64,000 nt of DNA from positions 32,001-96,000 of the IMG/VR virus record IMGVR_UViG_3300033485_000001; one strand, written 5' to 3'. Shown here piece after piece: positions 1 to 64,000 of the stretch. This DNA is from a virus. The notes below the pieces were generated by a model. The model searched no databases. It was given only the letters and a program-made list of their open reading frames with translations, and had not been told where the DNA came from. Position numbers and translations under genes: made by a program. How positions within the stretch are numbered: the first letter of the stretch is position 1; every line of letters begins with the position of its first letter.

Positions 1-2
1 GC

Positions 3-752
3 TGGAGGTTCTTCCAGAGGATCAGTCACTACTACGACAGCTCTGTCACAACATGGGCAGCACCAGATGATGAGGCGGACTTCGACTTCAGCAGCGGGCA
101 GTTCTACACCAACGGCCCCTCGACTCAGCGAAGCATGGACCTGCCGTACTCCTTTCAGGTGTACGCGCAACGCCATCACTGGCTCGGAGAGTACAGCTCG
201 GGTACGGCGCCGACGACGCGGAACACCCTGATGACGGATCAGGACCGGAGCTTCGTCTTCTTCATCCATCGCGGCGTTCTTCCGTTCTCCCAGCACCACT
301 GCCACTTCATTGGCTACACCGGAGCCGACCCCGATCATCCCGGCATTGAAGAGTTCGCGATGCTGACTCCGTGGAACACTGCGAACTACGACGACATCAG
401 CTTCACCACGTACGGCTTTGGCTACTACGGGGTCGGGTTTGATCCGAACGGCATCGCTATCCCTACCATCGCCGGCTTCATCGGCTGGCAGTCATCGAAC
501 ACCTACCCGTTCAACATCTCCAACGCCGGCCCGAACGCCTGGTCTGGAAAGGACTGGTTGATCCCGCTCATCATCGTCCGTGACCCCAACGGATCATACG
601 GTTGCTTCTCGATCAGGGAGGCTGACGTCGGCCTGTACATGGGCAGATCGGCGAACATTCCCAGCTCCTACATGACGCTGGACTCGAATGCCTTCCAGTA
701 TCTCAGGTACTCCCTGGTGATGGAGTGGAACGGCGAGTCCATCATCGCATAG
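3..752 (+). CDS. Hypothetical protein, 5'-truncated (probably virion-associated)
   Basis: Frame is open from base 3 (WRFFQRISHYYDSS...) through ATG 135 to TAG 752; aromatic/beta-rich composition. Confidence 0.7.
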   Translation, partial: WRFFQRISHYYDSSVTTWAAPDDEADFDFSSGQFYTNGPSTQRSMDLPYSFQVYAQRHHWLGEYSSGTAPTTRNTLMTDQDRSFVFFIHRGVLPFSQHHCHFIGYTGADPDHPGIEEFAMLTPWNTANYDDISFTTYGFGYYGVGFDPNGIAIPTIAGFIGWQSSNTYPFNISNAGPNAWSGKDWLIPLIIVRDPNGSYGCFSIREADVGLYMGRSANIPSSYMTLDSNAFQYLRYSLVMEWNGESIIA

Positions 753-759
753 AGGGATC

Positions 760-1047
760 ATGGCAACAACGATCACGTCGATGGAACCAGTGGATCGAGT
801 GGAGTGGGAGATGCCGCTCCGTGGATCTTCTTCGTCCAGCGCACGCTCAGGCTCGAAGGTGTACCCATACCCGATTCCTGGCGGTGTCAGAGCGAGCTAC
901 AGACAGAAGTGCAGGGACACCGTCAGCGGATCGTGGACGGAGTGGGAGACCTACTACCAGGACATCTACGGGAATGAGTACCCTGGAGTCGGATTCGACT
1001 TCAGCACCTTCAGGGTAGTCGGGATCACCTACAGCCGCGAGCAGTAG
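760..1047 (+). CDS. Hypothetical protein
   Basis: ATG with AGAGGG SD, 95 aa, follows the previous gene directly. Confidence 0.65.
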   Translation: MATTITSMEPVDRVEWEMPLRGSSSSSARSGSKVYPYPIPGGVRASYRQKCRDTVSGSWTEWETYYQDIYGNEYPGVGFDFSTFRVVGITYSREQ

Positions 1048-1067
1048 TCCATATCATCCCCCTTTTT

Positions 1068-1078
1068 GGTATAAGATC
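1068..1078 (+). promoter_or_regulatory. GGTATAAGATC promoter-like motif
   Basis: Intergenic; one of 8 related copies, each upstream of a gene start or structured RNA. Confidence 0.75.
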
Positions 1079-1115
1079 GTGTGCCGGCTGCTTGTAGCTG
1101 GTGAGGAGGTGATCG

Positions 1116-1712
1116 TTGGGAAAGCTGGACGACTGGCTTCAGCGGAAGCTCGGGGGCCACGTCTCCCTCGGGCCGGTCACGGTGTACGGCTTCAACGCCA
1201 TGCACGTGGCCATCAACGTCTGGACGAAGAAGTGGGGCTACGTCTGCTTCCACCCTGATCTGAGGTTCCTGGGGCGTTTCGCCCCATGGATGCTCGGGAA
1301 GGAGTGGCCCTGGCACTTCTACGCGAGCAAGAACGCGACGCCGTGGGCGTCGACGTTCGCCATCGGACCTGGCATCGAGCATGACGAGAAGATCAACGCC
1401 GTCCGCCGCTGGGCGATGTGGGGGCACAACTACAGCGACGACTACAACCCGCAGGCCGAGAACGAGTTCTTCTGGGGCTACGTCAACGAGCTCAAGAGGG
1501 AGAAGGAGCTGCGGAAGGCGGAGGCCAACGGGATCTGTGGCGCCTGCGGCGAGAAGCTCACTCCAGTGGAGAGCTCGAACAGCAACGTCTGCCTCAAGTG
1601 CTTGCTGCGTGAGATGGAGCGCATAGCAAGCCGGATCAGAGAGCAGGAATCGATGATTCAGGCCCAGGCACCGGACGACTCTCAGGATCCGGAACGCGAA
1701 GGGTGGAACTGA
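1116..1712 (+). CDS. Hypothetical protein with C-terminal CxxC...CxxC zinc ribbon
   Basis: TTG start with AGGAGGTG SD; CGACGE...CLKC. Confidence 0.75.
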   Translation: MGKLDDWLQRKLGGHVSLGPVTVYGFNAMHVAINVWTKKWGYVCFHPDLRFLGRFAPWMLGKEWPWHFYASKNATPWASTFAIGPGIEHDEKINAVRRWAMWGHNYSDDYNPQAENEFFWGYVNELKREKELRKAEANGICGACGEKLTPVESSNSNVCLKCLLREMERIASRIREQESMIQAQAPDDSQDPEREGWN

Positions 1713-2239
1713 TCATGCACTGGGAAGCGTGGTGCTTCGAGATGGCGAAGACAGCGTCGCTGAAGTCCAAGGACAGGTCCACGCGAGTGGGCTGCGTCGT
1801 CTTCGGCCCGGACCGCGAGATCAGGACCGTCGGCTACAACGGCTTCGTCCGTGGCGCCGATGATTCGAGGGAGGAGTGGCACCAGCGCCCCCTCAAGTAC
1901 AAGGTCACGGCTCATGCCGAGCTCAACGCGGTCTGCAACGCCACGCGCTGCGGCACCACGCTCAAGGGATGTGCGGCCTACATCACGCTGCCGCCGTGCT
2001 CGACCTGTGCGTTGGCCATGGTTCAATCCGGTATCTGTTCGGTCAACTTCCTCGTTCCCCTGGACAACAAGAACGGGGTGGATGATCGTTGGAAGGATGA
2101 CTTCCGCATCGCCCTCGACATCTTCACCGAGGCTACGGTGGACTACGAGGGCTACAGCGGAGAGTGGGACGAGAGCGGACTGGACCCGAAGGCCGACGAG
2201 GTCGAGACATGGATCACGAAGATCCAGGAGGGAGCGTGA
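1703..2239 (+). CDS. dCMP deaminase (cytidine/deoxycytidylate deaminase family)
   Basis: SKDRSTRVGC, GYNG, HAE and PCxxC zinc motifs; start may be ATG 1715. Confidence 0.92.
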   Translation: MELIMHWEAWCFEMAKTASLKSKDRSTRVGCVVFGPDREIRTVGYNGFVRGADDSREEWHQRPLKYKVTAHAELNAVCNATRCGTTLKGCAAYITLPPCSTCALAMVQSGICSVNFLVPLDNKNGVDDRWKDDFRIALDIFTEATVDYEGYSGEWDESGLDPKADEVETWITKIQEGA

Positions 2240-3144
2240 TGACCGAGCTGAAGGACGTGAGCCTCGAGCTGTGGATCGATGAGTCGAAGAAGACCGTCAT
2301 CAACGACGGGTACTTCAGCACGCTGAAGTCCCTCGGGGTGAAGGCCATCTCCGTGATGATCGATCCGTCGACGAGGGCGTGGGATCCTCAGTGGACCGCC
2401 AAGGACATCGAGCGGCTGCTGAAGCTGTCCGACAAGTACGAGATCGACATCATCCTGACCACCTGGCCGTTCCCGGACAGGGCCATGCTCGACGCGATGG
2501 CCAAGGACATGATGCAGCTGCTCCACATCGGCGCCGGCATCGTGGGTTGGGAGGTGGACACCGAGTTCAACTGGAAGCAGAAGTACGTGAGCGGCTTCCA
2601 GGCGCAGGTCATCGGCGGCGAGCGCAGGAGCGCCATCGACCTGGCCGGGGACCACCTGGTCGCCATCATGCGCGACGTCACCACCCAGAACGGCAAGCTC
2701 GAGCCCGGTGGGATCCGCATGGAGCTGACCACGTTCGCCGAGCACGTGGAGAACGGCAGGATGGCGGACGTGGCTCCGCACATGGACCGGCTGAAGGTCC
2801 AGGCGTACTCGATCAGGAGCAGGAAGAACGCGGACGGGACGGAGTTCCTCGTCCCCTGGGACCACACCTACGGCCCCGGCAACATGCAGAAGTTCACGCT
2901 GGACCGGACCATGATGGTCCCCAGGTTCAGGGACAGGGGCATGCTGCCCGAGATCGGTTACGGCATGGCGCTCTGGAGCCAGCAGTGGCCCGGCCACACG
3001 CCGGCGGAGGCCATGACCAAGGCCCTCGAGATGGCGCTTCGGTACGACATCACCTGCATCTGCGGGTGGTCGTCAAAGCACGTCTTCAACGGCAACCCCT
3101 ACGCCCTCCCGTGGCTCGAGAGCCTCATCGAGGAGGCGGCCTGA
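2239..3144 (+). CDS. Putative TIM-barrel glycoside hydrolase-like protein
   Basis: ATG 2239 overlaps the previous stop; alternating beta/alpha pattern; GWEVDTE resembles the GH18 DxDxE strand. Confidence 0.5.
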   Translation: MTELKDVSLELWIDESKKTVINDGYFSTLKSLGVKAISVMIDPSTRAWDPQWTAKDIERLLKLSDKYEIDIILTTWPFPDRAMLDAMAKDMMQLLHIGAGIVGWEVDTEFNWKQKYVSGFQAQVIGGERRSAIDLAGDHLVAIMRDVTTQNGKLEPGGIRMELTTFAEHVENGRMADVAPHMDRLKVQAYSIRSRKNADGTEFLVPWDHTYGPGNMQKFTLDRTMMVPRFRDRGMLPEIGYGMALWSQQWPGHTPAEAMTKALEMALRYDITCICGWSSKHVFNGNPYALPWLESLIEEAA

Positions 3145-3809
3145 TGCCCAACGTCATCCCCGTCCGCTACGATATCCTGGAGTACCCGGAGAACATCCTC
3201 CAGAACATCGAGCGGGCTGCCCGGACGTGCTACAAGTCCGAGGACAAGATCACGAACGACTCTGCCGTGGCCCTCGTCAGGAATCTCATCGACAGCGGCC
3301 ATCACGCCATGCTCGAGTTCGGCGGCTGGATCGTGGTCAGGTTCTGGTCCAACCGTGGGTTCACCCACGAGCTGGTCAGGCACCGGCCGCCGAGCTTCGC
3401 GCAGGAGTCGACGAGGTACTGCAACTACTCCAAGGAGAAGTTCGGCAAGCAGATCACGGTCTGCGACCCGGAGGCGGTCCTGCGCATGAAGGTCAAGGAC
3501 CTCGACAAGCAGGCTGCGTTCAAGGCGCACCTCATCGAGACCTGGGCCATCTGCGAGAGCAGGTACATGGAGCTCGTTGGGATGGGCTGTCCCGCCGAGC
3601 TCGCGCGTGAAGGTCTACCGATCGGCCTCAAGGCCGAGATCGTCATCGGGGCGAACGTCCGCGAGTGGCGGCACATCATGAAGCTGCGGACCAAGAAGAA
3701 CGCGCACCCGAGGATGCGCGAGGTCATGCGTCCGCTGCTGGCCGAGTTCCGCTACGCCACGCCCATCATCTTCGACGACGTGGGCACCCTCACCGACGAG
3801 GAAGCGTGA
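3144..3809 (+). CDS. thyX: Flavin-dependent thymidylate synthase
   Basis: ATG 3144; ARTCYKS, GHHAMLEF, HELVRHRPPSFAQESTRY (RHR-x7-S motif), NVREWRHIMKLR, AHPRMR. Confidence 0.96.
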   Translation: MPNVIPVRYDILEYPENILQNIERAARTCYKSEDKITNDSAVALVRNLIDSGHHAMLEFGGWIVVRFWSNRGFTHELVRHRPPSFAQESTRYCNYSKEKFGKQITVCDPEAVLRMKVKDLDKQAAFKAHLIETWAICESRYMELVGMGCPAELAREGLPIGLKAEIVIGANVREWRHIMKLRTKKNAHPRMREVMRPLLAEFRYATPIIFDDVGTLTDEEA

Positions 3810-3897
3810 ACCAACTGATCATGATCTATCTCGTCTGCCGTATCGTGCGGCGGACGTTCAGGGCAATCCTTCAAGAGATCAAAGAACTTCCGGATCT

Positions 3898-3908
3898 GGT
3901 ATAAGATC
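3898..3908 (+). promoter_or_regulatory. GGTATAAGATC promoter-like motif
   Basis: Exact copy, followed by a two-hairpin leader and an SD. Confidence 0.75.
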
Positions 3909-3950
3909 GCTGAGACCACAGGGTCTCTTTTACCGCAGTCGGGAGGCTGC
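3909..3950 (+). promoter_or_regulatory. Structured 5' leader (two hairpins)
   Basis: GAGACC-ACAG-GGTCTC followed by TTTT, then GCAGTC-GGGA-GGCTGC (GNRA loop) just before SD GAGGTGG. Confidence 0.55.
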
Positions 3951-3954
3951 TGAG

Positions 3955-4479
3955 GTGGCTGTGATGACAGAGGAGAGAAGAGGAGGTCCCCAACAGAGGG
4001 GCATCAAGGAGTGGGCGCGCGTCGGCGAAGAGCCGATCGCGCATACCCAATGGGAGATGTTGATCGACGGCAAGCAGGTGGTGATGGCTGCCACGCTCGA
4101 GATCAAGAACCCCGTCTTCTACGACGGGAACAGGGGCCGACCCGTCATCGAGCTCACGCTCCAGAAGGACAGGTGGTCCTTCCGCTTCAGGATCCCGCGC
4201 CAGGGCCTGAGCGAAGCGGACGGTGCCATCGACGTCCTCCAAAAAGTGCTGGCAGCGAAGGAGAAGGCATACGAAGCCTACGACACCGCCTTCAAGACCT
4301 ACGAGGAGGAACGGGAGAAGGATCGCACTGCGCGCATCGCCGAGCACGAGAAGCGGACCGAGCAGTTCAAGGGCGGCCGGGGCAACGACAAGGCCGGCGC
4401 CGGCCTCGGCAAGTACTCCAAGCCCGGCAAGACGAAGAGGCACCGAGAGCGCGGCAAGGACGAGCGCGCCTCTCGGTGA
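3955..4479 (+). CDS. Hypothetical protein with basic C-terminal tail
   Basis: 174 aa, typical codon usage; start GTG 3955 or ATG 3964. Confidence 0.75.
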   Translation: MAVMTEERRGGPQQRGIKEWARVGEEPIAHTQWEMLIDGKQVVMAATLEIKNPVFYDGNRGRPVIELTLQKDRWSFRFRIPRQGLSEADGAIDVLQKVLAAKEKAYEAYDTAFKTYEEEREKDRTARIAEHEKRTEQFKGGRGNDKAGAGLGKYSKPGKTKRHRERGKDERASR

Positions 4480-4501
4480 TACACTCGGGGAGCACCTCCT
4501 T

Positions 4502-4544
4502 GGGGCGGCCCTGCACTCCTCAGCGGGGCCGCCCCGTCTTCTTC
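4502..4544 (+). terminator. GC-rich hairpin, terminator-like
   Basis: GGGGCGGCCC(4502-4511)...GGGCCGCCCC(4526-4535) followed by GTCTTCTTC. Confidence 0.6.
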
Positions 4545-4559
4545 AGGAGGTAACCGAAC

Positions 4560-4910
4560 ATGAGCAGCTTGCTCCAGTTCAACGGCGTCACGCGCCGGAA
4601 CAGACACGGCTACGGTGAGGTCGGGCTCGAGTTCACTCGTTACGTCATGGACCTGAGCAAGACCATCGAGGGTAGCTACCTGGACCCCAAGGTTCCGTGC
4701 TCCATCTGCGGGAAGGAACATCCGCAGGTCGGCATCGCCTTCAGGCGGCCTGTGGGGATGCTCGGTTGCTGGGTGCAGTTCCAGTATCTGGGCGAGATCC
4801 ACGCACCTGATCTGTCCGTTCCCATCGATGTGCCTGAGTGGCCGAAGGGAACGACGGTCCTCTCGCCGGAGGAGAACTCGAAGCTCTGGCACAGGGAGGA
4901 TCCGAAATGA
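4560..4910 (+). CDS. Hypothetical protein (CxxC)
   Basis: CAGGAGG SD, 116 aa, CSICG. Confidence 0.75.
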   Translation: MSSLLQFNGVTRRNRHGYGEVGLEFTRYVMDLSKTIEGSYLDPKVPCSICGKEHPQVGIAFRRPVGMLGCWVQFQYLGEIHAPDLSVPIDVPEWPKGTTVLSPEENSKLWHREDPK

Positions 4911-5395
4911 TCGTGATAGAGCTGTTCGGTCCTGGGGAGGTCTCCGTAGAGACCCCCTACAACAGGCAGTTCGTCGAGGACCTGAAGACGATCCTGAAGG
5001 GCCGCAACATCAGGCGGTGGGATCCGGTTCGGAAGGCATGGATCGTTCGGACCGCAGCCTTCAATCGGGTCCATGAGCTGATCGACGACTACTACCCATC
5101 CGATGACTGGGCGGTCTCTCCAGAGGCTCAGGCCGAGATTCAGAAGGGGTACAAGGAATCGGTGGACTACGGGGTGAAGGGATACGCCCCTCCAGGTGCC
5201 GCAGCGGGAGGACCCCCGACCAGCTACGGCCCCTACGCGACGCTGTACGTGAACGACAGCGCGCCGGACTGCGTGGTGCAGGCAGCGCACAAGGCGCTCG
5301 CCAGGATGCACCACCCCGACGTAGGTGGTGATCGTGATGCGATGGCAAGAGTGAACGCAGCCTTTGAAGAGATCAAGAAGCTGCGTGGAATGTGA
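4907..5395 (+). CDS. J-domain (DnaJ-like) protein with N-terminal HARP-like domain
   Basis: ATG 4907; PYNRQFVEDLK...RRWDPVRKAW (HARP-like); AHKALARMHHPDVGG...MARVNAAFE (J-domain HPD). Confidence 0.85.
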   Translation: MIVIELFGPGEVSVETPYNRQFVEDLKTILKGRNIRRWDPVRKAWIVRTAAFNRVHELIDDYYPSDDWAVSPEAQAEIQKGYKESVDYGVKGYAPPGAAAGGPPTSYGPYATLYVNDSAPDCVVQAAHKALARMHHPDVGGDRDAMARVNAAFEEIKKLRGM

Positions 5396-5408
5396 GGGAG
5401 GTGGCGTG

Positions 5409-5594
5409 GTGGATGTGATGACATTGGACCAGGTGGTGGCGTCGAACTTCAGAGGAGGTGTGAAGGACGCAGGGCCGGATGATGAACAGTTCATCCGGTG
5501 GACGAAGCCGCTGTTGATCGAGTCGATGACGGCGGACAGGTTTCGCAACCGGACCGGCGAAAGGCGGTCCAGGCATCAGAAGAGGTGGAAGTGA
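5409..5594 (+). CDS. Small hypothetical protein
   Basis: GGGAGGTGG SD; fills the gap between neighbours; stop overlaps the next start. Confidence 0.45.
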   Translation: MDVMTLDQVVASNFRGGVKDAGPDDEQFIRWTKPLLIESMTADRFRNRTGERRSRHQKRWK

Positions 5595-6238
5595 TGGGAG
5601 ACGAAGAGCTGAGCATCGAGGGGCTAGAGATCGCAAAGGTGGAGGAGATCCGGAAGAACGTGCCGGACATCCTCACGAACGAGAACTCGCCGGAGGAGCT
5701 GCGAAGGCTCGACACGTCCGATCCGAAGGCCGTGTTGGACATGCTCGTCGAGCACGCCAAGCAGGAGTGCGGCTGCAAGAAGCACAAGGTCATGAGCCTG
5801 GGCTTCACGATGTTCGCGGTCTACCTCTACGACCTGCTGACCGACACAGGGCTCGAGCTGTCGGATCGGCAGAAGTCGCAGCTCTCCGTGGCGTTCGCCG
5901 AGATGGCCTGGGGAAGCCACGCCTTCATCGGTATGGTGGCGGGCAAGAACGAGTACGCCGTCAAGCTCGCCATGGCCGTGCTTGAGGACAACGGCATGGA
6001 GGTCGCGGGAGTGGGTGGACCGCTGGGCGGACTCCTGGGGATGCTGGCTCAGAGGATGGGTCAGCGGGCACCCTCTGAGGGTGGGCCGGAGGTGAAGATC
6101 ATCGACATCCCCTCCATGCTCGTGTCTCGCTCGAGGTCCGAAGAGGAGTCCGAAGAGGAGGAGAAGGAAGAAGAGGAAGAGGAGGAGTCCGAGGACGAGG
6201 AGTCCGAGGACGAAGAAGAACCCACCGATCAGGAGTAA
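5594..6238 (+). CDS. Hypothetical protein with very acidic C-terminal tail
   Basis: ATG 5594; ends in about 30 residues that are almost all E/D/S. Confidence 0.75.
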   Translation: MGDEELSIEGLEIAKVEEIRKNVPDILTNENSPEELRRLDTSDPKAVLDMLVEHAKQECGCKKHKVMSLGFTMFAVYLYDLLTDTGLELSDRQKSQLSVAFAEMAWGSHAFIGMVAGKNEYAVKLAMAVLEDNGMEVAGVGGPLGGLLGMLAQRMGQRAPSEGGPEVKIIDIPSMLVSRSRSEEESEEEEKEEEEEEESEDEESEDEEEPTDQE

Positions 6239-6304
6239 TCCCCACCCCATCAAAACGATCCCGAAAGGGAGCATCCGGCCACCTGCCGAATGTTCTCTTA
6301 GCTG

Positions 6305-6315
6305 GGTATAAGATC
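6305..6315 (+). promoter_or_regulatory. GGTATAAGATC promoter-like motif
   Basis: Exact copy upstream of AGGAGGTG SD and gene 6339. Confidence 0.75.
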
Positions 6316-6338
6316 GTTGTCCGAGTAGATCTTAGGAG

Positions 6339-6671
6339 GTGGAGATGGCTGTGAGGTACTGTGGTGACCTGCGGGTCACGATGATCATCAATCCAACAGA
6401 TCGAGAGGGCTGGTTGTACCGATGCACGATCTCGTGCCCGACCTGTGAGTGCGTGCCGAAGTGCACGCCGTACAAGACCGACGTGAGGATGGCGAAGATC
6501 GAGACGTACAGGTTGGCGGAAGACAACCCGGAGGCGTTCGACAAGATCGCCAGGTCGGCGCTGGGGTTCGCTTCGGCAGAGGACGAGTGCGACATCATGC
6601 AGCACGGTCACTGGGACGAGGCGGGCGAGTGGGCGGTGTCCCGCAAGAGGGAAGGGAGCTGGGGTGAGTGA
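6339..6671 (+). CDS. Hypothetical protein (Cys-rich)
   Basis: Strong SD; CPTCEC..KC; start probably ATG 6345. Confidence 0.75.
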   Translation: MEMAVRYCGDLRVTMIINPTDREGWLYRCTISCPTCECVPKCTPYKTDVRMAKIETYRLAEDNPEAFDKIARSALGFASAEDECDIMQHGHWDEAGEWAVSRKREGSWGE

Positions 6672-6688
6672 ACGAAAATCGTCGTTTC

Positions 6689-6764
6689 AAAGTGGTTGTG
6701 ATAGTAAAGGTCAACCGCTTCACCAACCCGTAAAGTGGTTGACTTATACTATTACAACCGTTTC
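6689..6764. repeat. AT-rich nested palindrome: two 33-bp pseudo-palindromes in inverted orientation
   Basis: AAAGTGGTTG-N13-CAACCGCTTC (6689-6721) and AAAGTGGTTG-N13-CAACCGTTTC (6732-6764); the two N13 cores are reverse complements at 10/13 positions. Confidence 0.9.
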
Positions 6765-6797
6765 AAAAGTTCAGAATGTAATTCTGAGGAGGAAGGG

Positions 6798-7250
6798 GTG
6801 GCCGTCCCAGAGGCTGTCCTCCCAGTCCTCATGACGGTCGCCTTCCTGGCGATCATGAGAGGCAGATTCAGGATCTGGAAGCGAAGCACCAACTACAGGC
6901 TGGTCCTCTCCATCATCGCGTCCCAGGACGCCGTAGGCCCGTTGAACGTCCTGGCCAACAAGGTCGGGGGCAACCTGCTCAACAGGGAGACCCGCTTCGG
7001 TAGGACGGTCGTGGTGTGGGAGATACATGATCAGGACGTTCTCACCGGGGTCATCGAGACCATCCTCGAGATGCAGCAGGAGGACGGACTCGAGCTCCCA
7101 GAACAGATGCAGCGCGAAGTCGATACGGCCTGGATCTTCTTGAACACCCCGGTCTATCGGGGCCGTCTGACGGCGGAGCGTCGGCAGCAGAACAAGGAGT
7201 CCCTGGAGGAACGGGCACGGCTGTACGAGCTGATGAAGGAGTACTGGTGA
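6798..7250 (+). CDS. Degenerate single-motif LAGLIDADG-like protein (predicted catalytically inactive)
   Basis: GTG 6798 with GAGGAGG SD; VAFLAIMRGRFRI / YRLVLSIIASQ / LNVLANKVGG / VVWEI align by eye with I-CreI-type elements; acidic catalytic residue replaced by R. Confidence 0.6.
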   Translation: MAVPEAVLPVLMTVAFLAIMRGRFRIWKRSTNYRLVLSIIASQDAVGPLNVLANKVGGNLLNRETRFGRTVVVWEIHDQDVLTGVIETILEMQQEDGLELPEQMQREVDTAWIFLNTPVYRGRLTAERRQQNKESLEERARLYELMKEYW

Positions 7251-7275
7251 GGTAGAATCGTCGAGGAGGCAGAGA

Positions 7276-7638
7276 ATGACGATTCGAGCTCAGGCTCTTT
7301 CAGATGATCCGTTGGACGGTACCGTCGGCCTTCGTCTCAAGGGCGGCGACGGAACGACTGAGCACGATTTCGGCGACGTCGGATGGACGAGGACGTGGCG
7401 TCGGGAGGGTGACTTCCACTACTTCAACGTCGTCCAGCTCGTCGGCGGTGTGGGGGACAGTCAGGTGATCAAGATCAGTGGAGGGGCTATCGTCTTCGAT
7501 GGCATCCCCAACGGAGACTACGTCGCGTTCGACTCCAGCATCGTCTGGCACATCCCAGCGGCGGACCTCGACCCAGACTTCGATCCGGAGGGTGGCTCCT
7601 ACGAGACCGTGTGGATGCACTTCATGATCGACGAGTAG
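7276..7638 (+). CDS. Hypothetical protein
   Basis: GAGGAGG SD; GGTAGAAT -10-like element just upstream. Confidence 0.75.
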   Translation: MTIRAQALSDDPLDGTVGLRLKGGDGTTEHDFGDVGWTRTWRREGDFHYFNVVQLVGGVGDSQVIKISGGAIVFDGIPNGDYVAFDSSIVWHIPAADLDPDFDPEGGSYETVWMHFMIDE

Positions 7639-7650
7639 CTCCAGCAGATC

Positions 7651-7660
7651 GGTATAAGGG
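7651..7660 (+). promoter_or_regulatory. GGTATAAGGG promoter-like motif (variant)
   Basis: Intergenic, upstream of gene 7701; same variant as at 21490 on the - strand. Confidence 0.65.
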
Positions 7661-7700
7661 TTCCGTTCACCAAGGCGTTACGACGTCAGAGGAGGTCTGC

Positions 7701-8012
7701 GTGAAGGTCTTGTACGTCATCGACACGGGAAGCAACTACGACCGTCCGGTTCAGAAGGGCCAGTGGACCCTGGAGGATATCCCTACCCAGGGTTCCGAGA
7801 TCATCAACAAGTGGCTGAAGGAGAAGACCAGGAATCTGGTCGAGGAGCTGAAGTACGCCGAGCTCAGCGGCACCGGCAAGATTGAGGTGAGGGCGCTCAA
7901 GGACGACTACGACATCGAGGTCACGGCCTCCGTCAAGATCCGGCCGGCGACCAAGAAGAAGACCCCGGCGACTGCGGGCAAGGAGAAGGTCACAAGGAGG
8001 GCTGCACGATGA
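7701..8012 (+). CDS. Hypothetical protein with Lys-rich tail
   Basis: GTG 7701 with GAGGAGGT SD. Confidence 0.7.
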   Translation: MKVLYVIDTGSNYDRPVQKGQWTLEDIPTQGSEIINKWLKEKTRNLVEELKYAELSGTGKIEVRALKDDYDIEVTASVKIRPATKKKTPATAGKEKVTRRAAR

Positions 8013-8314
8013 GCCGCCACGCACTCCTGAACTTCCCCTGGGGCAGCCAGGTCGGTTCCTCTTGCAGCCACGCAGAGCTCCAGGTCGCGGCGGAGACCGA
8101 CGAGGACCTGCTGCTCGAAATCGAGAAGGTGCTCGAGCGGTACTACCTCCAGTTCTTCAAGGGCAAGCCCAACGAGGTCCAGTTCTGCATCTGCGAGGAC
8201 GGCGAGCCCGTGAACCTGACCAGGATCGGAGACAGGTATGATGTAAAGACCAGCATCACGATGATGCTGGTGCCGAAGATCGAGAAGAGGAAGGCCAAGC
8301 GCAAGGAGGAGTGA
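8009..8314 (+). CDS. Hypothetical protein
   Basis: ATGA overlap with the upstream gene; 101 aa. Confidence 0.7.
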   Translation: MSRHALLNFPWGSQVGSSCSHAELQVAAETDEDLLLEIEKVLERYYLQFFKGKPNEVQFCICEDGEPVNLTRIGDRYDVKTSITMMLVPKIEKRKAKRKEE

Positions 8315-8315
8315 G

Positions 8316-8825
8316 ATGAAGGTGAGAGGAAGGATGAGGTGTCCCACCTGCGGGGCGAGATGGTCTCTGGTTGGTGAGATCAAGGACAACGACGAGCTCT
8401 GTCCGAGCTGCCACCAGGTCGGCAACATCGAGACCGACACCAAGGGCGTCTTCGACAAGTGCAGCACCCCATCGCCGGCGGCCGAGAGCCAGGAGCGTCC
8501 TCCGCTGCCAATCTCTCAGGAGATCATCCGGCTCGCCACGAAGCTCTACGCCGAGCGGGTCAGGGAGTTCGAGCGAAGCCTGGACGACAACCAGCGGAAG
8601 TCGATAGGCTATGCTGTGGAGCGGACGCTGCACGCGCTGAAGCTGTGGTCGGATCTCCTCGAGCGTGTCGGCCTCCCGCTCGAGGAGGATCTGGACTTGG
8701 CGGCGGAGACCGTGAGCCCGAGGGCGATGGAGACGCTTCGGGTGAAGATCGATTCGGTGTTCGGAGAGGCTTCGAGCCTCCGAAAGACGTTCGAGAGCAT
8801 CCAGCGATGTGGGAGGCCAGGGTGA
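8316..8825 (+). CDS. Zinc-ribbon protein
   Basis: CPTCG...CPSCH near N-terminus; GGAG SD. Confidence 0.75.
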   Translation: MKVRGRMRCPTCGARWSLVGEIKDNDELCPSCHQVGNIETDTKGVFDKCSTPSPAAESQERPPLPISQEIIRLATKLYAERVREFERSLDDNQRKSIGYAVERTLHALKLWSDLLERVGLPLEEDLDLAAETVSPRAMETLRVKIDSVFGEASSLRKTFESIQRCGRPG

Positions 8826-9145
8826 GCTACGTGAGAGGTGCGGACGGACAGGTGATCGAGTTCACCGGACGACAGGTCCGGAAGAACTACGACAAGGCCG
8901 AGAAGAGGGCGGAACCAGTGGAGGAGCATCGGGCTTCTCCATTGGTACTGATCACAGGCAGGATCCTGAAGCCGCTCACGGCCTACATCAGGAAGCGGTT
9001 TGGGGTCAAGAGCATCACCGGCCAGGCGTCGTTCGGGAACGAGGGCTACGACTTCTGGATCTCCGTTGCCCTGGAGGACAACACCCAGTGGGCGGGCATG
9101 TTCTGCGAGTCTCCTGGCCGGAAGTTCAAGGTGTGGCGCGGATGA
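8822..9145 (+). CDS. Hypothetical protein
   Basis: GTGA overlap start at 8822 with GGGAGG SD. Confidence 0.65.
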   Translation: MSYVRGADGQVIEFTGRQVRKNYDKAEKRAEPVEEHRASPLVLITGRILKPLTAYIRKRFGVKSITGQASFGNEGYDFWISVALEDNTQWAGMFCESPGRKFKVWRG

Positions 9146-9504
9146 CGATCGCAACGAAGAACGAGGTGACGGTGCGTGGATTCGTCGGGCGGTACATCCA
9201 CTTCCCGAGGAAGCGAGGAGATCCTGTCAGGTTCGACGTCGGGACCATCGAGCGGTTCAGGACCGAGGACGGAGAGCTGATCACGTCCAAGAACTGGCAC
9301 ACCATCAAGACGTTCGACGTCGGACAGGTGGAGGACATCGGGGCCGGCGACGTGGTGGAGGTCAGCGGTCGCATGGACACGGTCCTGGTGAACAAGGTCA
9401 AGGTGGTGGAGGTCGTGGCCGACAAGATCGAGATCCTCCTCACTCAGGCTCAACGCGACCTGCTACGAGATGGGAAGAAAGAACCCGATGATCTCGAGGA
9501 GTAG
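9142..9504 (+). CDS. ssb: Single-stranded DNA-binding protein-like (OB fold)
   Basis: NEVTVRGFVG, RFDVGT, NWHTIKTF, GDVVEVSGRMDT, EVVADKIEIL match the SSB pattern; short acidic tail. Confidence 0.75.
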   Translation: MTIATKNEVTVRGFVGRYIHFPRKRGDPVRFDVGTIERFRTEDGELITSKNWHTIKTFDVGQVEDIGAGDVVEVSGRMDTVLVNKVKVVEVVADKIEILLTQAQRDLLRDGKKEPDDLEE

Positions 9505-9506
9505 CA

Positions 9507-9540
9507 AAGACGTCCGGCCCAGCGCCGGACGTCTTCTTAG
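9507..9540 (+). terminator. Intrinsic terminator-like hairpin
   Basis: AAGACGTCCGGC-CCAGC-GCCGGACGTCTT (12 bp perfect stem) followed by CTTAG. Confidence 0.75.
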
Positions 9541-9553
9541 ATTGTGAGGAGAC

Positions 9554-10660
9554 GTGGAGAAGGAAGAATCTCAGGAGATCTTGGTGCAGCTCGCGCAGTA
9601 CACGGCGGCCATCTGCAAGGCCCTCAACGTCCCATACGAGCAGGCTGGGAGGAACCACAGCGGTCCATTCGCTGAAGGCAGGCCGTTCGGTGCCATCAAC
9701 CACTACACGGCCTCGAACGCGGCGGTCTCGAGGCTCAAGCCCTACGGCCGCATCCCGGTCCTGCTCGAGCGGTTCGCTCGCGGGGCGAAGCAGGGCGTAG
9801 GCGTCCACTTCATCGTGTGGGACGCGATCGTTCCCCAGTTCAAGGAGATCAGGAACAAGTACTTGCTCATCAAGGACATGCCGTCCGAGATCTTCTACTT
9901 CGGCGACGACCTGGCCTTCTGGCACGCCGGCTGGGTGAACAGCTGGTGCTATGGCGTCGAGATCAGGAACTGCGGCCAGCTCGTCCACAAGAACGGCGTC
10001 TACTTCTGGGGCAACGGGCAGAATCGCTACCAGGGCCGCACCCCCATCAAGGTCGGCAACTCCTGGTGGGAGCCGTACACCAGAGGTCAGATGGCTTCGA
10101 CCCTATGGATCCATCGTCTGATGGCAGCTGTCCATCCGATCAGGCCGGAGTGGTTCCTGGGTCACACGCACGTCTCGAACACCAGGATCGACCCAGGTCC
10201 GCACTTCCCGATCCACGAGATGCGGGAATTCGCGCTCATGAACGACGAGGCGATCGAGACCAACGACTTCCTGAAGGAGTTCTCTGACGAGGGCACCGCC
10301 AGGGAGGAGACGTGGGTCAGCGAGGACTCGCTCCACAAGGGCCTCTACCGCAACGACTGGGACGGCGTCGACAAGTCCTTCAACCCGGACACCGTCGAGT
10401 ACGATGGCGACGGGATCAACGATGTGGCCACTGTCATGAAGGTCAAGAAGGACCTGCGCTCCATCGGCTACTACCCCGACGAGACAGACGCCGGCACCGT
10501 CACGGCTCGCTTCATGGACACGATCCGTGCCTTCCAGGGCCGCTGGAAGATCCGTGGGCCTCGCGGCCAGTTCGTGAACGAGCTCCCCATCACCGGGAAG
10601 CTCGATGAGGCGACGCTCAAAAAGATCGAGATCATGGTGAACCACCACACGAAGATGTGA
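9554..10660 (+). CDS. N-acetylmuramoyl-L-alanine amidase (Amidase_2) with C-terminal peptidoglycan-binding domain; endolysin
   Basis: INHYTA, WHAG.VNSWCYGVEI, LGH...RIDPGPHFP; C-terminal VKKDLRSIGYY...G..T...IRAFQ...TGKLDEAT. Confidence 0.88.
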   Translation: MEKEESQEILVQLAQYTAAICKALNVPYEQAGRNHSGPFAEGRPFGAINHYTASNAAVSRLKPYGRIPVLLERFARGAKQGVGVHFIVWDAIVPQFKEIRNKYLLIKDMPSEIFYFGDDLAFWHAGWVNSWCYGVEIRNCGQLVHKNGVYFWGNGQNRYQGRTPIKVGNSWWEPYTRGQMASTLWIHRLMAAVHPIRPEWFLGHTHVSNTRIDPGPHFPIHEMREFALMNDEAIETNDFLKEFSDEGTAREETWVSEDSLHKGLYRNDWDGVDKSFNPDTVEYDGDGINDVATVMKVKKDLRSIGYYPDETDAGTVTARFMDTIRAFQGRWKIRGPRGQFVNELPITGKLDEATLKKIEIMVNHHTKM

Positions 10661-10794
10661 GGTTGGTTGCGCGAGCTCGTGCGATTCTGCTAGGCTATCT
10701 ACTTGCCATGATCACACTGGTCACCGGCAGGTAGAATCTCAATACAGCTGAAGCTCAGGGTGATCCACGTGAGGTGGCGAGAAGGAGGTCTGGG

Positions 10795-11775
10795 ATGGGT
10801 AAGATCATCCCGAGGTTGCTGGCGCTTGTCAGCATGGTATTGGCAGCCGTCGTCGCCTTGTCGTTCTCCACTTGCACCGTTCCGGTGCTCGAGGAGAGCG
10901 ACGGCGGTGACGTCCAGAAAGGGATCGGCGACCCGGCGATCACCTCTCAGGAGGAAGAGGAGCCGGAAGCCGTCCAGAAGGTGTTGACGTGGGAAGACGT
11001 CGGCAGGGAGATACAGGACTCTCTGTCGGACTCCTGGCCAACGATCGACAGCGGGCAGATGTACGACCCCGCGTCGGTCATTCTGCGGTTCGCCGAGGAT
11101 CGGGACATGGATCCCGTCATCGCAGCGGACGAGTACGCAGACCTGGCCAATACGATCCTGGACATGCAGCCGGACTTCGTCGCCGGTCGTGAAGGAGGCT
11201 TCCAGCGTGCCCTCCTGGTTGCGCTGGACATCTACCGGGGCACCCACGAGATGCGAGACGTACCCTGCGCGCAGCTCGTGGAAGACTTCGAGGGAGAGGA
11301 GGGACAGGTACCAAGGATCAACGCCTACGTCATGGCGGCGATGGGATACAGGGAGTCTCGGTTCATGGAGCGCACAGAGCGCGGGTACCTGCGGACCAAG
11401 AACGGGCAGAAGGTTGAGAACTGCCGCTGGTGTCGCGGATCCCTCGGCGAGCAGGGCATGTTCCAGTTCATGCCCAACGGCTGGGCGCAGGCCCAGATGC
11501 CTCGAGGCTGTAGCCCGTTCGACCGGATGTGCAGCGTCCGAGGGGCTGCCAAGACCCTGGCGGTCATCAGGTGCATGTGCATCGAGCAGTTCGGCCAGAA
11601 GTGCACGGTGGACTCCTACGTCGCCGGCTACGGCGCGGGCAAGGTCCCGGACCCAGCCTACGCCAGCGGCTACAAGAGCGTCGTCAGGGCGCGAGGGTTC
11701 CTCTGTGAGGTCAGGCAGGACTGCGACGATTTCTGGCCGCGCGACTCCGACGAAGACTTCGCCCTCACCCTTTGA
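10795..11775 (+). CDS. Lytic transglycosylase (SLT-like) with N-terminal membrane anchor
   Basis: AAGGAGG SD; hydrophobic N-terminus; AAMGYRESRF, GEQGMFQFMP, SVRGAAKTL, SYVAGYG. Confidence 0.8.
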   Translation: MGKIIPRLLALVSMVLAAVVALSFSTCTVPVLEESDGGDVQKGIGDPAITSQEEEEPEAVQKVLTWEDVGREIQDSLSDSWPTIDSGQMYDPASVILRFAEDRDMDPVIAADEYADLANTILDMQPDFVAGREGGFQRALLVALDIYRGTHEMRDVPCAQLVEDFEGEEGQVPRINAYVMAAMGYRESRFMERTERGYLRTKNGQKVENCRWCRGSLGEQGMFQFMPNGWAQAQMPRGCSPFDRMCSVRGAAKTLAVIRCMCIEQFGQKCTVDSYVAGYGAGKVPDPAYASGYKSVVRARGFLCEVRQDCDDFWPRDSDEDFALTL

Positions 11776-11793
11776 TCTGCTACAAGGAGGTCT

Positions 11794-12480
11794 GTGAAGA
11801 AGGAACGGCTCGTCATCGGAATCGACGAGGTGGGCCTCGGTCCCATCGCAGGACCAGTGGTTACCGCCGCCGTCGTCATGTACGAAGATCAACTAATCAA
11901 GGGCGTACGGGACTCGAAGAAGGTCTCCGAGAACCGACGCATGGACCTGGTCCACGACATCGACAAGCAGTCCCTCTTCTGGGTGATGGCCCAGTCCAGC
12001 TCGAAGATGATCGACAGGTACGGAATCAGGCTCTGCAACCGTGTGTGCATGAAGTGGTGCGCCAAGGTGGCGCTGAGCAGGTACCCGGATGCCATGGTCA
12101 TCGTCGACGGAGTCGATCCCATCTTGGGAGTCCCGAACCATCGGCAGCGAGTGATCATCAAGGCCGACGACAAGTTCGCCTCCGTCGGCGCGGCATCCAT
12201 CATGGCCAAGGTGTTCAGGGACAAGTACATGGTCCACCTCAGCACCCTCTGGCCGGAGTACCTGTTCCACAACCACAAAGGATATGGCACTCGGGATCAC
12301 ATCACCCAGTTGAACAAGTACGGACCGTGCCCGGAGCACAGACGGAGCTTCGGCCCGGTCAAGAAGGCTATGAAGAAGGGAGCGAAAGATGGTCACAACG
12401 ATCACGATGACGAGAGCGCAGCTCAAGGAGATGGAGGAGATCGACATCTTCAGCGACGACTGGTTCGAGCGACTGGCTGA
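11794..12480 (+). CDS. rnhB: Ribonuclease HII
   Basis: GIDEVGLGPIAGPVV, VRDSKK, IVDG, KADDK...AASIMAKVFRD, HKGYGT, HRRSF. Confidence 0.95.
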   Translation: MKKERLVIGIDEVGLGPIAGPVVTAAVVMYEDQLIKGVRDSKKVSENRRMDLVHDIDKQSLFWVMAQSSSKMIDRYGIRLCNRVCMKWCAKVALSRYPDAMVIVDGVDPILGVPNHRQRVIIKADDKFASVGAASIMAKVFRDKYMVHLSTLWPEYLFHNHKGYGTRDHITQLNKYGPCPEHRRSFGPVKKAMKKGAKDGHNDHDDESAAQGDGGDRHLQRRLVRATG

Positions 12481-12679
12481 CATCACGGAGTGCCCGCCGG
12501 CGACGCTGCGGGACAGAATCCCGGACACGTCGTTCGTCGACTACGTGGCTGCGCGGGATGCCAAGACCAGGGCCAAGCACGGCTGGAAGAGGCCGAGGGG
12601 GGCCGCTGAGCGCGACATCCTGTGGTTCGTCACCCCGGTGCCGCAGAAGGACAGCGGAGTGATGCGCTACATCGAGTAG
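12389..12679 (+). CDS. Hypothetical protein
   Basis: AAGGGAG SD; overlaps the rnhB tail. Confidence 0.7.
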   Translation: MVTTITMTRAQLKEMEEIDIFSDDWFERLADITECPPATLRDRIPDTSFVDYVAARDAKTRAKHGWKRPRGAAERDILWFVTPVPQKDSGVMRYIE

Positions 12680-12688
12680 AATGGAGGT

Positions 12689-12925
12689 ATGAGGTTTCAC
12701 AAGAAGATCGGCCTCCTCGAGTTCAAACTGATCTGTGTCCACTGTGGAGCGGAGCAGCGGATGACGGATTACGCGAACCTGAACCTGGGCGACGTCATCC
12801 ACCCAGGTGTCGGAGGAAACGCGGAGTACGGACGCTGCAAGCAATGCCGCAAGGGGGGTCTGAAGGTCGTCGATCGCGCCGACCTCAGACCCCCCACCTC
12901 CGACCCCCCGTACCACCCCTTTTAG
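12689..12925 (+). CDS. Small zinc-ribbon protein
   Basis: GGAGGT SD; CVHCG...CKQC. Confidence 0.75.
   Translation: MRFHKKIGLLEFKLICVHCGAEQRMTDYANLNLGDVIHPGVGGNAEYGRCKQCRKGGLKVVDRADLRPPTSDPPYHPF
12853..12895. terminator. Long hairpin at a convergent gene junction
   Basis: GGGGGGTCTGAAGGTCG (12853-12869) pairs with CGACCTCAGACCCCCC (12880-12895): 16 bp with one bulge. Confidence 0.55.
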
Positions 12926-12929
12926 CTGA

Positions 12930-13214
12930 TCATGCGTCGATGTCTTCGCTCTGGTCGAAGAGCGGGAACGTGCCCTCCGGTGAGACCACCTGGAGCTTCT
13001 TGGACTTCTCCTCGACGTCGTCGACCATCTCCCGGAGCTGGCTCGTCCGCCGCTTGAGCTTTCGGATGTCTCGCTCGATCTCTCGCTTCTCCGATCCCAC
13101 GGCGTAGCCCAGCGCCGTGCCCAGTGCGACGAACCCAAGCCCGAGGAGTCCGAAGGCGACGACAGTCCCAGTGCCAGACTTCCTCTCGGGTTCTTTCTTG
13201 GCGGTCCTCTTCAT
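12930..13214 (-). CDS. Single-pass membrane protein with coiled coil
   Basis: GGAGGAG SD; TM segment GTVVAFGLLGLGFVALGTALGYAV then heptads; has its own promoter. Confidence 0.75.
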   Translation of the reverse strand: MKRTAKKEPERKSGTGTVVAFGLLGLGFVALGTALGYAVGSEKREIERDIRKLKRRTSQLREMVDDVEEKSKKLQVVSPEGTFPLFDQSEDIDA

Positions 13215-13234
13215 GGTCTCCTCCATGATCACCT

Positions 13235-13332
13235 AAGAAAGGAGGCTCGGACTCCAATCTCCGCCCTGTTGGGCAAGGAGGTGCATTTTGAGGGTCCGGC
13301 CTCCGAGACCAGGAAACATTCTTGGCCTCAGT
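13235..13332 (-). ncRNA. Candidate structured leader or small RNA with two anti-SD copies
   Basis: Directly behind the TATAAG promoter; 5' hairpin, 11-bp long-range stem GGAGGCCGGAC/GUCCGAGCCUCC, inner hairpin, ends UUUCUUAG. Confidence 0.55.
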
Positions 13333-13343
13333 GATCTTATACC
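13333..13343 (-). promoter_or_regulatory. GGTATAAGATC promoter-like motif
   Basis: Reverse-strand exact copy; shares GGTATAAGATCACTGAGG with the 21798 copy. Confidence 0.75.
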
Positions 13344-13365
13344 ACGACCATCATACCCTTTTTTC

Positions 13366-13394
13366 TTGACCTGTCCACCCATCGGGTGTACACC
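13366..13394 (+). promoter_or_regulatory. Sigma70-like promoter TTGACC-N17-TACACC (TG-extended)
   Basis: -35 at 13366-13371, 17-nt spacer ending TG, -10 at 13389-13394; divergent from the 13333 promoter. Confidence 0.6.
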
Positions 13395-13401
13395 GGGATC
13401 C

Positions 13402-13887
13402 GTGGGACTGCTCACCCTAGACCAGATCGAGAACGTCTGGGAGAAGAAGGGACTCAAGCACAGGGCTCGGAGGTTCAGGAAGTTCCTCATCAGCATGGGC
13501 TTGGGTCCGATGATCGTGAGCGAGGATGTCTTCCTCCGTCACATCCATGACGAGTTCCTGATCAACTTCTTCGTGAGAGGAGTTCAAGAGGATGCAAGAG
13601 GACAACAGCGGTTCCCCTCCGATGAGTCCAACTCAGGCGGCGAAGGCAAAGGCGCAGGGCCAGATGCAGAGAGGCGGGGGAGCTCCGGTGGTGCAGAAGG
13701 GGCCGGCGCAGGTCCAGATGCAGCCGCCCCCGCAGCCCAAGGGTCCGCAGGGCGTCTCGATGCAGCAGCTGGCGAGCCAGCTCCGCCCGGAGTCGAACAA
13801 GCAGGCAAGGTCCCCAGAGGAGATCCAGGCGGACATGCAGCGTCTGGCCGAGGGCATCAAGCGCCACGAGGTCGCCGCCAAGGGTGA
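13402..13887 (+). CDS. Hypothetical protein, probably leaderless; 3' part overlaps the tail chaperone gene
   Basis: GTG at the predicted transcription start; first about 65 codons have typical usage (LTLDQIENVWEKKG...); last 296 nt overlap ORF 13592 in another frame. Confidence 0.5.
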   Translation: MGLLTLDQIENVWEKKGLKHRARRFRKFLISMGLGPMIVSEDVFLRHIHDEFLINFFVRGVQEDARGQQRFPSDESNSGGEGKGAGPDAERRGSSGGAEGAGAGPDAAAPAAQGSAGRLDAAAGEPAPPGVEQAGKVPRGDPGGHAASGRGHQAPRGRRQG

Positions 13888-14434
13888 CGAGGAGCCCGAA
13901 GCCGAGGAGAAGAAGTCGGACGACGACGACGGGGACAACCTCCACGAGTGGCTCTCCGAGCCGAGCACGATGGATCTCTTCAACAACGCCCGCTACAAGA
14001 AGAAGGTGGAGTCCCACCTCGAGAAGATGGACGTGGAGAGCCTCATCATGCACGGCGAGGTCCTCCAGTTCGTCCCGATCCTCATGAAGAAGGGCAGCCC
14101 GCAGCCTCGCATCTCGGCGACCTTCAGGTCGGTCTCCGCCATGGAGGACCTGGCCATCAAGAAGAGGTTCTACGACGAGGAGGGTCCCGATCGGTTCATG
14201 ATCGATCGGTACTCTTTGATGAACCTCTGCATCGGGCTGAAGTCCCTGAACGGCACCGAGCAGCCGCCGCACCTCGACGAGAACGGCAAGTTCGACGACG
14301 CCGGCTTCAAGAAGAAGTTCGAGAAGCTGCTCAAGATGCCACACCAGCTCCTCGCACTCCTGGTCGTCAACTACATCTGGTTCGACGAGCGGGTGCGGAA
14401 GCTCCTCGTCGCGGACGAGTTGGGAAATGGTTAG
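13592..14434 (+). CDS. Tail assembly chaperone (gpG-like) with Q/P-rich N-terminus
   Basis: ATFRSVSAMEDLAI...YSLMNLCIGLKSLNG...KKFEKLLKMP chaperone-like core; ends at slippery heptamer GGGAAAT. Confidence 0.75.
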   Translation: MQEDNSGSPPMSPTQAAKAKAQGQMQRGGGAPVVQKGPAQVQMQPPPQPKGPQGVSMQQLASQLRPESNKQARSPEEIQADMQRLAEGIKRHEVAAKGDEEPEAEEKKSDDDDGDNLHEWLSEPSTMDLFNNARYKKKVESHLEKMDVESLIMHGEVLQFVPILMKKGSPQPRISATFRSVSAMEDLAIKKRFYDEEGPDRFMIDRYSLMNLCIGLKSLNGTEQPPHLDENGKFDDAGFKKKFEKLLKMPHQLLALLVVNYIWFDERVRKLLVADELGNG

Positions 14435-14850
14435 CGACCCCGCTAGGCTGGGCGCGGGCCAACGTCATCTACGACAAGATGGTGGGTCCGCCCGAACCGG
14501 GGTCCGTCATGGAGGCCCTCTGCTTGATGGTGCAGATACGCCGCGAGCTGAAGGAGCTCTATGCCACCCACGCCGTTGTCCAGGCGGTGTGGACGTCTCG
14601 ACATCCAGACAACGAGGACACCGGAGACGGAGTCCGATCGTCGTTCGAGTCCTACAAGAACGCGCTGATGCCCTATCTGAAGAACGAGATCAAGAGGGAG
14701 CACGACAAGATCGTTGAGGCCATGAACGAGGAAGCACGAAGAGGCCCGATGGTGGTAACGGCGATCGCTCCGATGAGAGTGAGCAGCAAGCTCCGTCAGC
14801 GTGTGCTCAAGGAGGTCAACCAGCCTCCGGTCCGGAGGAAGGGATGGTGA
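14422..14850 (+). CDS. -1 frameshift extension of tail assembly chaperone (gpT-like)
   Basis: G GGA AAT at 14422-14428 in the zero frame, 6 nt before the stop; the -1 frame continues GKWLATPLGWARANVIYD... with no suitable own start. Confidence 0.75.
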   Translation, partial: GKWLATPLGWARANVIYDKMVGPPEPGSVMEALCLMVQIRRELKELYATHAVVQAVWTSRHPDNEDTGDGVRSSFESYKNALMPYLKNEIKREHDKIVEAMNEEARRGPMVVTAIAPMRVSSKLRQRVLKEVNQPPVRRKGW

Positions 14851-15179
14851 TCTGTCCCCACTGCGCCTACCCTTACGTGGGTGGCGCGAACGTCATCGCC
14901 GAGCGTGACGTGACCTGTAGCCGGTGCAACTGGTCCGGGTCGTCGTCGAAGTTGCTCATCGTGGACGACGACAAGGTCCTTGACCCACGAGTGTTCGACG
15001 AGCTCTACAAGTTCCTCCACAAGGAGATCGCCCCCATCGTCGGCAGGACCCTGATGCAGCTCAAGCTCGTGTCAGTGGATCAGAACCCCGAGAACATCCA
15101 CCGGGTCGGGACGATCCTGCGTGACTACACGGGGGCTGGATTCGAGGCCATCGTTCGAGGAGTGCTGACAGATGGATGA
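14844..15179 (+). CDS. Zinc-ribbon protein
   Basis: CPHC...CSRC; GGAGGAAGGG SD. Confidence 0.75.
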   Translation: MVICPHCAYPYVGGANVIAERDVTCSRCNWSGSSSKLLIVDDDKVLDPRVFDELYKFLHKEIAPIVGRTLMQLKLVSVDQNPENIHRVGTILRDYTGAGFEAIVRGVLTDG

Positions 15180-15417
15180 GCCGAAGATCGTTCTACCGAA
15201 CCCGCCGCGCAGCACGTACTGCTGGCTGCACAGCGATCGCCTGTGCTCCGGGGACTGCGAGGCGTTCGATCCGTTCGCCGCTCAAGATGAGCAGGGAAAG
15301 AGGACAGCATGCAGACTGGTCAACAGCCTGGAGAGCCTGGGGAAGGCGTTCGTGACGATGGCCAGGTCAGGCAAGAAGATGCCGGGATCGGAGCTGAATC
15401 CCCCGAAGGTGACATAA
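15172..15417 (+). CDS. Small Cys-rich protein
   Basis: CWLH..RLCSGDC...ACRL. Confidence 0.7.
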   Translation: MDEPKIVLPNPPRSTYCWLHSDRLCSGDCEAFDPFAAQDEQGKRTACRLVNSLESLGKAFVTMARSGKKMPGSELNPPKVT

Positions 15418-15887
15418 TCTTCGGGATCATCAGCATCGGCTCTCATGACACGATCGGGTCAGGTGGTCGTCGCACGGGTTACATGATGGGGATCGTGGAT
15501 TCGGCCGGGCAGAAGTTCTACGTCGACATCCCCGAGAGCACCTACCGGGACTTGGTGGGCATCTACGCCGTGACCGTCCAGAAGTTCCAGGACGTCTCGA
15601 TGGGTGTCTCTCGCCCAGAGCAGCCGACCGTGGTGCCGCCGTCAGAGGAATCTCCGACTGGGACGCCGGCGGAGGTGGAGCAGATGCGTCGCATGATGCT
15701 GGAGGCCACGCAAGCTGCCAGTCCCGACGACGTCATGAAGAAGCTCGGCTTCGTGTCGGACGACGTGATGCAGCAGCCAGTGGCTACCTCGGATCCGGTG
15801 GAGGACCTGCTCGCGATGGCCTCCGACGATGAGGATTACGAGGACCCTGGTGAGGGGAGCTTCACTGAGGATGTGGAGGAGATCTGA
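15414..15887 (+). CDS. Hypothetical protein with acidic C-terminus (start uncertain)
   Basis: Coding-like from about 15414 (IIFGIISIGSH...); first in-frame ATG after that is near 15483. Confidence 0.65.
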   Translation: MIFGIISIGSHDTIGSGGRRTGYMMGIVDSAGQKFYVDIPESTYRDLVGIYAVTVQKFQDVSMGVSRPEQPTVVPPSEESPTGTPAEVEQMRRMMLEATQAASPDDVMKKLGFVSDDVMQQPVATSDPVEDLLAMASDDEDYEDPGEGSFTEDVEEI

Positions 15888-16300
15888 TGATCGGCGTCTG
15901 GGGCTTTCAGTGCCAGCACTGCTACGCCGTGTTCCACCTGACCTACGGTGAGGGCGACGTGGCCATCCTCGAGAGCCTCGTCGAGGACGGCAAGTGCTTG
16001 CGCTGCGGGCACGACCTGCGGGTCATGCTTGCGCCTCCGGCCGGGACCGTCGTGTACGAGGAGTTCGAGGCGAACGAGTACTGGAACAGGATCAACGGTT
16101 TGGGTTCCAAGGCAGAGCGGGTCTGGGGCTGCGAGAAGGTGCGCGGGCTCCTGCTGGAGCATCGCGTGGTCGGTTGCGACCTCGTGGAGTCCGAGACCCA
16201 CAGGTGCGTCATCAGGAGCCTGAAGCTGGAATCGGGTCACGTGTTGCACTTCGCCATTGGATTCGGCGAAGCGGTGATCTACAGGATCACGGAGGAGTAG
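15887..16300 (+). CDS. Zinc-ribbon protein
   Basis: CQHC...CLRC; TGATG coupling. Confidence 0.75.
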   Translation: MIGVWGFQCQHCYAVFHLTYGEGDVAILESLVEDGKCLRCGHDLRVMLAPPAGTVVYEEFEANEYWNRINGLGSKAERVWGCEKVRGLLLEHRVVGCDLVESETHRCVIRSLKLESGHVLHFAIGFGEAVIYRITEE

Positions 16301-16304
16301 GATC

Positions 16305-16634
16305 ATGGCCGGAAGAGTGACGGACTACGAGAGCAACTACGACGAGGCGGTCACCCCCAAGACGCTGCACGGCATCAAGGAGGTGAAGATGCTCATCATC
16401 CAGTGCGCCAACAACGAGGGTCGGACGCAGGTCCTCATGGGCATCGAGGTGGAGCCCGGCGACATCCGGACCTTCCCCGAGAAGACCTGGGACCAGCTCG
16501 GAAAGCCGAGCGCCTGGCTCATGGAACAGATCAACGAGCAGTACTACGGTCGGCAGCCCGCGACGCCGACGGCGACACCGCAGGTGGTCAAGAAGGCGCC
16601 GCCGGCTCCGGTCAAGATGGACGGCGCAGTCTGA
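16305..16634 (+). CDS. Hypothetical protein
   Basis: GGAGGAG SD, 109 aa. Confidence 0.75.
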   Translation: MAGRVTDYESNYDEAVTPKTLHGIKEVKMLIIQCANNEGRTQVLMGIEVEPGDIRTFPEKTWDQLGKPSAWLMEQINEQYYGRQPATPTATPQVVKKAPPAPVKMDGAV

Positions 16635-16644
16635 GGAGGTTGGG

Positions 16645-16956
16645 ATGGACGTCAGGCCGACAGGAGACTGGATCCTGGTGGACCCGAACCCGGACGAGAG
16701 CGTCTCGGAAGGTGGGATCATCTTCCCTGGCGACGCGAGAAGGACCGTGGTGAAGACCGGGGTCGTCAAGGCGGTGGGGTCGGGGAGAGCCAACAAGAAG
16801 GGCGTGCGGATCCCGCCTGATGTGAAGGTCGGCGACACCGTTGCCTACGTCTTCGCCCTTGAGAAGACGCACACGGGCGAGAGCATCAAGCTGCACCTCG
16901 GGACGGACGAGTTCATGATCAGGGAGCAGGATGTCCTCTACGTCGTCGAGCAGTAG
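16645..16956 (+). CDS. groES: Co-chaperonin GroES (Cpn10)
   Basis: RPTGDWILV, SEGGIIFP mobile loop, GVVKAVGSG, VKVGDTV, FMIREQDVL. Confidence 0.95.
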   Translation: MDVRPTGDWILVDPNPDESVSEGGIIFPGDARRTVVKTGVVKAVGSGRANKKGVRIPPDVKVGDTVAYVFALEKTHTGESIKLHLGTDEFMIREQDVLYVVEQ

Positions 16957-17122
16957 CAGGAAGGTCCGACTGAGCTGTCGGATGGACGAGGGCCTGATGA
17001 TCTGGGTTCAGTGGTACGCGCAGCAGCGCGGAGTCACCGTCACCCAGATCATCAAGGAACACTTCCAGGAGCTGCGCGAGGAGTACTCGAGGCTGCACCG
17101 TAGAGAGGTAGATCAGATCTGA
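16931..17122 (+). CDS. Ribbon-helix-helix (CopG-like) DNA-binding protein
   Basis: KVRLSCRMDEGLMIWVQWYAQQRGVTVTQII fits the RHH strand-helix-helix pattern. Confidence 0.65.
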   Translation: MSSTSSSSSRKVRLSCRMDEGLMIWVQWYAQQRGVTVTQIIKEHFQELREEYSRLHRREVDQI

Positions 17123-17697
17123 TGCCGACGAACTACGAGGAAGTGAAGCGCAACTTCGACATCCCGGCAGGGTCCACCCAGGATGACATCGCCGACATGA
17201 TCCGAGCGATTCTCAGCACCAGAGCTGTGGTTCGGAAGGTGGTCCTCGAGGTCACCCCCGGTCAGGACAGGCAGGGGAGGATCTCGGTGGACATGCTGGT
17301 GCCAAAGATCGGTCCGCCGGACGGGGAGCTTCTGGAGCCCGACCCAGAGAACCTCTGGCAGCTGATGGCTAGGATCCCCATCAACTCCGTCAGCTTGAAG
17401 AAGGTGAAGATGCGGGTCCCGGCGGTCATGCGGTCGGTGGCTCTGGTCATGCAGGCCGCGCTCGACACGTCCTCGGAAGCTCGCAGCCCAGTGGGGTGGA
17501 TGATCAACGAGGACCCCACCACCTTCCTGCGGTGGCTTGGGGTTCGAGTCGAAGCCGTCCCGTCGGTGTTCATGAACCTTCCCCTGCTCCGCGTGCCCTT
17601 CGTGGAGGCGGATAGGCTGGTGCTCCTCTGCGCCAGAAGTAGGAAGATGGACCCCATCCGCAGTGAGCGCGGGTTGGTGCTCATGATGGAGGTCTGA
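17122..17697 (+). CDS. Hypothetical protein
   Basis: TGATG coupling; 191 aa. Confidence 0.75.
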   Translation: MPTNYEEVKRNFDIPAGSTQDDIADMIRAILSTRAVVRKVVLEVTPGQDRQGRISVDMLVPKIGPPDGELLEPDPENLWQLMARIPINSVSLKKVKMRVPAVMRSVALVMQAALDTSSEARSPVGWMINEDPTTFLRWLGVRVEAVPSVFMNLPLLRVPFVEADRLVLLCARSRKMDPIRSERGLVLMMEV

Positions 17698-17698
17698 C

Positions 17699-17992
17699 GT
17701 GGCAAGGAAGATCGTCTGTTCGATCTACGAAGAGCGTCCGGAGATGTGCAAGAACTATCCGCAGGCTGACGGCAGGTACGTCCCACCGTCGTGTGGATTC
17801 TTCTTCCCAGGAGATGGGACTCGTCGTGGCGAGTGCGACCCGGAGTGCGAGGCCGCCTGCTGTCGACTACCGAGACAGGGAGGTGAGCCTCTCGGGCTGC
17901 CGCTCGAGGAGTACCTGGGCGGCCTCCCGTGCAAGCACCTCGATCTGAAAGAGGAAGAGGACGAGGATGTCGAAGAGGAAGAGGAAGGATAA
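17699..17992 (+). CDS. YkgJ-like cysteine-cluster protein, apparently circularly permuted
   Basis: CSIYEERPEMCKNYP precedes CDPECEAACC and PCKHL. Confidence 0.65.
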   Translation: MARKIVCSIYEERPEMCKNYPQADGRYVPPSCGFFFPGDGTRRGECDPECEAACCRLPRQGGEPLGLPLEEYLGGLPCKHLDLKEEEDEDVEEEEEG

Positions 17993-18542
17993 CGGCGTAC
18001 CCGACGAGACCGTCGCAGACGATCTCAAGGCGGCGCTGGCCAGCCTTCCGAAGACCGAGGTGCTCGACCACGGGATCAACAGGGACCGCGTGAGAATCCT
18101 CATGCGGATCCACGAGGACTCGACGTGGCTTCCAGTCCTCAAGCTGATCTTGCGTGAAGAGCGCCGCCAGAGCGGGACCGAGAAGTCGTGGTCCGTCCAC
18201 GTGTGCCGCCAGTTCATGCTCCGACCGGACAACGACGAGAAGCTCGGGTTCGCCTGGAACTTCATCCTGCGCAGCAGCTTCAGCCTCCGTGAGGCTGTGA
18301 CGGACATCTGTCGCGTGATCGATGTCGCCAAGAACGCGGTCACGTTCGAGGACAAGGCTCCACCACGCAGGCCGGGTGTCATTCCGCAGAAGCGGAAGCC
18401 GCTCAAGGAGGGTGTGGCCCGAGCAGTGAGAGGTGAGCTTCGCGAATATCCGCTCATGGCTAGGCCAGATCGGAACATGCCAGAGGTGGATCTCTTCGCT
18501 CCGCAAGGGAAGCGAAAGGGCGCTCACCTCATCGGAGGTTGA
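17967..18542 (+). CDS. Hypothetical protein
   Basis: GAGGACGAGG SD; 191 aa. Confidence 0.75.
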   Translation: MSKRKRKDNGVPDETVADDLKAALASLPKTEVLDHGINRDRVRILMRIHEDSTWLPVLKLILREERRQSGTEKSWSVHVCRQFMLRPDNDEKLGFAWNFILRSSFSLREAVTDICRVIDVAKNAVTFEDKAPPRRPGVIPQKRKPLKEGVARAVRGELREYPLMARPDRNMPEVDLFAPQGKRKGAHLIGG

Positions 18543-18544
18543 CG

Positions 18545-19279
18545 ATGGACTTCTTCGGACCCAAGCAGCAGAAGATCCTCGAGGCAGCGAGGACCGCCCA
18601 GGATGATCCTTCCAAGCTCCTGCCACACGAGAGGAAGCTCCTCGCAGAAGCCGGTCTGGATCTGCAAGCCGTTACCCGCCCACTCACGGCCGAGGAGCGG
18701 GAGGCCGTCGAGAAGAAGCGTCTGGCCATCAAGTCCCTGCTGACCGAGGACACGACGCTGCGAGCCAAGTTCAAGATCGAAATCATGTGCGGCTCGGACC
18801 GCTCGGTCGAGAAGCCCTTCCGTGGATCCATCGTCATCTTCCGAAGCGGCACGGCGCTGCACGGCGGCGGTGACGAGGTCGTCTACCCCTGCGTGGATCC
18901 ACTCTGCCCAGGGTTCATCCCACCCGAGCTCATCATGTCGGCGGTGAGGAAGGCCGGCTGCCCGAAGTGTCAGAGGATCTGGAATCAAGATCAGCTCAAG
19001 GAGATGTTCCTCGCCATCCTGCCGGCGCAGAAGTGGGCCTACGTCCTGTCGAGGTTCTTCGTCCGCCTCGGTCACGACGCGGACCTCTACCTCAAGGGAG
19101 CGCCTATCGACATCAGAAAGAACACGGCGCTCGAGAAGGAGAAAGATCACGGCGGGGTGCAGCTTGCAGTTGCGCGAACGCATCGTCAGCCGGTAATCTA
19201 TCCGTTGGACAGGATCTACAAGGACCTCAGCAACGGAGCGGACCTTGAAGCTCGCTTCAGGTCCTTCGTGACGGCGTGA
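18545..19279 (+). CDS. Hypothetical protein with zinc ribbon
   Basis: GGAGGT SD; CVDPLC...CPKC. Confidence 0.8.
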   Translation: MDFFGPKQQKILEAARTAQDDPSKLLPHERKLLAEAGLDLQAVTRPLTAEEREAVEKKRLAIKSLLTEDTTLRAKFKIEIMCGSDRSVEKPFRGSIVIFRSGTALHGGGDEVVYPCVDPLCPGFIPPELIMSAVRKAGCPKCQRIWNQDQLKEMFLAILPAQKWAYVLSRFFVRLGHDADLYLKGAPIDIRKNTALEKEKDHGGVQLAVARTHRQPVIYPLDRIYKDLSNGADLEARFRSFVTA

Positions 19280-19593
19280 AGATGAGCACTCTCAAGCAGA
19301 TCATGGAACGCATCGAGACGCTACGTGCGAAGCGTGAGCTGATCGATGCCGTGAAGGAGTGGGTGAACAAGAGCTTCACCGGGAACACTTCGATCAGCGG
19401 ACGTGTCATCACGGCCGAGATCATCGATGAGATGCTCGTCGACATCGACAGTGCGCTCACGGCTGCTGTCGACGAGGAGTTGATGACGCTGGAGTCCATG
19501 GAGGTCCAGAATGGGAAAGGCGCGAAGGGGTCTGAGGGGCGGTCCAAACCCGCAAAAGCTCGAAGCTCGCGAGCTGGCAAAGCGAGCTCTTGA
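19276..19593 (+). CDS. Hypothetical helical protein
   Basis: GTGA overlap; 105 aa. Confidence 0.7.
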   Translation: MKMSTLKQIMERIETLRAKRELIDAVKEWVNKSFTGNTSISGRVITAEIIDEMLVDIDSALTAAVDEELMTLESMEVQNGKGAKGSEGRSKPAKARSSRAGKASS

Positions 19594-20041
19594 TGTCGTA
19601 GGAGCTGTCGAGAAGAAGCTGATCGGGTTCATCCAGGGGTTCCAGCAGAACCTGAACCAGATCTACATGAACCAGAAGGCGATCGGGGACATGTGCTACA
19701 CGAACAACGTGCACGCCACGATCCTCCGCCAGGTCATGTTCGACAAGGGGCTCCTCACCGAGCAGGAGTACCACGAGCGGGTCGAGAAGGAGTTGGCCGT
19801 CCGCGATGCGATCCAGAAGAAGCAGGCGGAAGAGGCGGCGCAGGCCGCTGAGGAGCTAAAGAAGAAGCAGGCGGAGGAAGCAGCCGCGAAGGTCGCGGAA
19901 GCTGCGCCTGCCCCTTCACAGGAGCCAGTCGAGGAGCCCAAGGTCTTCGGCGGGGATTTCGGAACGGAGGAAGCGGATGGGCAAGCTGCACAAGGAGAAC
20001 AAGGACACCTCGAAGATCAGGTGCCCTCACTGCAAGAGTGA
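19511..20041 (+). CDS. Coiled-coil hypothetical protein
   Basis: GGAGGT SD; E/A/K-rich helices. Confidence 0.75.
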   Translation: MGKARRGLRGGPNPQKLEARELAKRALDVVGAVEKKLIGFIQGFQQNLNQIYMNQKAIGDMCYTNNVHATILRQVMFDKGLLTEQEYHERVEKELAVRDAIQKKQAEEAAQAAEELKKKQAEEAAAKVAEAAPAPSQEPVEEPKVFGGDFGTEEADGQAAQGEQGHLEDQVPSLQE

Positions 20042-20126
20042 GACGGCCACCAAGCGACTCGTGGAGGGAAGGCTGATCCTGTACTGTGCGCGGTGTCGAG
20101 GCACGTTCAAGACCACCCCGATCTAG
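19977..20126 (+). CDS. 49-aa zinc-ribbon protein (not in ORF track)
   Basis: GGAGGAAG SD; MGKLHKENKDTSKIRCPHCKSETATKRLVEGRLILYCARCRGTFKTTPI*. Confidence 0.7.
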   Translation: MGKLHKENKDTSKIRCPHCKSETATKRLVEGRLILYCARCRGTFKTTPI

Positions 20127-21457
20127 GGCAGCCGCTCGTCGAAGGCTTCGTGAGCGGACTTGTCAGGATGCCACTCGAGGAAGATAGGAGCCGTGAGCGC
20201 GTTCGTGTCGTCACCCTCGGCGATGAAGGTGCGCGACTCGTACTTGATCCGGGCCACGCCGACGATACCCCGGTGATTCGCGGCACGGCGGAGGACGTAG
20301 GCTCGCTGCTCCTCGGTGAACCCAGAGCCGCAGTTGCAGATGTAGTGCAGCGCCCCGCTTCCGCCGTACTGGTAGAGCGCGACCACACCAGGCAGCTCCT
20401 TCAGGCGGCCCTTGCCGTAGCGACCTGCGTTGCGACCATCGTGGCTCCATGCGCCGTCGGGATCGAACACGACCAGGAAGTCTCCTTCCTGGATCGGTTT
20501 CCACTTCCACGCCTCGGGGCGTTCCTCGCGGCCACGGAAGTTCACCACAGCCTCCCCGAAGACAGCCTCGCCATCGTAGACCACGAGGCCCTCGAGATTC
20601 TCCTCGTTGACCATCTCCATCAGCCCGTCCAGCGTTCCGGTCATCGTGGCCATCACGTCGAGGTACTGGAACCGGCGCGTGCCGATGCGCCGATACATGA
20701 AGTCGATCCACTCCTTGACCGGCATCTCGGACATGATCGAGAGGCCGTTCCAGTAGGGGATCCCGAGCACGATAGCCTTCGGCCTGCGGAACGGATCCTC
20801 CTGGAGAAGTCGAGCCCTCTCGGGCAGGCTGCGGTCCAGGGTCTGCACCAGCCTTCGGTTGTCCTTCCCGCCCTCTTCGACCACGAGCTCGGTGAGGAGG
20901 ACCGTCTGCGGTGGAAGACCAGCCTTCGTGATCTCCCGGACGAGGTACGGGTACTTGTCCGTGCAGGGATCCATCCTTCGCGTGAAGACCCTGACCATCC
21001 CCTCCTCGTCGACGAAGATGGGGTGCATCATCCCGTCCCGCTTGATCGTGTAGATCGCGCGTCCGGAGTCGATGACCTCCTGAAGCGCGGCCATCTCCTT
21101 GGTGTCCGGTTCGGGCTGATGACGGCACTTCATGAACCTCACGTTCTTCGCCGGGTTCGCGAAGTCCAGGTCGTCAGCTCGTCGCGACTCGATGATCTCC
21201 CCAGTCTTCGGGTCGATTTCCTGATATCCGAGCCTGTCGATCTTGTCTCGAATGTGACGCTCGGAGACAAGGATTGCTTGGGTCTTGGCGTCCTTGAAAC
21301 CCTTTGTCCCGAACTTCCCAACCGATCCTGGGCGGTCATGGGTCTGCTTCATGCGACCACCGGCGACCCCACTTTCCATGTAGACGATCTCGCCGTCCAC
21401 CCAGATACGCCACTCGAGCGGGTTCACCTTCCCGCTCTGCCTGAACACTCTTGGCAT
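20123..21457 (-). CDS. lig: ATP-dependent DNA ligase with N-terminal WGR-like domain
   Basis: KRDG (motif I), LLTELV, EGLVV (IV), WKWKP (V), OB-fold GSGFT; N-terminal EWRIWVDG..VYMESGVAGG; AGGAGGTG SD. Confidence 0.88.
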   Translation of the reverse strand: MPRVFRQSGKVNPLEWRIWVDGEIVYMESGVAGGRMKQTHDRPGSVGKFGTKGFKDAKTQAILVSERHIRDKIDRLGYQEIDPKTGEIIESRRADDLDFANPAKNVRFMKCRHQPEPDTKEMAALQEVIDSGRAIYTIKRDGMMHPIFVDEEGMVRVFTRRMDPCTDKYPYLVREITKAGLPPQTVLLTELVVEEGGKDNRRLVQTLDRSLPERARLLQEDPFRRPKAIVLGIPYWNGLSIMSEMPVKEWIDFMYRRIGTRRFQYLDVMATMTGTLDGLMEMVNEENLEGLVVYDGEAVFGEAVVNFRGREERPEAWKWKPIQEGDFLVVFDPDGAWSHDGRNAGRYGKGRLKELPGVVALYQYGGSGALHYICNCGSGFTEEQRAYVLRRAANHRGIVGVARIKYESRTFIAEGDDTNALTAPIFLEWHPDKSAHEAFDERLP

Positions 21458-21487
21458 CGTCACCTCCTAACATCCATCGGGCCTGGA

Positions 21488-21497
21488 CCCTTATACC
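21488..21497 (-). promoter_or_regulatory. GGTATAAGGG promoter-like motif
   Basis: Reverse strand, about 30 nt upstream of the ligase start. Confidence 0.7.
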
Positions 21498-21512
21498 AGA
21501 GAGGAGATCGGA

Positions 21513-21731
21513 ATGAGCACCCCTGAGATCAAGATGACAGTCGAGAACATCGAGGGCGTCACCAGGCGCCAGGTCGTCGATGTCATCGTCGAGCAAGAGC
21601 TGAACCAGTTCGACAAATTCCTGACCGCGACCTTCGGCGGCACGCAGCCCATGGCCAGCTTCGAGCGGGCGATGGTGAAGAGCTACATCATGTGCAAGCT
21701 CGCCGAGCAGATCGCCAAGATGCCGGGCTAA
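21513..21731 (+). CDS. Small hypothetical protein
   Basis: GAGGAG SD; 72 aa, typical codon usage. Confidence 0.7.
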   Translation: MSTPEIKMTVENIEGVTRRQVVDVIVEQELNQFDKFLTATFGGTQPMASFERAMVKSYIMCKLAEQIAKMPG

Positions 21732-21797
21732 AAAAGTCCGGGGTGCAGCCCGCGTTAGCGTTGCGTCTCGACGTTTCAGCTGCCCGAGGTCCTCAGT
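21730..21797 (-). ncRNA. Candidate small RNA (about 68 nt)
   Basis: Promoter directly upstream, no gene-like ORF, end-pairing stem enclosing two hairpins, U6 tail. Confidence 0.6.
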
Positions 21798-21808
21798 GAT
21801 CTTATACC
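21798..21808 (-). promoter_or_regulatory. GGTATAAGATC promoter-like motif
   Basis: Exact copy on the - strand. Confidence 0.75.
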
Positions 21809-21811
21809 CAT

Positions 21812-21837
21812 CTAAGAAGTGGTCCTCTCGGGACCAC
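21812..21837 (-). terminator. Terminator-like hairpin after gene 21845-22186
   Basis: GTGGTCC-CGAGA-GGACCAC followed by TTCTTAG on the - strand. Confidence 0.6.
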
Positions 21838-21844
21838 CCCTCCC

Positions 21845-22186
21845 TCACTTCTTACCCTCCAGCTCCTTGATCCGCTTGATCAGAGCTCGGACGTCCTTCC
21901 GGTACTCGTCCATGACGTACCGGAGGTCTTCCTCCCCCTTGCGGATCCGGGCCAGGGCCTTCGTCTCGAGCCCCCTCAGCGCCTTGCGATGCTTGGCGTC
22001 GAGCTTCTCGAGCTTGGCCTTGGCCAGCTCCTTCTCCTGGATGCGAGCCAGGCTCACGGCCCGGCTCTCGGCCTGATCCCAGGTGTCCATCAGGACGTTC
22101 CCCCCGATGGATACCCAGCCCAGCCAGGAGCAGTCGGCGAAGAGCTGGAGGGAACTGCTCGTGAAATGGAGCGCGCTTTTCAGCAT
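21845..22186 (-). CDS. Coiled-coil hypothetical protein
   Basis: AAAGGAGGGAG SD; own TATAAGATC promoter. Confidence 0.7.
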   Translation of the reverse strand: MLKSALHFTSSSLQLFADCSWLGWVSIGGNVLMDTWDQAESRAVSLARIQEKELAKAKLEKLDAKHRKALRGLETKALARIRKGEEDLRYVMDEYRKDVRALIKRIKELEGKK

Positions 22187-22204
22187 AGCTCCCTCCTTTC
22201 TATT

Positions 22205-22213
22205 GATCTTATA
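22205..22213 (-). promoter_or_regulatory. TATAAGATC promoter-like motif (variant)
   Basis: Core conserved; GG replaced by TA. Confidence 0.6.
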
Positions 22214-22283
22214 TACTGAAGGTGACAGCCATTTTCGTTCTGGTGTGGTAACCTCGTGGAATGAGAGCCCGGAGTAGCCCCAG

Positions 22284-25200
22284 ATGGTGATGTCGTCTCA
22301 TCAGATCGGCGCCATGGCCATGCAGCAGCAGGCCATGTTCGGCAACTTCCAGTCCTACGCCCAGCAGATCACCCCTCCCTACGGCGCCGGTCCTGGGATG
22401 GGAGCCATCCGACCTCCAGCTATGGGCGGGTACCATACCGGGTCTCCTCCGATGATGTCGCCGCCCCCGCCACCGATGCCGGGCTGGAACCCAGGCTATG
22501 GAGGTGGAGTCGCCAGCATGGCGATGGGGGCGATGTACAACCCCAACGCCGGATTCCAGGGGGCGATGGGGGAGCAGATGGCCGGCTCCTTCCTGGGCGG
22601 ACTCTCTACGGTCGGATCCGGAGCAGCGCGCATCGCTGGCTACGGCACCATGGCCGCTGGTGGCTTGAGCATGCTCGGCGTCGGCGGCGTGGGAATGGCG
22701 GCTCTCGGAGGCATACCCGGAATGCTTGGGGTCGGAGCCCTCGAGGCGGGGGCCTACGGAGCGCAGCAGCTCTACAGCGGGTTCCAGGAGCGCCAGGGGA
22801 TCAACCGCGTCCTCCGTCAACGCTTCGGCGGCATGATGGGCATCGGGGGCGGCAGGGGAGGAACCGGCTTCAACACGCAGGAGATGGGGCAGATCTCCAC
22901 GATGGTTCGTGGCATGGCCAACGAGGACATGTACACGAGCTTCGACGAGCTCACGCGGCTCATGGATCGGACGGCCCAGATGGGCCAGTTCCGTGGAGTC
23001 CAGAACGCCAGGGACTTCCAGACCAAGTTCCGTCAGGTCGTGGGCAACCTGCGAGAGATCGCGCAGGTGATGAACACCTCTCTCGAGGGCGCCACCCAGT
23101 TCATGGAGCAGATGCGCAACCAGGGCGTGTTCAGCGGACAGGACATCTCCGCCACGCTGGCGAGGACCAGGTTGGCTGCTGGAGCCTCCGGCATGTCACT
23201 GGATCAGATCATGGCGATCCGGGGTCAGGGCACCCAGATGGGTCGCATGATGGGGATGCGTGGTCGCCAGGGTGCCAACGCCATGATGAACATGGCGACC
23301 AACATCGGCGTTGGGATGCAGACCGGCGCCATCAGCGACGAGCTGATCGCAGAAGCAACTGGTGGCCTCCAGGGTGCAGAGGGCGCGCAGGCCGCCGCCG
23401 GGATGCTGATGCAGTCCAACGCCCGCTGGATGCGTCGTGGCGCTGGGCGTGTGATGCTCGCTGGCCTGTGGGATCCCAGCACGGGCGGGATCAACATGGA
23501 GCGCCTCCAGCAGGCGATGGGCGGCGGGACGAGCTTCCAGCAGATCAGGACGATGGGCCGCGCCAACGTCGCAGCTACGGGAGGCCGCAGCTCCGAGTTC
23601 TTCGCGAACGAAGAGCGCATCGCGGGAGCTCTTCAGGAAACTGGACTCGCCGGCGCTGTCCAGTTCGGGATGCTCGAGCAGCACATCCAGCGAGCTCGCG
23701 GCATCGGTGGAGACGACCCGTTGGGGGAGCGATTCATCCGGCGGCACACCGGATGGGATCAGGCCCAGTTCGAGCTTCAGCGGGAGATGTACCGGAACAT
23801 GCCGCAGACGCTCGAGAACCGTCGTCTGCGAGAAGCTCAGGGGATGGAAACCATGGCCCGCACCCGTTCCATGGAGGGTCGCGGCATGGCTGGGGCGCAG
23901 AGGCGTCTACAGCATTGGTGGGAGACGGGGGTCTCGAATCCGATCAGGCAAGCTGGTGATGATCTGGTCACCTCGTTCACCACTGGTGTGGATGAGCTGT
24001 TCGCTCAGATGGAAGGCACGGTCAAGACAGCAGTCTCCGAGCGCACCAAGAGCATGTTGGCGGAGTACGCAGAGACCGGGAAGCGTGGCCGAGACCTCAT
24101 GAGCTTCCAGCGGTTCCAAGAGCTTCGGAGCGGACTCAGAACCGGGAGGAGCAACGAGGGCGGCTTCATCGGTGATATCGGCCGATGGGCAGGACTCCGT
24201 CCAGAGACGATCGCCAAGCAGCTTTCCGGTATCAACGCCTACGGCTCCAGCATGGGTCTGAAGGCGGGGGCTTCTCAGCGTGAGCAGGTGGACTTCCTCA
24301 ACAGGTTCAACGAAGAGCTCGGCATGACCGGGGCGGACTTCGGGTTCAGCGGCAAGGAGGTCACCGTCGCAGGGGAGCGGGCACGGCAGATCCTCATGAG
24401 TAAGATCGGGACTGCTGGTGATGCGTTCCAGGAGTTTTCCAGGAGCCGCGCTCGATTCGGCACCATGACCGGGAACGAGAAGGAAGCGTTCATCATGCAA
24501 CGCTTCAGCATGTACCAGCGCGACTCTGCCCTTGCTCCCATGCTGTCCAAGGCCAGGACTCAGGGCCAGAAGTACGCGATGGTTCGCATGTTGGACGAGG
24601 GGGCTTTCGGCGCAGGCAGCGACATCGCAGTCCCAGTGCGTGACCTGGGCGCCGGGAGAAACTACGAGCAGCTCCAGTCCGATCTCGCGGCGGCCAAGGA
24701 GAACGAGGCCGACGTCGTCAGGCGACTTGCTGGCGGTCTCGTCGGGGACTACGGCAAGGACTGGGTCTGGCAAGAGACCACGGAGAGCGCCGGCGGATTC
24801 ATGGGCTCACTCGGTTTTAGGAAGGCCAGCGGCAAATACCGCAAGGTCGGCGGTAGGGAGCTGCGACAGCTCAGGGAGCGGGCTCGTGAGGAGGGCGGTC
24901 CTGGAGCAGCAGAGCTGGAGCGTACCGAGACGAAGGAAGCCCTCACGGGTCGGTACATCAGCGGTCTGACGGAAGCCATGAAGAGCGAGCGCGTCCGTCA
25001 GCTGCTGATCGATGCAGCCAACGGAGATACGGGCGCAATCCGCGATCTTCAGAACATCTCGTTGAGCAAGGAAGCCTCTGCGACAGAGGGTATCAAGAAC
25101 AGGAAGGCACTCCAGGAGCTGACGCAGAAGCTGTCAGACGAGGGCCGTGAGGGTACCACCGCAGCTACGATCAAGGAGTTGAGCGAGGCAGGGAACCTCA

Positions 25201-26084
25201 CCCAGATGATCGCTGTGCAAGAGCGTGTGATGGAGAACGGTCGCGCGCTCGGTAGATCACTGCGGAACAACCAGGCCCTCGGCGAGGCGGCAAGAGCGGC
25301 CCCTGGGGCTATGGAAGCCTTGCAGGCCATCTCCGATGCTCAGACGTCTGGTAACTGGGAGGAGGCGAACTCGCTTCGTCAGAAGTTCTTCTCGACGTTC
25401 GTTGGCAAAGAGGGAACCGAGCAACTGGCTGGTGCTCTGGCTGCTGATCCTTCAGGTGCCGCACTTGGAGTCGGGTTGCAGCGAGCAGCTCGCATGGAGC
25501 GAGAGCTGACTGGTCGTCGGGGCGGAGACGCCGCGATGAGGGGCATGCTGGGGGAGGCCGGACTGGACGCCTCGGCGTTCGGCGGAGAAGCCTTCCAGAA
25601 GCTCGGGAGCTCCCAGCGTCGAAGGATGCAGGCCCTGATGTCGAAGCTGAAGGCCGGGCAGATGACGCCCGAGCAGCTTCAGCAGTACTTCACCGAAGAG
25701 GCTCGTGGTCAGGTCGGCGCGATGGGCCTCGGCAGGTTCGGACGAGAGATCAGCCCGTGGCTCAAGGCGATGCAGGACGGTCTCACCCCCGAAGAGGCGA
25801 GGAATCTTGCCATTGGCGAGGGTGCGGAGACAGCGGAGCGCGGTGCCACAGCGGGCGCTCCGGAGACACGTCAGACCCTGGCGGAGAAGCAGGTCGACAT
25901 CCTGACGCAGATGTTGAAGCTCCAGCTCGTACAGGCGCAGCGTGAGCCAGGACTGCTTGCCGACCAGGCGGCAGAGATCGCTCGCAACCTGAAGATCAAC
26001 GTCAACCTTACCACTGCTCCTGGTGGGAACTCAGTTCTGGCGCCCGAAGGTCAGCAGGGTGCTGGTACGGTGCTTGAGGACTAG
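22284..26084 (+). CDS. Tail tape measure protein
   Basis: 1266 aa, A/G/Q/M-rich helical; Gly-rich hydrophobic segments; ELTRLMDRTAQMG...LREIAQVMNTSLE tape-measure-like region; precedes baseplate genes. Confidence 0.88.
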   Translation: MVMSSHQIGAMAMQQQAMFGNFQSYAQQITPPYGAGPGMGAIRPPAMGGYHTGSPPMMSPPPPPMPGWNPGYGGGVASMAMGAMYNPNAGFQGAMGEQMAGSFLGGLSTVGSGAARIAGYGTMAAGGLSMLGVGGVGMAALGGIPGMLGVGALEAGAYGAQQLYSGFQERQGINRVLRQRFGGMMGIGGGRGGTGFNTQEMGQISTMVRGMANEDMYTSFDELTRLMDRTAQMGQFRGVQNARDFQTKFRQVVGNLREIAQVMNTSLEGATQFMEQMRNQGVFSGQDISATLARTRLAAGASGMSLDQIMAIRGQGTQMGRMMGMRGRQGANAMMNMATNIGVGMQTGAISDELIAEATGGLQGAEGAQAAAGMLMQSNARWMRRGAGRVMLAGLWDPSTGGINMERLQQAMGGGTSFQQIRTMGRANVAATGGRSSEFFANEERIAGALQETGLAGAVQFGMLEQHIQRARGIGGDDPLGERFIRRHTGWDQAQFELQREMYRNMPQTLENRRLREAQGMETMARTRSMEGRGMAGAQRRLQHWWETGVSNPIRQAGDDLVTSFTTGVDELFAQMEGTVKTAVSERTKSMLAEYAETGKRGRDLMSFQRFQELRSGLRTGRSNEGGFIGDIGRWAGLRPETIAKQLSGINAYGSSMGLKAGASQREQVDFLNRFNEELGMTGADFGFSGKEVTVAGERARQILMSKIGTAGDAFQEFSRSRARFGTMTGNEKEAFIMQRFSMYQRDSALAPMLSKARTQGQKYAMVRMLDEGAFGAGSDIAVPVRDLGAGRNYEQLQSDLAAAKENEADVVRRLAGGLVGDYGKDWVWQETTESAGGFMGSLGFRKASGKYRKVGGRELRQLRERAREEGGPGAAELERTETKEALTGRYISGLTEAMKSERVRQLLIDAANGDTGAIRDLQNISLSKEASATEGIKNRKALQELTQKLSDEGREGTTAATIKELSEAGNLTQMIAVQERVMENGRALGRSLRNNQALGEAARAAPGAMEALQAISDAQTSGNWEEANSLRQKFFSTFVGKEGTEQLAGALAADPSGAALGVGLQRAARMERELTGRRGGDAAMRGMLGEAGLDASAFGGEAFQKLGSSQRRRMQALMSKLKAGQMTPEQLQQYFTEEARGQVGAMGLGRFGREISPWLKAMQDGLTPEEARNLAIGEGAETAERGATAGAPETRQTLAEKQVDILTQMLKLQLVQAQREPGLLADQAAEIARNLKINVNLTTAPGGNSVLAPEGQQGAGTVLED

Positions 26085-26092
26085 GTGATCAG

Positions 26093-26380
26093 ATGACGAC
26101 CTACGGCGAGTTCGGAGGCAAGGTCACTCCACCCGTCCCAACGACGGACGGTCCGGATTCGGACTACAGGCGCGAGAAGGTCATCACCACTGTGGTGGGC
26201 GGTCAGCGTGTCACGCTGATCATCCGAGACACCATCGTCCCCGAGGATCCGTACCTGAACATGGTCCGTGCTGCGGCATTCGTGTACATGAGCTCCGCAG
26301 GACCGGCGAAGAGGTTTCCCGTTCCTCCAGTCGGACGGCTGCTCAAGGATGCTCTGATCAAGACGGACATCGTGATCTAG
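26093..26380 (+). CDS. Hypothetical protein
   Basis: AGGTG SD; 95 aa in the tail operon. Confidence 0.7.
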   Translation: MTTYGEFGGKVTPPVPTTDGPDSDYRREKVITTVVGGQRVTLIIRDTIVPEDPYLNMVRAAAFVYMSSAGPAKRFPVPPVGRLLKDALIKTDIVI

Positions 26381-26389
26381 GAGTTCGAC

Positions 26390-27715
26390 ATGGCGGTATT
26401 CATCGAGGCAAGGACCGACCCGTTCGTCGAGAGGCGTGAAGCGACGGCGCGGGACATCCGCGCCCACGGTCGTGGCCAGTTCGCGGGTCGCAGACCCTCC
26501 AGGGGGTACCAGCTCAAGGAGGACACCTTCGCCGTCATCCGGGTGATGGGTCCAGACGGGCAGTTCATGTCCGTCATCGACGCTGCGGGCGAGGAGTACT
26601 CGACGGAGACCAACACCGGCGTTACGACGCAGTACTCCAACTTCTTCATCCAGTCGATCTCGGAGCAGCGCCAAGAGAAGCAGCAGATCGTGGAGACCTT
26701 CGGCGACTCCTGGATCTTCTTCTTCGGAGAGGCACCTCGGCTGCTTCAGGTCAGCGGCTACCTGCTCAACACCGCCGACTTCAACTGGCGTGCCGAGTTT
26801 TGGGAGAACTACGACCGCTACTTCCGAGGCACCCGCCTCGTCGAGCTCGGGGCGCGGCTGTACCTCATGTACGATGACATCATCGTCGAGGGCTACATGA
26901 TCGGGGCCTCCGCACAGGAGGGGGCGGATCCGATGCCGGCGGTGCTTCAGTTCAGCTTCCAGATGTTCGTCACGGGCTACACCAACGTCTCGAGACTCGG
27001 AGACCCGGACTTCCCAGCGCCGACGGACATGGACTATGCCCAGCTCTCGAGCTACGACCAGGCGATCCAGAACTGGCAGCAGGGCAGGAATCTCCAGAGG
27101 GAGCTGTCTTCGCAGGCTGTCATCGAGGCGAACAGGAAGGGCTACCAGCAGGGCGTCGGCAAGCTCATGGCGGACACGCTTCAAGCGAACCTCATCGACG
27201 CGGGAGATCCTTCCATCTCCGCGTTCATCGCAAGGGCCTACCTGGCGACGAGAGCGATCGCCAACGCCGCCCAGATGTCCAGGCAGGAGGCATCGGGGAA
27301 CGGGCTGCGACCCAACCCCTTCGCCCCAGAAGGCGAGCGAGAGACCGCACTTCGGCAGCAGTTCACCCACAACATCGACGAGTACATCGGCACACCGGAC
27401 GATCGCACGTCAACTGATCTGGCGAACCCACTCTCCATGGCGGAACGCTGGCTCGAGATGGACCGCACCGTGGATAACGGGCTCGACAACATGCTCTCGG
27501 GCGGCGCCGACTCGGGGGGCACCGAGTTCTGGGACGTGATGGGCCGCGCCGGAAGGGCGCAGCAGGAGATCGTCGGGAGCGGCGGTACGCGGCTCATGAG
27601 TCAGAACATCAATCGCGGCATGTTGATTGGTTCTGCGAGCCAGAGCGGCAATCAGGCGGCCATGGCGAGGTCGGTACCCTTCGGCATGTCGATCCTCTCA
27701 GGGGAGATGCTGTAG
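26390..27715 (+). CDS. Putative tail tube initiator / baseplate protein
   Basis: NFFIQSISEQRQEKQQIVETFG..IFFFGEAPRLLQVSG tube-fold-like pattern; position after tape measure. Confidence 0.6.
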   Translation: MAVFIEARTDPFVERREATARDIRAHGRGQFAGRRPSRGYQLKEDTFAVIRVMGPDGQFMSVIDAAGEEYSTETNTGVTTQYSNFFIQSISEQRQEKQQIVETFGDSWIFFFGEAPRLLQVSGYLLNTADFNWRAEFWENYDRYFRGTRLVELGARLYLMYDDIIVEGYMIGASAQEGADPMPAVLQFSFQMFVTGYTNVSRLGDPDFPAPTDMDYAQLSSYDQAIQNWQQGRNLQRELSSQAVIEANRKGYQQGVGKLMADTLQANLIDAGDPSISAFIARAYLATRAIANAAQMSRQEASGNGLRPNPFAPEGERETALRQQFTHNIDEYIGTPDDRTSTDLANPLSMAERWLEMDRTVDNGLDNMLSGGADSGGTEFWDVMGRAGRAQQEIVGSGGTRLMSQNINRGMLIGSASQSGNQAAMARSVPFGMSILSGEML

Positions 27716-30700
27716 ATGCCGACCGCGCAACACCTTCGCCTCCGGTGCTTCCTGGAGGGGATCGAGGTCCCAATCGTCTCGGCCGCGCTCTCTATCCAAC
27801 CTGACGCACCGGCTCAGTGCCAGATCCAGATCCCCGCCACCGATAGGGGACACGATCTTCTGCCGAGGACCCTGGTCCACGTCTTCTACTACGACTACCA
27901 CGACGGTCCTGGGGACACCCTAACTGTTCGTGTCGGAGATGAAGATCAGGTTGTCACCTCCGATGCGCAGGCGGAAGCGCGGGAGGAGGCAGCGCAGGCC
28001 GCCAGCGTCTCGACTGAGGAGGGGTCTACGGATCCCACCACGACGGGATCGGTGGCCAGCAGGCCGGCGTTCGACACGTTCTTCTACAAGCAGTCGGGGC
28101 AGCCTGAGCTGATGCCCAGCCCCTTCAACGAGACAGCAACCCTTCCGTCTGAGGGAGCGTCTTCTTCATCTGCGGCAAGGATCGAGTCGTCGCAGGTCAG
28201 GCAGGATGAGAGCGAGGATCCACTCAGGGACGAGCCCGACAACGATCAGAAGTGGCGGCTGTTCTTCTGCGGTGAGGTGATCGGATACCAGTTCGTGAAG
28301 AGCTCCAACAGTCGGGGTCTGATCCTGGACTGTTTGGACCTCTCCGTCTACTGGGACACCTGCTACCAGTACAAGGTCAACGTGGCCTCGCTCACGGGCA
28401 ACGGCGTCGCCAACTTCGTCGGAGCAGGAACCACCCTCTTCGACGTGTTCTTCCAGAGCTCCACCAGCACGATCGTGGACGTGGTCAGCCGTCGCTCGTT
28501 CAGCAGGCCCGATCTGACCGGACTCCTTTCTGGTGTGGTTCACCTGCTCGAGCGTGTGGGTGGCGTCTACACGAGCAGGAGCCGTGGCTTCCGGGGCGTG
28601 AACGACTTCTTCTCCATCGCGGAGCTGCGCCTGCATCTGGTGGACATGATCTGCGCCTCGGAGAACGACGACTCCTCGCGGCTGATGTTCGCGCGTAGAG
28701 CCTTCAACTCCTGGACCCGTCGAGAGGGTGGACAGCTCGGTGAGATCGCCAGCTTCAGGGAGATCCTCGGTCTCCTCAACCGCTACATCTTCCACAACGT
28801 GATCCCGTGTCCGATCGCCAAGTTCGAGCCGCCCTCGAGGTGGGCTACGACGAGGAACACGAGGGTCCGCTACAACGTCGCCGACACGCCGCGCGGCAGA
28901 TCCATCCTCGAGCGAGCCACCTCAATCCGATCCTCTATGGTTCAGACACGGAATCTGTACGAGATGCTCAACGCAGAGACTCGAACAACGGGGGCTGTCA
29001 GAACCATGTTCAACCGCCTGGCCACGCACGCGAATACTCTTCGTGAGCTGGCTTCGGATTTCCAGCGTGCAGGAGCCGGATCAGCTGCTACGAGTACGCT
29101 GTCATCGAGGCAGAAAGCTCAGGAGGCTTCATCTCGTCTGGTCAACAACCCCGGAGACGACTCGCTCATCCACAGAATCACCGACGAGATGATCGAGGAT
29201 CTGGACGATGCCATCGCCGACTTCCAGGGCAGGGAAGGAACACGGAGCCAGAGTCGTACAACGAGGCACGAGACTCCGGCGCGAGTGAACTCGCAGATCC
29301 TGCGGCCTGACATCTTCATGGTCGCCCCTCCGCGCTGCAACGTGATCTTCCCAGAGCTGTACGGTCAGATGCAGTTCTCGAGGCAGTTCCTCCGTGAGGT
29401 GAGCCGGATGCGCCTCACGGTGTCCGACGAGATCTTCGGTCCGGACTCGCTGCTGGACAACCAGTACTACGCCCCCGACATCGAGGTGTTGGGACAGCGA
29501 CTGCGACAGGGAGACAGGTCTGCTGGCGAGAGAGCCGAGGGTGCGACGCTTCAGCAGGCTGCGTACAGCTGCCGCCTCATGGATCACGAGCTCTTCACCG
29601 GCGTCGTTCCGGTCTTCGAGCGCATGAACGAGGTGAACATCTACGCGGCGAGGGCACAGATGGTGACCAGGCGTGGAGCCTCGGTTCCCTACGCGATGAG
29701 GGCAGCGCACTTCCAGTTCTTCAAGAACCGCATGTCACCCAGGTCCATGTCGGTTTCGGGGAAGTTCAACCCGTACATCGCGCCTGGATTCCCTGCGCTG
29801 GTGATCGACAGGTACATGACCAAGGAGGGCATCGAGCTGTCCAACCTTCGCGGGCTGGACCTGCTCGGCGAGTCGCTATCGCGTGGATGGGCCAGGGTCA
29901 TCGAGGAGCGAGATCAGCAGCCCTATCTCGAGGTCAGCGACGACTTCGCTCCGATCGATGTGTGGCTCGCGCTTCGGGAGACAGTCCCGACGCAGTTCGT
30001 TGGGCTCTTGATGGCGGTGCAGCACACCGTCTCCCAGGGGATGGCCGGCACCTCCTACACGCTCACGACGGCGAGGACGCATCGAGAGAAGGACGAGCTG
30101 CTCGGATCCAACATCGTGCAGGTGGCGAGGAGGCAGGCCAGTCAGGCTACGAAGACCATCACCGTGGCGGCGCAGGAAGGCGACCCGCCGCAGGTCGGCC
30201 AGCTTGGTCCGTACTACGGTCTGATCACGCGGGTGGAGCAGGTGGAGCGGACTGGGGACTTCCACCTCTTCGGGACGTTCGGAGCAGATCGCCCGAGGCG
30301 GCAGCGCGTGCTCGTTCCGGTGGGCATCACGCAGCCGGCTCGCAGCTACGGCCCCGAGGTCGTGGGGATGGTGGGGAGTCGTGACACCGAGGTCACGTTC
30401 CGCGCCTATCAGATCACCGAGGAAGTGGACAGGTGGCGTGGTCAGCGTGTCGAGGTCCCCATGGAGGACTTCCTTCGCCCGCCTTGGATGAGCGAGGTCT
30501 GGGCCGGCGACCGCATCGGTGGCGTGTACCAGCAGTTCTTCGGGACTGGGGCCATCACCGACCCGATCGTCATCGACACCGGGACAGAGCGGGAGATTCC
30601 GGTTGAGGACCAGGAAGAGCGAGACGCTGAGACAGAGTCGAGGAACTACACGATCCAGGACCCCGTCAGGGCGGACGGGACGACCAACCAGTCGGCGGAC

Positions 30701-31153
30701 ATGGACATCACCGTCGAGCGAGCCATCGACCTGCTCGTGAAGTCCTACAGCGAGATCAGGCATGCCGGTCTCGACGTCCACGAGTTCATCCGGGCGTTCA
30801 TCTGGCGACCCGTCGCTACCATCGACGAGATGCTTGGTTCGCGCGACCTTGTAATCGATCCCTCGACGGGCCAGGCCACTTCAGGTATCGAGGGGTTCCA
30901 CAGCCGCGCCTTCGGCCGTGGTGAGATGGGCCGCAACCTGCGGAACCTGGTCCCGGAGAACATGACCGGGACGAGCGCGGAAGATCAAGAAGAGGACGAC
31001 TACAGCATCGCCGGCCGCATCCTCGGCATCGGTACGGGCGAGGGCGAAGACCGGAGGAATCTACTCACCAGGCTGGACAAGCGATCCGAGAAAGGCGAAG
31101 CCGTGATGGCCTACGTCCAGGAGCTCTGGGCGAACCGTGGTCTGCTTGGTTGA
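27716..31153 (+). CDS. Putative baseplate hub (gp27-like) protein
   Basis: N-terminal LRCFLEGIEVPIVSAAL...CQIQIP; SMSVSGKFNPYIAPGFPALV; 1145 aa. Confidence 0.6.
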   Translation: MPTAQHLRLRCFLEGIEVPIVSAALSIQPDAPAQCQIQIPATDRGHDLLPRTLVHVFYYDYHDGPGDTLTVRVGDEDQVVTSDAQAEAREEAAQAASVSTEEGSTDPTTTGSVASRPAFDTFFYKQSGQPELMPSPFNETATLPSEGASSSSAARIESSQVRQDESEDPLRDEPDNDQKWRLFFCGEVIGYQFVKSSNSRGLILDCLDLSVYWDTCYQYKVNVASLTGNGVANFVGAGTTLFDVFFQSSTSTIVDVVSRRSFSRPDLTGLLSGVVHLLERVGGVYTSRSRGFRGVNDFFSIAELRLHLVDMICASENDDSSRLMFARRAFNSWTRREGGQLGEIASFREILGLLNRYIFHNVIPCPIAKFEPPSRWATTRNTRVRYNVADTPRGRSILERATSIRSSMVQTRNLYEMLNAETRTTGAVRTMFNRLATHANTLRELASDFQRAGAGSAATSTLSSRQKAQEASSRLVNNPGDDSLIHRITDEMIEDLDDAIADFQGREGTRSQSRTTRHETPARVNSQILRPDIFMVAPPRCNVIFPELYGQMQFSRQFLREVSRMRLTVSDEIFGPDSLLDNQYYAPDIEVLGQRLRQGDRSAGERAEGATLQQAAYSCRLMDHELFTGVVPVFERMNEVNIYAARAQMVTRRGASVPYAMRAAHFQFFKNRMSPRSMSVSGKFNPYIAPGFPALVIDRYMTKEGIELSNLRGLDLLGESLSRGWARVIEERDQQPYLEVSDDFAPIDVWLALRETVPTQFVGLLMAVQHTVSQGMAGTSYTLTTARTHREKDELLGSNIVQVARRQASQATKTITVAAQEGDPPQVGQLGPYYGLITRVEQVERTGDFHLFGTFGADRPRRQRVLVPVGITQPARSYGPEVVGMVGSRDTEVTFRAYQITEEVDRWRGQRVEVPMEDFLRPPWMSEVWAGDRIGGVYQQFFGTGAITDPIVIDTGTEREIPVEDQEERDAETESRNYTIQDPVRADGTTNQSADMDITVERAIDLLVKSYSEIRHAGLDVHEFIRAFIWRPVATIDEMLGSRDLVIDPSTGQATSGIEGFHSRAFGRGEMGRNLRNLVPENMTGTSAEDQEEDDYSIAGRILGIGTGEGEDRRNLLTRLDKRSEKGEAVMAYVQELWANRGLLG

Positions 31154-31174
31154 GCTGTAACGGGGCGGTATCAT
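31146..31174 (+). promoter_or_regulatory. Sigma70-like promoter TTGGTT-N17-TATCAT
   Basis: -10 ends 7 nt before ATG 31182, so the mRNA is predicted leaderless. Confidence 0.5.
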
Positions 31175-31181
31175 GGGTGCG

Positions 31182-33539
31182 ATGAAGAAAGAAGCCGTAG
31201 GCGTGAGGACCGGGGGGTTCATGCAGACGAGGAGGGGGACACGTCCGCTCCACGTCGAGACCCTGCTCCGACGGCAGAGCCCAGGTTCGGCTGCGAACGT
31301 CTTCGAGCCCGTCAAGCCCACGGTGACGGACAAGACCTTCGAGCAGTCGCTGGCGGCCACCGCCGGGGACGAGTTCCAGCCCGAGCAGGAGAAGGATGCA
31401 GAGCTACGCCGCGACACCGTCAACGAGAAGCCGACAGCGGTGTCGCCGGCGCTCGTCGAGTCGGCGAAGAAGAGGCTGGTCGGAGAGCAGAACGGGAAGA
31501 AGGTCTTCCTCGTTGATGGTGGGGTCATCCGCGACAAGATCGACACGGACTTCGCCTTGGGTGGCAACTCGGCTCGGTACAGCTACGTCCCCGAGGGTGA
31601 GGTGTGGGTCGAAGACACCGGGAACAAGAAGGACATCGCGAACACGGTCGTCCACGAGGATCGCGAAGAGGGTCTGATGCGCCGTGGTCAGACCTACGAC
31701 AAGGCGCACGAGAAGGCCACCGAGGAGGAAGAGGAGCGGCGCAAGGAAGCCTCGGTCAAGGACATCGTCGCCAAGATAGCCCCCCACACGAACGACGTGG
31801 TCCTCGTGGCCTCGCGGCTGGCTCACGGCAAGCGAAGGCGGAAGGAGTCTGGGGAGGTCAAGAAGTCGTCCTTGATCACAGATCTCGAGAAGGAAAGCTC
31901 GGCGGCTGAATTCGCTCCTGGCATTCCGATCGGCAGGGTGGTAAAGAAGATCCCCTCTGTGAAAGAGAAGGATCCCAATGCCGAATGGACAGCAAGCCTC
32001 TCGCTCCATCCCGCCGCCCGACGCGGAGATCACTTCGATCTGCGGTTGGTGGACCCGAAGGGACAGGCCCACTCCTGGGCCATCAACAAGATGCCCGAGC
32101 CAGGGAGCAGCACTTATGCTGCTCAACAGCCGACCCACTCAGGCTCCTACGCCCGACGAACAGAGCCGTTCACGATCCCCCTCAACGTGTACGGCGGGAC
32201 CCGTCCTGGCGCCAAGGTAGAGCCGAAGTATGTGCAGCCCGTCGAGGTCATCGCAGCGAACGACAAGCACGTCCACTTCCTGCGCCATCAAGGGCAGGAG
32301 ACCGAGGAGCTGGTCCTCCGCCGAATCGCTCGAGCCGGAGACCGGACGCCCATCTGGGCGTTGCACAACTCGACCAGAACTCGATCTACCCAAGAGGGAC
32401 AGCGCCTCCCCGACTCCAAACCCAAGTACCAGGAGATCCCGATCGGGTCCGTGGACCTGACCAACGACCAGCAGCTCATGACCGCCAAGCTCGACGGGGC
32501 GCACACCCTCGTCGACTTCCCGAAGGCGGACCGGATGGTGCGGACGTACTCCTACCGCCCCACCCAACGGCAGAGCGGTGTGATCGAGCACACGTTCAAG
32601 TTCCCCAACTTCCAGAACCTGAAGACCCCGCAGTCGCTGAAGGGCACGCTCATCCGAGCTGAGACTTGGGCCTCGGATCCGTCCGGGAAGGCCATCCCAG
32701 CATCCGAGCTCGGCGGCATCCTCAACTCGAGCGTGGTCAAGGCGCGTCAGGCGCAGGAGCAGGGGATCACGCTGCGCAGGACCGGCATCGACGTGGTCAG
32801 GTACAAGGGCAAGGACATCTCGAACGCGCCCTACGCCGAGAAGCTGGAGGTCCTCAAGGAGGTCCACAAGGCAACCGGAGGAGCCATCGAGCTCCCGCTG
32901 GCCGCCAGGACCGCCGAAGAGAAGGCCGTGCTCATGAACGCCGTGAAGGCCGGGAAGCTGCCGGAGACGAGAGAGGGCGTGGTCCTACACGACCTGACCA
33001 GCAGCCAGCTGATGAAGGCCAAGGTTCGTCCCGACACGGACGTCTACGTCCGAGAGATCGTCACGAAGCCGTTGACGGAGGCCAAGGGTCAGGCGGCGGG
33101 CTTCAGGTACTCCCTCGAGCCCACCGGCCCCATCATCGGGCACGTTGGCACTGGGTTCTCGAATCAGCTCCGGAAGGAGATGCTACAGAACCCAGATCAG
33201 TTCGTAGGACGTGTCGCGAAGGTTCAGTCGGCAGGCCAGCACGTCAGCCGTAGCGGACAGTCTGGGGCGCTGATCGGCTCTCCTGCTTTCAAGGAGTGGC
33301 ACATCGACAAGACGCCGCCTGAGCTGATGAAGAGGGCATCCCTGGACCCCGCATTCGTGGGGGCGTACCGCATAGCTGAGGAGGAAGCGGATCCAGAGAA
33401 GATCGTGGGTAGGCTCGCGGAGACACGACAGGGCCGCGCCCTCAAGCCCGTGCTCGAGAGCGCGCCGGTCCGACCGTTCGTGTCGAAGTTGAGATCGGCG
33501 TACCGTCGTCTCATGAGGAACAAGAACAGTGCCGCTTGA
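31182..33539 (+). CDS. Multidomain protein: zincin-like HExxE domain + LigD-type 3'-phosphoesterase + ATP-dependent DNA ligase
   Basis: VFLVDG..IRD...HEDREE...YDKAHE; LH....DHFDLRL...SWA...THSGSY (PE catalytic H,H,D,R,H,Y); KLDG, REGVVL, KAKVRP, VGTGFS; alternative ATG 31173. Confidence 0.85.
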   Translation: MKKEAVGVRTGGFMQTRRGTRPLHVETLLRRQSPGSAANVFEPVKPTVTDKTFEQSLAATAGDEFQPEQEKDAELRRDTVNEKPTAVSPALVESAKKRLVGEQNGKKVFLVDGGVIRDKIDTDFALGGNSARYSYVPEGEVWVEDTGNKKDIANTVVHEDREEGLMRRGQTYDKAHEKATEEEEERRKEASVKDIVAKIAPHTNDVVLVASRLAHGKRRRKESGEVKKSSLITDLEKESSAAEFAPGIPIGRVVKKIPSVKEKDPNAEWTASLSLHPAARRGDHFDLRLVDPKGQAHSWAINKMPEPGSSTYAAQQPTHSGSYARRTEPFTIPLNVYGGTRPGAKVEPKYVQPVEVIAANDKHVHFLRHQGQETEELVLRRIARAGDRTPIWALHNSTRTRSTQEGQRLPDSKPKYQEIPIGSVDLTNDQQLMTAKLDGAHTLVDFPKADRMVRTYSYRPTQRQSGVIEHTFKFPNFQNLKTPQSLKGTLIRAETWASDPSGKAIPASELGGILNSSVVKARQAQEQGITLRRTGIDVVRYKGKDISNAPYAEKLEVLKEVHKATGGAIELPLAARTAEEKAVLMNAVKAGKLPETREGVVLHDLTSSQLMKAKVRPDTDVYVREIVTKPLTEAKGQAAGFRYSLEPTGPIIGHVGTGFSNQLRKEMLQNPDQFVGRVAKVQSAGQHVSRSGQSGALIGSPAFKEWHIDKTPPELMKRASLDPAFVGAYRIAEEEADPEKIVGRLAETRQGRALKPVLESAPVRPFVSKLRSAYRRLMRNKNSAA

Positions 33540-34302
33540 TCACGAGACAGATCCGGTCCTCGACTTCATCGAGTTCGCCGATGAGCTCGACAAGGAGGCT
33601 GCCGCTGGCAGAGCCGAGAAGGACTTCCAGCTCTGGAACCAGTGGCAGCAGAACGGGAAGAAGTCGGAGGACCTCGAGCCCCTCATGAAGCAGATGGAGC
33701 CGCTGATCCGACGCGCGTCGAACGTCTACTCGGGCAAGGTCAACATCCCGAGGACGGCGGTTCATGCCGAGTTCCAGATCCAGGCGATGAACGCCTTCGA
33801 CACGTTCAACCCCAATCGGGGAGCCTCGCTCGGGACACACGTCACGTGGCAGCTCAAGAAGGGTAAGCGGTTCGTCTCCACGTACCAGAACATCGGACGG
33901 ATCCCTGAGACCAGGATCCACAACATCACGACGTTCCAGAACGCGAGAGATGAGCTTCGTGATCAGTTGATGCGAGATCCTTCGGCGCACGAGTTGGCAG
34001 ATCATCTGAAGTGGCCAGTGAATCAGGTCTCGGCGATGGAGCTCGAGCTGCGGCGTGAGGTTCCGACCTCGACGCTCCAGTCGGACATGAGTTCCATCAA
34101 GCCCTCGAGAGAGGCCGAGATCCTTCGGCTGATCCAGTACGACCTCTCCCCCGACGAGAAGGTCGTGTACGAGCACCTGCTGGGCGTGAACGGGAAGCCA
34201 CAGCTCAAGCCAGGTGAGATCGCGATGAGGCTCAACATGTCGCCGTCGAAGGTGTCCAGGATCAAGGACTCCATCGGCGCCAAGGTGAAGAAGTACTACT
34301 GA
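33529..34302 (+). CDS. RNA polymerase sigma factor (sigma70 family, FliA/SigD-like size)
   Basis: Region 2 AFDTFNPNRGASLGTHVTW; region 3 ELADHLKWPVNQV; region 4 HTH KPGEIAMRLNMSPSKVSRIK. Confidence 0.88.
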   Translation: MPLDHETDPVLDFIEFADELDKEAAAGRAEKDFQLWNQWQQNGKKSEDLEPLMKQMEPLIRRASNVYSGKVNIPRTAVHAEFQIQAMNAFDTFNPNRGASLGTHVTWQLKKGKRFVSTYQNIGRIPETRIHNITTFQNARDELRDQLMRDPSAHELADHLKWPVNQVSAMELELRREVPTSTLQSDMSSIKPSREAEILRLIQYDLSPDEKVVYEHLLGVNGKPQLKPGEIAMRLNMSPSKVSRIKDSIGAKVKKYY

Positions 34303-34508
34303 TGACCACACGCAAGGAAAGACTGACCGCGCTTCAGAACGCTGTCGATCGATGGGCCGACGCCGAGGAGCAGAGACTTCAGGATGAGAAGTCGTACCTG
34401 GAGTCGGTCTTCAACGGTCGAACCAACGGCGGCCAGCTGTCGCGGTACATCACGGAGGAGGCGTCGTCCTTGCTCGAGGACGAAGTGAACGCCTTCCTGG
34501 TGGAGTAG
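34302..34508 (+). CDS. Small helical hypothetical protein
   Basis: TGATG coupling to the sigma gene. Confidence 0.7.
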   Translation: MTTRKERLTALQNAVDRWADAEEQRLQDEKSYLESVFNGRTNGGQLSRYITEEASSLLEDEVNAFLVE

Positions 34509-34511
34509 ACC

Positions 34512-34892
34512 ATGCGCGTCAAGCCCACCGAGTTTGAACGAGCCCAGCAGCAAACCCTGATCATGTTGGGCAGGCACGTGCTTCTGGGACTGCGATTCGA
34601 GAACGAGTCGCACGTAGAGCGTCAGGGACTCCGCGAACAACAGCACAGACTGATCGGTCGGGAGCAGGATGCGTGGCTGCTCAAGTTCGCCCTCATCTAC
34701 GGTATTCCGGTGACGAAGATCAAGGACTTCAAGTTCACCAAGGACGGAGAGGTCTTGGTAGGAGATGATCATGAATCCACTGCTCCCGTTTCTCATGAAC
34801 AAGCTGGCAGCGGAGAGCGCGCCGCCTCCGGTGACGAAGGCAGAGCTCAAGACGATCCAGAAAGAGATCGAGCAGAACAAGCCCAAGAGTGA
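34512..34892 (+). CDS. Hypothetical protein
   Basis: GGAG SD; tail overlaps the next gene. Confidence 0.6.
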   Translation: MRVKPTEFERAQQQTLIMLGRHVLLGLRFENESHVERQGLREQQHRLIGREQDAWLLKFALIYGIPVTKIKDFKFTKDGEVLVGDDHESTAPVSHEQAGSGERAASGDEGRAQDDPERDRAEQAQE

Positions 34893-35247
34893 GGCCGAGA
34901 AGAAGATCACTGAGCTTGTAGGGAAGCCTCCCACCAGGGGGCAGCTGCTTCGGTCTGCTGCGGTTGCCAGCGGCGGTGGCGTTGCTACGCAGGTGCTGGG
35001 TCGTGTCATCAGCGGGCCTGGGAGCCACATGGGGAAACCCATGTACCCGTGGATCGGTGAGAAGGGCAAGTGGGTCGCCGAAGCCGGGAAGAAGCGATGG
35101 CTCCCCTCCGACATGAGAACTGGGAAGGCCGTCCTCAGCCCCAGGCAGTTGGCCAGGTCCATCGCGCTCAGCGCGGTGCTGACGGCGGCAGTGCCGGTGG
35201 CCAAGAGGATGTGGGACATCGACGCGGCCAAGAAGGGCAAGTTCTGA
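34765..35247 (+). CDS. Basic amphipathic protein with N-terminal K-x-A motif (putative internal virion protein)
   Basis: FLMNKLAA; Ala/Gly-rich amphipathic helices. Confidence 0.7.
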   Translation: MIMNPLLPFLMNKLAAESAPPPVTKAELKTIQKEIEQNKPKSEAEKKITELVGKPPTRGQLLRSAAVASGGGVATQVLGRVISGPGSHMGKPMYPWIGEKGKWVAEAGKKRWLPSDMRTGKAVLSPRQLARSIALSAVLTAAVPVAKRMWDIDAAKKGKF

Positions 35248-35250
35248 GTC

Positions 35251-35907
35251 ATGGCCGTCGTCCCGCGCAGGAGGGAGAACTTCGCGCTGGGCGCGTGTCT
35301 CGCCACGGACAACGTCGGCGACCTCGTCTACATCAGGGACGTCTTCACTGGGACACGGTACCGCGTTGAGAGGGCGGACCCATCTGACAGCCTGAAGATG
35401 CCGGCCGTAGCAGTGATCGTGAGCAAGCAGACCCCAACTGCCTGCACGATCATGTTCTACGGCATGACGAGTCTCTACTCCGGGCTCACCCCCGGAGAAG
35501 CCTACGTCGTCGGCACGGACGGCCGCCCGGCCAAGCTGGGTGATCCGAACTACCCCGGCTCGGGCTACATCGTCCAGCAGATCGGCGTCGCCACCGACGA
35601 CGACGAGATGCTGGTCCGCCCGATGGACGCCGCTGGGGACAGCGGATCCGTCGGCAACAGGTACTACCAGCAGCCGCTGATCGCCACCGTGGATCCCAAG
35701 ATCTTCAACACCGTCCTGCCGTTCAAGCATGGTGGTGTCGAGACCGAAGTCATCCTGTACAATGGTCAGCGACTGAAGGAAGGTTCAGGTCACGACTACG
35801 TCGCCTCTGCCTCTGGAGGCTTCGGTGGTCGGTATGATACGATTACCTTGGAGTTCACTCCGAGGTTGAACTCGAACTGGTTTATAGATTACGTCCCTGA
35901 TCTGTAG
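35251..35907 (+). CDS. Virion structural protein (capsid-cement/DUF2190-like N-terminus)
   Basis: GDLVYI...ADPSD..MPAVAVI...GLTPGEAYVVGTDG pattern. Confidence 0.55.
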   Translation: MAVVPRRRENFALGACLATDNVGDLVYIRDVFTGTRYRVERADPSDSLKMPAVAVIVSKQTPTACTIMFYGMTSLYSGLTPGEAYVVGTDGRPAKLGDPNYPGSGYIVQQIGVATDDDEMLVRPMDAAGDSGSVGNRYYQQPLIATVDPKIFNTVLPFKHGGVETEVILYNGQRLKEGSGHDYVASASGGFGGRYDTITLEFTPRLNSNWFIDYVPDL

Positions 35908-35933
35908 GGACAAAAGGAACAGGAGATCAGGAT

Positions 35934-37889
35934 ATGGGACGCTCCCTCTTCGATCAGGACACCCAGGTTCACAGCTCACTGGACTACACGGACACCAGAG
36001 CTCCGACCGAGGCCAACTACGAGACCAACGCGACGGACCTGGAGTACGATCTGAACTCGATCAGGTCGATGCTCCACGAGCTCCGTGACGTGCGGACCAC
36101 GAACTGGTGGGCCGCACTCGCCGCACCTGGCACGTTCCCCGGAGAGGGCGCGGCAGCGCGTGGCGTCCAGGACGTCAACGAGGATCTCTACGACATCGAG
36201 AGGAAGCGCATCCTGAAGCGCCGCGCCGTGGTCGGTGCCGACATCGTCGTGCCCAGCGCGCTGAAGGCGACCGGCACCCTCACGACGGACACGAAGGCCA
36301 ACTTCACCGACGCCCAGACCTTCACGCTGAACGACGGGACCCAGGCCGCGACAGTGTTCGAGATCGACACCACGGGCGGCGGCGTTCTCCCCGGCAACAT
36401 CCAGGTCGACATCAGCGGCGACATCACAGCCGATGACGTGCGCGACACCATCATCGCGGCGATCAACGGCGTCGGCGCCGGCCTCCTCATCACGGCCACC
36501 AACGGTGGTGCCGCAACCGTCTCCCTCCAGAACAACAACAACGGCACCAGGGGCAACGTCGCGATCATCCACAACATCACTGCCCCGGCCTGGGCCGCGA
36601 GCGGGATGAGCAACGGCGCGGGCGACCTCGTCATCCTCGGCGCCGGCGAGCTGCCCGGCACCGCCTTCGCTGCCATCGGTGCCTCGACCAAGACCGGCAC
36701 CGTGGTCGCGTACAACTCCACCTTCGGAGTCGCCACGCTGGCCGAGGTCGCCGGCGGTGACGCGCTCACCCCGAAGAACCTCTGCAAGATCGCGGACGCC
36801 GCGACGGGCCAGCCCATCATCGACGGTCTCGGCAACGAGATCCACGCCCTGGCCCAGTACGAGAACAACACGGACGGATCGGCGATCACCATCAACACCC
36901 CGAACAGGATGCAGCTCGTCTTCGTCGTGCACAACCCGGCCAACGACGACCTGGTCTACGTCGATCCGCAGTACATCGGCGGGCAGACCATCGACTACAG
37001 CCCGGTCGAGCGGTACGCCTTCGAGGACATCCCGGAGCACGCCTGGCTCGGTGACGACTTCATCGACGCCGGTGCCGCTGCGACGACTCGTAAGGCGGCC
37101 TACGACAACCAGGGCATCACCCCGGTTGAGCTCGGCACGAACGCCATCCTCGACCTGAACAGCGCCGGGATCTACTGGAGCATCCGCGACCTCGCCAACG
37201 CGGACCTGTTCGTGATCACGGAGGGCAGCGGTGGAGGCAACTCCAAGATCGAGTTCGCTGCCGCCACCGACCTGTTCGACAACAACGCGATCTCGAACCT
37301 CTTCGCCGGCCCGCTGACCGTGGACGACGATGGCACCGACATCGAGATCGGTGTCACGGCGGGGCAGATCAACACGCTCGGCGCGAACAATCTGACCCTG
37401 CTCGGCGCGGGCGAGCTGTTCCTCGACGACGGGAACAGGACCGCGTCGGACTTCTCGGTCCCGCTGAAGCTGACCGAGGACGACCTGGAGTGGGACGCGC
37501 TGGAGACGACCTTCGGCGGCGAGTACTCGCTCGCCAAGATGCTGGTGATGGCCTACTCCAGCCAGACCCTGGACAGGGCGCACGCCAACGTGATCACCGC
37601 CGACATCCCGGCCAACACCGCCATCGACGGTTCGGTCGGAGCGCCCAACATCAGCGCCCAGATGCCGTCCTACAAGGGGCTCGACTTCGAGGAGAAGGTC
37701 CAGGTCTTCATCAACGGCGCGCTCCAGCGGCCCGGTGCCAACGCCGGCACCAACAACGACGTCTACCCCACCGCCGTGGCTGGGGATCAGGCCAAGGGCA
37801 TCTTCTACTCCGAGTTCGTGCTGCGCTACCGTGGCGGCGTGAACCCCGACGTGGTCCAGATGATCGTGTACGGGACGCCGACTCCGTAA
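35934..37889 (+). CDS. Abundant virion structural/fibre protein
   Basis: 651 aa, T/G/A/N/D-rich, strong C/G third-position bias. Confidence 0.7.
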   Translation: MGRSLFDQDTQVHSSLDYTDTRAPTEANYETNATDLEYDLNSIRSMLHELRDVRTTNWWAALAAPGTFPGEGAAARGVQDVNEDLYDIERKRILKRRAVVGADIVVPSALKATGTLTTDTKANFTDAQTFTLNDGTQAATVFEIDTTGGGVLPGNIQVDISGDITADDVRDTIIAAINGVGAGLLITATNGGAATVSLQNNNNGTRGNVAIIHNITAPAWAASGMSNGAGDLVILGAGELPGTAFAAIGASTKTGTVVAYNSTFGVATLAEVAGGDALTPKNLCKIADAATGQPIIDGLGNEIHALAQYENNTDGSAITINTPNRMQLVFVVHNPANDDLVYVDPQYIGGQTIDYSPVERYAFEDIPEHAWLGDDFIDAGAAATTRKAAYDNQGITPVELGTNAILDLNSAGIYWSIRDLANADLFVITEGSGGGNSKIEFAAATDLFDNNAISNLFAGPLTVDDDGTDIEIGVTAGQINTLGANNLTLLGAGELFLDDGNRTASDFSVPLKLTEDDLEWDALETTFGGEYSLAKMLVMAYSSQTLDRAHANVITADIPANTAIDGSVGAPNISAQMPSYKGLDFEEKVQVFINGALQRPGANAGTNNDVYPTAVAGDQAKGIFYSEFVLRYRGGVNPDVVQMIVYGTPTP

Positions 37890-37920
37890 CGTGATACGCT
37901 GAGCCCCCTGGAGGTTGAGG

Positions 37921-38535
37921 ATGAACCTGGAGAAGCTCAAGGTGAAGGCGGTCATGGCCGAGAGCATGGGTCGTGAGCTCGAGAAGGACGTCGAGCGGGC
38001 CAGGACCAAGTTCTTCAAGCTCCAGGGGGCCAACGAAGCTCTCGTCGCAGCCGTCAAGGTGATCACGGATCAGGTCGGATCCACCAAGGACAAGATCATC
38101 GCGGGCGAGCTCAAGATGGAGTCGAACGACGAGATCGGCTTGGCCAAGCTCGTCGTGGCCCAGCTTCAGGGTGTGGTGCGGAAGCTCCACGATATGGCAG
38201 AGCTGGCGCATACCAACTCGATCAGAGCGGACGGTGAGCGGGCCGCGTTCGAGGACTCGGTGAAGCGGCTCAAGAGCATCTTCGACGAGGAAGTGCAGAA
38301 GCTCGAGAACCTGGAGAAGCAGATCCAGGCCGGCACGGTCAAGCTCGTCGATGGCGACCTCATGTTCGTCGGTGACGGTCCGCGTCCTCCTGGGACACAT
38401 CCGGGTCCCACGCTCAAGGCGCAGCGCCAGGCCGAGGAAGCGGCCGAGGCCGAGGCCAAGAAGGGCAACGGGGTGGAGAAGAAGACCCGGCGCCGCAAGG
38501 CCAAGACCGAGGCCAGCGATGACCGGAACACCTGA
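37921..38535 (+). CDS. Coiled-coil hypothetical protein
   Basis: GGAGGTTGAGG SD; heptad-rich. Confidence 0.75.
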   Translation: MNLEKLKVKAVMAESMGRELEKDVERARTKFFKLQGANEALVAAVKVITDQVGSTKDKIIAGELKMESNDEIGLAKLVVAQLQGVVRKLHDMAELAHTNSIRADGERAAFEDSVKRLKSIFDEEVQKLENLEKQIQAGTVKLVDGDLMFVGDGPRPPGTHPGPTLKAQRQAEEAAEAEAKKGNGVEKKTRRRKAKTEASDDRNT

Positions 38536-39187
38536 TGCCCACCACGGCGAACTCCTAGAAGACGAAGGCATAGTCCTAAGCCCTTCGACGGATCCCACTG
38601 TCGAAGGCGAGATCAGATTCTCCTCTGGTGTGCTGAAGGCGAAGGACGGCACCGGCGTCTTCAACCTCCGCACCGGAGGTCCGCACGCACCGACTCATCA
38701 TGAAGATGGATCGGACGAGCTGCTCGCTCAAGACCTGGGGTCTGGGGAAGCTCCAGAGGGGCAACTGCTTCAGACCGATGGCGCGGGCGGTTGGAACCTC
38801 GTCGACTACGTCCCTGGCTACCCCGCCGCGCTGGAGTACTTCAGCGACAACTCGACCTCGACCACGACGTCCAGCACGTTCCAGGTGAAGCTCACCTACA
38901 CCACGGCGAACCTGGCCCTTGGCCACTACCTCGTCTTCGCCCAGGCCGTGCTCTCAGGGTCGGCGAACAACACCGAGACGGAGGGCCAGTTCCTCGTAGG
39001 GGCGGCCGTAGTCCAGACGCTATCGGCCCGTCTCTCTAGGGTGGGCGCCGAGTTCGCCCTGTTCTCGATGTACGTGCTCGATGAGGTGTCGGGTCCGCAG
39101 ACCTTCACGATCCAGTACCGCAAGTCGGGCGGTTCAGGTTCAGCCTCCATTCGTGATGCCCGTGTGATCATGTGGAGGCTGTTCTGA
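38519..39187 (+). CDS. Tail fibre-like protein
   Basis: HAPTHHEDGSDEL fibre motif, GQLLQTDGAGG repeat, C-terminal beta domain; ATG 38519. Confidence 0.65.
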   Translation: MTGTPDAHHGELLEDEGIVLSPSTDPTVEGEIRFSSGVLKAKDGTGVFNLRTGGPHAPTHHEDGSDELLAQDLGSGEAPEGQLLQTDGAGGWNLVDYVPGYPAALEYFSDNSTSTTTSSTFQVKLTYTTANLALGHYLVFAQAVLSGSANNTETEGQFLVGAAVVQTLSARLSRVGAEFALFSMYVLDEVSGPQTFTIQYRKSGGSGSASIRDARVIMWRLF

Positions 39188-40629
39188 TGGCTGACACGAA
39201 GTACACCTACTCCGTCGCCACCGACACGGCACAGGGTGTCGTGGACCTTGGTGCGCTGGAGCACGAGGTTCAGGACAGCTCCATCTCGTCTGCGGCGTAC
39301 CTCTTCGTGTCGAACACGGAGGACGTGCTCGACATCTGGTTCGACGGAGCTCTCTCCGCTGGCGACGAGACCACCCTGGATGGGGTAGTGGCCGCTCATC
39401 TAGGGCTTCCACTCGACATAGCCACGACAGGAGGGATCATCATCGATCCCATCCCAGCCCCATCCGACCTGGCCGTGGTTCCACAGGGTACGACGGGATC
39501 CACGAGCTGGGGCTACAGCGTCACTGCCCATTCCCCCACAGGGGAGACGCTGGAGTGCGAAGAGGTTCTGATCAGCAACGGAGCAGCCACCCTCAACGGC
39601 ACGAACTACAACAGGATCACTTGGAGCAAGGTGACGGGGGCGGTGAAGTACTCCGTGTACCGCACCACCGCTGGTGGAACGCCGTCGTCGGTAGGGAAGA
39701 TCAGGACCACGACGCTGCTCCAGGTCAACGACAAGGGCTTGACCGCCTCCGGGGCTTTGCCCTCGGAGGACAAGTCCGGAGCCCTCGTCCTCGGTGGCGA
39801 GGTAGTGGCGTCGGGCGGGAAGAAGCTCGACATCCGTGAGCTGACCACGGACAACTCCACCGTCACGTCCCTCATCGCAGTCACGAGGCGCTCCAGCGAC
39901 GTGGTGGAGGCCGGCTTCGGAACGGGCCTCTACGTCAGGCTGAACGACGACGAGGACGTGCTGCGTGACGCCGGCGCGATGCACTTTCTCTGGTCCGATC
40001 CGGACTCTGCCTCTCCGGACTGCGACTTCAGGGTCATGCTCCGCGACGGCGGAGGATCGATGGAGGAGCGACTCAAGATCACGAGTGGGGGCCAGCTACA
40101 TCTGGCTGGCGTGACCGTGATCCAGATAGAGACGGCTCGGGCTAGCCTACCCATCGACGCCTGGATGAGAGGTGGCTCCGCTGCGGCAAGCTCGAACAAC
40201 GACGTGCCCAGCGTGACCTTCGCCGCTACGGCGGAGAGTCGGATGCGGTACACGCTCCGCCCCCCGCAGAACTACACCAGTGGTGATCTGACGCTTCGTG
40301 TGCTCTGCTCCTTCGCCGGGACAGCGGGGAACACGGGGGTGCGGTGGCAACTCGACTGGAGCTGCCTCAGCTCTGGGGACGCGATCCCGTCGAGCTACCA
40401 GTACTCCAGCGCGTTCACGCAGAACGAGAACGACAAGAGCAACGACACGCTCTTCGTCACAGACTTCACGATCCCGGCAGCGCAGTTCGACAAGACCAAG
40501 GATATGCTCGTGCTGTGGCTACGACGTGACGGCGATCACACAGATGATACCTGTACGCTCGTCGTCCACATCCACATGTGCGAGTTGCGATACACAGGAA
40601 GAACCATGGCCGGTCAGCCCGGTCAGTGA
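39187..40629 (+). CDS. Tail fibre / structural protein with FN3-like domain
   Basis: ATG 39187; WGYSVTA...GET...RITWSKVTGAVKYSVYR FN3-like. Confidence 0.65.
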   Translation: MADTKYTYSVATDTAQGVVDLGALEHEVQDSSISSAAYLFVSNTEDVLDIWFDGALSAGDETTLDGVVAAHLGLPLDIATTGGIIIDPIPAPSDLAVVPQGTTGSTSWGYSVTAHSPTGETLECEEVLISNGAATLNGTNYNRITWSKVTGAVKYSVYRTTAGGTPSSVGKIRTTTLLQVNDKGLTASGALPSEDKSGALVLGGEVVASGGKKLDIRELTTDNSTVTSLIAVTRRSSDVVEAGFGTGLYVRLNDDEDVLRDAGAMHFLWSDPDSASPDCDFRVMLRDGGGSMEERLKITSGGQLHLAGVTVIQIETARASLPIDAWMRGGSAAASSNNDVPSVTFAATAESRMRYTLRPPQNYTSGDLTLRVLCSFAGTAGNTGVRWQLDWSCLSSGDAIPSSYQYSSAFTQNENDKSNDTLFVTDFTIPAAQFDKTKDMLVLWLRRDGDHTDDTCTLVVHIHMCELRYTGRTMAGQPGQ

Positions 40630-40658
40630 GGTGGTCCGTGGGACCAAGGAGTAGGAAG

Positions 40659-41546
40659 ATGGGAACGTTCCTTTGCGACGTCTTGACCGCGTACTCGAGC
40701 CAGGCGACCTTGATGGGATACCCGGAGCACTGCTCCGCCGATCCCGAGAAGCTCGCCGCCATCGGAAGGTCCCTCGGCCATCAGGTCAGGGTGGTTCGCC
40801 CCTCGAACGGGAACAAGGCACTCTACACGGTGAGCGAGCTGCGTCAGGAGAGCCCGGACCGCAGGCTCCGGATGTGCCTCGACGGGCGGAAGCGGCTCAG
40901 CGCGGACGGTTCCACCTTCTCCAGCGGGACCTGCGACTCGGCCTGCACGCGATCCGACCTGACCGATGCTGAGGCAGAGGCCCAGGGCGAACTCGTGGAG
41001 CGGCTCGACGAGAGCGGGATCGGGTCCGCGCTCGTTGCCCTGGCCCCGCACGGCGGTGCGATCGAGAGCTACACCGACGAGCAGGCCGAGCGCGTCCTGT
41101 CCCAGCTCGTCGCGGCAGGCAAGGCAGCGGCGTGCTGGCGCTGCAAGGGCTGGCGCGTTGGTGGTGGCTCCTACGATGCGTGGCACATCACCTCGACCGA
41201 GATCCACCCTGCGTCCTTCCCGCTCCTCGACTCGATCAAGGACAGCGGGTACGCCTACTCTGTCGCGTTCCACGGCTACGGCGAGGACAGCGTGGCGGTC
41301 GGTGGCGCGGCCCCGCTCGCGCTCAAGACCGAGATCGCTGATGCGATTCAGGCTGTGCTTGGTGGTGAGCACCTCGTCGAGGTCGTGACGAGCGGCCCCT
41401 ACGCGGGGATGGATCCGAAGAACCTGTGCAACTGGCTCGTCGCGACCGGCGCCGGGATCCAGATCGAGCAGCCGCTGGACGTGCGGTCCGCCCACTGGCA
41501 GGCGATCGCCGACGCGGTGGCGGCGGTGTTCGCGGCGAAGCTGTAG
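40659..41546 (+). CDS. Poly-gamma-glutamate hydrolase family protein (PghP-like)
   Basis: LAPHGGAIE, HITST, VAFHGY, YAGMDPKNLCN, GIQIEQ; AAGGAG SD. Confidence 0.85.
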   Translation: MGTFLCDVLTAYSSQATLMGYPEHCSADPEKLAAIGRSLGHQVRVVRPSNGNKALYTVSELRQESPDRRLRMCLDGRKRLSADGSTFSSGTCDSACTRSDLTDAEAEAQGELVERLDESGIGSALVALAPHGGAIESYTDEQAERVLSQLVAAGKAAACWRCKGWRVGGGSYDAWHITSTEIHPASFPLLDSIKDSGYAYSVAFHGYGEDSVAVGGAAPLALKTEIADAIQAVLGGEHLVEVVTSGPYAGMDPKNLCNWLVATGAGIQIEQPLDVRSAHWQAIADAVAAVFAAKL

Positions 41547-41577
41547 CACAACCTGGGTTGGGGGCGTGGAGAGCTCC

Positions 41578-41826
41578 ATGGACATCGAGCAGATCGTGGA
41601 AGAGTTGCGCGACATGAAGGCCACGCTCCACACGGCGGTGGAGAAGCTGGACACGCTGATCTTCAACTTCAACATGATCCACCAAGCTCAGGTGGATCAG
41701 GGCGTGGATCTCCGCGCGGTCCAGGCCCAGTGCGCACAGCGCAGTCTGCGCTGCCCCGTGTTGAAGTCATACCCGCCCCCAACCCCTACGCCTACTCCTG
41801 CAACTGGTAACGGAGGTGTGCCATGA
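41578..41826 (+). CDS. Small coiled-coil protein
   Basis: Heptads, C..R...C, Pro/Thr tail. Confidence 0.65.
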   Translation: MDIEQIVEELRDMKATLHTAVEKLDTLIFNFNMIHQAQVDQGVDLRAVQAQCAQRSLRCPVLKSYPPPTPTPTPATGNGGVP

Positions 41827-42608
41827 CGCCTCCTCCCGGAAAGGGTTTGGACAACCCGTTCGAGACACCACTCCCTGACAGGGAGATGTACCCCGACGAC
41901 GAGGTGTCTCAGGTCAAGAGTCCCGACGATGCGTGGAAGAAGCTGGAGAAGCTGGATCGTGTCCTGAACCGCATGGTCGTTCCGATCCAGCAGATACCGG
42001 AGATTGCGGAGAAGGTGAGCGACATCGGAGAGCGCGTCACCCGAGTAGAGGAGCGCGTTGCCACCACGAAGGATCGTGTTGACGGTCTCGATCAGCAGTC
42101 ACGACGTCCGCACGATTGCTTCCAGGTCGACAACATCGAACGTGTCGAGGTGGCTGCGCTCTCGCTCCGCAAGGACGTGGAGGATGACACGAGGAAGCTG
42201 GGCCTCATCGCAGCCGACGTGGACCACATCAAGACCAACGTGAAGGCGGCGAAGGAGGTGAAGCGATCCAACCACTACTACTGGATCGGGATCGCTGCCA
42301 GCTTCCTCCTCGCTGGAGCTGGTGCAGTCTGGTACATGCGCGGCGTCAGTGCCGAGATCCAGATGGAGGCGTTGGCCCGAGACGCCCAGTTCAAACAGGT
42401 CGAGGTCGTGCTGACCAAGGTGTCACGGCAGACCGATCCCGCTCCGGTCAAGGAGCAGCTCGAACAGCTCCAGACTGCTGTAGAAGAGAACGGCGAAGCC
42501 GAACTCGAGGAGTGGTGCTCGAAGTTGCCTGAGTCCGACATGGAGAGGCTGAAGTCCTCTTTGCCGAGGAGCTCCTGGCCGAAGTGCAGTAGACTTGGGG
42601 GACCATGA
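41823..42608 (+). CDS. Coiled-coil membrane protein (possibly lysis-related)
   Basis: GGAGGTG SD; long heptad region, TM YWIGIAASFLLAGAGAVWY, distal Cys pair. Confidence 0.65.
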   Translation: MTPPPGKGLDNPFETPLPDREMYPDDEVSQVKSPDDAWKKLEKLDRVLNRMVVPIQQIPEIAEKVSDIGERVTRVEERVATTKDRVDGLDQQSRRPHDCFQVDNIERVEVAALSLRKDVEDDTRKLGLIAADVDHIKTNVKAAKEVKRSNHYYWIGIAASFLLAGAGAVWYMRGVSAEIQMEALARDAQFKQVEVVLTKVSRQTDPAPVKEQLEQLQTAVEENGEAELEEWCSKLPESDMERLKSSLPRSSWPKCSRLGGP

Positions 42609-43138
42609 CCATTCCGGCAGCAGTTGGTGATCCAGTTCTTCTCGTCGAGGCGATGCCTGACGGCAACACCGGGGTCTACCCGCAGGCGGAGATCTACGAC
42701 GTCGGCGGGATCGTCCCTCTGGCTGTCGTGGACCTCGATCATCAGGTGAAGGGTAGATACGAGGGAAGCTGGACGCCAACATCGGTAGGCTCCTACTCGG
42801 CGCTCTTCATCGTCTACGCCGACGCGGCTCACACGGTGGAGAGCATCGTCTACACAAGAGAGGCGGAGCAGATCTTCGTCTCCGCGTCCGACGTGGACGA
42901 CCTGGCCGCCATGTTGATCCGGGTCTTGGGCCTCGTCCACGAGAACGTGTTCATCGACAACACCACCTACGATCCGAACTGCATGCTCCTCACGGCGCGG
43001 CTCAGGCTCTTCGCGACCAAGGCGGAAGCCCAGGCCGCAACCGATGGTGGAAGCGAGCCTGCGCTTCAGACCTACACGATCGACGCTTCCTACGAGGGAC
43101 CTGGTAGAATGAAGCAGTACAGGATGGTGAAGGACTGA
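42605..43138 (+). CDS. Putative virion structural protein
   Basis: ATGA coupling; beta-rich; in the tail operon. Confidence 0.65.
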   Translation: MTIPAAVGDPVLLVEAMPDGNTGVYPQAEIYDVGGIVPLAVVDLDHQVKGRYEGSWTPTSVGSYSALFIVYADAAHTVESIVYTREAEQIFVSASDVDDLAAMLIRVLGLVHENVFIDNTTYDPNCMLLTARLRLFATKAEAQAATDGGSEPALQTYTIDASYEGPGRMKQYRMVKD

Positions 43139-43440
43139 TGCCGACATGCGGGATGGCGATCGTAACACGGGGGATGATCTATCCGCCTTCGGAGATCTAC
43201 CCCGTCGTCTGCGACAAGCCAACCGTGCATGCCGTTGTCGAGGTGCGTCCACAGATCCGGGTCACCGTTCCTCCTGTTGCGGAAGGTCCTGCTGGCGTAC
43301 CATTGGTGCTGGCCGCCTCTGATCTCAGACCAGAGGTTGTCAAGACGAGGGGTCCAGACCTCGGCACTACCCAGGACAAGCCGACGGTGGTGTCCTCCGA
43401 TGACCTGAAGCCGCAGATCGTGGACACCGAGGAGGAGTGA
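43138..43440 (+). CDS. Hypothetical protein with short internal repeats
   Basis: KP.V...(S)DL.P.(V/I)V motif recurs. Confidence 0.6.
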   Translation: MPTCGMAIVTRGMIYPPSEIYPVVCDKPTVHAVVEVRPQIRVTVPPVAEGPAGVPLVLAASDLRPEVVKTRGPDLGTTQDKPTVVSSDDLKPQIVDTEEE

Positions 43441-43441
43441 C

Positions 43442-44380
43442 GTGGCCGTCATCAAGCTGAAGATCTACGTTGCCAACCTCTCGAACGTCATCGGCCTGTT
43501 TGACAAGATGCAGGTCTGGCGTTCAGAGACTGGTATCCTTGGGACCTACTTTGAGATCACCGGACCTACCGCTCAGGCTGCTACGCTGCTCGGGTCTGTC
43601 GCCGGTCCGTTCACGCTGAACAGCAAGACGATCAAGCTGAAGGTGAATCAGGGATCCGAGCAGACGCTCACCATCGTCAGCGCAGACCCAATCGGCATCG
43701 ATGATCTGGTGGACTTCATCAACGGCATCCCGAGCACGGGGCTCGTGGCGTCGGAGGACGGGGGCAAGCTGCGGCTGTCGACGGTGGCGACGGGGACGGT
43801 ATCGGTAATCGAGATCACGGGTGGTACGGCGCTGACCGACCTCGGCTTCACTGCGGGGCAGATCGACAACGGCGAGGATCCAAGGATCACGCTGTCGCCG
43901 CTGTCCACGTCCTACGAGTACGACGATCAAAGCGGGGATCCGGACAACTACTACAAGGTCCGCTACTACAACAGCGGAACAGGGACCTTCTCCAGCTTCG
44001 GTGATCCCGTCAAGGGAGACATCGGGTCCATCGTGGCCCCAACCGACCTGGTCAAGGCATATGCCACGTTCGCCAAGCTCGACGGCAAGCCGGTCTCTGG
44101 TACCGCCGTGATCTTCTACAACGTCTTCATGCCACCGCTCCAGGTGGGTGACATCGGCATCATCGGACGAGAGATCCGAGTCGAGACTGATCAGGCGGGT
44201 TACCTGGAGACGATGCTGGTCAAGGGTTCGCTGGTGGACGTGATCATCTCTGGGACAGGGATCATCCGCCGCATCACGGTCCCGACCGCCGACTTCAACA
44301 TCATGTCGGCGGTGGCTGCGGCGGACGACAACTTCCAGATCCAGATCCCGGACATCCCGGCGGCGGTGAGAAGATCATGA
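43442..44380 (+). CDS. Virion structural protein with sheath-like inserted domain
   Basis: GPFTLNSKTIKLKVN...DDLVDFIN...GGKLRLST...IEITGGTALTDLGF. Confidence 0.65.
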   Translation: MAVIKLKIYVANLSNVIGLFDKMQVWRSETGILGTYFEITGPTAQAATLLGSVAGPFTLNSKTIKLKVNQGSEQTLTIVSADPIGIDDLVDFINGIPSTGLVASEDGGKLRLSTVATGTVSVIEITGGTALTDLGFTAGQIDNGEDPRITLSPLSTSYEYDDQSGDPDNYYKVRYYNSGTGTFSSFGDPVKGDIGSIVAPTDLVKAYATFAKLDGKPVSGTAVIFYNVFMPPLQVGDIGIIGREIRVETDQAGYLETMLVKGSLVDVIISGTGIIRRITVPTADFNIMSAVAAADDNFQIQIPDIPAAVRRS

Positions 44381-44577
44381 GGAACTACGACAAAAAACCA
44401 AACCGCTGCGCGTGTCGGGATTGGGCCTATACACATCAGCACGTGTACGTGTCTGGTTTGCACCACCCTTCGTGCCCCATGGGGCACAACATCATGAGAT
44501 GTGAGTGTCAGCTCTGCAAGGAGCTGCGAGGGGAGGGGCGACGTGGAACAGCTGTGCTGGCCGGGCGGAGGGTGTGA
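44377..44577 (+). CDS. Small Cys/His-rich protein
   Basis: CACRD...HHPSC...CECQLC; coupled to both neighbours. Confidence 0.45.
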   Translation: MRNYDKKPNRCACRDWAYTHQHVYVSGLHHPSCPMGHNIMRCECQLCKELRGEGRRGTAVLAGRRV

Positions 44578-44894
44578 TGCCAGCTCTGACGGGAATCCCG
44601 ATCGCAGCCCTGTTTGCCATGGCGCGGCAGATCTCTCGGCGGGAGAAGATCGACGAGTACCGGCACGCCACCTCGGAGACAGAGAATCGTCGGAACGTAG
44701 AGCACGAGGAGCGTGCGCGAGAGGTGGGTCTCGAAAGGATGCGTTCGATCTCCAGCGCGCAACTGATGTCCCAGATCACGGGGGACGGCCTTCCTCCAGG
44801 AATTGTCGTACCTCGAGGGGCTGGAGTCCCAAAGCCATTCGTGACACCATTCGTTCCACAGCTCGTGGCATCTCCAGGGGCATGGCGGAAGTGA
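44577..44894 (+). CDS. Hypothetical protein
   Basis: GGAGGG SD; TGATG coupling. Confidence 0.55.
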   Translation: MPALTGIPIAALFAMARQISRREKIDEYRHATSETENRRNVEHEERAREVGLERMRSISSAQLMSQITGDGLPPGIVVPRGAGVPKPFVTPFVPQLVASPGAWRK

Positions 44895-44895
44895 A

Positions 44896-45849
44896 ATGGC
44901 AGCACCAGAGACAGTTCGTGTCTATGCGAAGGACGAGAACGACGATCCGCTCGTTGGCGTGCTCGTCAGGTTCTTCGATGACGCCGAGGTCTTCGTCACG
45001 CAGCAGCTCACTGCCCTCGTAGGCGCAGAAGCCTATGCCGAGGTCACGCTCGACGGGGACACGGTTCCCATCGACTACACGATCCGGTTGCAGAAGACGG
45101 GGGTCTCGTTCGACGGAACGCTCGGGGACGACAGCAAGACGCCGCAGTCGATCAGCGTCTACTCTCCGGCCTCACTGTCGCCCACCGGAACGAACAACTT
45201 CGAGGTGCAGGGGCAGACCTACACGCGGCCAGCAGCGTCCGACCCACGCCTGTGCAGGTGCTCCGGCTACTTCGTGGACTACAGGGGGCAGCCGCTCAAG
45301 AACCTCGAGATGCACTTCATCGCGCCGTGCTTCAACACGAACCAGCCTCCGTGGAACCCGCTGATTGTGGACGAGAAGGCTGTTCTCAGCACGAAGATCT
45401 ACGCCAAGACGGACTCGCGCGGGTACATGGAGATCGACCTGTTCAGGACTGGTCTGTACCAGGTCATGGTCAGGGGCATCGAGACATCGAACAGGCTCGT
45501 GACGGTTCCCGACGCGCCGTCCGTGAACCTGGTGGATCTCCTCTTCCCGGTGGTGGGTGAGGTGACCTTCAGCTCCAATCCGGTTGCCGTCCCGCTCAAC
45601 GACTACGTCGATCTCGATGTTACCGTGGTGGCGACGGACGGTCAGGTACTGGTGCTCTCCAACAACGACGTCATCTTCGAGAGCCAGAATCTCGGAGTTG
45701 CCATCGTTCAGATCGTGGAAAATAAGCTCAGGGTCATGGGATCCGGTGTTGGTTCCACGACCATCACAGCTCGGAGAGCGGACACGAGTACGGTCACCAT
45801 CCCAACAGAGCCAGTGATCTACACGCCACTCTCCGTAACGGTGTCGTGA
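44896..45849 (+). CDS. Virion structural protein with C-terminal Ig-like domain
   Basis: VTFSSNPVAVP...VIFESQNLGVAIV...GSGVGSTTITA resembles Big_2. Confidence 0.65.
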   Translation: MAAPETVRVYAKDENDDPLVGVLVRFFDDAEVFVTQQLTALVGAEAYAEVTLDGDTVPIDYTIRLQKTGVSFDGTLGDDSKTPQSISVYSPASLSPTGTNNFEVQGQTYTRPAASDPRLCRCSGYFVDYRGQPLKNLEMHFIAPCFNTNQPPWNPLIVDEKAVLSTKIYAKTDSRGYMEIDLFRTGLYQVMVRGIETSNRLVTVPDAPSVNLVDLLFPVVGEVTFSSNPVAVPLNDYVDLDVTVVATDGQVLVLSNNDVIFESQNLGVAIVQIVENKLRVMGSGVGSTTITARRADTSTVTIPTEPVIYTPLSVTVS

Positions 45850-46232
45850 TCTTGGATCGTAACGAGGAGTATCTGAGGAGGCTCGCCGAGCACGAGGCGT
45901 TCAAGAGCCTCTGTCGCAGCCTCATCGTTCGAGCCCTCCGAGACTATGTCACCTACAAGACTGCCAGAAAGCCTGGAGAGCGCAGGCTGTACGCCGAAGC
46001 AACCGAGTGGATCTTCGACGGCCACAGCGTCGATGTTCCGGCGAGCACTGATCCGATCCACCTGGGCAGTCGCGGGGACATCCAGATGGAGCTCCTTGAG
46101 CTCGACCGACTCATGAGCTTCGATTCCATTTGTGCTATCCTCGGGTGGGATGCGGACATGGTGCGAAGACGAGCGAAGGTGCTTACCCAAGCAGATCTTG
46201 ATCGCATCGGGCCGAATCTCATGGATCTGTGA
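45846..46232 (+). CDS. Hypothetical helical protein, possible DNA binder
   Basis: LIVRALRDY...EATEWIF...MSFDSICAILGWDADMVRRR. Confidence 0.7.
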   Translation: MILDRNEEYLRRLAEHEAFKSLCRSLIVRALRDYVTYKTARKPGERRLYAEATEWIFDGHSVDVPASTDPIHLGSRGDIQMELLELDRLMSFDSICAILGWDADMVRRRAKVLTQADLDRIGPNLMDL

Positions 46233-49200
46233 GCGTGGGCTACTCGAGTGATGAGAGAGACGCAGCGGTCTCGAGGTTGGTTCAGGGTACCCTGTCCTTC
46301 CCGGTGGATCGGCTCGGCGTCAGGAATCAGGCCACCCCCTTCGAGGAGGTGAGGGAGCTGGCGAACTCCGCCCTCCTCTACGATCCAGACGCCGTCTTCT
46401 TCATCATCTACCAGGCGGCCAAGGCGCTAGGAAACACGGTGAGAGCGGAGGTGCAGCTCTGCGACGACCTCCTCGACGCTGTGGACGATCTGGCAATGCC
46501 GGACAAGCCTATCGAGGACGTGTCCTCGCTCTCCGACGCGGCCACGTCCCTGACCATCATGCAGGGGGCGCTGGCGCGCAGGGGTGTGGTCGGGGCCTCG
46601 GAGTACAACAGGTACAACGCGGCGATCAGTCGTGCCACGAAAGAGATCGGTAGGACGGCACGGATGACCTACGTCCCACGAGGCGGCACTCAGGTCATCA
46701 AGGACGTGGTCCGCAGCAGCTCGGAGGCGAAGGTCGAGGTGCTGTCCCTCTTCAAGAGCCTGAAGACCGAGCACGATGAGCTGCTTGCACGCATCGGGTA
46801 CATCCTCGCGTCCTACGACCAGTTCGTCGCTGCCAACCTCTCGGGCATCGTTGGCCAGCGTCAGCTTTCTCGGGCTGCGTCCGAGATGAAGGCGCTGCAC
46901 GGAGATCTGGATCCCAAGACCCCGATGGAGCGGACGGCTACAGCGCGGGCTTCGCTGCTCCAGGTCCTCGCCAACAAGAGCGTGGTCAAGTCGCTGAAGA
47001 CCAGGGTTCTGCCGGGAGACGCTCGAGTGGAGCAGGAGTCGGGTGCCACACCGCAGTACCGCATCTCCCCGGCTGGGACGGGGACGCCGGCGGATGTTGA
47101 AGGCACCATCAGCGCACCATGGGCGATCCAGGCTGGCCACAGCGACCGTCTCCGGGGAAACTACAACGGGACCGTCGTGGACGTGGACCTGGTGGATGGG
47201 TCCGACTCGGGAATCTCTGGGATTCAGCAGGCTCATGTAGACGGCTTCGAGATCGGAGACTTTGCTGTCCACGCCGACATCCCCACACCCTACGATCTCG
47301 TTTCGGATGTGGAGCCATTCACAATCCCACCGAACCCTTACACGCCGGGATTTGGCTTGTTCCAGATCGAGATGGATGGGGACATCTACGAGTGCCAGAT
47401 CGTGGTGGGTGGGGGATCCCGTACCGCAGCAGAGGTGTGCGCGGACCTGTCCAACCCGGCGAGGTGGTTTGCTCCGCTGGGGAAACCACCACTGAACTTC
47501 ACGGCCACGAACCTGATTACCATCGCATACGTGAATGGATCACCGCCATCTTCGTACCCAGAGCGGTACATGCGCGTGGTGAAAGGGTACTTGGCGATTA
47601 CAGATCTGTGGGACTGGTACGTGGACGTCCCTGGCGTCGGGCTCGTGGCTGGAGAGAAATCGTTTGGTTGGAACGCCAACAACGAGTTGTGGATCCATCC
47701 GAACGACTACGACGACTTCGTCTCGAGTCCCATCGTCGCGACGCTTCCAGACGGGGACTTCCCGGACTTCTTGATCACACCAGCGCAGGTGAAGGCTGCC
47801 ATCGACGCGGCAGCAACGGCCTCCTCAGAGGAGTTCGAGGGAGTCACCATCACCGACGCCGCTGGAACTCGGATTGGTGTGGCCTCGACCTGGAGCAGGA
47901 ACGTGAACGGCTCCGTCGTGGACGGCGGCGAGGGCTCCGCCATCACCATCAGGAGCGATGGGCTGAGAACGAGCGGCAGCAGAACAGGTCTCGGCACGCC
48001 CAGCTTCCTCGGCATGAGGACCTTGGGGTTTTCGGACGGGCAGGAGTCCGTCGAGGGTGACATCAGCGGCCAGACCGTTGTGAAGACCCTGAACCAGAAC
48101 GCGGGTTTCGGGGCACAGGCAAAAGCATCTCTGATCAAGCGTTCCTACTTCGAGAGTACGGAGGGCATCTGGAGTGCGGGTGGCACGCTTCTGAAGCTCC
48201 AGGACGCTGATCCAACAGTAGATTGGCCACCTGCATCACAGCTGAAGGTGACCATCAAGGCAGGAGGCAACCGAGGCGTCTACGGCGTCACCGGCTACGG
48301 GTGGACGAACCTCGGAGGTTTCGACTACCTGTACCTCAGCTTGGACCGAAGGATGCGGTCTGAGGAGCCAACGACGTATCAGCACTTCGAGGTCTACTCG
48401 GAGTTCATCAGGCTCGAGTCGTTGGTGGACACGACGGTCAGCAGGATCACTCTCAGCGACCCGACCACCATCCCAGCGACCACGGTGAGGAAGGTGTTGG
48501 GGCTGTCCTCCGCTCCCCACTACGGGTCCGTCGCGAAGATGCTCGTAGAGTGGAACGAGCCGGGCATCGGATGGAAGCCCTACGATGCCCGCTCCAGGAA
48601 GATCAAGATTGGGGACAAGGTGGTCAAGAGCGACGGCTCCGTCTACGCGACGGTCTCGTCCGTATCCGAGTTGGAGAGCGGGCTCGTCGGTGTGGATCCG
48701 GAAGTGATCAACTGGATCTCGCTCGGTGCGTTCTCGATCGAGTCGGCGGACTACCTTGCGTACAAGACCTTCATCGAGGCTCTCCAGGTCTGGTGGCGTG
48801 CGTTCGCCTACCAGGAAGACCTCGACTCCCTGGACCGTGTGATCAATACGATTCTGCGCAGCCATCCAAACAAGGACCGCGTGGATTCGGTCTACAACGC
48901 CGTCTCGGACCTTCGAGATGAGCTCACCGGAACAGGTTCGCTGGAGGAACTGATCCAGGCGTTCTCAGTCCGGACGGTCCAGTCGGCAAGTACGGCGGCG
49001 AGAGCACTCGAGGATCGAGGGCTGGATAGGGCTCGGGAGCTGCTGCTTCAGGGTCGCTTCGAGGAGTTCTTCGCGACGACATCGAGGACAGCGAGTCATG
49101 GAGGGGCGTTCCTCGACGCGGCTGCGAAGGCTGTGGTGCAGGACCTGAACGAGGCCAACCCAGCGAAGGCGCGCTTCAGCGCCGTGTACCGTCGGCAGGT

Positions 49201-49324
49201 CGGGGACTGGAGAGAGGATGTGGATCCGACGTCCGACTTCACTGGTACCGAGGAGGAGCTTCCCGACGAGGAGCTCGAGGAGTACTGGCCTGGCATAGAC
49301 GAGGACGTGCAGGGTGAGCACTGA
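46229..49324 (+). CDS. Large baseplate/tail structural protein
   Basis: 1031 aa; helical ends flank beta-rich inserted modules; in the baseplate operon. Confidence 0.65.
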   Translation: MSVGYSSDERDAAVSRLVQGTLSFPVDRLGVRNQATPFEEVRELANSALLYDPDAVFFIIYQAAKALGNTVRAEVQLCDDLLDAVDDLAMPDKPIEDVSSLSDAATSLTIMQGALARRGVVGASEYNRYNAAISRATKEIGRTARMTYVPRGGTQVIKDVVRSSSEAKVEVLSLFKSLKTEHDELLARIGYILASYDQFVAANLSGIVGQRQLSRAASEMKALHGDLDPKTPMERTATARASLLQVLANKSVVKSLKTRVLPGDARVEQESGATPQYRISPAGTGTPADVEGTISAPWAIQAGHSDRLRGNYNGTVVDVDLVDGSDSGISGIQQAHVDGFEIGDFAVHADIPTPYDLVSDVEPFTIPPNPYTPGFGLFQIEMDGDIYECQIVVGGGSRTAAEVCADLSNPARWFAPLGKPPLNFTATNLITIAYVNGSPPSSYPERYMRVVKGYLAITDLWDWYVDVPGVGLVAGEKSFGWNANNELWIHPNDYDDFVSSPIVATLPDGDFPDFLITPAQVKAAIDAAATASSEEFEGVTITDAAGTRIGVASTWSRNVNGSVVDGGEGSAITIRSDGLRTSGSRTGLGTPSFLGMRTLGFSDGQESVEGDISGQTVVKTLNQNAGFGAQAKASLIKRSYFESTEGIWSAGGTLLKLQDADPTVDWPPASQLKVTIKAGGNRGVYGVTGYGWTNLGGFDYLYLSLDRRMRSEEPTTYQHFEVYSEFIRLESLVDTTVSRITLSDPTTIPATTVRKVLGLSSAPHYGSVAKMLVEWNEPGIGWKPYDARSRKIKIGDKVVKSDGSVYATVSSVSELESGLVGVDPEVINWISLGAFSIESADYLAYKTFIEALQVWWRAFAYQEDLDSLDRVINTILRSHPNKDRVDSVYNAVSDLRDELTGTGSLEELIQAFSVRTVQSASTAARALEDRGLDRARELLLQGRFEEFFATTSRTASHGGAFLDAAAKAVVQDLNEANPAKARFSAVYRRQVGDWREDVDPTSDFTGTEEELPDEELEEYWPGIDEDVQGEH

Positions 49325-49670
49325 GCAGGAACAGCGGGATCAAACCGCAGTAGACGAGATCCGGAAGGCCCTCGCGGACGGGTTCGCCCACGTGCGCGGA
49401 GCGGAGGTTCGCGATGGCATCGCTGCGCTCACGTTCGACGAGATGCTTGCGCGTTCCATCCAGGAGATCGACACTGATGAGACGGACATCCGGGTGTCGA
49501 AGCTCTCCGCCGTACGGGCGGTGAGGCAGGGTGTGAGGGACGCCGTGGCGCAGGCTGCTCGGATGCCTCCGGAGATGTTCGTGCTGAACAACACGAGCGA
49601 GGCAACGAACACGAACGAGGACGGATCCGAACCGGAGCCCACGGACGAGGAGGGCACTACCAGTGGTTGA
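49314..49670 (+). CDS. Hypothetical protein
   Basis: 118 aa, overlaps both neighbours. Confidence 0.65.
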   Translation: MSTEQEQRDQTAVDEIRKALADGFAHVRGAEVRDGIAALTFDEMLARSIQEIDTDETDIRVSKLSAVRAVRQGVRDAVAQAARMPPEMFVLNNTSEATNTNEDGSEPEPTDEEGTTSG

Positions 49671-50316
49671 TCTTCAGGTCATCGAGATGCGGGACATCCT
49701 GAAAGTGACCGGAGTCACCTTCGTCCCGGACTTCACCCCTCCGACACTCCTCGTGAAGGGCCAGGACTTCAACAACGCCTTCGAGGTCTACATCAACGAG
49801 TCCAAGTCGCCCAGCGTCGTCATCTCGAACAGCCAGCAACTGCTGGCCCAGGTTCCTGAGTCGGAGACGGACGCTCCTATCAGGTCCATCGTGGTCGTCA
49901 GCTCGAGGCTCATGAAGATCGAGCGCAGCAAGGTCATGTTCCGACTGGGGGACAGCCCGAAGTCGGTGGACGGGTTCGAGCGGCTCATCCAGACCTTTCT
50001 GAAGATCATGCTCCAGTCCACGAACACGGACATCTTCTCTCCGAAGCTCGGCGGCAACCTCCTCAGCGCAGTAGGTAAGCTGATCAGCAACCCGTCCAGC
50101 CAGACGCTCACTACGGACTTCACCCTGGCCGTTACACGAGCCAGGCAGCAAATCATGGCTCTCCAGGTAGGAGATCCGACTCTCAACCTCAACGAACGGC
50201 TCGCCTTCGCGAAGGTGCTCGAGGTGAAGTTCGTGCCGAGCGAGCTCGCGCTACTCGGTAGGGTCCATCTCGGCAACCAGGCGGGACGTCAATCCGCTGT
50301 CGGCTTGGGGCTGTAA
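49663..50316 (+). CDS. Baseplate wedge gp25-like protein with N-terminal IPT/TIG-like domain
   Basis: TLLVKGQDF...VYIN...SNSQQLLAQVP; LIQTFLKIMLQ...PKLGGNL...ERL; directly precedes the J-like gene. Confidence 0.65.
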   Translation: MVDLQVIEMRDILKVTGVTFVPDFTPPTLLVKGQDFNNAFEVYINESKSPSVVISNSQQLLAQVPESETDAPIRSIVVVSSRLMKIERSKVMFRLGDSPKSVDGFERLIQTFLKIMLQSTNTDIFSPKLGGNLLSAVGKLISNPSSQTLTTDFTLAVTRARQQIMALQVGDPTLNLNERLAFAKVLEVKFVPSELALLGRVHLGNQAGRQSAVGLGL

Positions 50317-50317
50317 C

Positions 50318-53300
50318 ATGGCGATCACAGACTGGACACTGTTCATCCAGGAGCGGCTGCGGGCGTACCAGCCCGACATCAACCTCAACACGGGATCTCC
50401 CGCGACCGTCCAGGTCGTCAACCCCATCGTCAACCGGATGGCTCCGGATCCCGTCGAGACGAAGCTGCTCACCTTCATCATGACGCGGTTGCAGCAAGAG
50501 CACCCCATGCTCTACGCTCGAGAGGGGTCCACGATCATGGACCTCCTCGTGAAGCCCAACCTCGTCTTGCTCGAGCCGCTGCGACGAGAGATCACGAGCG
50601 TCAAGAACCAGCTCACCCTCCTCTACCCAGAGCAGCTCACGTCTGACGAGGCAGACGCCCTGGTGGCCAACTTCTTCATCACGAGGAAGCTCGGGGACTA
50701 CGCCAGGGTGAAGGTTCGGCTGTACTTCCAGAACCCTGTCTCGGTGAACATCGGGACCGCCAACGTGGCCTTCACGGCGCGCGGACTGCGCTACCTGCCG
50801 ATCAGGGCGCAGAGCATCACGGCGGAGGGGATGCTGACCAACTGGGACGGCAACCTCTACTACTTCGACGTGAGCTACGTCGCCGAGCGCGCCGGCACGC
50901 TCTACAACATCGCGGCCAGCGAGATCATCGGCGTCACAGGTATCTCCGCAGCGACCAGGGCGACCAACCTGACGAAGGCCAGCCCAGGCTCAGACGAGGA
51001 GACCACGAGCCAGCTTGTCTCTCGCGCTGAGAGGTCGCTCGGCGAGAGGTCGTTGACCACGGTGCCCGGCATCGTCTTCCAGCTCTTCGATCAGTTTCCG
51101 GCGCTGACCATCCTCCAGATCATCGGGTACAACGATCCCGAAATGATGCGGGATGTGATCACAGGTGGAAATCTCGGCGAAGTCGTGCTGTTCGGACCCG
51201 GCGGGTTCACGGTGGACGACGGCGACGGAGACGGGTACACCTGGCTGTTCTCCGACTCCACCACGAGCTTCACGACCGCGTTCGGTCCGGTTGGTACGGA
51301 CATCTCCGACTACGCCCTGACGGCGTGGTACCTGGACGGCGCCGTCCTCACGCCGCACGACTTCAAGTTGAGCGAGGTCCTCGGAGCCACGCAGGTCAGC
51401 ATCGACCCGGAGCTGGAGGGATCCGACAGGCTCCCGGACGGGCTGACCAACGTCATCTGGACGATCAGGAAGCGAGCTCTCCTGACCCTCTCCGGCATCC
51501 CAGGCGGGATCATCTTCCCGACCCTGATGGGCGGTGAGGTAGAGATCGAAGACGGAGTGATCCACGTCGGGGGCTGCACGGACTTCTACATTCGTGGCGG
51601 CGACATCGAGGACAAGTCCCTGGCGGTCGAACTCGTATCCGACCAGGATGTCGTGGCTCGGCGAGAAGACGCCCAGACGACGAATGGTTCTCCAGTCGTG
51701 ATCCTCAACGATCTGAGCGCAGAAGAGTTCAACGACATCGTGGAAGGCGACACGAGCCTCTACCTCGAGGAGGGCTCGGACCAAGGCGCGTACAGGATCA
51801 TTCAGAAGTTCCCGGTCGGGCCTCCCTATGCCGTCCGCCTCAGCGCAGACATGACGGCAACGGCCACGGACATCTCGTTCAACCTCGTGGACGACGTGGA
51901 CGTGGATCTTCTCGATCCGAAGGACATCCGATTCGTGGGCACGGACCTGCGGACCGTGGCCGGCTCCCCCATCATCGACACGGTCAGCGGGACACCAGAC
52001 TTCGTCGGTGTCGGAGTTACCGATCAGGACATCGTGGAGATCCTCAACGGATCCGATGAGGGAGAGTACTCGATCGCTGCCGGAGGCGTGGCCGCAGGAC
52101 AGATCACCCTCGCCTCCGCCATGAGCGTGACGGGCTCTCCGCTCCAGTACAGAATCTTCCATCGACAGGACGGCATCGAGCTTCCGCTTCTCAGGATCAA
52201 GTCTGTGGAGCGGTTGGACAGCGGACTCGAGCCCACCGGGGAGCTCGTCCCCTACAAGCATCCGGTGGACATCCAGTCCCGCAGCTTCCAGAACCCAGGT
52301 CGAGAGGCGAAGGTCGGCACCGGCATCGACGTGACCGAGGGGTCGTACCTGCGGGCGACAGCGGGGTCCAAGCTCCTGACCGCAATGGACATCACCGGGG
52401 GTGCGACTGGCATCGACTTCTGGGCTTTGGGTCTGCGGCCCGGAGACCTCATCAACATCAACAGCACCGACAACCAGGGCTACTACACGGCGGAGCTGGT
52501 GGGTACTGGGGGCGGGCTCGCTGCGGATCAGATCCAGGTCTCCAAGGCCATGCGCTGGAGCACCGCGATCGGCCAGGATATGCAGTACGAGGCGGGTGGG
52601 CCGTCCTACGGATCCTTCCGTCTCTACTTCCTCGATCCCACCTCCTTCGCAGCCACCTACGAGAACACGATCTTCTCCGTGACGGTGAACGGCGTCACCA
52701 GGCGCTTCCGTCCAGATCCGGATGTGGACAACCAGTACCTGCCGACGGACGTCACGATCCCGACTGTGGCCATGACGGCTACGTCGGACGTCGTGTCTCC
52801 CTACGATGTCGGCGGCACGGCGTCCATCGACCTGAGCGCCCACCTGGTCCGTCAGGGTGACCTCGTAGAGATCACCTACGCGCCCATCATCGGCTCGGCG
52901 GATCTCACCTCGGTCAGCCTCAACCTGGACGGCCTGCGCCTCAAGATCGACGTTGGCTTCGGGACCGAGACGGTCTACTTCTCCGGCACCTCCCTCGGGG
53001 TGGATGAGATCGTCTCCCAGATGAACGCCCAGCTTTCCAGGGAGGTCGCAGCGAAGTACACGTCGCCAACCGCCACGGATCACATCATGCTCCGGGCGGA
53101 CATCCCGATCTCGCTCATCTCGGACGGCGCAGTGGCGGATGCCACGCTGCTCGTGTTCGGGACGAACCGCCCGTTGTACATGTGGCCGGCGTTGGCCGGC
53201 AGCTTCGTCGGGGTCACGACGCAGAACGACGCCCCGGACAAAGGGATCTATGCGGCGCAGTCCATCGGAGCGTATCCGCCTGGGAGCGTGACGCTGACCG

Positions 53301-54103
53301 AGGTCGACGGGAGTGCTTGGGCAGCCTCCTTCACGATCCACGAGAGCCGTGGGCCGTACATCCACATCAGCCGCAGCGGGGTTCAGCGGATCAGCTCCAC
53401 GGCCATGTCGGCGCAGATCGACGACTTGGGGTTCTACTACTTCGACGTGGAGTGCGTCAGCGAAGGTTTCGGCACGCCGTGGAACATCTCCGCTGATCAG
53501 CAGGCTACGGCTGAGGGGTACTCCTCCGATGGGTGGGAGGTCACCGTCGAGGACGAGAACCTCTCCTACTCGATGGCCGAGCATCCCTGGTTGCACATCA
53601 GCCCTCGCATCCTCGTGGTCGGCAACGAGGACGACGAGACGAACAAGGTCGAGCTGGTCGGCAGCAACGTGCAGATCGTGTACGAGCGGGACCCGCTCGT
53701 GCAAGACGTCCACACCTACGTCACGGATGCGCAGACCAGAGTGGTCTGTCAGAGCCCGCTGGCCAGGTCGCTCTTCCCGAAGTTCATCAGGACAGCGATC
53801 ACGTATCGTGGCGGCGGAGAGGTTCGGGATGTCAGGGTCGACATCACAGCTCACATCGAGTCGGTTCTCCCAGAGCAGATGCTCGAGGCATCCGACATAA
53901 CGAAGATCATCACTGACACCGGATCCTCTTACGTGCAGCTCCCTATCACAATGGTGGGCATCGGGCACAACGCGGACAGGACGATCTCGGTGGAAAGGGA
54001 CCAGGATGCCATCTCGTCAGGGCGCCTCTCGGCACTGCTGCCGGATGACAACGAAGAGACAGCGGATGGGGCGAGCTACATCAGCCTGACCAGGATCATC
54101 TAG
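50318..54103 (+). CDS. Baseplate J / gp6-like wedge protein
   Basis: REGSTIMDLLVKP, DALVANFFITRK, AERAGTLYNI, GSDEET..LVSRA baseplate-J pattern; 1261 aa. Confidence 0.8.
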   Translation: MAITDWTLFIQERLRAYQPDINLNTGSPATVQVVNPIVNRMAPDPVETKLLTFIMTRLQQEHPMLYAREGSTIMDLLVKPNLVLLEPLRREITSVKNQLTLLYPEQLTSDEADALVANFFITRKLGDYARVKVRLYFQNPVSVNIGTANVAFTARGLRYLPIRAQSITAEGMLTNWDGNLYYFDVSYVAERAGTLYNIAASEIIGVTGISAATRATNLTKASPGSDEETTSQLVSRAERSLGERSLTTVPGIVFQLFDQFPALTILQIIGYNDPEMMRDVITGGNLGEVVLFGPGGFTVDDGDGDGYTWLFSDSTTSFTTAFGPVGTDISDYALTAWYLDGAVLTPHDFKLSEVLGATQVSIDPELEGSDRLPDGLTNVIWTIRKRALLTLSGIPGGIIFPTLMGGEVEIEDGVIHVGGCTDFYIRGGDIEDKSLAVELVSDQDVVARREDAQTTNGSPVVILNDLSAEEFNDIVEGDTSLYLEEGSDQGAYRIIQKFPVGPPYAVRLSADMTATATDISFNLVDDVDVDLLDPKDIRFVGTDLRTVAGSPIIDTVSGTPDFVGVGVTDQDIVEILNGSDEGEYSIAAGGVAAGQITLASAMSVTGSPLQYRIFHRQDGIELPLLRIKSVERLDSGLEPTGELVPYKHPVDIQSRSFQNPGREAKVGTGIDVTEGSYLRATAGSKLLTAMDITGGATGIDFWALGLRPGDLININSTDNQGYYTAELVGTGGGLAADQIQVSKAMRWSTAIGQDMQYEAGGPSYGSFRLYFLDPTSFAATYENTIFSVTVNGVTRRFRPDPDVDNQYLPTDVTIPTVAMTATSDVVSPYDVGGTASIDLSAHLVRQGDLVEITYAPIIGSADLTSVSLNLDGLRLKIDVGFGTETVYFSGTSLGVDEIVSQMNAQLSREVAAKYTSPTATDHIMLRADIPISLISDGAVADATLLVFGTNRPLYMWPALAGSFVGVTTQNDAPDKGIYAAQSIGAYPPGSVTLTEVDGSAWAASFTIHESRGPYIHISRSGVQRISSTAMSAQIDDLGFYYFDVECVSEGFGTPWNISADQQATAEGYSSDGWEVTVEDENLSYSMAEHPWLHISPRILVVGNEDDETNKVELVGSNVQIVYERDPLVQDVHTYVTDAQTRVVCQSPLARSLFPKFIRTAITYRGGGEVRDVRVDITAHIESVLPEQMLEASDITKIITDTGSSYVQLPITMVGIGHNADRTISVERDQDAISSGRLSALLPDDNEETADGASYISLTRII

Positions 54104-54426
54104 CGAATGATGGGGATCCTTGGTTCGATTCGTGCGAGGTTCCCCATCTCGAGGAGCAGACCTGAGAATGGATCGAACAGGCAGCGGCAGTCGACGCAGC
54201 GGCACAGGCACTTCGGAATCGGCCTCGAGCTGTTGGAGATGACGCTGCCGTCCTCGCACAGCTCCAGGTCGTTGTCCAGGTCTCGCTCCTTGACGGTCGT
54301 GCCCCCACAACGAGGGCACGATGCGTCGTTGTAGATCTTCTGGTCCGCTTCGACGAGGGGAGTCAGAAGGTCAACCTCGTCGGCGAGGATGGCCTTGAGC
54401 AGTTTGGGGTCCATCTCCTTGAACAT
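54100..54426 (-). CDS. Zinc-ribbon protein, antisense to the baseplate operon
   Basis: CPRCGG...CVDCRC; typical codon usage; start ATG 54426 or TTG 54429. Confidence 0.7.
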   Translation of the reverse strand: MFKEMDPKLLKAILADEVDLLTPLVEADQKIYNDASCPRCGGTTVKERDLDNDLELCEDGSVISNSSRPIPKCLCRCVDCRCLFDPFSGLLLEMGNLARIEPRIPIIR

Positions 54427-54434
54427 CAAGGTCT

Positions 54435-54442
54435 AGTATACT
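54435..54442. promoter_or_regulatory. Palindromic AGTATACT, a possible bidirectional -10 element
   Basis: Reads TATACT on both strands in the 38-nt gap between divergent genes. Confidence 0.5.
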
Positions 54443-54467
54443 GGGGGGAAGGCGCGGGTAACAGAGG

Positions 54468-57400
54468 ATGACAACCCCGAGTGCGATCTACGGAAACTTC
54501 CAGTACGGCCAGAGCTACTACGGCTACCTCGCCGGGTTTCCTGTGTCCGACGACTTCAGGATCTTCGACTTCTGCTACCCTGTCGACGCGGTCATGGGGC
54601 TTCTGTTCGCGTACCCGGAGGTCTCGGCACCACGGTTCGGACTGCCCTGGAACTGGTTCGATCCGTCCTACAACTTCTGCATGTTCAGCGACGACGGAGC
54701 CGAGTCGGGCTTCCGCATCGACCTGTCCGTGCCGCAGCCGTACTGCACGATCCAGTTCTCGATCGAGCCGGTGAGCCTCCCGCAGAACTTCTCGGACCTG
54801 GCCAACAGCTGCGTCTTCGTTGGCGTCTTCAACCAGTTCGGAAAGATGGGCGGCCTCCTCGTCTCGGAGAACGAGGGGCTCGCCCTTGCGCAGAGCGGCG
54901 TCGGACCCTACATCGTCCTCCCCGACTCAGCGGATATCTTCGACGAGGGAGACGGCCCATACGTTTTCAGGTTCACGATCAACGAGTCCACAGGTAAGGG
55001 GAACCTCTACGTCACCAGGAAGGACGTCCTCACTGCAACAGGCGTTCACCAGCTCCGCTACACCTTCTCGCTGCTCGCGTGTCCTGCGGGCGAGACGGAC
55101 AACTTCCGGGTCGAGGTTCGCGGGACAGCTTCTGATCCAACCGAGATCCACCTCGGCTGTATCCGGATGGACGACCGGGAGAAGATTCCAAACCAGCGAC
55201 CTGTGGCTGTGCCGGGACCTGACAAGACACAGATCGTCGGAAACTACGTCGCCTTCGATGGTAGGGAGAGCTACGATCCCGAGGGTCAGCCCTTGAAGTT
55301 TTGGTGGAGCCTCGTCGAGGTTCCCGATGGATCGGCGTACAGGGCTCGGGTCGCGGGAGACACGCCAGCGGATCCGACTGGGTACACGAACGTCGTGCTC
55401 TGCCCGTCTGGTCCACCACCTGTCCCGTTCACCGACATCCTCGAGGGGGACATCTTCGTGAACGAGGATGGGTTCTCCACGATCATGTACGTCGCGTCCG
55501 ACGGGAGCTACTTCGTGCTCGCGGACGATCTCCTCAACGCCGGCACAACGGTCGAAGGCTACGTCGCGAAGCAGATCGTGTGGGGAGGAACACGTCGCCC
55601 CACCACGGTGCAGGACGTCCTCGACGTTGAGAACACGCCGCCACTGCTTCCGGCAGACGGGGATACGTACCTGGTCGACACGGCTCCGGTCGGTTTGTGG
55701 GCCGGTCAGGCTGGGTACCTGGCGACCTGGAGCTCGTCGGGAGGGGTGTGGTTGTTCAGCCTCCCGGCCTTCGACACGATCATCTACGCGATCGGGAAGT
55801 TCGAGTGCTTCCGGCACGCCGGCGCTGGCATCTGGTATGAGGCAGCGCCGAAGGGGTGGGAGCTGGATCACTGGGAGGGAAGGACAGACCAGATCGGCGT
55901 GATGCTCGTGGACACCCTCCGCCTCTTCGTCGTGGAGCTGCTCGTCAACGACGGTGAGCTGGACAGCCTCCCAGCGGAGGTCCTCTGCAACTCCTACGAG
56001 ACCAACGTCCAGCTTGGGCTCACTCCAGACCTGAGCTTCATCTGGAACTACATCTCGGACTTCTGGAAGATCGTGGAGGGTCGGGAGAAGGCGGAGACCG
56101 TGTGGTCTGGACTGGCTCAGGTCTACACCGATCTGCTCATGCGCCTGTGGCAGTACGACTACGCGAAGAGCATCCTGGACATCCAGCGCCTCTTCCAGGT
56201 TCGCTGGATCGACTACAGCCTGGTGTACGAGGAGCCCAACTACGACGAGCTGCCGGCGACCATTGAGAGCTCGGTGGACGCCTCCGGCTTTTCCGTGGCC
56301 CCCGGCGTGACGGAGCGGGCCTTCGATCTCGGGGCGGTCGTCGCAGACGTAAGCGATCTGAACTACCTCGTTCTCGACAGCATACCCTACAAGGTCATTC
56401 GAGTGGAGCAGGGAGCCACGACCGTGGTCATCACGTCGGATCCCATGCCGCACGACGATGCGATCGCTGTGTGGGTGACACCGCCGGAGTCGCAAGTCCC
56501 GCCTCTCGCGCCGTCAGATGGGGACGCCTACATGGTGGGGATTGGCGGGACAGATGCCTGGGTGGGGCGCGACGGCGAGATCGCAACGTGGAACGAGGAC
56601 GACAGCCTCTGGGACTTCAGCGAGTCCGTGCGCCCGAAGGCGTGGATGATCCGCGCCAGCGTGGTCTCGCGGTTCAGCAACTTCTCCGATCTGCGGGTGT
56701 CTCCCGGCGACACGGCCACCTTCGAGGTTCGCCTCGATGGCGATGTGACGGACGTGACGTGCTACGTCTACGCCGTTCGCGGCAGTGCGATGATCTTCGA
56801 CCAGACGAACATCTTGGCTTACCTCGCCGACGACTCGTACACGGTCAGGTTCAAGAGCGTTCTGCGTCAGTCGGAGATGCAGGTCAACGACCTGGTGAAG
56901 ACCATCCCGAGGTTGCAAGACACCATCGCCATCATCAGGGTCCCCGGAGCCAGCGCGCCGCTGCTCGAGTACAGGGACTTCCGAGTCGAAAAGATCACCA
57001 CCATCGAGGATCGTGAGGTCAACACGATCCAGTTCGACAACTTGTGGTTCCCGTTCGACCTTCGGGGGTTCGCGGGGTACACGACCGCACCCGATCACCA
57101 CTACTTCTACGACAACACCGTCGACTTCGAGGCGACGTTCGGTGCTGGAGCAGACCTGCGCGACTACGTCATCGAGATCGACGGTGGGAGCGTACATCGA
57201 CTCTGGTCGGTCGTCGGCCCGACACAGGTGCAGCTCTACGACCCAGAGCTGCTGCTCGGGCTCTCCGGGAAGAAGTGGTGGATCCGTCGTCGGGAGGTGC
57301 CACCCGCGACGCTGTGGGCAGAGATCACCTTCCTCGACAACAGCTCGCTCATCGAGGCCAACTTCGGCCGGCTGGTCGGACTTGGCATCGACAAGTTGGA

Positions 57401-59078
57401 GGAGAGGACGTACAACCCGCTCGACTACCTGTCGGCGGTTCAGGGCCTGTGGTACTTCAAGTGGCACGGGCGGACCCCGTACAACATCCGGGTCGGGTCG
57501 CAGATCATCCTCGGACTCCCCTTCTCGGAGAAGGCCGGAACGGTCGTGGACATCCAGGACCCGTTCGACGCCACACGTACCAGGATCCTCGTGCAGGACA
57601 GCGACAGCGAATTCGTCGTCAGGTCGTACTACCTCCCGACCGTGGTGGGTATCGAGACCAATCCGGAGACAGGGTTGGCCTATGCGCCCGGCGATTCTGT
57701 CTCCAGGTTCGCTCCGCTTTCCAAGGGTGTCGACGTCGTCGACTACATCAGCGATCCAGACTGGTTCGGACCCTTTGTAGGATCCGAGGACTTCCACGAG
57801 GTGCAGAAGGTTCACACCTTCGGCGTGTTGGTCGAGGCCGATGCGTACAGCTTGACCAACCTCATGTTCCTGATCGACTACATCAGGGGCTCGTGGGAAC
57901 GAGACGTGGTCCAGAACAAGCCTCCGTACACCTGGCCTCTCTTCGCTGTGATCAAGCGCATTCACGATACCGTGGACGTGGCGGACCCGCTCCAGTTCGG
58001 GCCGTTGCCCCCGCCCTCTCCCTACGTCTACCCGCTCGACTGGCCGCCGTTCCCTGTCATGTCGACGTGGGACGACTCGCCCTACGAGGTGACTCGGGTA
58101 TCAGGAGCTCTCTACGGCGCCGACAAGAAGTTCACGGTGCCGCCGTTGCTTCCTGCGGACACCCCGCACAAGACCCGGTACGAGGTCATCGCCCCGGCGA
58201 CCGGGGTCTTCGTGGGACAAGAGGGGAATATCGCTATCTGGAACGCCGACACGGACACGTGGTCGTTCCATCCGGCGATCCCAGGCGAGCCGCAACGGAC
58301 CGAGTTCGGCGGGCTGCATCTGTCGGACACGCCGGCCAAGGTCCCGGATGGCTGGCAGGGTGCGTGGTCCACAGGAGAGCCCGGAACGCACTACCCGACT
58401 CGCGCCGAGGGCACCTTCAAGGTCGACGAGCGCAACGAGAAGGGGCACATCATACATCATGTGGACGAGCCTCTGTTGGCTACCACGCGGCTCCTTGACG
58501 GTGATATGGAGGATGGGATCAATCCAGGGATCGGCAGGCCGTGGAAGGTTTTCGGTACGCCCTCGATCTGTGCGAAGGTGACCGTGGCAGGTGGCCACCC
58601 CGTTCACGCTGGAACGTACAGCACCAGGATCAAGTCCACAGATCCCTACGAGGGGATCTACCAGAGCTTCGTGTTGTCGGCGCCGGGCGTGGTACCAACC
58701 GGGTTCCAGATCGGGGCACGAGGTTGGCTCTATGTGGTAGACGGGTGCGCCCTCATTCGACTCTTGGATCAAGATGGTGTCACCGTCCTGGCGGAGCAGA
58801 AGAGGAACTTCCCGTCCATGCAGTGGATCCAGTTCACGGTGCACGCCTGGGAGGTTGGAGACGGGAGCCCGCTGCTTCCTGTTCCGCCGCAACTCCGAAT
58901 CCTCACCGGCCCGGCCGGCGGCGAGTTCTACGTGGACGACGTGGTCGCGTACCACACGATCATGCCGTGGAGCCAGTGGGGTGCGGATCGTTCCATCATG
59001 GGCAGGACTGGTGGGTACACTTTCGGTGGATCACCAGACGAGTTCTGGGCGTTCAAGATGTACAGTCCGCTTCCGTAG
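54468..59078 (+). CDS. Baseplate wedge (gp7/I-like) protein with PKD-like domain and three DUF2793-like repeats
   Basis: NQRPVAVPGPD...FDGRESYDPEGQPLKFWW; repeats PP..P.DGD.Y.V....G.W.G..G..A.W; 1536 aa. Confidence 0.7.
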   Translation: MTTPSAIYGNFQYGQSYYGYLAGFPVSDDFRIFDFCYPVDAVMGLLFAYPEVSAPRFGLPWNWFDPSYNFCMFSDDGAESGFRIDLSVPQPYCTIQFSIEPVSLPQNFSDLANSCVFVGVFNQFGKMGGLLVSENEGLALAQSGVGPYIVLPDSADIFDEGDGPYVFRFTINESTGKGNLYVTRKDVLTATGVHQLRYTFSLLACPAGETDNFRVEVRGTASDPTEIHLGCIRMDDREKIPNQRPVAVPGPDKTQIVGNYVAFDGRESYDPEGQPLKFWWSLVEVPDGSAYRARVAGDTPADPTGYTNVVLCPSGPPPVPFTDILEGDIFVNEDGFSTIMYVASDGSYFVLADDLLNAGTTVEGYVAKQIVWGGTRRPTTVQDVLDVENTPPLLPADGDTYLVDTAPVGLWAGQAGYLATWSSSGGVWLFSLPAFDTIIYAIGKFECFRHAGAGIWYEAAPKGWELDHWEGRTDQIGVMLVDTLRLFVVELLVNDGELDSLPAEVLCNSYETNVQLGLTPDLSFIWNYISDFWKIVEGREKAETVWSGLAQVYTDLLMRLWQYDYAKSILDIQRLFQVRWIDYSLVYEEPNYDELPATIESSVDASGFSVAPGVTERAFDLGAVVADVSDLNYLVLDSIPYKVIRVEQGATTVVITSDPMPHDDAIAVWVTPPESQVPPLAPSDGDAYMVGIGGTDAWVGRDGEIATWNEDDSLWDFSESVRPKAWMIRASVVSRFSNFSDLRVSPGDTATFEVRLDGDVTDVTCYVYAVRGSAMIFDQTNILAYLADDSYTVRFKSVLRQSEMQVNDLVKTIPRLQDTIAIIRVPGASAPLLEYRDFRVEKITTIEDREVNTIQFDNLWFPFDLRGFAGYTTAPDHHYFYDNTVDFEATFGAGADLRDYVIEIDGGSVHRLWSVVGPTQVQLYDPELLLGLSGKKWWIRRREVPPATLWAEITFLDNSSLIEANFGRLVGLGIDKLEERTYNPLDYLSAVQGLWYFKWHGRTPYNIRVGSQIILGLPFSEKAGTVVDIQDPFDATRTRILVQDSDSEFVVRSYYLPTVVGIETNPETGLAYAPGDSVSRFAPLSKGVDVVDYISDPDWFGPFVGSEDFHEVQKVHTFGVLVEADAYSLTNLMFLIDYIRGSWERDVVQNKPPYTWPLFAVIKRIHDTVDVADPLQFGPLPPPSPYVYPLDWPPFPVMSTWDDSPYEVTRVSGALYGADKKFTVPPLLPADTPHKTRYEVIAPATGVFVGQEGNIAIWNADTDTWSFHPAIPGEPQRTEFGGLHLSDTPAKVPDGWQGAWSTGEPGTHYPTRAEGTFKVDERNEKGHIIHHVDEPLLATTRLLDGDMEDGINPGIGRPWKVFGTPSICAKVTVAGGHPVHAGTYSTRIKSTDPYEGIYQSFVLSAPGVVPTGFQIGARGWLYVVDGCALIRLLDQDGVTVLAEQKRNFPSMQWIQFTVHAWEVGDGSPLLPVPPQLRILTGPAGGEFYVDDVVAYHTIMPWSQWGADRSIMGRTGGYTFGGSPDEFWAFKMYSPLP

Positions 59079-59087
59079 GAGGTCTGG

Positions 59088-59429
59088 GTGTTCTATCCAA
59101 AGATAGATCGGCAGAACATGGCATTCGTCCCGCCACGCACCATCGACGAGCCGCTGTTCCCTGTCGATGCGGGCAGCGTCGAGGACGACACGATGATGCT
59201 GTCGGGTCCGGCGCCAGCTCCGCCCCCAGGTCCCCCCTTCGGTGTGACACCGTGGAGCGGGCCGTACGGTCACCCGGTGACCGAGTGGACGACAACCAAC
59301 GGATACCCAGCGGTCGGCTATGGCGGAGCTCCGGGTTACACTGTCAACCCCCCAAGGTCGTGGAAGGTTGATGTCCAACTGCCCGACGGCTGGTATACTC
59401 GGATCTCAAGAAGGGACAAGTACTCGTGA
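59088..59429 (+). CDS. Pro-rich hypothetical protein
   Basis: AGGAGG SD; 113 aa. Confidence 0.55.
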   Translation: MFYPKIDRQNMAFVPPRTIDEPLFPVDAGSVEDDTMMLSGPAPAPPPGPPFGVTPWSGPYGHPVTEWTTTNGYPAVGYGGAPGYTVNPPRSWKVDVQLPDGWYTRISRRDKYS

Positions 59430-60208
59430 AGAAGCGACGAGCGACCTTCAAGGACGACATCCGCGTCAAGGACGACTTCACCATCAGGATGAGGCGTCCG
59501 GGTGGCGGGGATGATCAATGGCGAAGTGGAGGAGGCGGCTCCCCACCGATCAAGCTGATCTCGAACGTCCACCTTGCCCTACGCGATCCCAAGAGCAAGC
59601 GCGTAGTGGAGAAGCGGGATAGCCACAACATCTTCCTCAACTACGGCCGGGACTGGCTGTCGCAGCTGATCGGGCTGAACACAGGCGGTACCTTCTTCCG
59701 AAGCGACCGTGTCAAGTACATGGCCTTTGGCATCGGGGGGACGTCGCAGCAGATTGCGGGAGCCACGATCAGAGGGGCCACTCCGGGGAGCCCCTACGCC
59801 TACCCAGGCTATCCCAACGACTGGGTAGGCGGGGCAGGTTCCGGGGAGCCGTCGCAGTCGGATGTGGACCCGACCATCACGGCGCTCGAGTGGCCCGTGG
59901 AGGTCACGGTCGGTGACTACTACGACCTGATCAGTCAGCCCAACACATTCCCCGGTACCACAGGCGTCATCCGATTCACAGCCGTTCTCGGTCTCCTCGA
60001 GGTGAGCTTCGGAGCCCACCCGAGCGTGCCGTTGTCGGAGATCGGTCTCTTCACGCAGGGTCATCCGCTGCCTCTGGATGAGACAGTACCCCCGGTATCT
60101 GGGGAGCCGCCGGCCGATAAGTTCATGATCGCGTACAACACCTTCGACACGCTTTCCAAGACGACCGCCTTCGTGCTCGAGGTCGACTGGGAGCTGCGGT
60201 TCTCATAG
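59426..60208 (+). CDS. Baseplate/tail-fibre attachment protein
   Basis: HNIFLNYGRDWL...YMAFGIGG...EIGLF...YNTFDTLSKT...VDWELRF typical phage pattern. Confidence 0.65.
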   Translation: MKKRRATFKDDIRVKDDFTIRMRRPGGGDDQWRSGGGGSPPIKLISNVHLALRDPKSKRVVEKRDSHNIFLNYGRDWLSQLIGLNTGGTFFRSDRVKYMAFGIGGTSQQIAGATIRGATPGSPYAYPGYPNDWVGGAGSGEPSQSDVDPTITALEWPVEVTVGDYYDLISQPNTFPGTTGVIRFTAVLGLLEVSFGAHPSVPLSEIGLFTQGHPLPLDETVPPVSGEPPADKFMIAYNTFDTLSKTTAFVLEVDWELRFS

Positions 60209-60221
60209 GGAGGAACGAAGC

Positions 60222-62909
60222 ATGCCTCTTCCGCACAGCATCAACATCACCAGTGGCGGCACTGGTCTTGACGTCGGTGAGATGTTCTACGGCTGCCAGC
60301 GCGACGCTGTTGATGGCCCTCCCGGTTCTGGATCACGCGGGCTCTCTCCCGGCGAGGATGCGCTCTCCAAGAACTTCAACCGCTCCGCCTTCGCGCTCGC
60401 CGAGAACGACGAGTACCTTGGCGACATCATCGCCAAGAAGGCGTTCGCCGTTGCGGAGGTCGGCGCCCTGGCTGCGTTCACAGGCAACCAGATCTCCATC
60501 GATCCGACAGGTGGAATGGCGGGTGACATCAACTTCACCGGCACGGTCTACATGGGAGACCTCGGCTGGCCCAACGATCAGGAGAGCCGCGACACCCTGT
60601 TCCAGGTCCTCGACGAGAACTACAACGAGGTGCTCGTCGACGGCGTGGAGGTGAAGGTCACCGGCTTCACGGGCGGCCATGTGGTCGGCGAAGGCTTCGT
60701 GGCGGTCATGTTCTCCCTCGGTCTCAACAAGACCCTGCCGAGCGGGGACTACCGGATCGGATACAGCAGGGGCACCACCTTCGAGGATATGCCGGCCTAC
60801 GCGATGATCAGGGCGGACATCCGTGGTCTGCACGAGGCTCCGGGAGAGGCGGCCAGGCCGTCCATCTACGTCCTCGATCCTTCGGCTGCGCCCACGCGGC
60901 TTGCGGACTTCTGGGGTCCGACGTGTCTCCAGGATGCCTTGGACGCGATCGGACACGGAGACATCACTCTCTTCCTGCGTTCAGGAGCGTACACCGTCCA
61001 CGCCCACGGGCTGGTCGGCACCGAGCTCACCATCAGCTACGACCGGGTCACGCTCGTGGGTGAGGGTCGGGGTGGTGTGGACCTACAGCTCCGGCCAGGT
61101 CACGATTTGAACGTCACCGGAGACCACCTCTCACTTCAAAAGGTGAAGGTCACAGGAGATGTTGGTGGTGGTGCGGTCCTCAACTACACCGACTACGCCC
61201 CGTCGATGATCGACGTGGACCTGGTCGATCTCAAGCTCGTGATGGACATGACAGGTCCCGGTAACCTGGACGCCTACCTCTGCAACGTCAAGCAGTCGGG
61301 ATCCCAGTCCAGAGGGGCCTACTTCCATCACATCAACTCGGGTGGCATCGTCGCGATCGACTGCACCTTCACGTCCTACATCACGGGCCACAACGCATTG
61401 GAGCTCTACAACATCCAGGCCACCAGCGACTTCACGAACTGTTACATCGTCGAGGCCGGCGCGATCCCAGTGATCGCTGATGGCTTGTCGATCAGGGATT
61501 GCATCTGGACGCGCTTCTCCAACTGCTACATCGGGACCTTGGGGGACGGCGTCGCACTGCGGTACGGGGATGGGCTCGCGACCCACCTGCTGGTTTGGGT
61601 CGACTTCGACAACTGTGAGTTCGCTGCATACACGGGCGTGGTCGCAACCGGCGACGGCACGCCCCAGAATGTCAGGATGCGCTTCGGGAACTGCAAGTTC
61701 AGGAGCGTGGAGGCTGTTACCCGGTACAACGGGAAGATGTGCGACTTCTCGGCGATCGAGTATGAGGGGGCGGCGGGGGTCCAGCCCGCAGAGCGCGGGA
61801 TCACCCTGGACAACTGCACGTTCTACGACAGAGCCTGCAAGATGCTGGACGATGCTGGGGCGGCTGCCGGCCCAGCGATCCTGTTCAGGAACTGCCGTGG
61901 CCTCGGGATTGCGGTGGACCGTACCCAGGCGGTCGACTTCCGATGCAATGGCCCGCTCATCGAGATGCACCTGTCGGAGATCGACACTCTCGACGTGCAG
62001 GAGGACTACACCAACCTTCAGGCTGTGGAGTTCGGCGGCACAGGAAGGATCGCAATCCTCGAGGGTTCGACGCTGCGGAACGTGACGGTGTCCAAGCTGC
62101 GGGGGTTGTGGACCTACCCGCTGTTTTACTTGCGGGGCGCGTACAGGACGACTCCCAATCTGGGTGCCCGAGCTGTTCTCGATACGGCTGTGGTATCTAT
62201 CCTGACGGGTCAGACCTGGTATCAGCCGGGCCTGAGCGACAACGGCCTGGTCGCCCTGCTGGCTGAGAACGCTCGGGTCGAGCACGTGAACGTGCCCGAA
62301 GATGTGGCGCTCAGCGCGGCATCCTCGACGCAGGCTTTGATCAACGTCGAGGGTGATCACTGCGAGGTCGTGGACAACGATCTGCGTCCGGCTTCCGGGA
62401 GGCTCCTCTACCACATCAGGGTGCGAGGGAACGAGAACATGAATGTCCGCGTCATGCGGAATACGATCATCTGGGTCGATGCTGGGTGGGCCAGGGGAGG
62501 AACTGCGGCGATCTACGTCACTGGTAGGGGAGGTGGCTACTCCAGGCACGGGCTGATCCGTGAGAACTTCATCTTCTACTTCACCGACATGTCTCGGGAC
62601 GCGGATCTCCCCGCGCAGACCCACAAGGTCATCTACCTGGACCTGAAGGCGGTCTGCTGGATCGTCGCCGATAACAACATCATCACATGCTGTCAGGGCG
62701 GCGCGGGCGGCGAATTCGTAATCGTGATCCAGGAGCCGGCCTACGGGACCAACCTCGTCCCCGGCGGCGGGAACAACTGCGTGGGGAACACGATCAAGGA
62801 TATCGTCAACCTGAACACGCCGGACATCGGCGACTGCAACCCGGCAGGTTCGATTCCGGTCATTACTGCGGGTGACCCGACCAACACCCTCATCAGAGGA
62901 GGCGTATGA
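60222..62909 (+). CDS. Tailspike with parallel beta-helix (pectin lyase-like), putative depolymerase
   Basis: LQDALDAI, LFLRSGAY, VTLVGEG, repeated V.F.NC.F / I.NN.I strands. Confidence 0.75.
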   Translation: MPLPHSINITSGGTGLDVGEMFYGCQRDAVDGPPGSGSRGLSPGEDALSKNFNRSAFALAENDEYLGDIIAKKAFAVAEVGALAAFTGNQISIDPTGGMAGDINFTGTVYMGDLGWPNDQESRDTLFQVLDENYNEVLVDGVEVKVTGFTGGHVVGEGFVAVMFSLGLNKTLPSGDYRIGYSRGTTFEDMPAYAMIRADIRGLHEAPGEAARPSIYVLDPSAAPTRLADFWGPTCLQDALDAIGHGDITLFLRSGAYTVHAHGLVGTELTISYDRVTLVGEGRGGVDLQLRPGHDLNVTGDHLSLQKVKVTGDVGGGAVLNYTDYAPSMIDVDLVDLKLVMDMTGPGNLDAYLCNVKQSGSQSRGAYFHHINSGGIVAIDCTFTSYITGHNALELYNIQATSDFTNCYIVEAGAIPVIADGLSIRDCIWTRFSNCYIGTLGDGVALRYGDGLATHLLVWVDFDNCEFAAYTGVVATGDGTPQNVRMRFGNCKFRSVEAVTRYNGKMCDFSAIEYEGAAGVQPAERGITLDNCTFYDRACKMLDDAGAAAGPAILFRNCRGLGIAVDRTQAVDFRCNGPLIEMHLSEIDTLDVQEDYTNLQAVEFGGTGRIAILEGSTLRNVTVSKLRGLWTYPLFYLRGAYRTTPNLGARAVLDTAVVSILTGQTWYQPGLSDNGLVALLAENARVEHVNVPEDVALSAASSTQALINVEGDHCEVVDNDLRPASGRLLYHIRVRGNENMNVRVMRNTIIWVDAGWARGGTAAIYVTGRGGGYSRHGLIRENFIFYFTDMSRDADLPAQTHKVIYLDLKAVCWIVADNNIITCCQGGAGGEFVIVIQEPAYGTNLVPGGGNNCVGNTIKDIVNLNTPDIGDCNPAGSIPVITAGDPTNTLIRGGV

Positions 62910-63310
62910 TGGATCAGCTTCTCGACATCGTCCTCTCCGTTGCCTTCGTTGGCATCGCGGTCATCATCGCCCTGCTGATGCTCCTGTTCAACAAGGTGGG
63001 GGCGTGGCTCTGGTCCATGAAGAAGCCGTGGATCAGAAAGGTCATGAAGGCACTGCACGTCGCTACCCCCGTGCTGCCCAGCATCTGGGGTGCTGCGCTC
63101 GGAGCCATCCCGTGGTGGCCGGTGCCAGAACCCTTCGCCGACCTGGATCCAACGAAGAAGCTCTGGCTCATGATCGTGCTGGGTCTCATCGCCGGTTCGG
63201 TGTGGGAGCGTGTCTGGAAGACATTCAAGCAGGGTCTCGAGACAAGAGGTATCAAGATCGATCTCGACGAGACTCCGACCAGTCAGACCGGAAAGAAGCC
63301 AGAGGAGTGA
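62906..63310 (+). CDS. Putative holin (about 3 TM segments)
   Basis: Hydrophobic segments with charged C-terminus; follows the tailspike. Confidence 0.6.
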   Translation: MMDQLLDIVLSVAFVGIAVIIALLMLLFNKVGAWLWSMKKPWIRKVMKALHVATPVLPSIWGAALGAIPWWPVPEPFADLDPTKKLWLMIVLGLIAGSVWERVWKTFKQGLETRGIKIDLDETPTSQTGKKPEE

Positions 63311-63311
63311 C

Positions 63312-63647
63312 GTGATCATCTTCCTCAAGAAGGCGTGGGCCTGGATCAAGAAGTACTGGAAGTGGATCCTGTTCCCTGTCGGCATCCTGGTCGCTATCAT
63401 TGGATATGTGGCTGGGAGGTCGGCGCGGAAGACGGTTCCCCCTGCGCCTCCGGACCTCGGGAAGGCCGGCGAGGATGCTCTGAAGGACACCATCGCCGCC
63501 AACGAGGAGCGTGATAGGAAGCTCGAGGAGCTCAGGCAGAAGCATCAGGCGCGGCTTGAGTCTCTCAGTGCGGAGCAGCAGAAGGAGCTCGACGAGCTCC
63601 AGGACAAGCCTCTGGAGGAGGTGGTGTCGTGGTTCAACAGGATCTGA
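63312..63647 (+). CDS. i-spanin-like membrane protein
   Basis: GTG 63312; N-terminal TM WILFPVGILVAIIGYVAG, then Pro linker and coiled coil. Confidence 0.55.
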   Translation: MIIFLKKAWAWIKKYWKWILFPVGILVAIIGYVAGRSARKTVPPAPPDLGKAGEDALKDTIAANEERDRKLEELRQKHQARLESLSAEQQKELDELQDKPLEEVVSWFNRI

Positions 63648-64000
63648 TCAGTTTCATCTCGTTCAGCGACGAGCTTCAGAAGATCGCGATGACCCTTCCT
63701 GGATCCCTGGCCGGAGCCGGAGCTGGAGCACTTCTCGGCGCAGGCATCGGAGCAGCCACGGCTGGGAAGGATGCTCGCAGCCACGGCGCTCTCCGAGGGG
63801 CCTTCTTCGGTGCGTCCACAGGCGCCCTGTCGGCAGGTCTGAAGTCCGCTCGGATCAGGGCGGCTCTGGCGCAGAGGGGCATCCACGCCGACACCCTCAA
63901 GCAGGTCATGAAGAGCCCGGCCACGAAGAAGGCTGTGGTGGACGAGCTCAAGCGCATCGGTCACGAGGGCGGGCTCTCCGCCGGTCTCGGTCTGGGTCTC
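63629..64000 (+). CDS. Gly/Ala-rich amphipathic protein with FSDELQKIA motif, 3'-truncated (not in ORF track)
   Basis: GTG 63629 with GGAGGAGG SD; MVQQDLISFISFSDELQKIAMTLPGSLAGAGAGALLGAGIGAA... open to the window end. Confidence 0.75.
   Translation, partial: MVQQDLISFISFSDELQKIAMTLPGSLAGAGAGALLGAGIGAATAGKDARSHGALRGAFFGASTGALSAGLKSARIRAALAQRGIHADTLKQVMKSPATKKAVVDELKRIGHEGGLSAGLGLGL

Follow-up and report, generated by a model that had tools for sequence, protein, structure and literature searches.

Phage-encoded small RNAs are, to our knowledge, known mostly from a few enterobacterial model phages. The put RNAs of phage HK022 are promoter-proximal structured RNAs of about 70 nt, which lie before terminator-like sites and are built of two tandem stem-loops. 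The OOP RNA of phage lambda is a cis-antisense RNA to cII, and the sar RNA of phage P22 covers the ribosome site of ant (PMC12197685). A further related design is riboswitch-gated antisense transcription, reported for the S-box located downstream of the ubiG operon of Clostridium acetobutylicum (PMC2566862).

The locus described in this work resembles each of these systems in part. Like OOP, the candidate RNA is a short phage RNA with its own promoter, convergent to a small gene of regulatory size and overlapping the 3' end of this gene, but it has no similarity to OOP in sequence or structure. OOP overlaps a coding sequence, whereas the candidate RNA covers only the stop codon and the presumed 3' UTR of its neighbor; it also differs by its three-way junction with invariant junction bases and by its doubtful terminator. 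With P22 sar and similar RNAs it has in common a small size, a promoter, the lack of an ORF and a position opposite a presumed target. In contrast to sar, it is located at the 3' end of the neighbor and its sequence is conserved far beyond the needs of pairing. The put RNAs share with it the length, the promoter-proximal position, the structured character and the terminator-like site that follows, but they are tandem stem-loops and not a stem-closed junction; the likeness is a descriptive one. The S-box arrangement is similar in that the promoter points at the 3' end of the gene under control and is followed by a structured sensor, with read-through giving an antisense RNA. The candidate RNA differs from it in that no aptamer class of Rfam matches, no alternative terminator/antiterminator pairing is seen, and the junction is much smaller.

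The window analyzed (64,000 nt) comprises bases 32001–96000 of a 178.5-kb IMG/VR phage record with 62% G+C. The features of the locus, in window coordinates and in the order of minus-strand transcription, are as follows.

22208–22213, minus strand: TATAAG site, promoter of the 113-aa gene
21845–22186, minus strand: 113-aa gene from the ORF list, the upstream transcription unit, with homologues at the same place in relatives
21814–21842, minus strand: terminator-like hairpin closing the 113-aa unit (12-bp stem, -18.9 kcal/mol)
21801–21808, minus strand: GGTATAAG, promoter-like motif of the RNA unit, based on enrichment and conservation
21730–21797, minus strand: candidate small RNA of 68 nt, its presumed ends placed by the promoter (5') and by the U run (3')
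21742–21785, minus strand: three-way-junction core, based on pairing and covariation
21730–21735, minus strand: U6 run, from the sequence
21513–21731, plus strand: convergent 72-aa gene, predicted to encode a conserved two-helix protein
21490–21497, minus strand: GGTATAAG, promoter motif ahead of the ligase gene, which is the next unit on this strand
20123–21463, minus strand: ATP-dependent DNA ligase gene (Pfam DNA_ligase_A_M, 3.2e-07; PHROG 114, 1.5e-11)

The initial annotation of this DNA had quoted a minus-strand sequence at 21730–21797 between a hairpin with TATAAG and a U6 run, and the sequence is found exactly there. The hairpin at 21814–21842 has a z-score of -3.2 against shuffled sequences. 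At its end the U6 run overlaps the 72-aa gene, its final two U being complementary to the TAA stop codon there. Pfam and PHROG searches gave no match for either the 113-aa gene or the 72-aa protein. Homologues of the latter are 27–72% identical and occupy the same position in all relatives. Its AlphaFold model consists of two helices (pLDDT 77) with a near-neutral charge, and this two-helix hairpin retrieved no informative fold match from the PDB. Ahead of its adenylation domain the ligase is extended N-terminally by about 125 aa, and two of its homologues carry the source name 'WGR domain protein'.

The 68-nt stretch is free of ATG, GTG and TTG. Relatives have indels of 1 nt at the 5' flank, within each of the two loops and in the tail, and these shift the frame across the conserved core, so conservation of the core is not due to coding. 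A coding reading was rejected on these two grounds. On the same strand a 170-aa open frame (21336–21848) spans the hairpin, the promoter and the RNA and continues antisense to the 72-aa gene. This frame is an artefact of high G+C content, because the frame-shifting indels of the relatives alter its product altogether.

The promoter motif is a genuine one and recurs. GGTATAAG occurs in 7 copies in the window against 0.20 expected, and none of 100 shuffles reaches 7. Its wider form [GT][GA]TATAAG has 20 sites in the whole 178.5-kb genome (G000); those in the window are at 1068, 3898, 6305 and 7651 on the plus strand and at 13343, 21497, 21808 and 22215 on the minus strand. ATC and then TGAG often come after these sites, and almost all of them stand ahead of non-structural genes. 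No common -35 element is seen among the 20 sites, and a literature search on TATAAG phage promoters returned nothing relevant. Apart from the site of the RNA unit, 15 of the other 19 are located 21–67 nt upstream of an SD sequence with an ORF, and for the remaining four the distance to the first qualifying ORF is 121–388 nt. For the RNA unit the next qualifying ORF is the ligase gene, 343 nt further on and with a promoter of its own. The proposal of an ORF-less unit behind a promoter is thus borne out both by the lack of a start codon and by the recurrence and enrichment of the motif. The same phage carries a sigma-like gene at 33529–34302 (Sigma70_r3 at 1.9e-09), encoded on the same strand as the long tape-measure-like ORF.

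Sister phages were reached via the ligase and the 72-aa protein. They give eight distinct versions of the gap sequence: that of the window and those of L009, L008, L001, L014, L006, L015 and L019. The gene order is shared and consists of a tape-measure-like gene, the 113-aa gene, a gap of 110–142 nt, the convergent 72-aa gene and the ligase gene, with L009 and L008 as the two exceptions. L009 is a mosaic (130–688): its homologue of the 72-aa protein has 88 aa and another N-terminus, and the place of the ligase is taken by a 95-aa gene. Its RNA and its 113-aa gene differ very little from those of the window. In L008 the gap is filled by an HNH gene. Two further relatives likewise retain the intergenic gap. 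A G+C-rich upstream hairpin of different sequence occupies the corresponding position in all relatives but L008, whose sequence does not extend that far. The distance from TATAAG to the closing stem P1 is 15–16 nt in all eight versions, and TATAAG is found upstream of the ligase gene in L001 as well.

In the same comparison with the window, the core (about 44–45 nt) is 74–98% identical, the ligase gene 68–88% and the 72-aa gene 63–77%; the 40 nt upstream of the promoter are 32–61% identical. As judged from these identities, the core is shown to be under stronger purifying selection than the neighboring genes.

In a ninth relative, L020, the ligase shares only 47% identity with that of the window, and a CATAAG site stands at the same place. 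Its promoter reads GGTCATAAG, and a syntenic non-coding unit of about 125 nt follows (L020:2095–2232, plus strand). This unit retains the 5' UGAGG, the UGAAG strand, a closing stem in which two pairs are compensatory, and a tail of similar kind; its interior is larger and branched. The covariance model R1 built for the element does not detect it, and for this reason L020 is treated as supporting context outside the eight-sequence set.

A blastn search of the phage GenBank collection gave no match to the element. In IMG/VR, queries with the element pattern, with the ligase and the 72-aa protein, and with an alignment of each protein yielded only two sister contigs, and pattern scans of metagenome and genome collections returned only more copies of the L001 type. 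One further contig breaks off shortly before the element. One sister phage genome of complete length, L026 (contig CAZNAX010000001.1, 173,992 bases), is found inside a MAG named 'uncultured Desulfatibacillum sp.'. This placement may be a binning artefact or a weak hint of the host.

The RNA is numbered from A1, which is window position 21797. The closing stem P1 pairs bases 13–19 with 49–56, base 54 being bulged; P2 pairs bases 24–27 with 32–35, and P3 pairs bases 38–40 with 45–47. The GCAGC/GCUGC closing stem and the two 3-bp hairpins suggested by the initial annotation are present, and compensatory changes occur in each helix across the eight relatives. In both a MAFFT alignment and a model-based alignment of the eight sequences, 95.5% of the cells are standard pairs; sliding the partners by 1–3 columns reduces pairing to 26–53%. 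Within this eight-sequence set, where most of the signal is supplied by L015 and L019 of a single clade, four pairs change on both sides, at least one in each helix, which is reached by 9–14 of 500 shuffles. The covariation score is 0.227 (vs 0.13), and 0–1 of 500 shuffles reach it. The changes at individual pairs are listed below.

Pair 27–32 (P2): U-A in the window, C-G in L006 (visible only after moving one misaligned column), G-U in L015, G-C in L019
Pair 24–35 (P2): A.C in the window, A-U in L014 and L006, G-C in L015 and L019
Pair 17–51 (P1): A-U in the window, G-C in L015 and L019
Pair 39–46 (P3): G-C in the window, A-U in L019
Pair 15–53 (P1): G-C in the window, G-U in five versions

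The loops are 3 to 5 nt long and differ in sequence in almost every version. None of the eight versions departs from UGAA, AA and G at the unpaired junction positions or from CCUC before P1. The check suggested earlier, namely covariance and conservation in related phages, therefore came out in favor of the fold, with eight conserved versions and compensatory changes in all three helices.

The fold energy of the 68-mer has a z-score of -0.25 on the minus strand and -0.07 on the plus strand, and the cores of the window and five relatives range from -0.02 to -0.7, so that no thermodynamic significance of the fold is seen relative to shuffled sequence. Since the fold is no stabler than shuffled sequence, its energy proves nothing on its own. 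The statement that the element is more than chance rests on promoter enrichment, conservation and covariation and not on energy. The minimum-energy fold is exactly this junction in four of seven versions (L001, L014, L015 and L019); in that of the window P1 is kept and the interior is paired differently. An outer pairing of the 5' GAGG with the U tail was proposed by RNAalifold. It was not counted, as it has no double changes and the tails are poorly aligned.

At the 3' end, close relatives have U6, U7 or U4CUU in the tail, and in the others it is a mixture of U/C or U/A; across the relatives the tail is pyrimidine-rich, with 4 to 7 U. By eye, the branched stem of the window ends 2 nt ahead of the U6 run; a simple terminator scan did not call this tail. 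In L008 an HNH endonuclease gene of 157 aa (L008:2715–3188, minus strand; HNH_3 at 1.1e-15, with a C-terminal helix-turn-helix) sits between the U run of the RNA and the 72-aa gene, rewriting the last ~12 residues of the 72-aa protein. It has AGGAGG and an ATG, starts 12 nt after the U7 run and lacks a nearby promoter, so that polymerase must, at least on occasion, continue past the tail. The closest relatives of L008 have the same RNA sequence without the HNH gene, so the insertion is recent and does not explain the element. As a separate observation, a second, different HNH/NUMOD4 gene adjoins the tape-measure-like gene in the contig of P0009. Of the U-tail terminator postulated in the initial annotation, the U6 run is real, but it is not conserved as a run of U, is not called by the scan and is passed through in L008. 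The terminator is unconvincing: negative in the scan, degenerate in relatives and read through in L008.

The initial annotation did not recognize any known family, and in agreement with this Rfam finds nothing on the element even at E <= 10. Rfam 15 gave no match in the whole window at gathering thresholds. With the threshold relaxed to E <= 10 on 21650–21880, the only hit was a 9-bit chance match on the upstream hairpin and promoter, off the element. ARAGORN found no tRNA or tmRNA genes in the window. A hammerhead was also considered, as three helices and a UGAA(A/G) strand are present. It was rejected because the CUGAUGA strand is represented by a single invariant G, and the hammerhead models of Rfam do not match the element.

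Covariance model R1 scores the eight versions at 70–94 bits and finds one copy in each of the three phage records searched (G000, G001 and G002). A second copy or paralogue in the genome was sought with the same model, and the only extra match (14.5 bits, E 0.12) falls in coding sequence. Among 101 genomes related to the Desulfatibacillum-labelled MAG, R1 gave two weak matches, one inside a coding gene and the other without P2 and P3, which are read as chance. Taken together, a promoter without a gene, selection on the core and the compensatory changes make a real structured RNA gene the best reading of the element, and we consider this reading likely. The candidate RNA most likely represents a new family within a known category.

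What this RNA does can be proposed more tentatively. The reading we favor, with somewhat less than even confidence in the statement as a whole, is a non-coding RNA gene of uncultured ~175-kb phages which is OOP-like with respect to the 72-aa gene and whose junction is probably read by a protein. According to this proposal, the TATAAG promoter, which immediately follows the terminator hairpin of the 113-aa unit, would fire on the minus strand and give a short, presumably discrete RNA of about 65–75 nt. Its middle 44 nt would fold into the three-way junction, with P1 as the closing stem and P2 and P3 as tiny hairpins, and its pyrimidine- and U-rich tail would lie over the stop codon with which the convergent 72-aa gene ends. 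Both this RNA and products of read-through would be perfect complements of the 72-aa mRNA in its 3' end and 3' UTR. Duplex formation together with convergent transcription could then lower expression of the 72-aa gene while the TATAAG promoters are active, as OOP does with cII. The junction is probably also a recognition site for a protein that stabilizes the RNA or sets transcription past the leaky tail.

Several features of the locus are consistent with the OOP-like reading. The anatomy given in the initial annotation was right, and of the roles that it put forward (protein decoy, anti-defense RNA, antisense regulator of the 72-aa gene) the last agrees with the geometry. At the level of motifs, the element has a promoter of its own which faces the 72-aa gene in all relatives and precedes P1 by the constant distance given above, i.e. 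the convergent arrangement of an OOP-type RNA. The RNA adjoins the 72-aa gene in all eight versions and in L020, including the mosaic L009. The tail overlaps the stop codon, and how much of the 3' UTR is covered as well would be set by the end point of the 72-aa mRNA; an mRNA running to the next hairpin would be fully complementary to the RNA. Antisense pairing in cis does not account for everything that is conserved here. Perfect cis-antisense pairing constrains no sequence, and therefore the invariant junction and the CCUC before P1 point to another partner. As the invariant junction bases are not required by pairing either, the junction is probably the site of protein recognition. A protein partner is likely, in addition to the antisense role or instead of it.

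If the protein partner is the whole of the function, the element would be a trans-acting structured RNA that binds a phage or host protein, as a decoy or as a regulator of the transcription apparatus, and its position opposite the 72-aa gene would be incidental. This possibility is supported by the invariant UGAA, AA, G and CCUC next to freely varying loops, by a core more conserved than its coding neighbors and by the sigma-like gene carried by the phage. The phage genome, moreover, has no complementarity to the RNA of at least 12 nt that could serve as a base-pairing target, only 11-mers at about chance level. On the other hand, the 72-aa protein encoded next to it has a near-neutral charge and matches no RNA-binding fold, and the chance matches in the 101 bacterial genomes include no look-alike of the RNA. 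We regard the trans-acting reading as rather doubtful. Another reading ascribes the function to transcription in cis: the junction and tail would form a leader or attenuator, a conditional stop gating read-through either antisense via the 72-aa gene towards the ligase or, in L008, into the HNH gene, and the short RNA would be a mere by-product. The HNH gene 12 nt after the U run with no promoter in between, the variable U tract and the aptamer-like conservation of the junction fit such a device, and riboswitch-gated antisense transcription is a known design (PMC2566862). It is nevertheless unlikely. No alternative antiterminator pairing is seen, seven of the eight versions have no same-strand gene before the next promoter, the HNH insertion is recent and absent from the closest relatives with the same RNA sequence, and 3-bp hairpins are small for a ligand sensor.

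Both these readings, as well as the OOP-like one, assume that the functional RNA is the minus strand. The complement folds almost as well: of the 112 cells, 107 pair on the minus strand and 104 on the plus strand, where the four A.C cells of pair 24–35 at the end of P2 become G.U. Wobble pairs barely separate the strands. The element begins right after the stop codon of the 72-aa gene, and a plus-strand RNA could act there as a 3' UTR stabilizer or terminator of the 72-aa mRNA. In this case, however, seven G-U cells inside helices would become C.A, including the mid-P1 pair G15–U53 in five of the eight sequences, no U run would follow, and a conserved, precisely spaced minus-strand promoter would be left without purpose. 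The spacing of 15–16 nt between promoter and P1, the pyrimidine-rich tail of the minus strand and the location of the irregular pairs (G-U inside helices, A.C at a helix end) all favor the minus strand, which makes the plus-strand reading highly unlikely. It is also conceivable that selection acts on the DNA itself, as a site for protein binding, a replication origin or an endonuclease target, or that the element is the decaying leader of a lost gene. HNH genes do insert in the neighborhood, and ORF-less promoters mark origins in some phages, as with oriF and oriG of T4. We give this very little credence, since compensatory changes that preserve pairing are unexpected for duplex DNA, the cumulative GC skew makes no turn at the element, and a relic would hardly remain under purifying selection across relatives down to 60% ligase identity.

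Returning to the minus-strand RNA, its junction might be a sequence-specific protein-binding module of a new RNA class. As a regulator or decoy it could act on the sigma/RNA polymerase of the phage itself or on a host RNA-binding or defense protein; alternatively, it could be a protein-gated stop. We put this forward with considerable reserve. In its protein-gated form, the module may decide whether early-type transcription runs antisense into a gene of the late strand. If the protein-binding or protein-gated form is true, it would represent an RNA layer in the timing program of large phages that bring their own transcription machinery.

The candidate is of interest as a compact RNA (about 70 nt) supported by covariation. 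The uncultured phages that carry it, from wetlands and freshwater, are ~175 kb in size and have their own promoter class and a sigma-like gene. The invariant unpaired junction bases of the RNA suggest a specific partner, and it would matter more if this partner belongs to the transcription or defense machinery. The candidate RNA is tractable for structure probing, pull-downs and mining of metatranscriptomes, and it may be used as a marker for this phage lineage.

Two other TATAAG leaders of the window, at 3906–3960 (plus strand) and 13235–13335 (minus strand), have the same ...CTGAG start and a hairpin right at the presumed 5' end. In the 3906 leader this is followed by UUUU and then by a GCAG/CUGC hairpin containing the ribosome site. 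The 13335 leader has an exact 18-mer in common with the promoter and the start of the candidate RNA.
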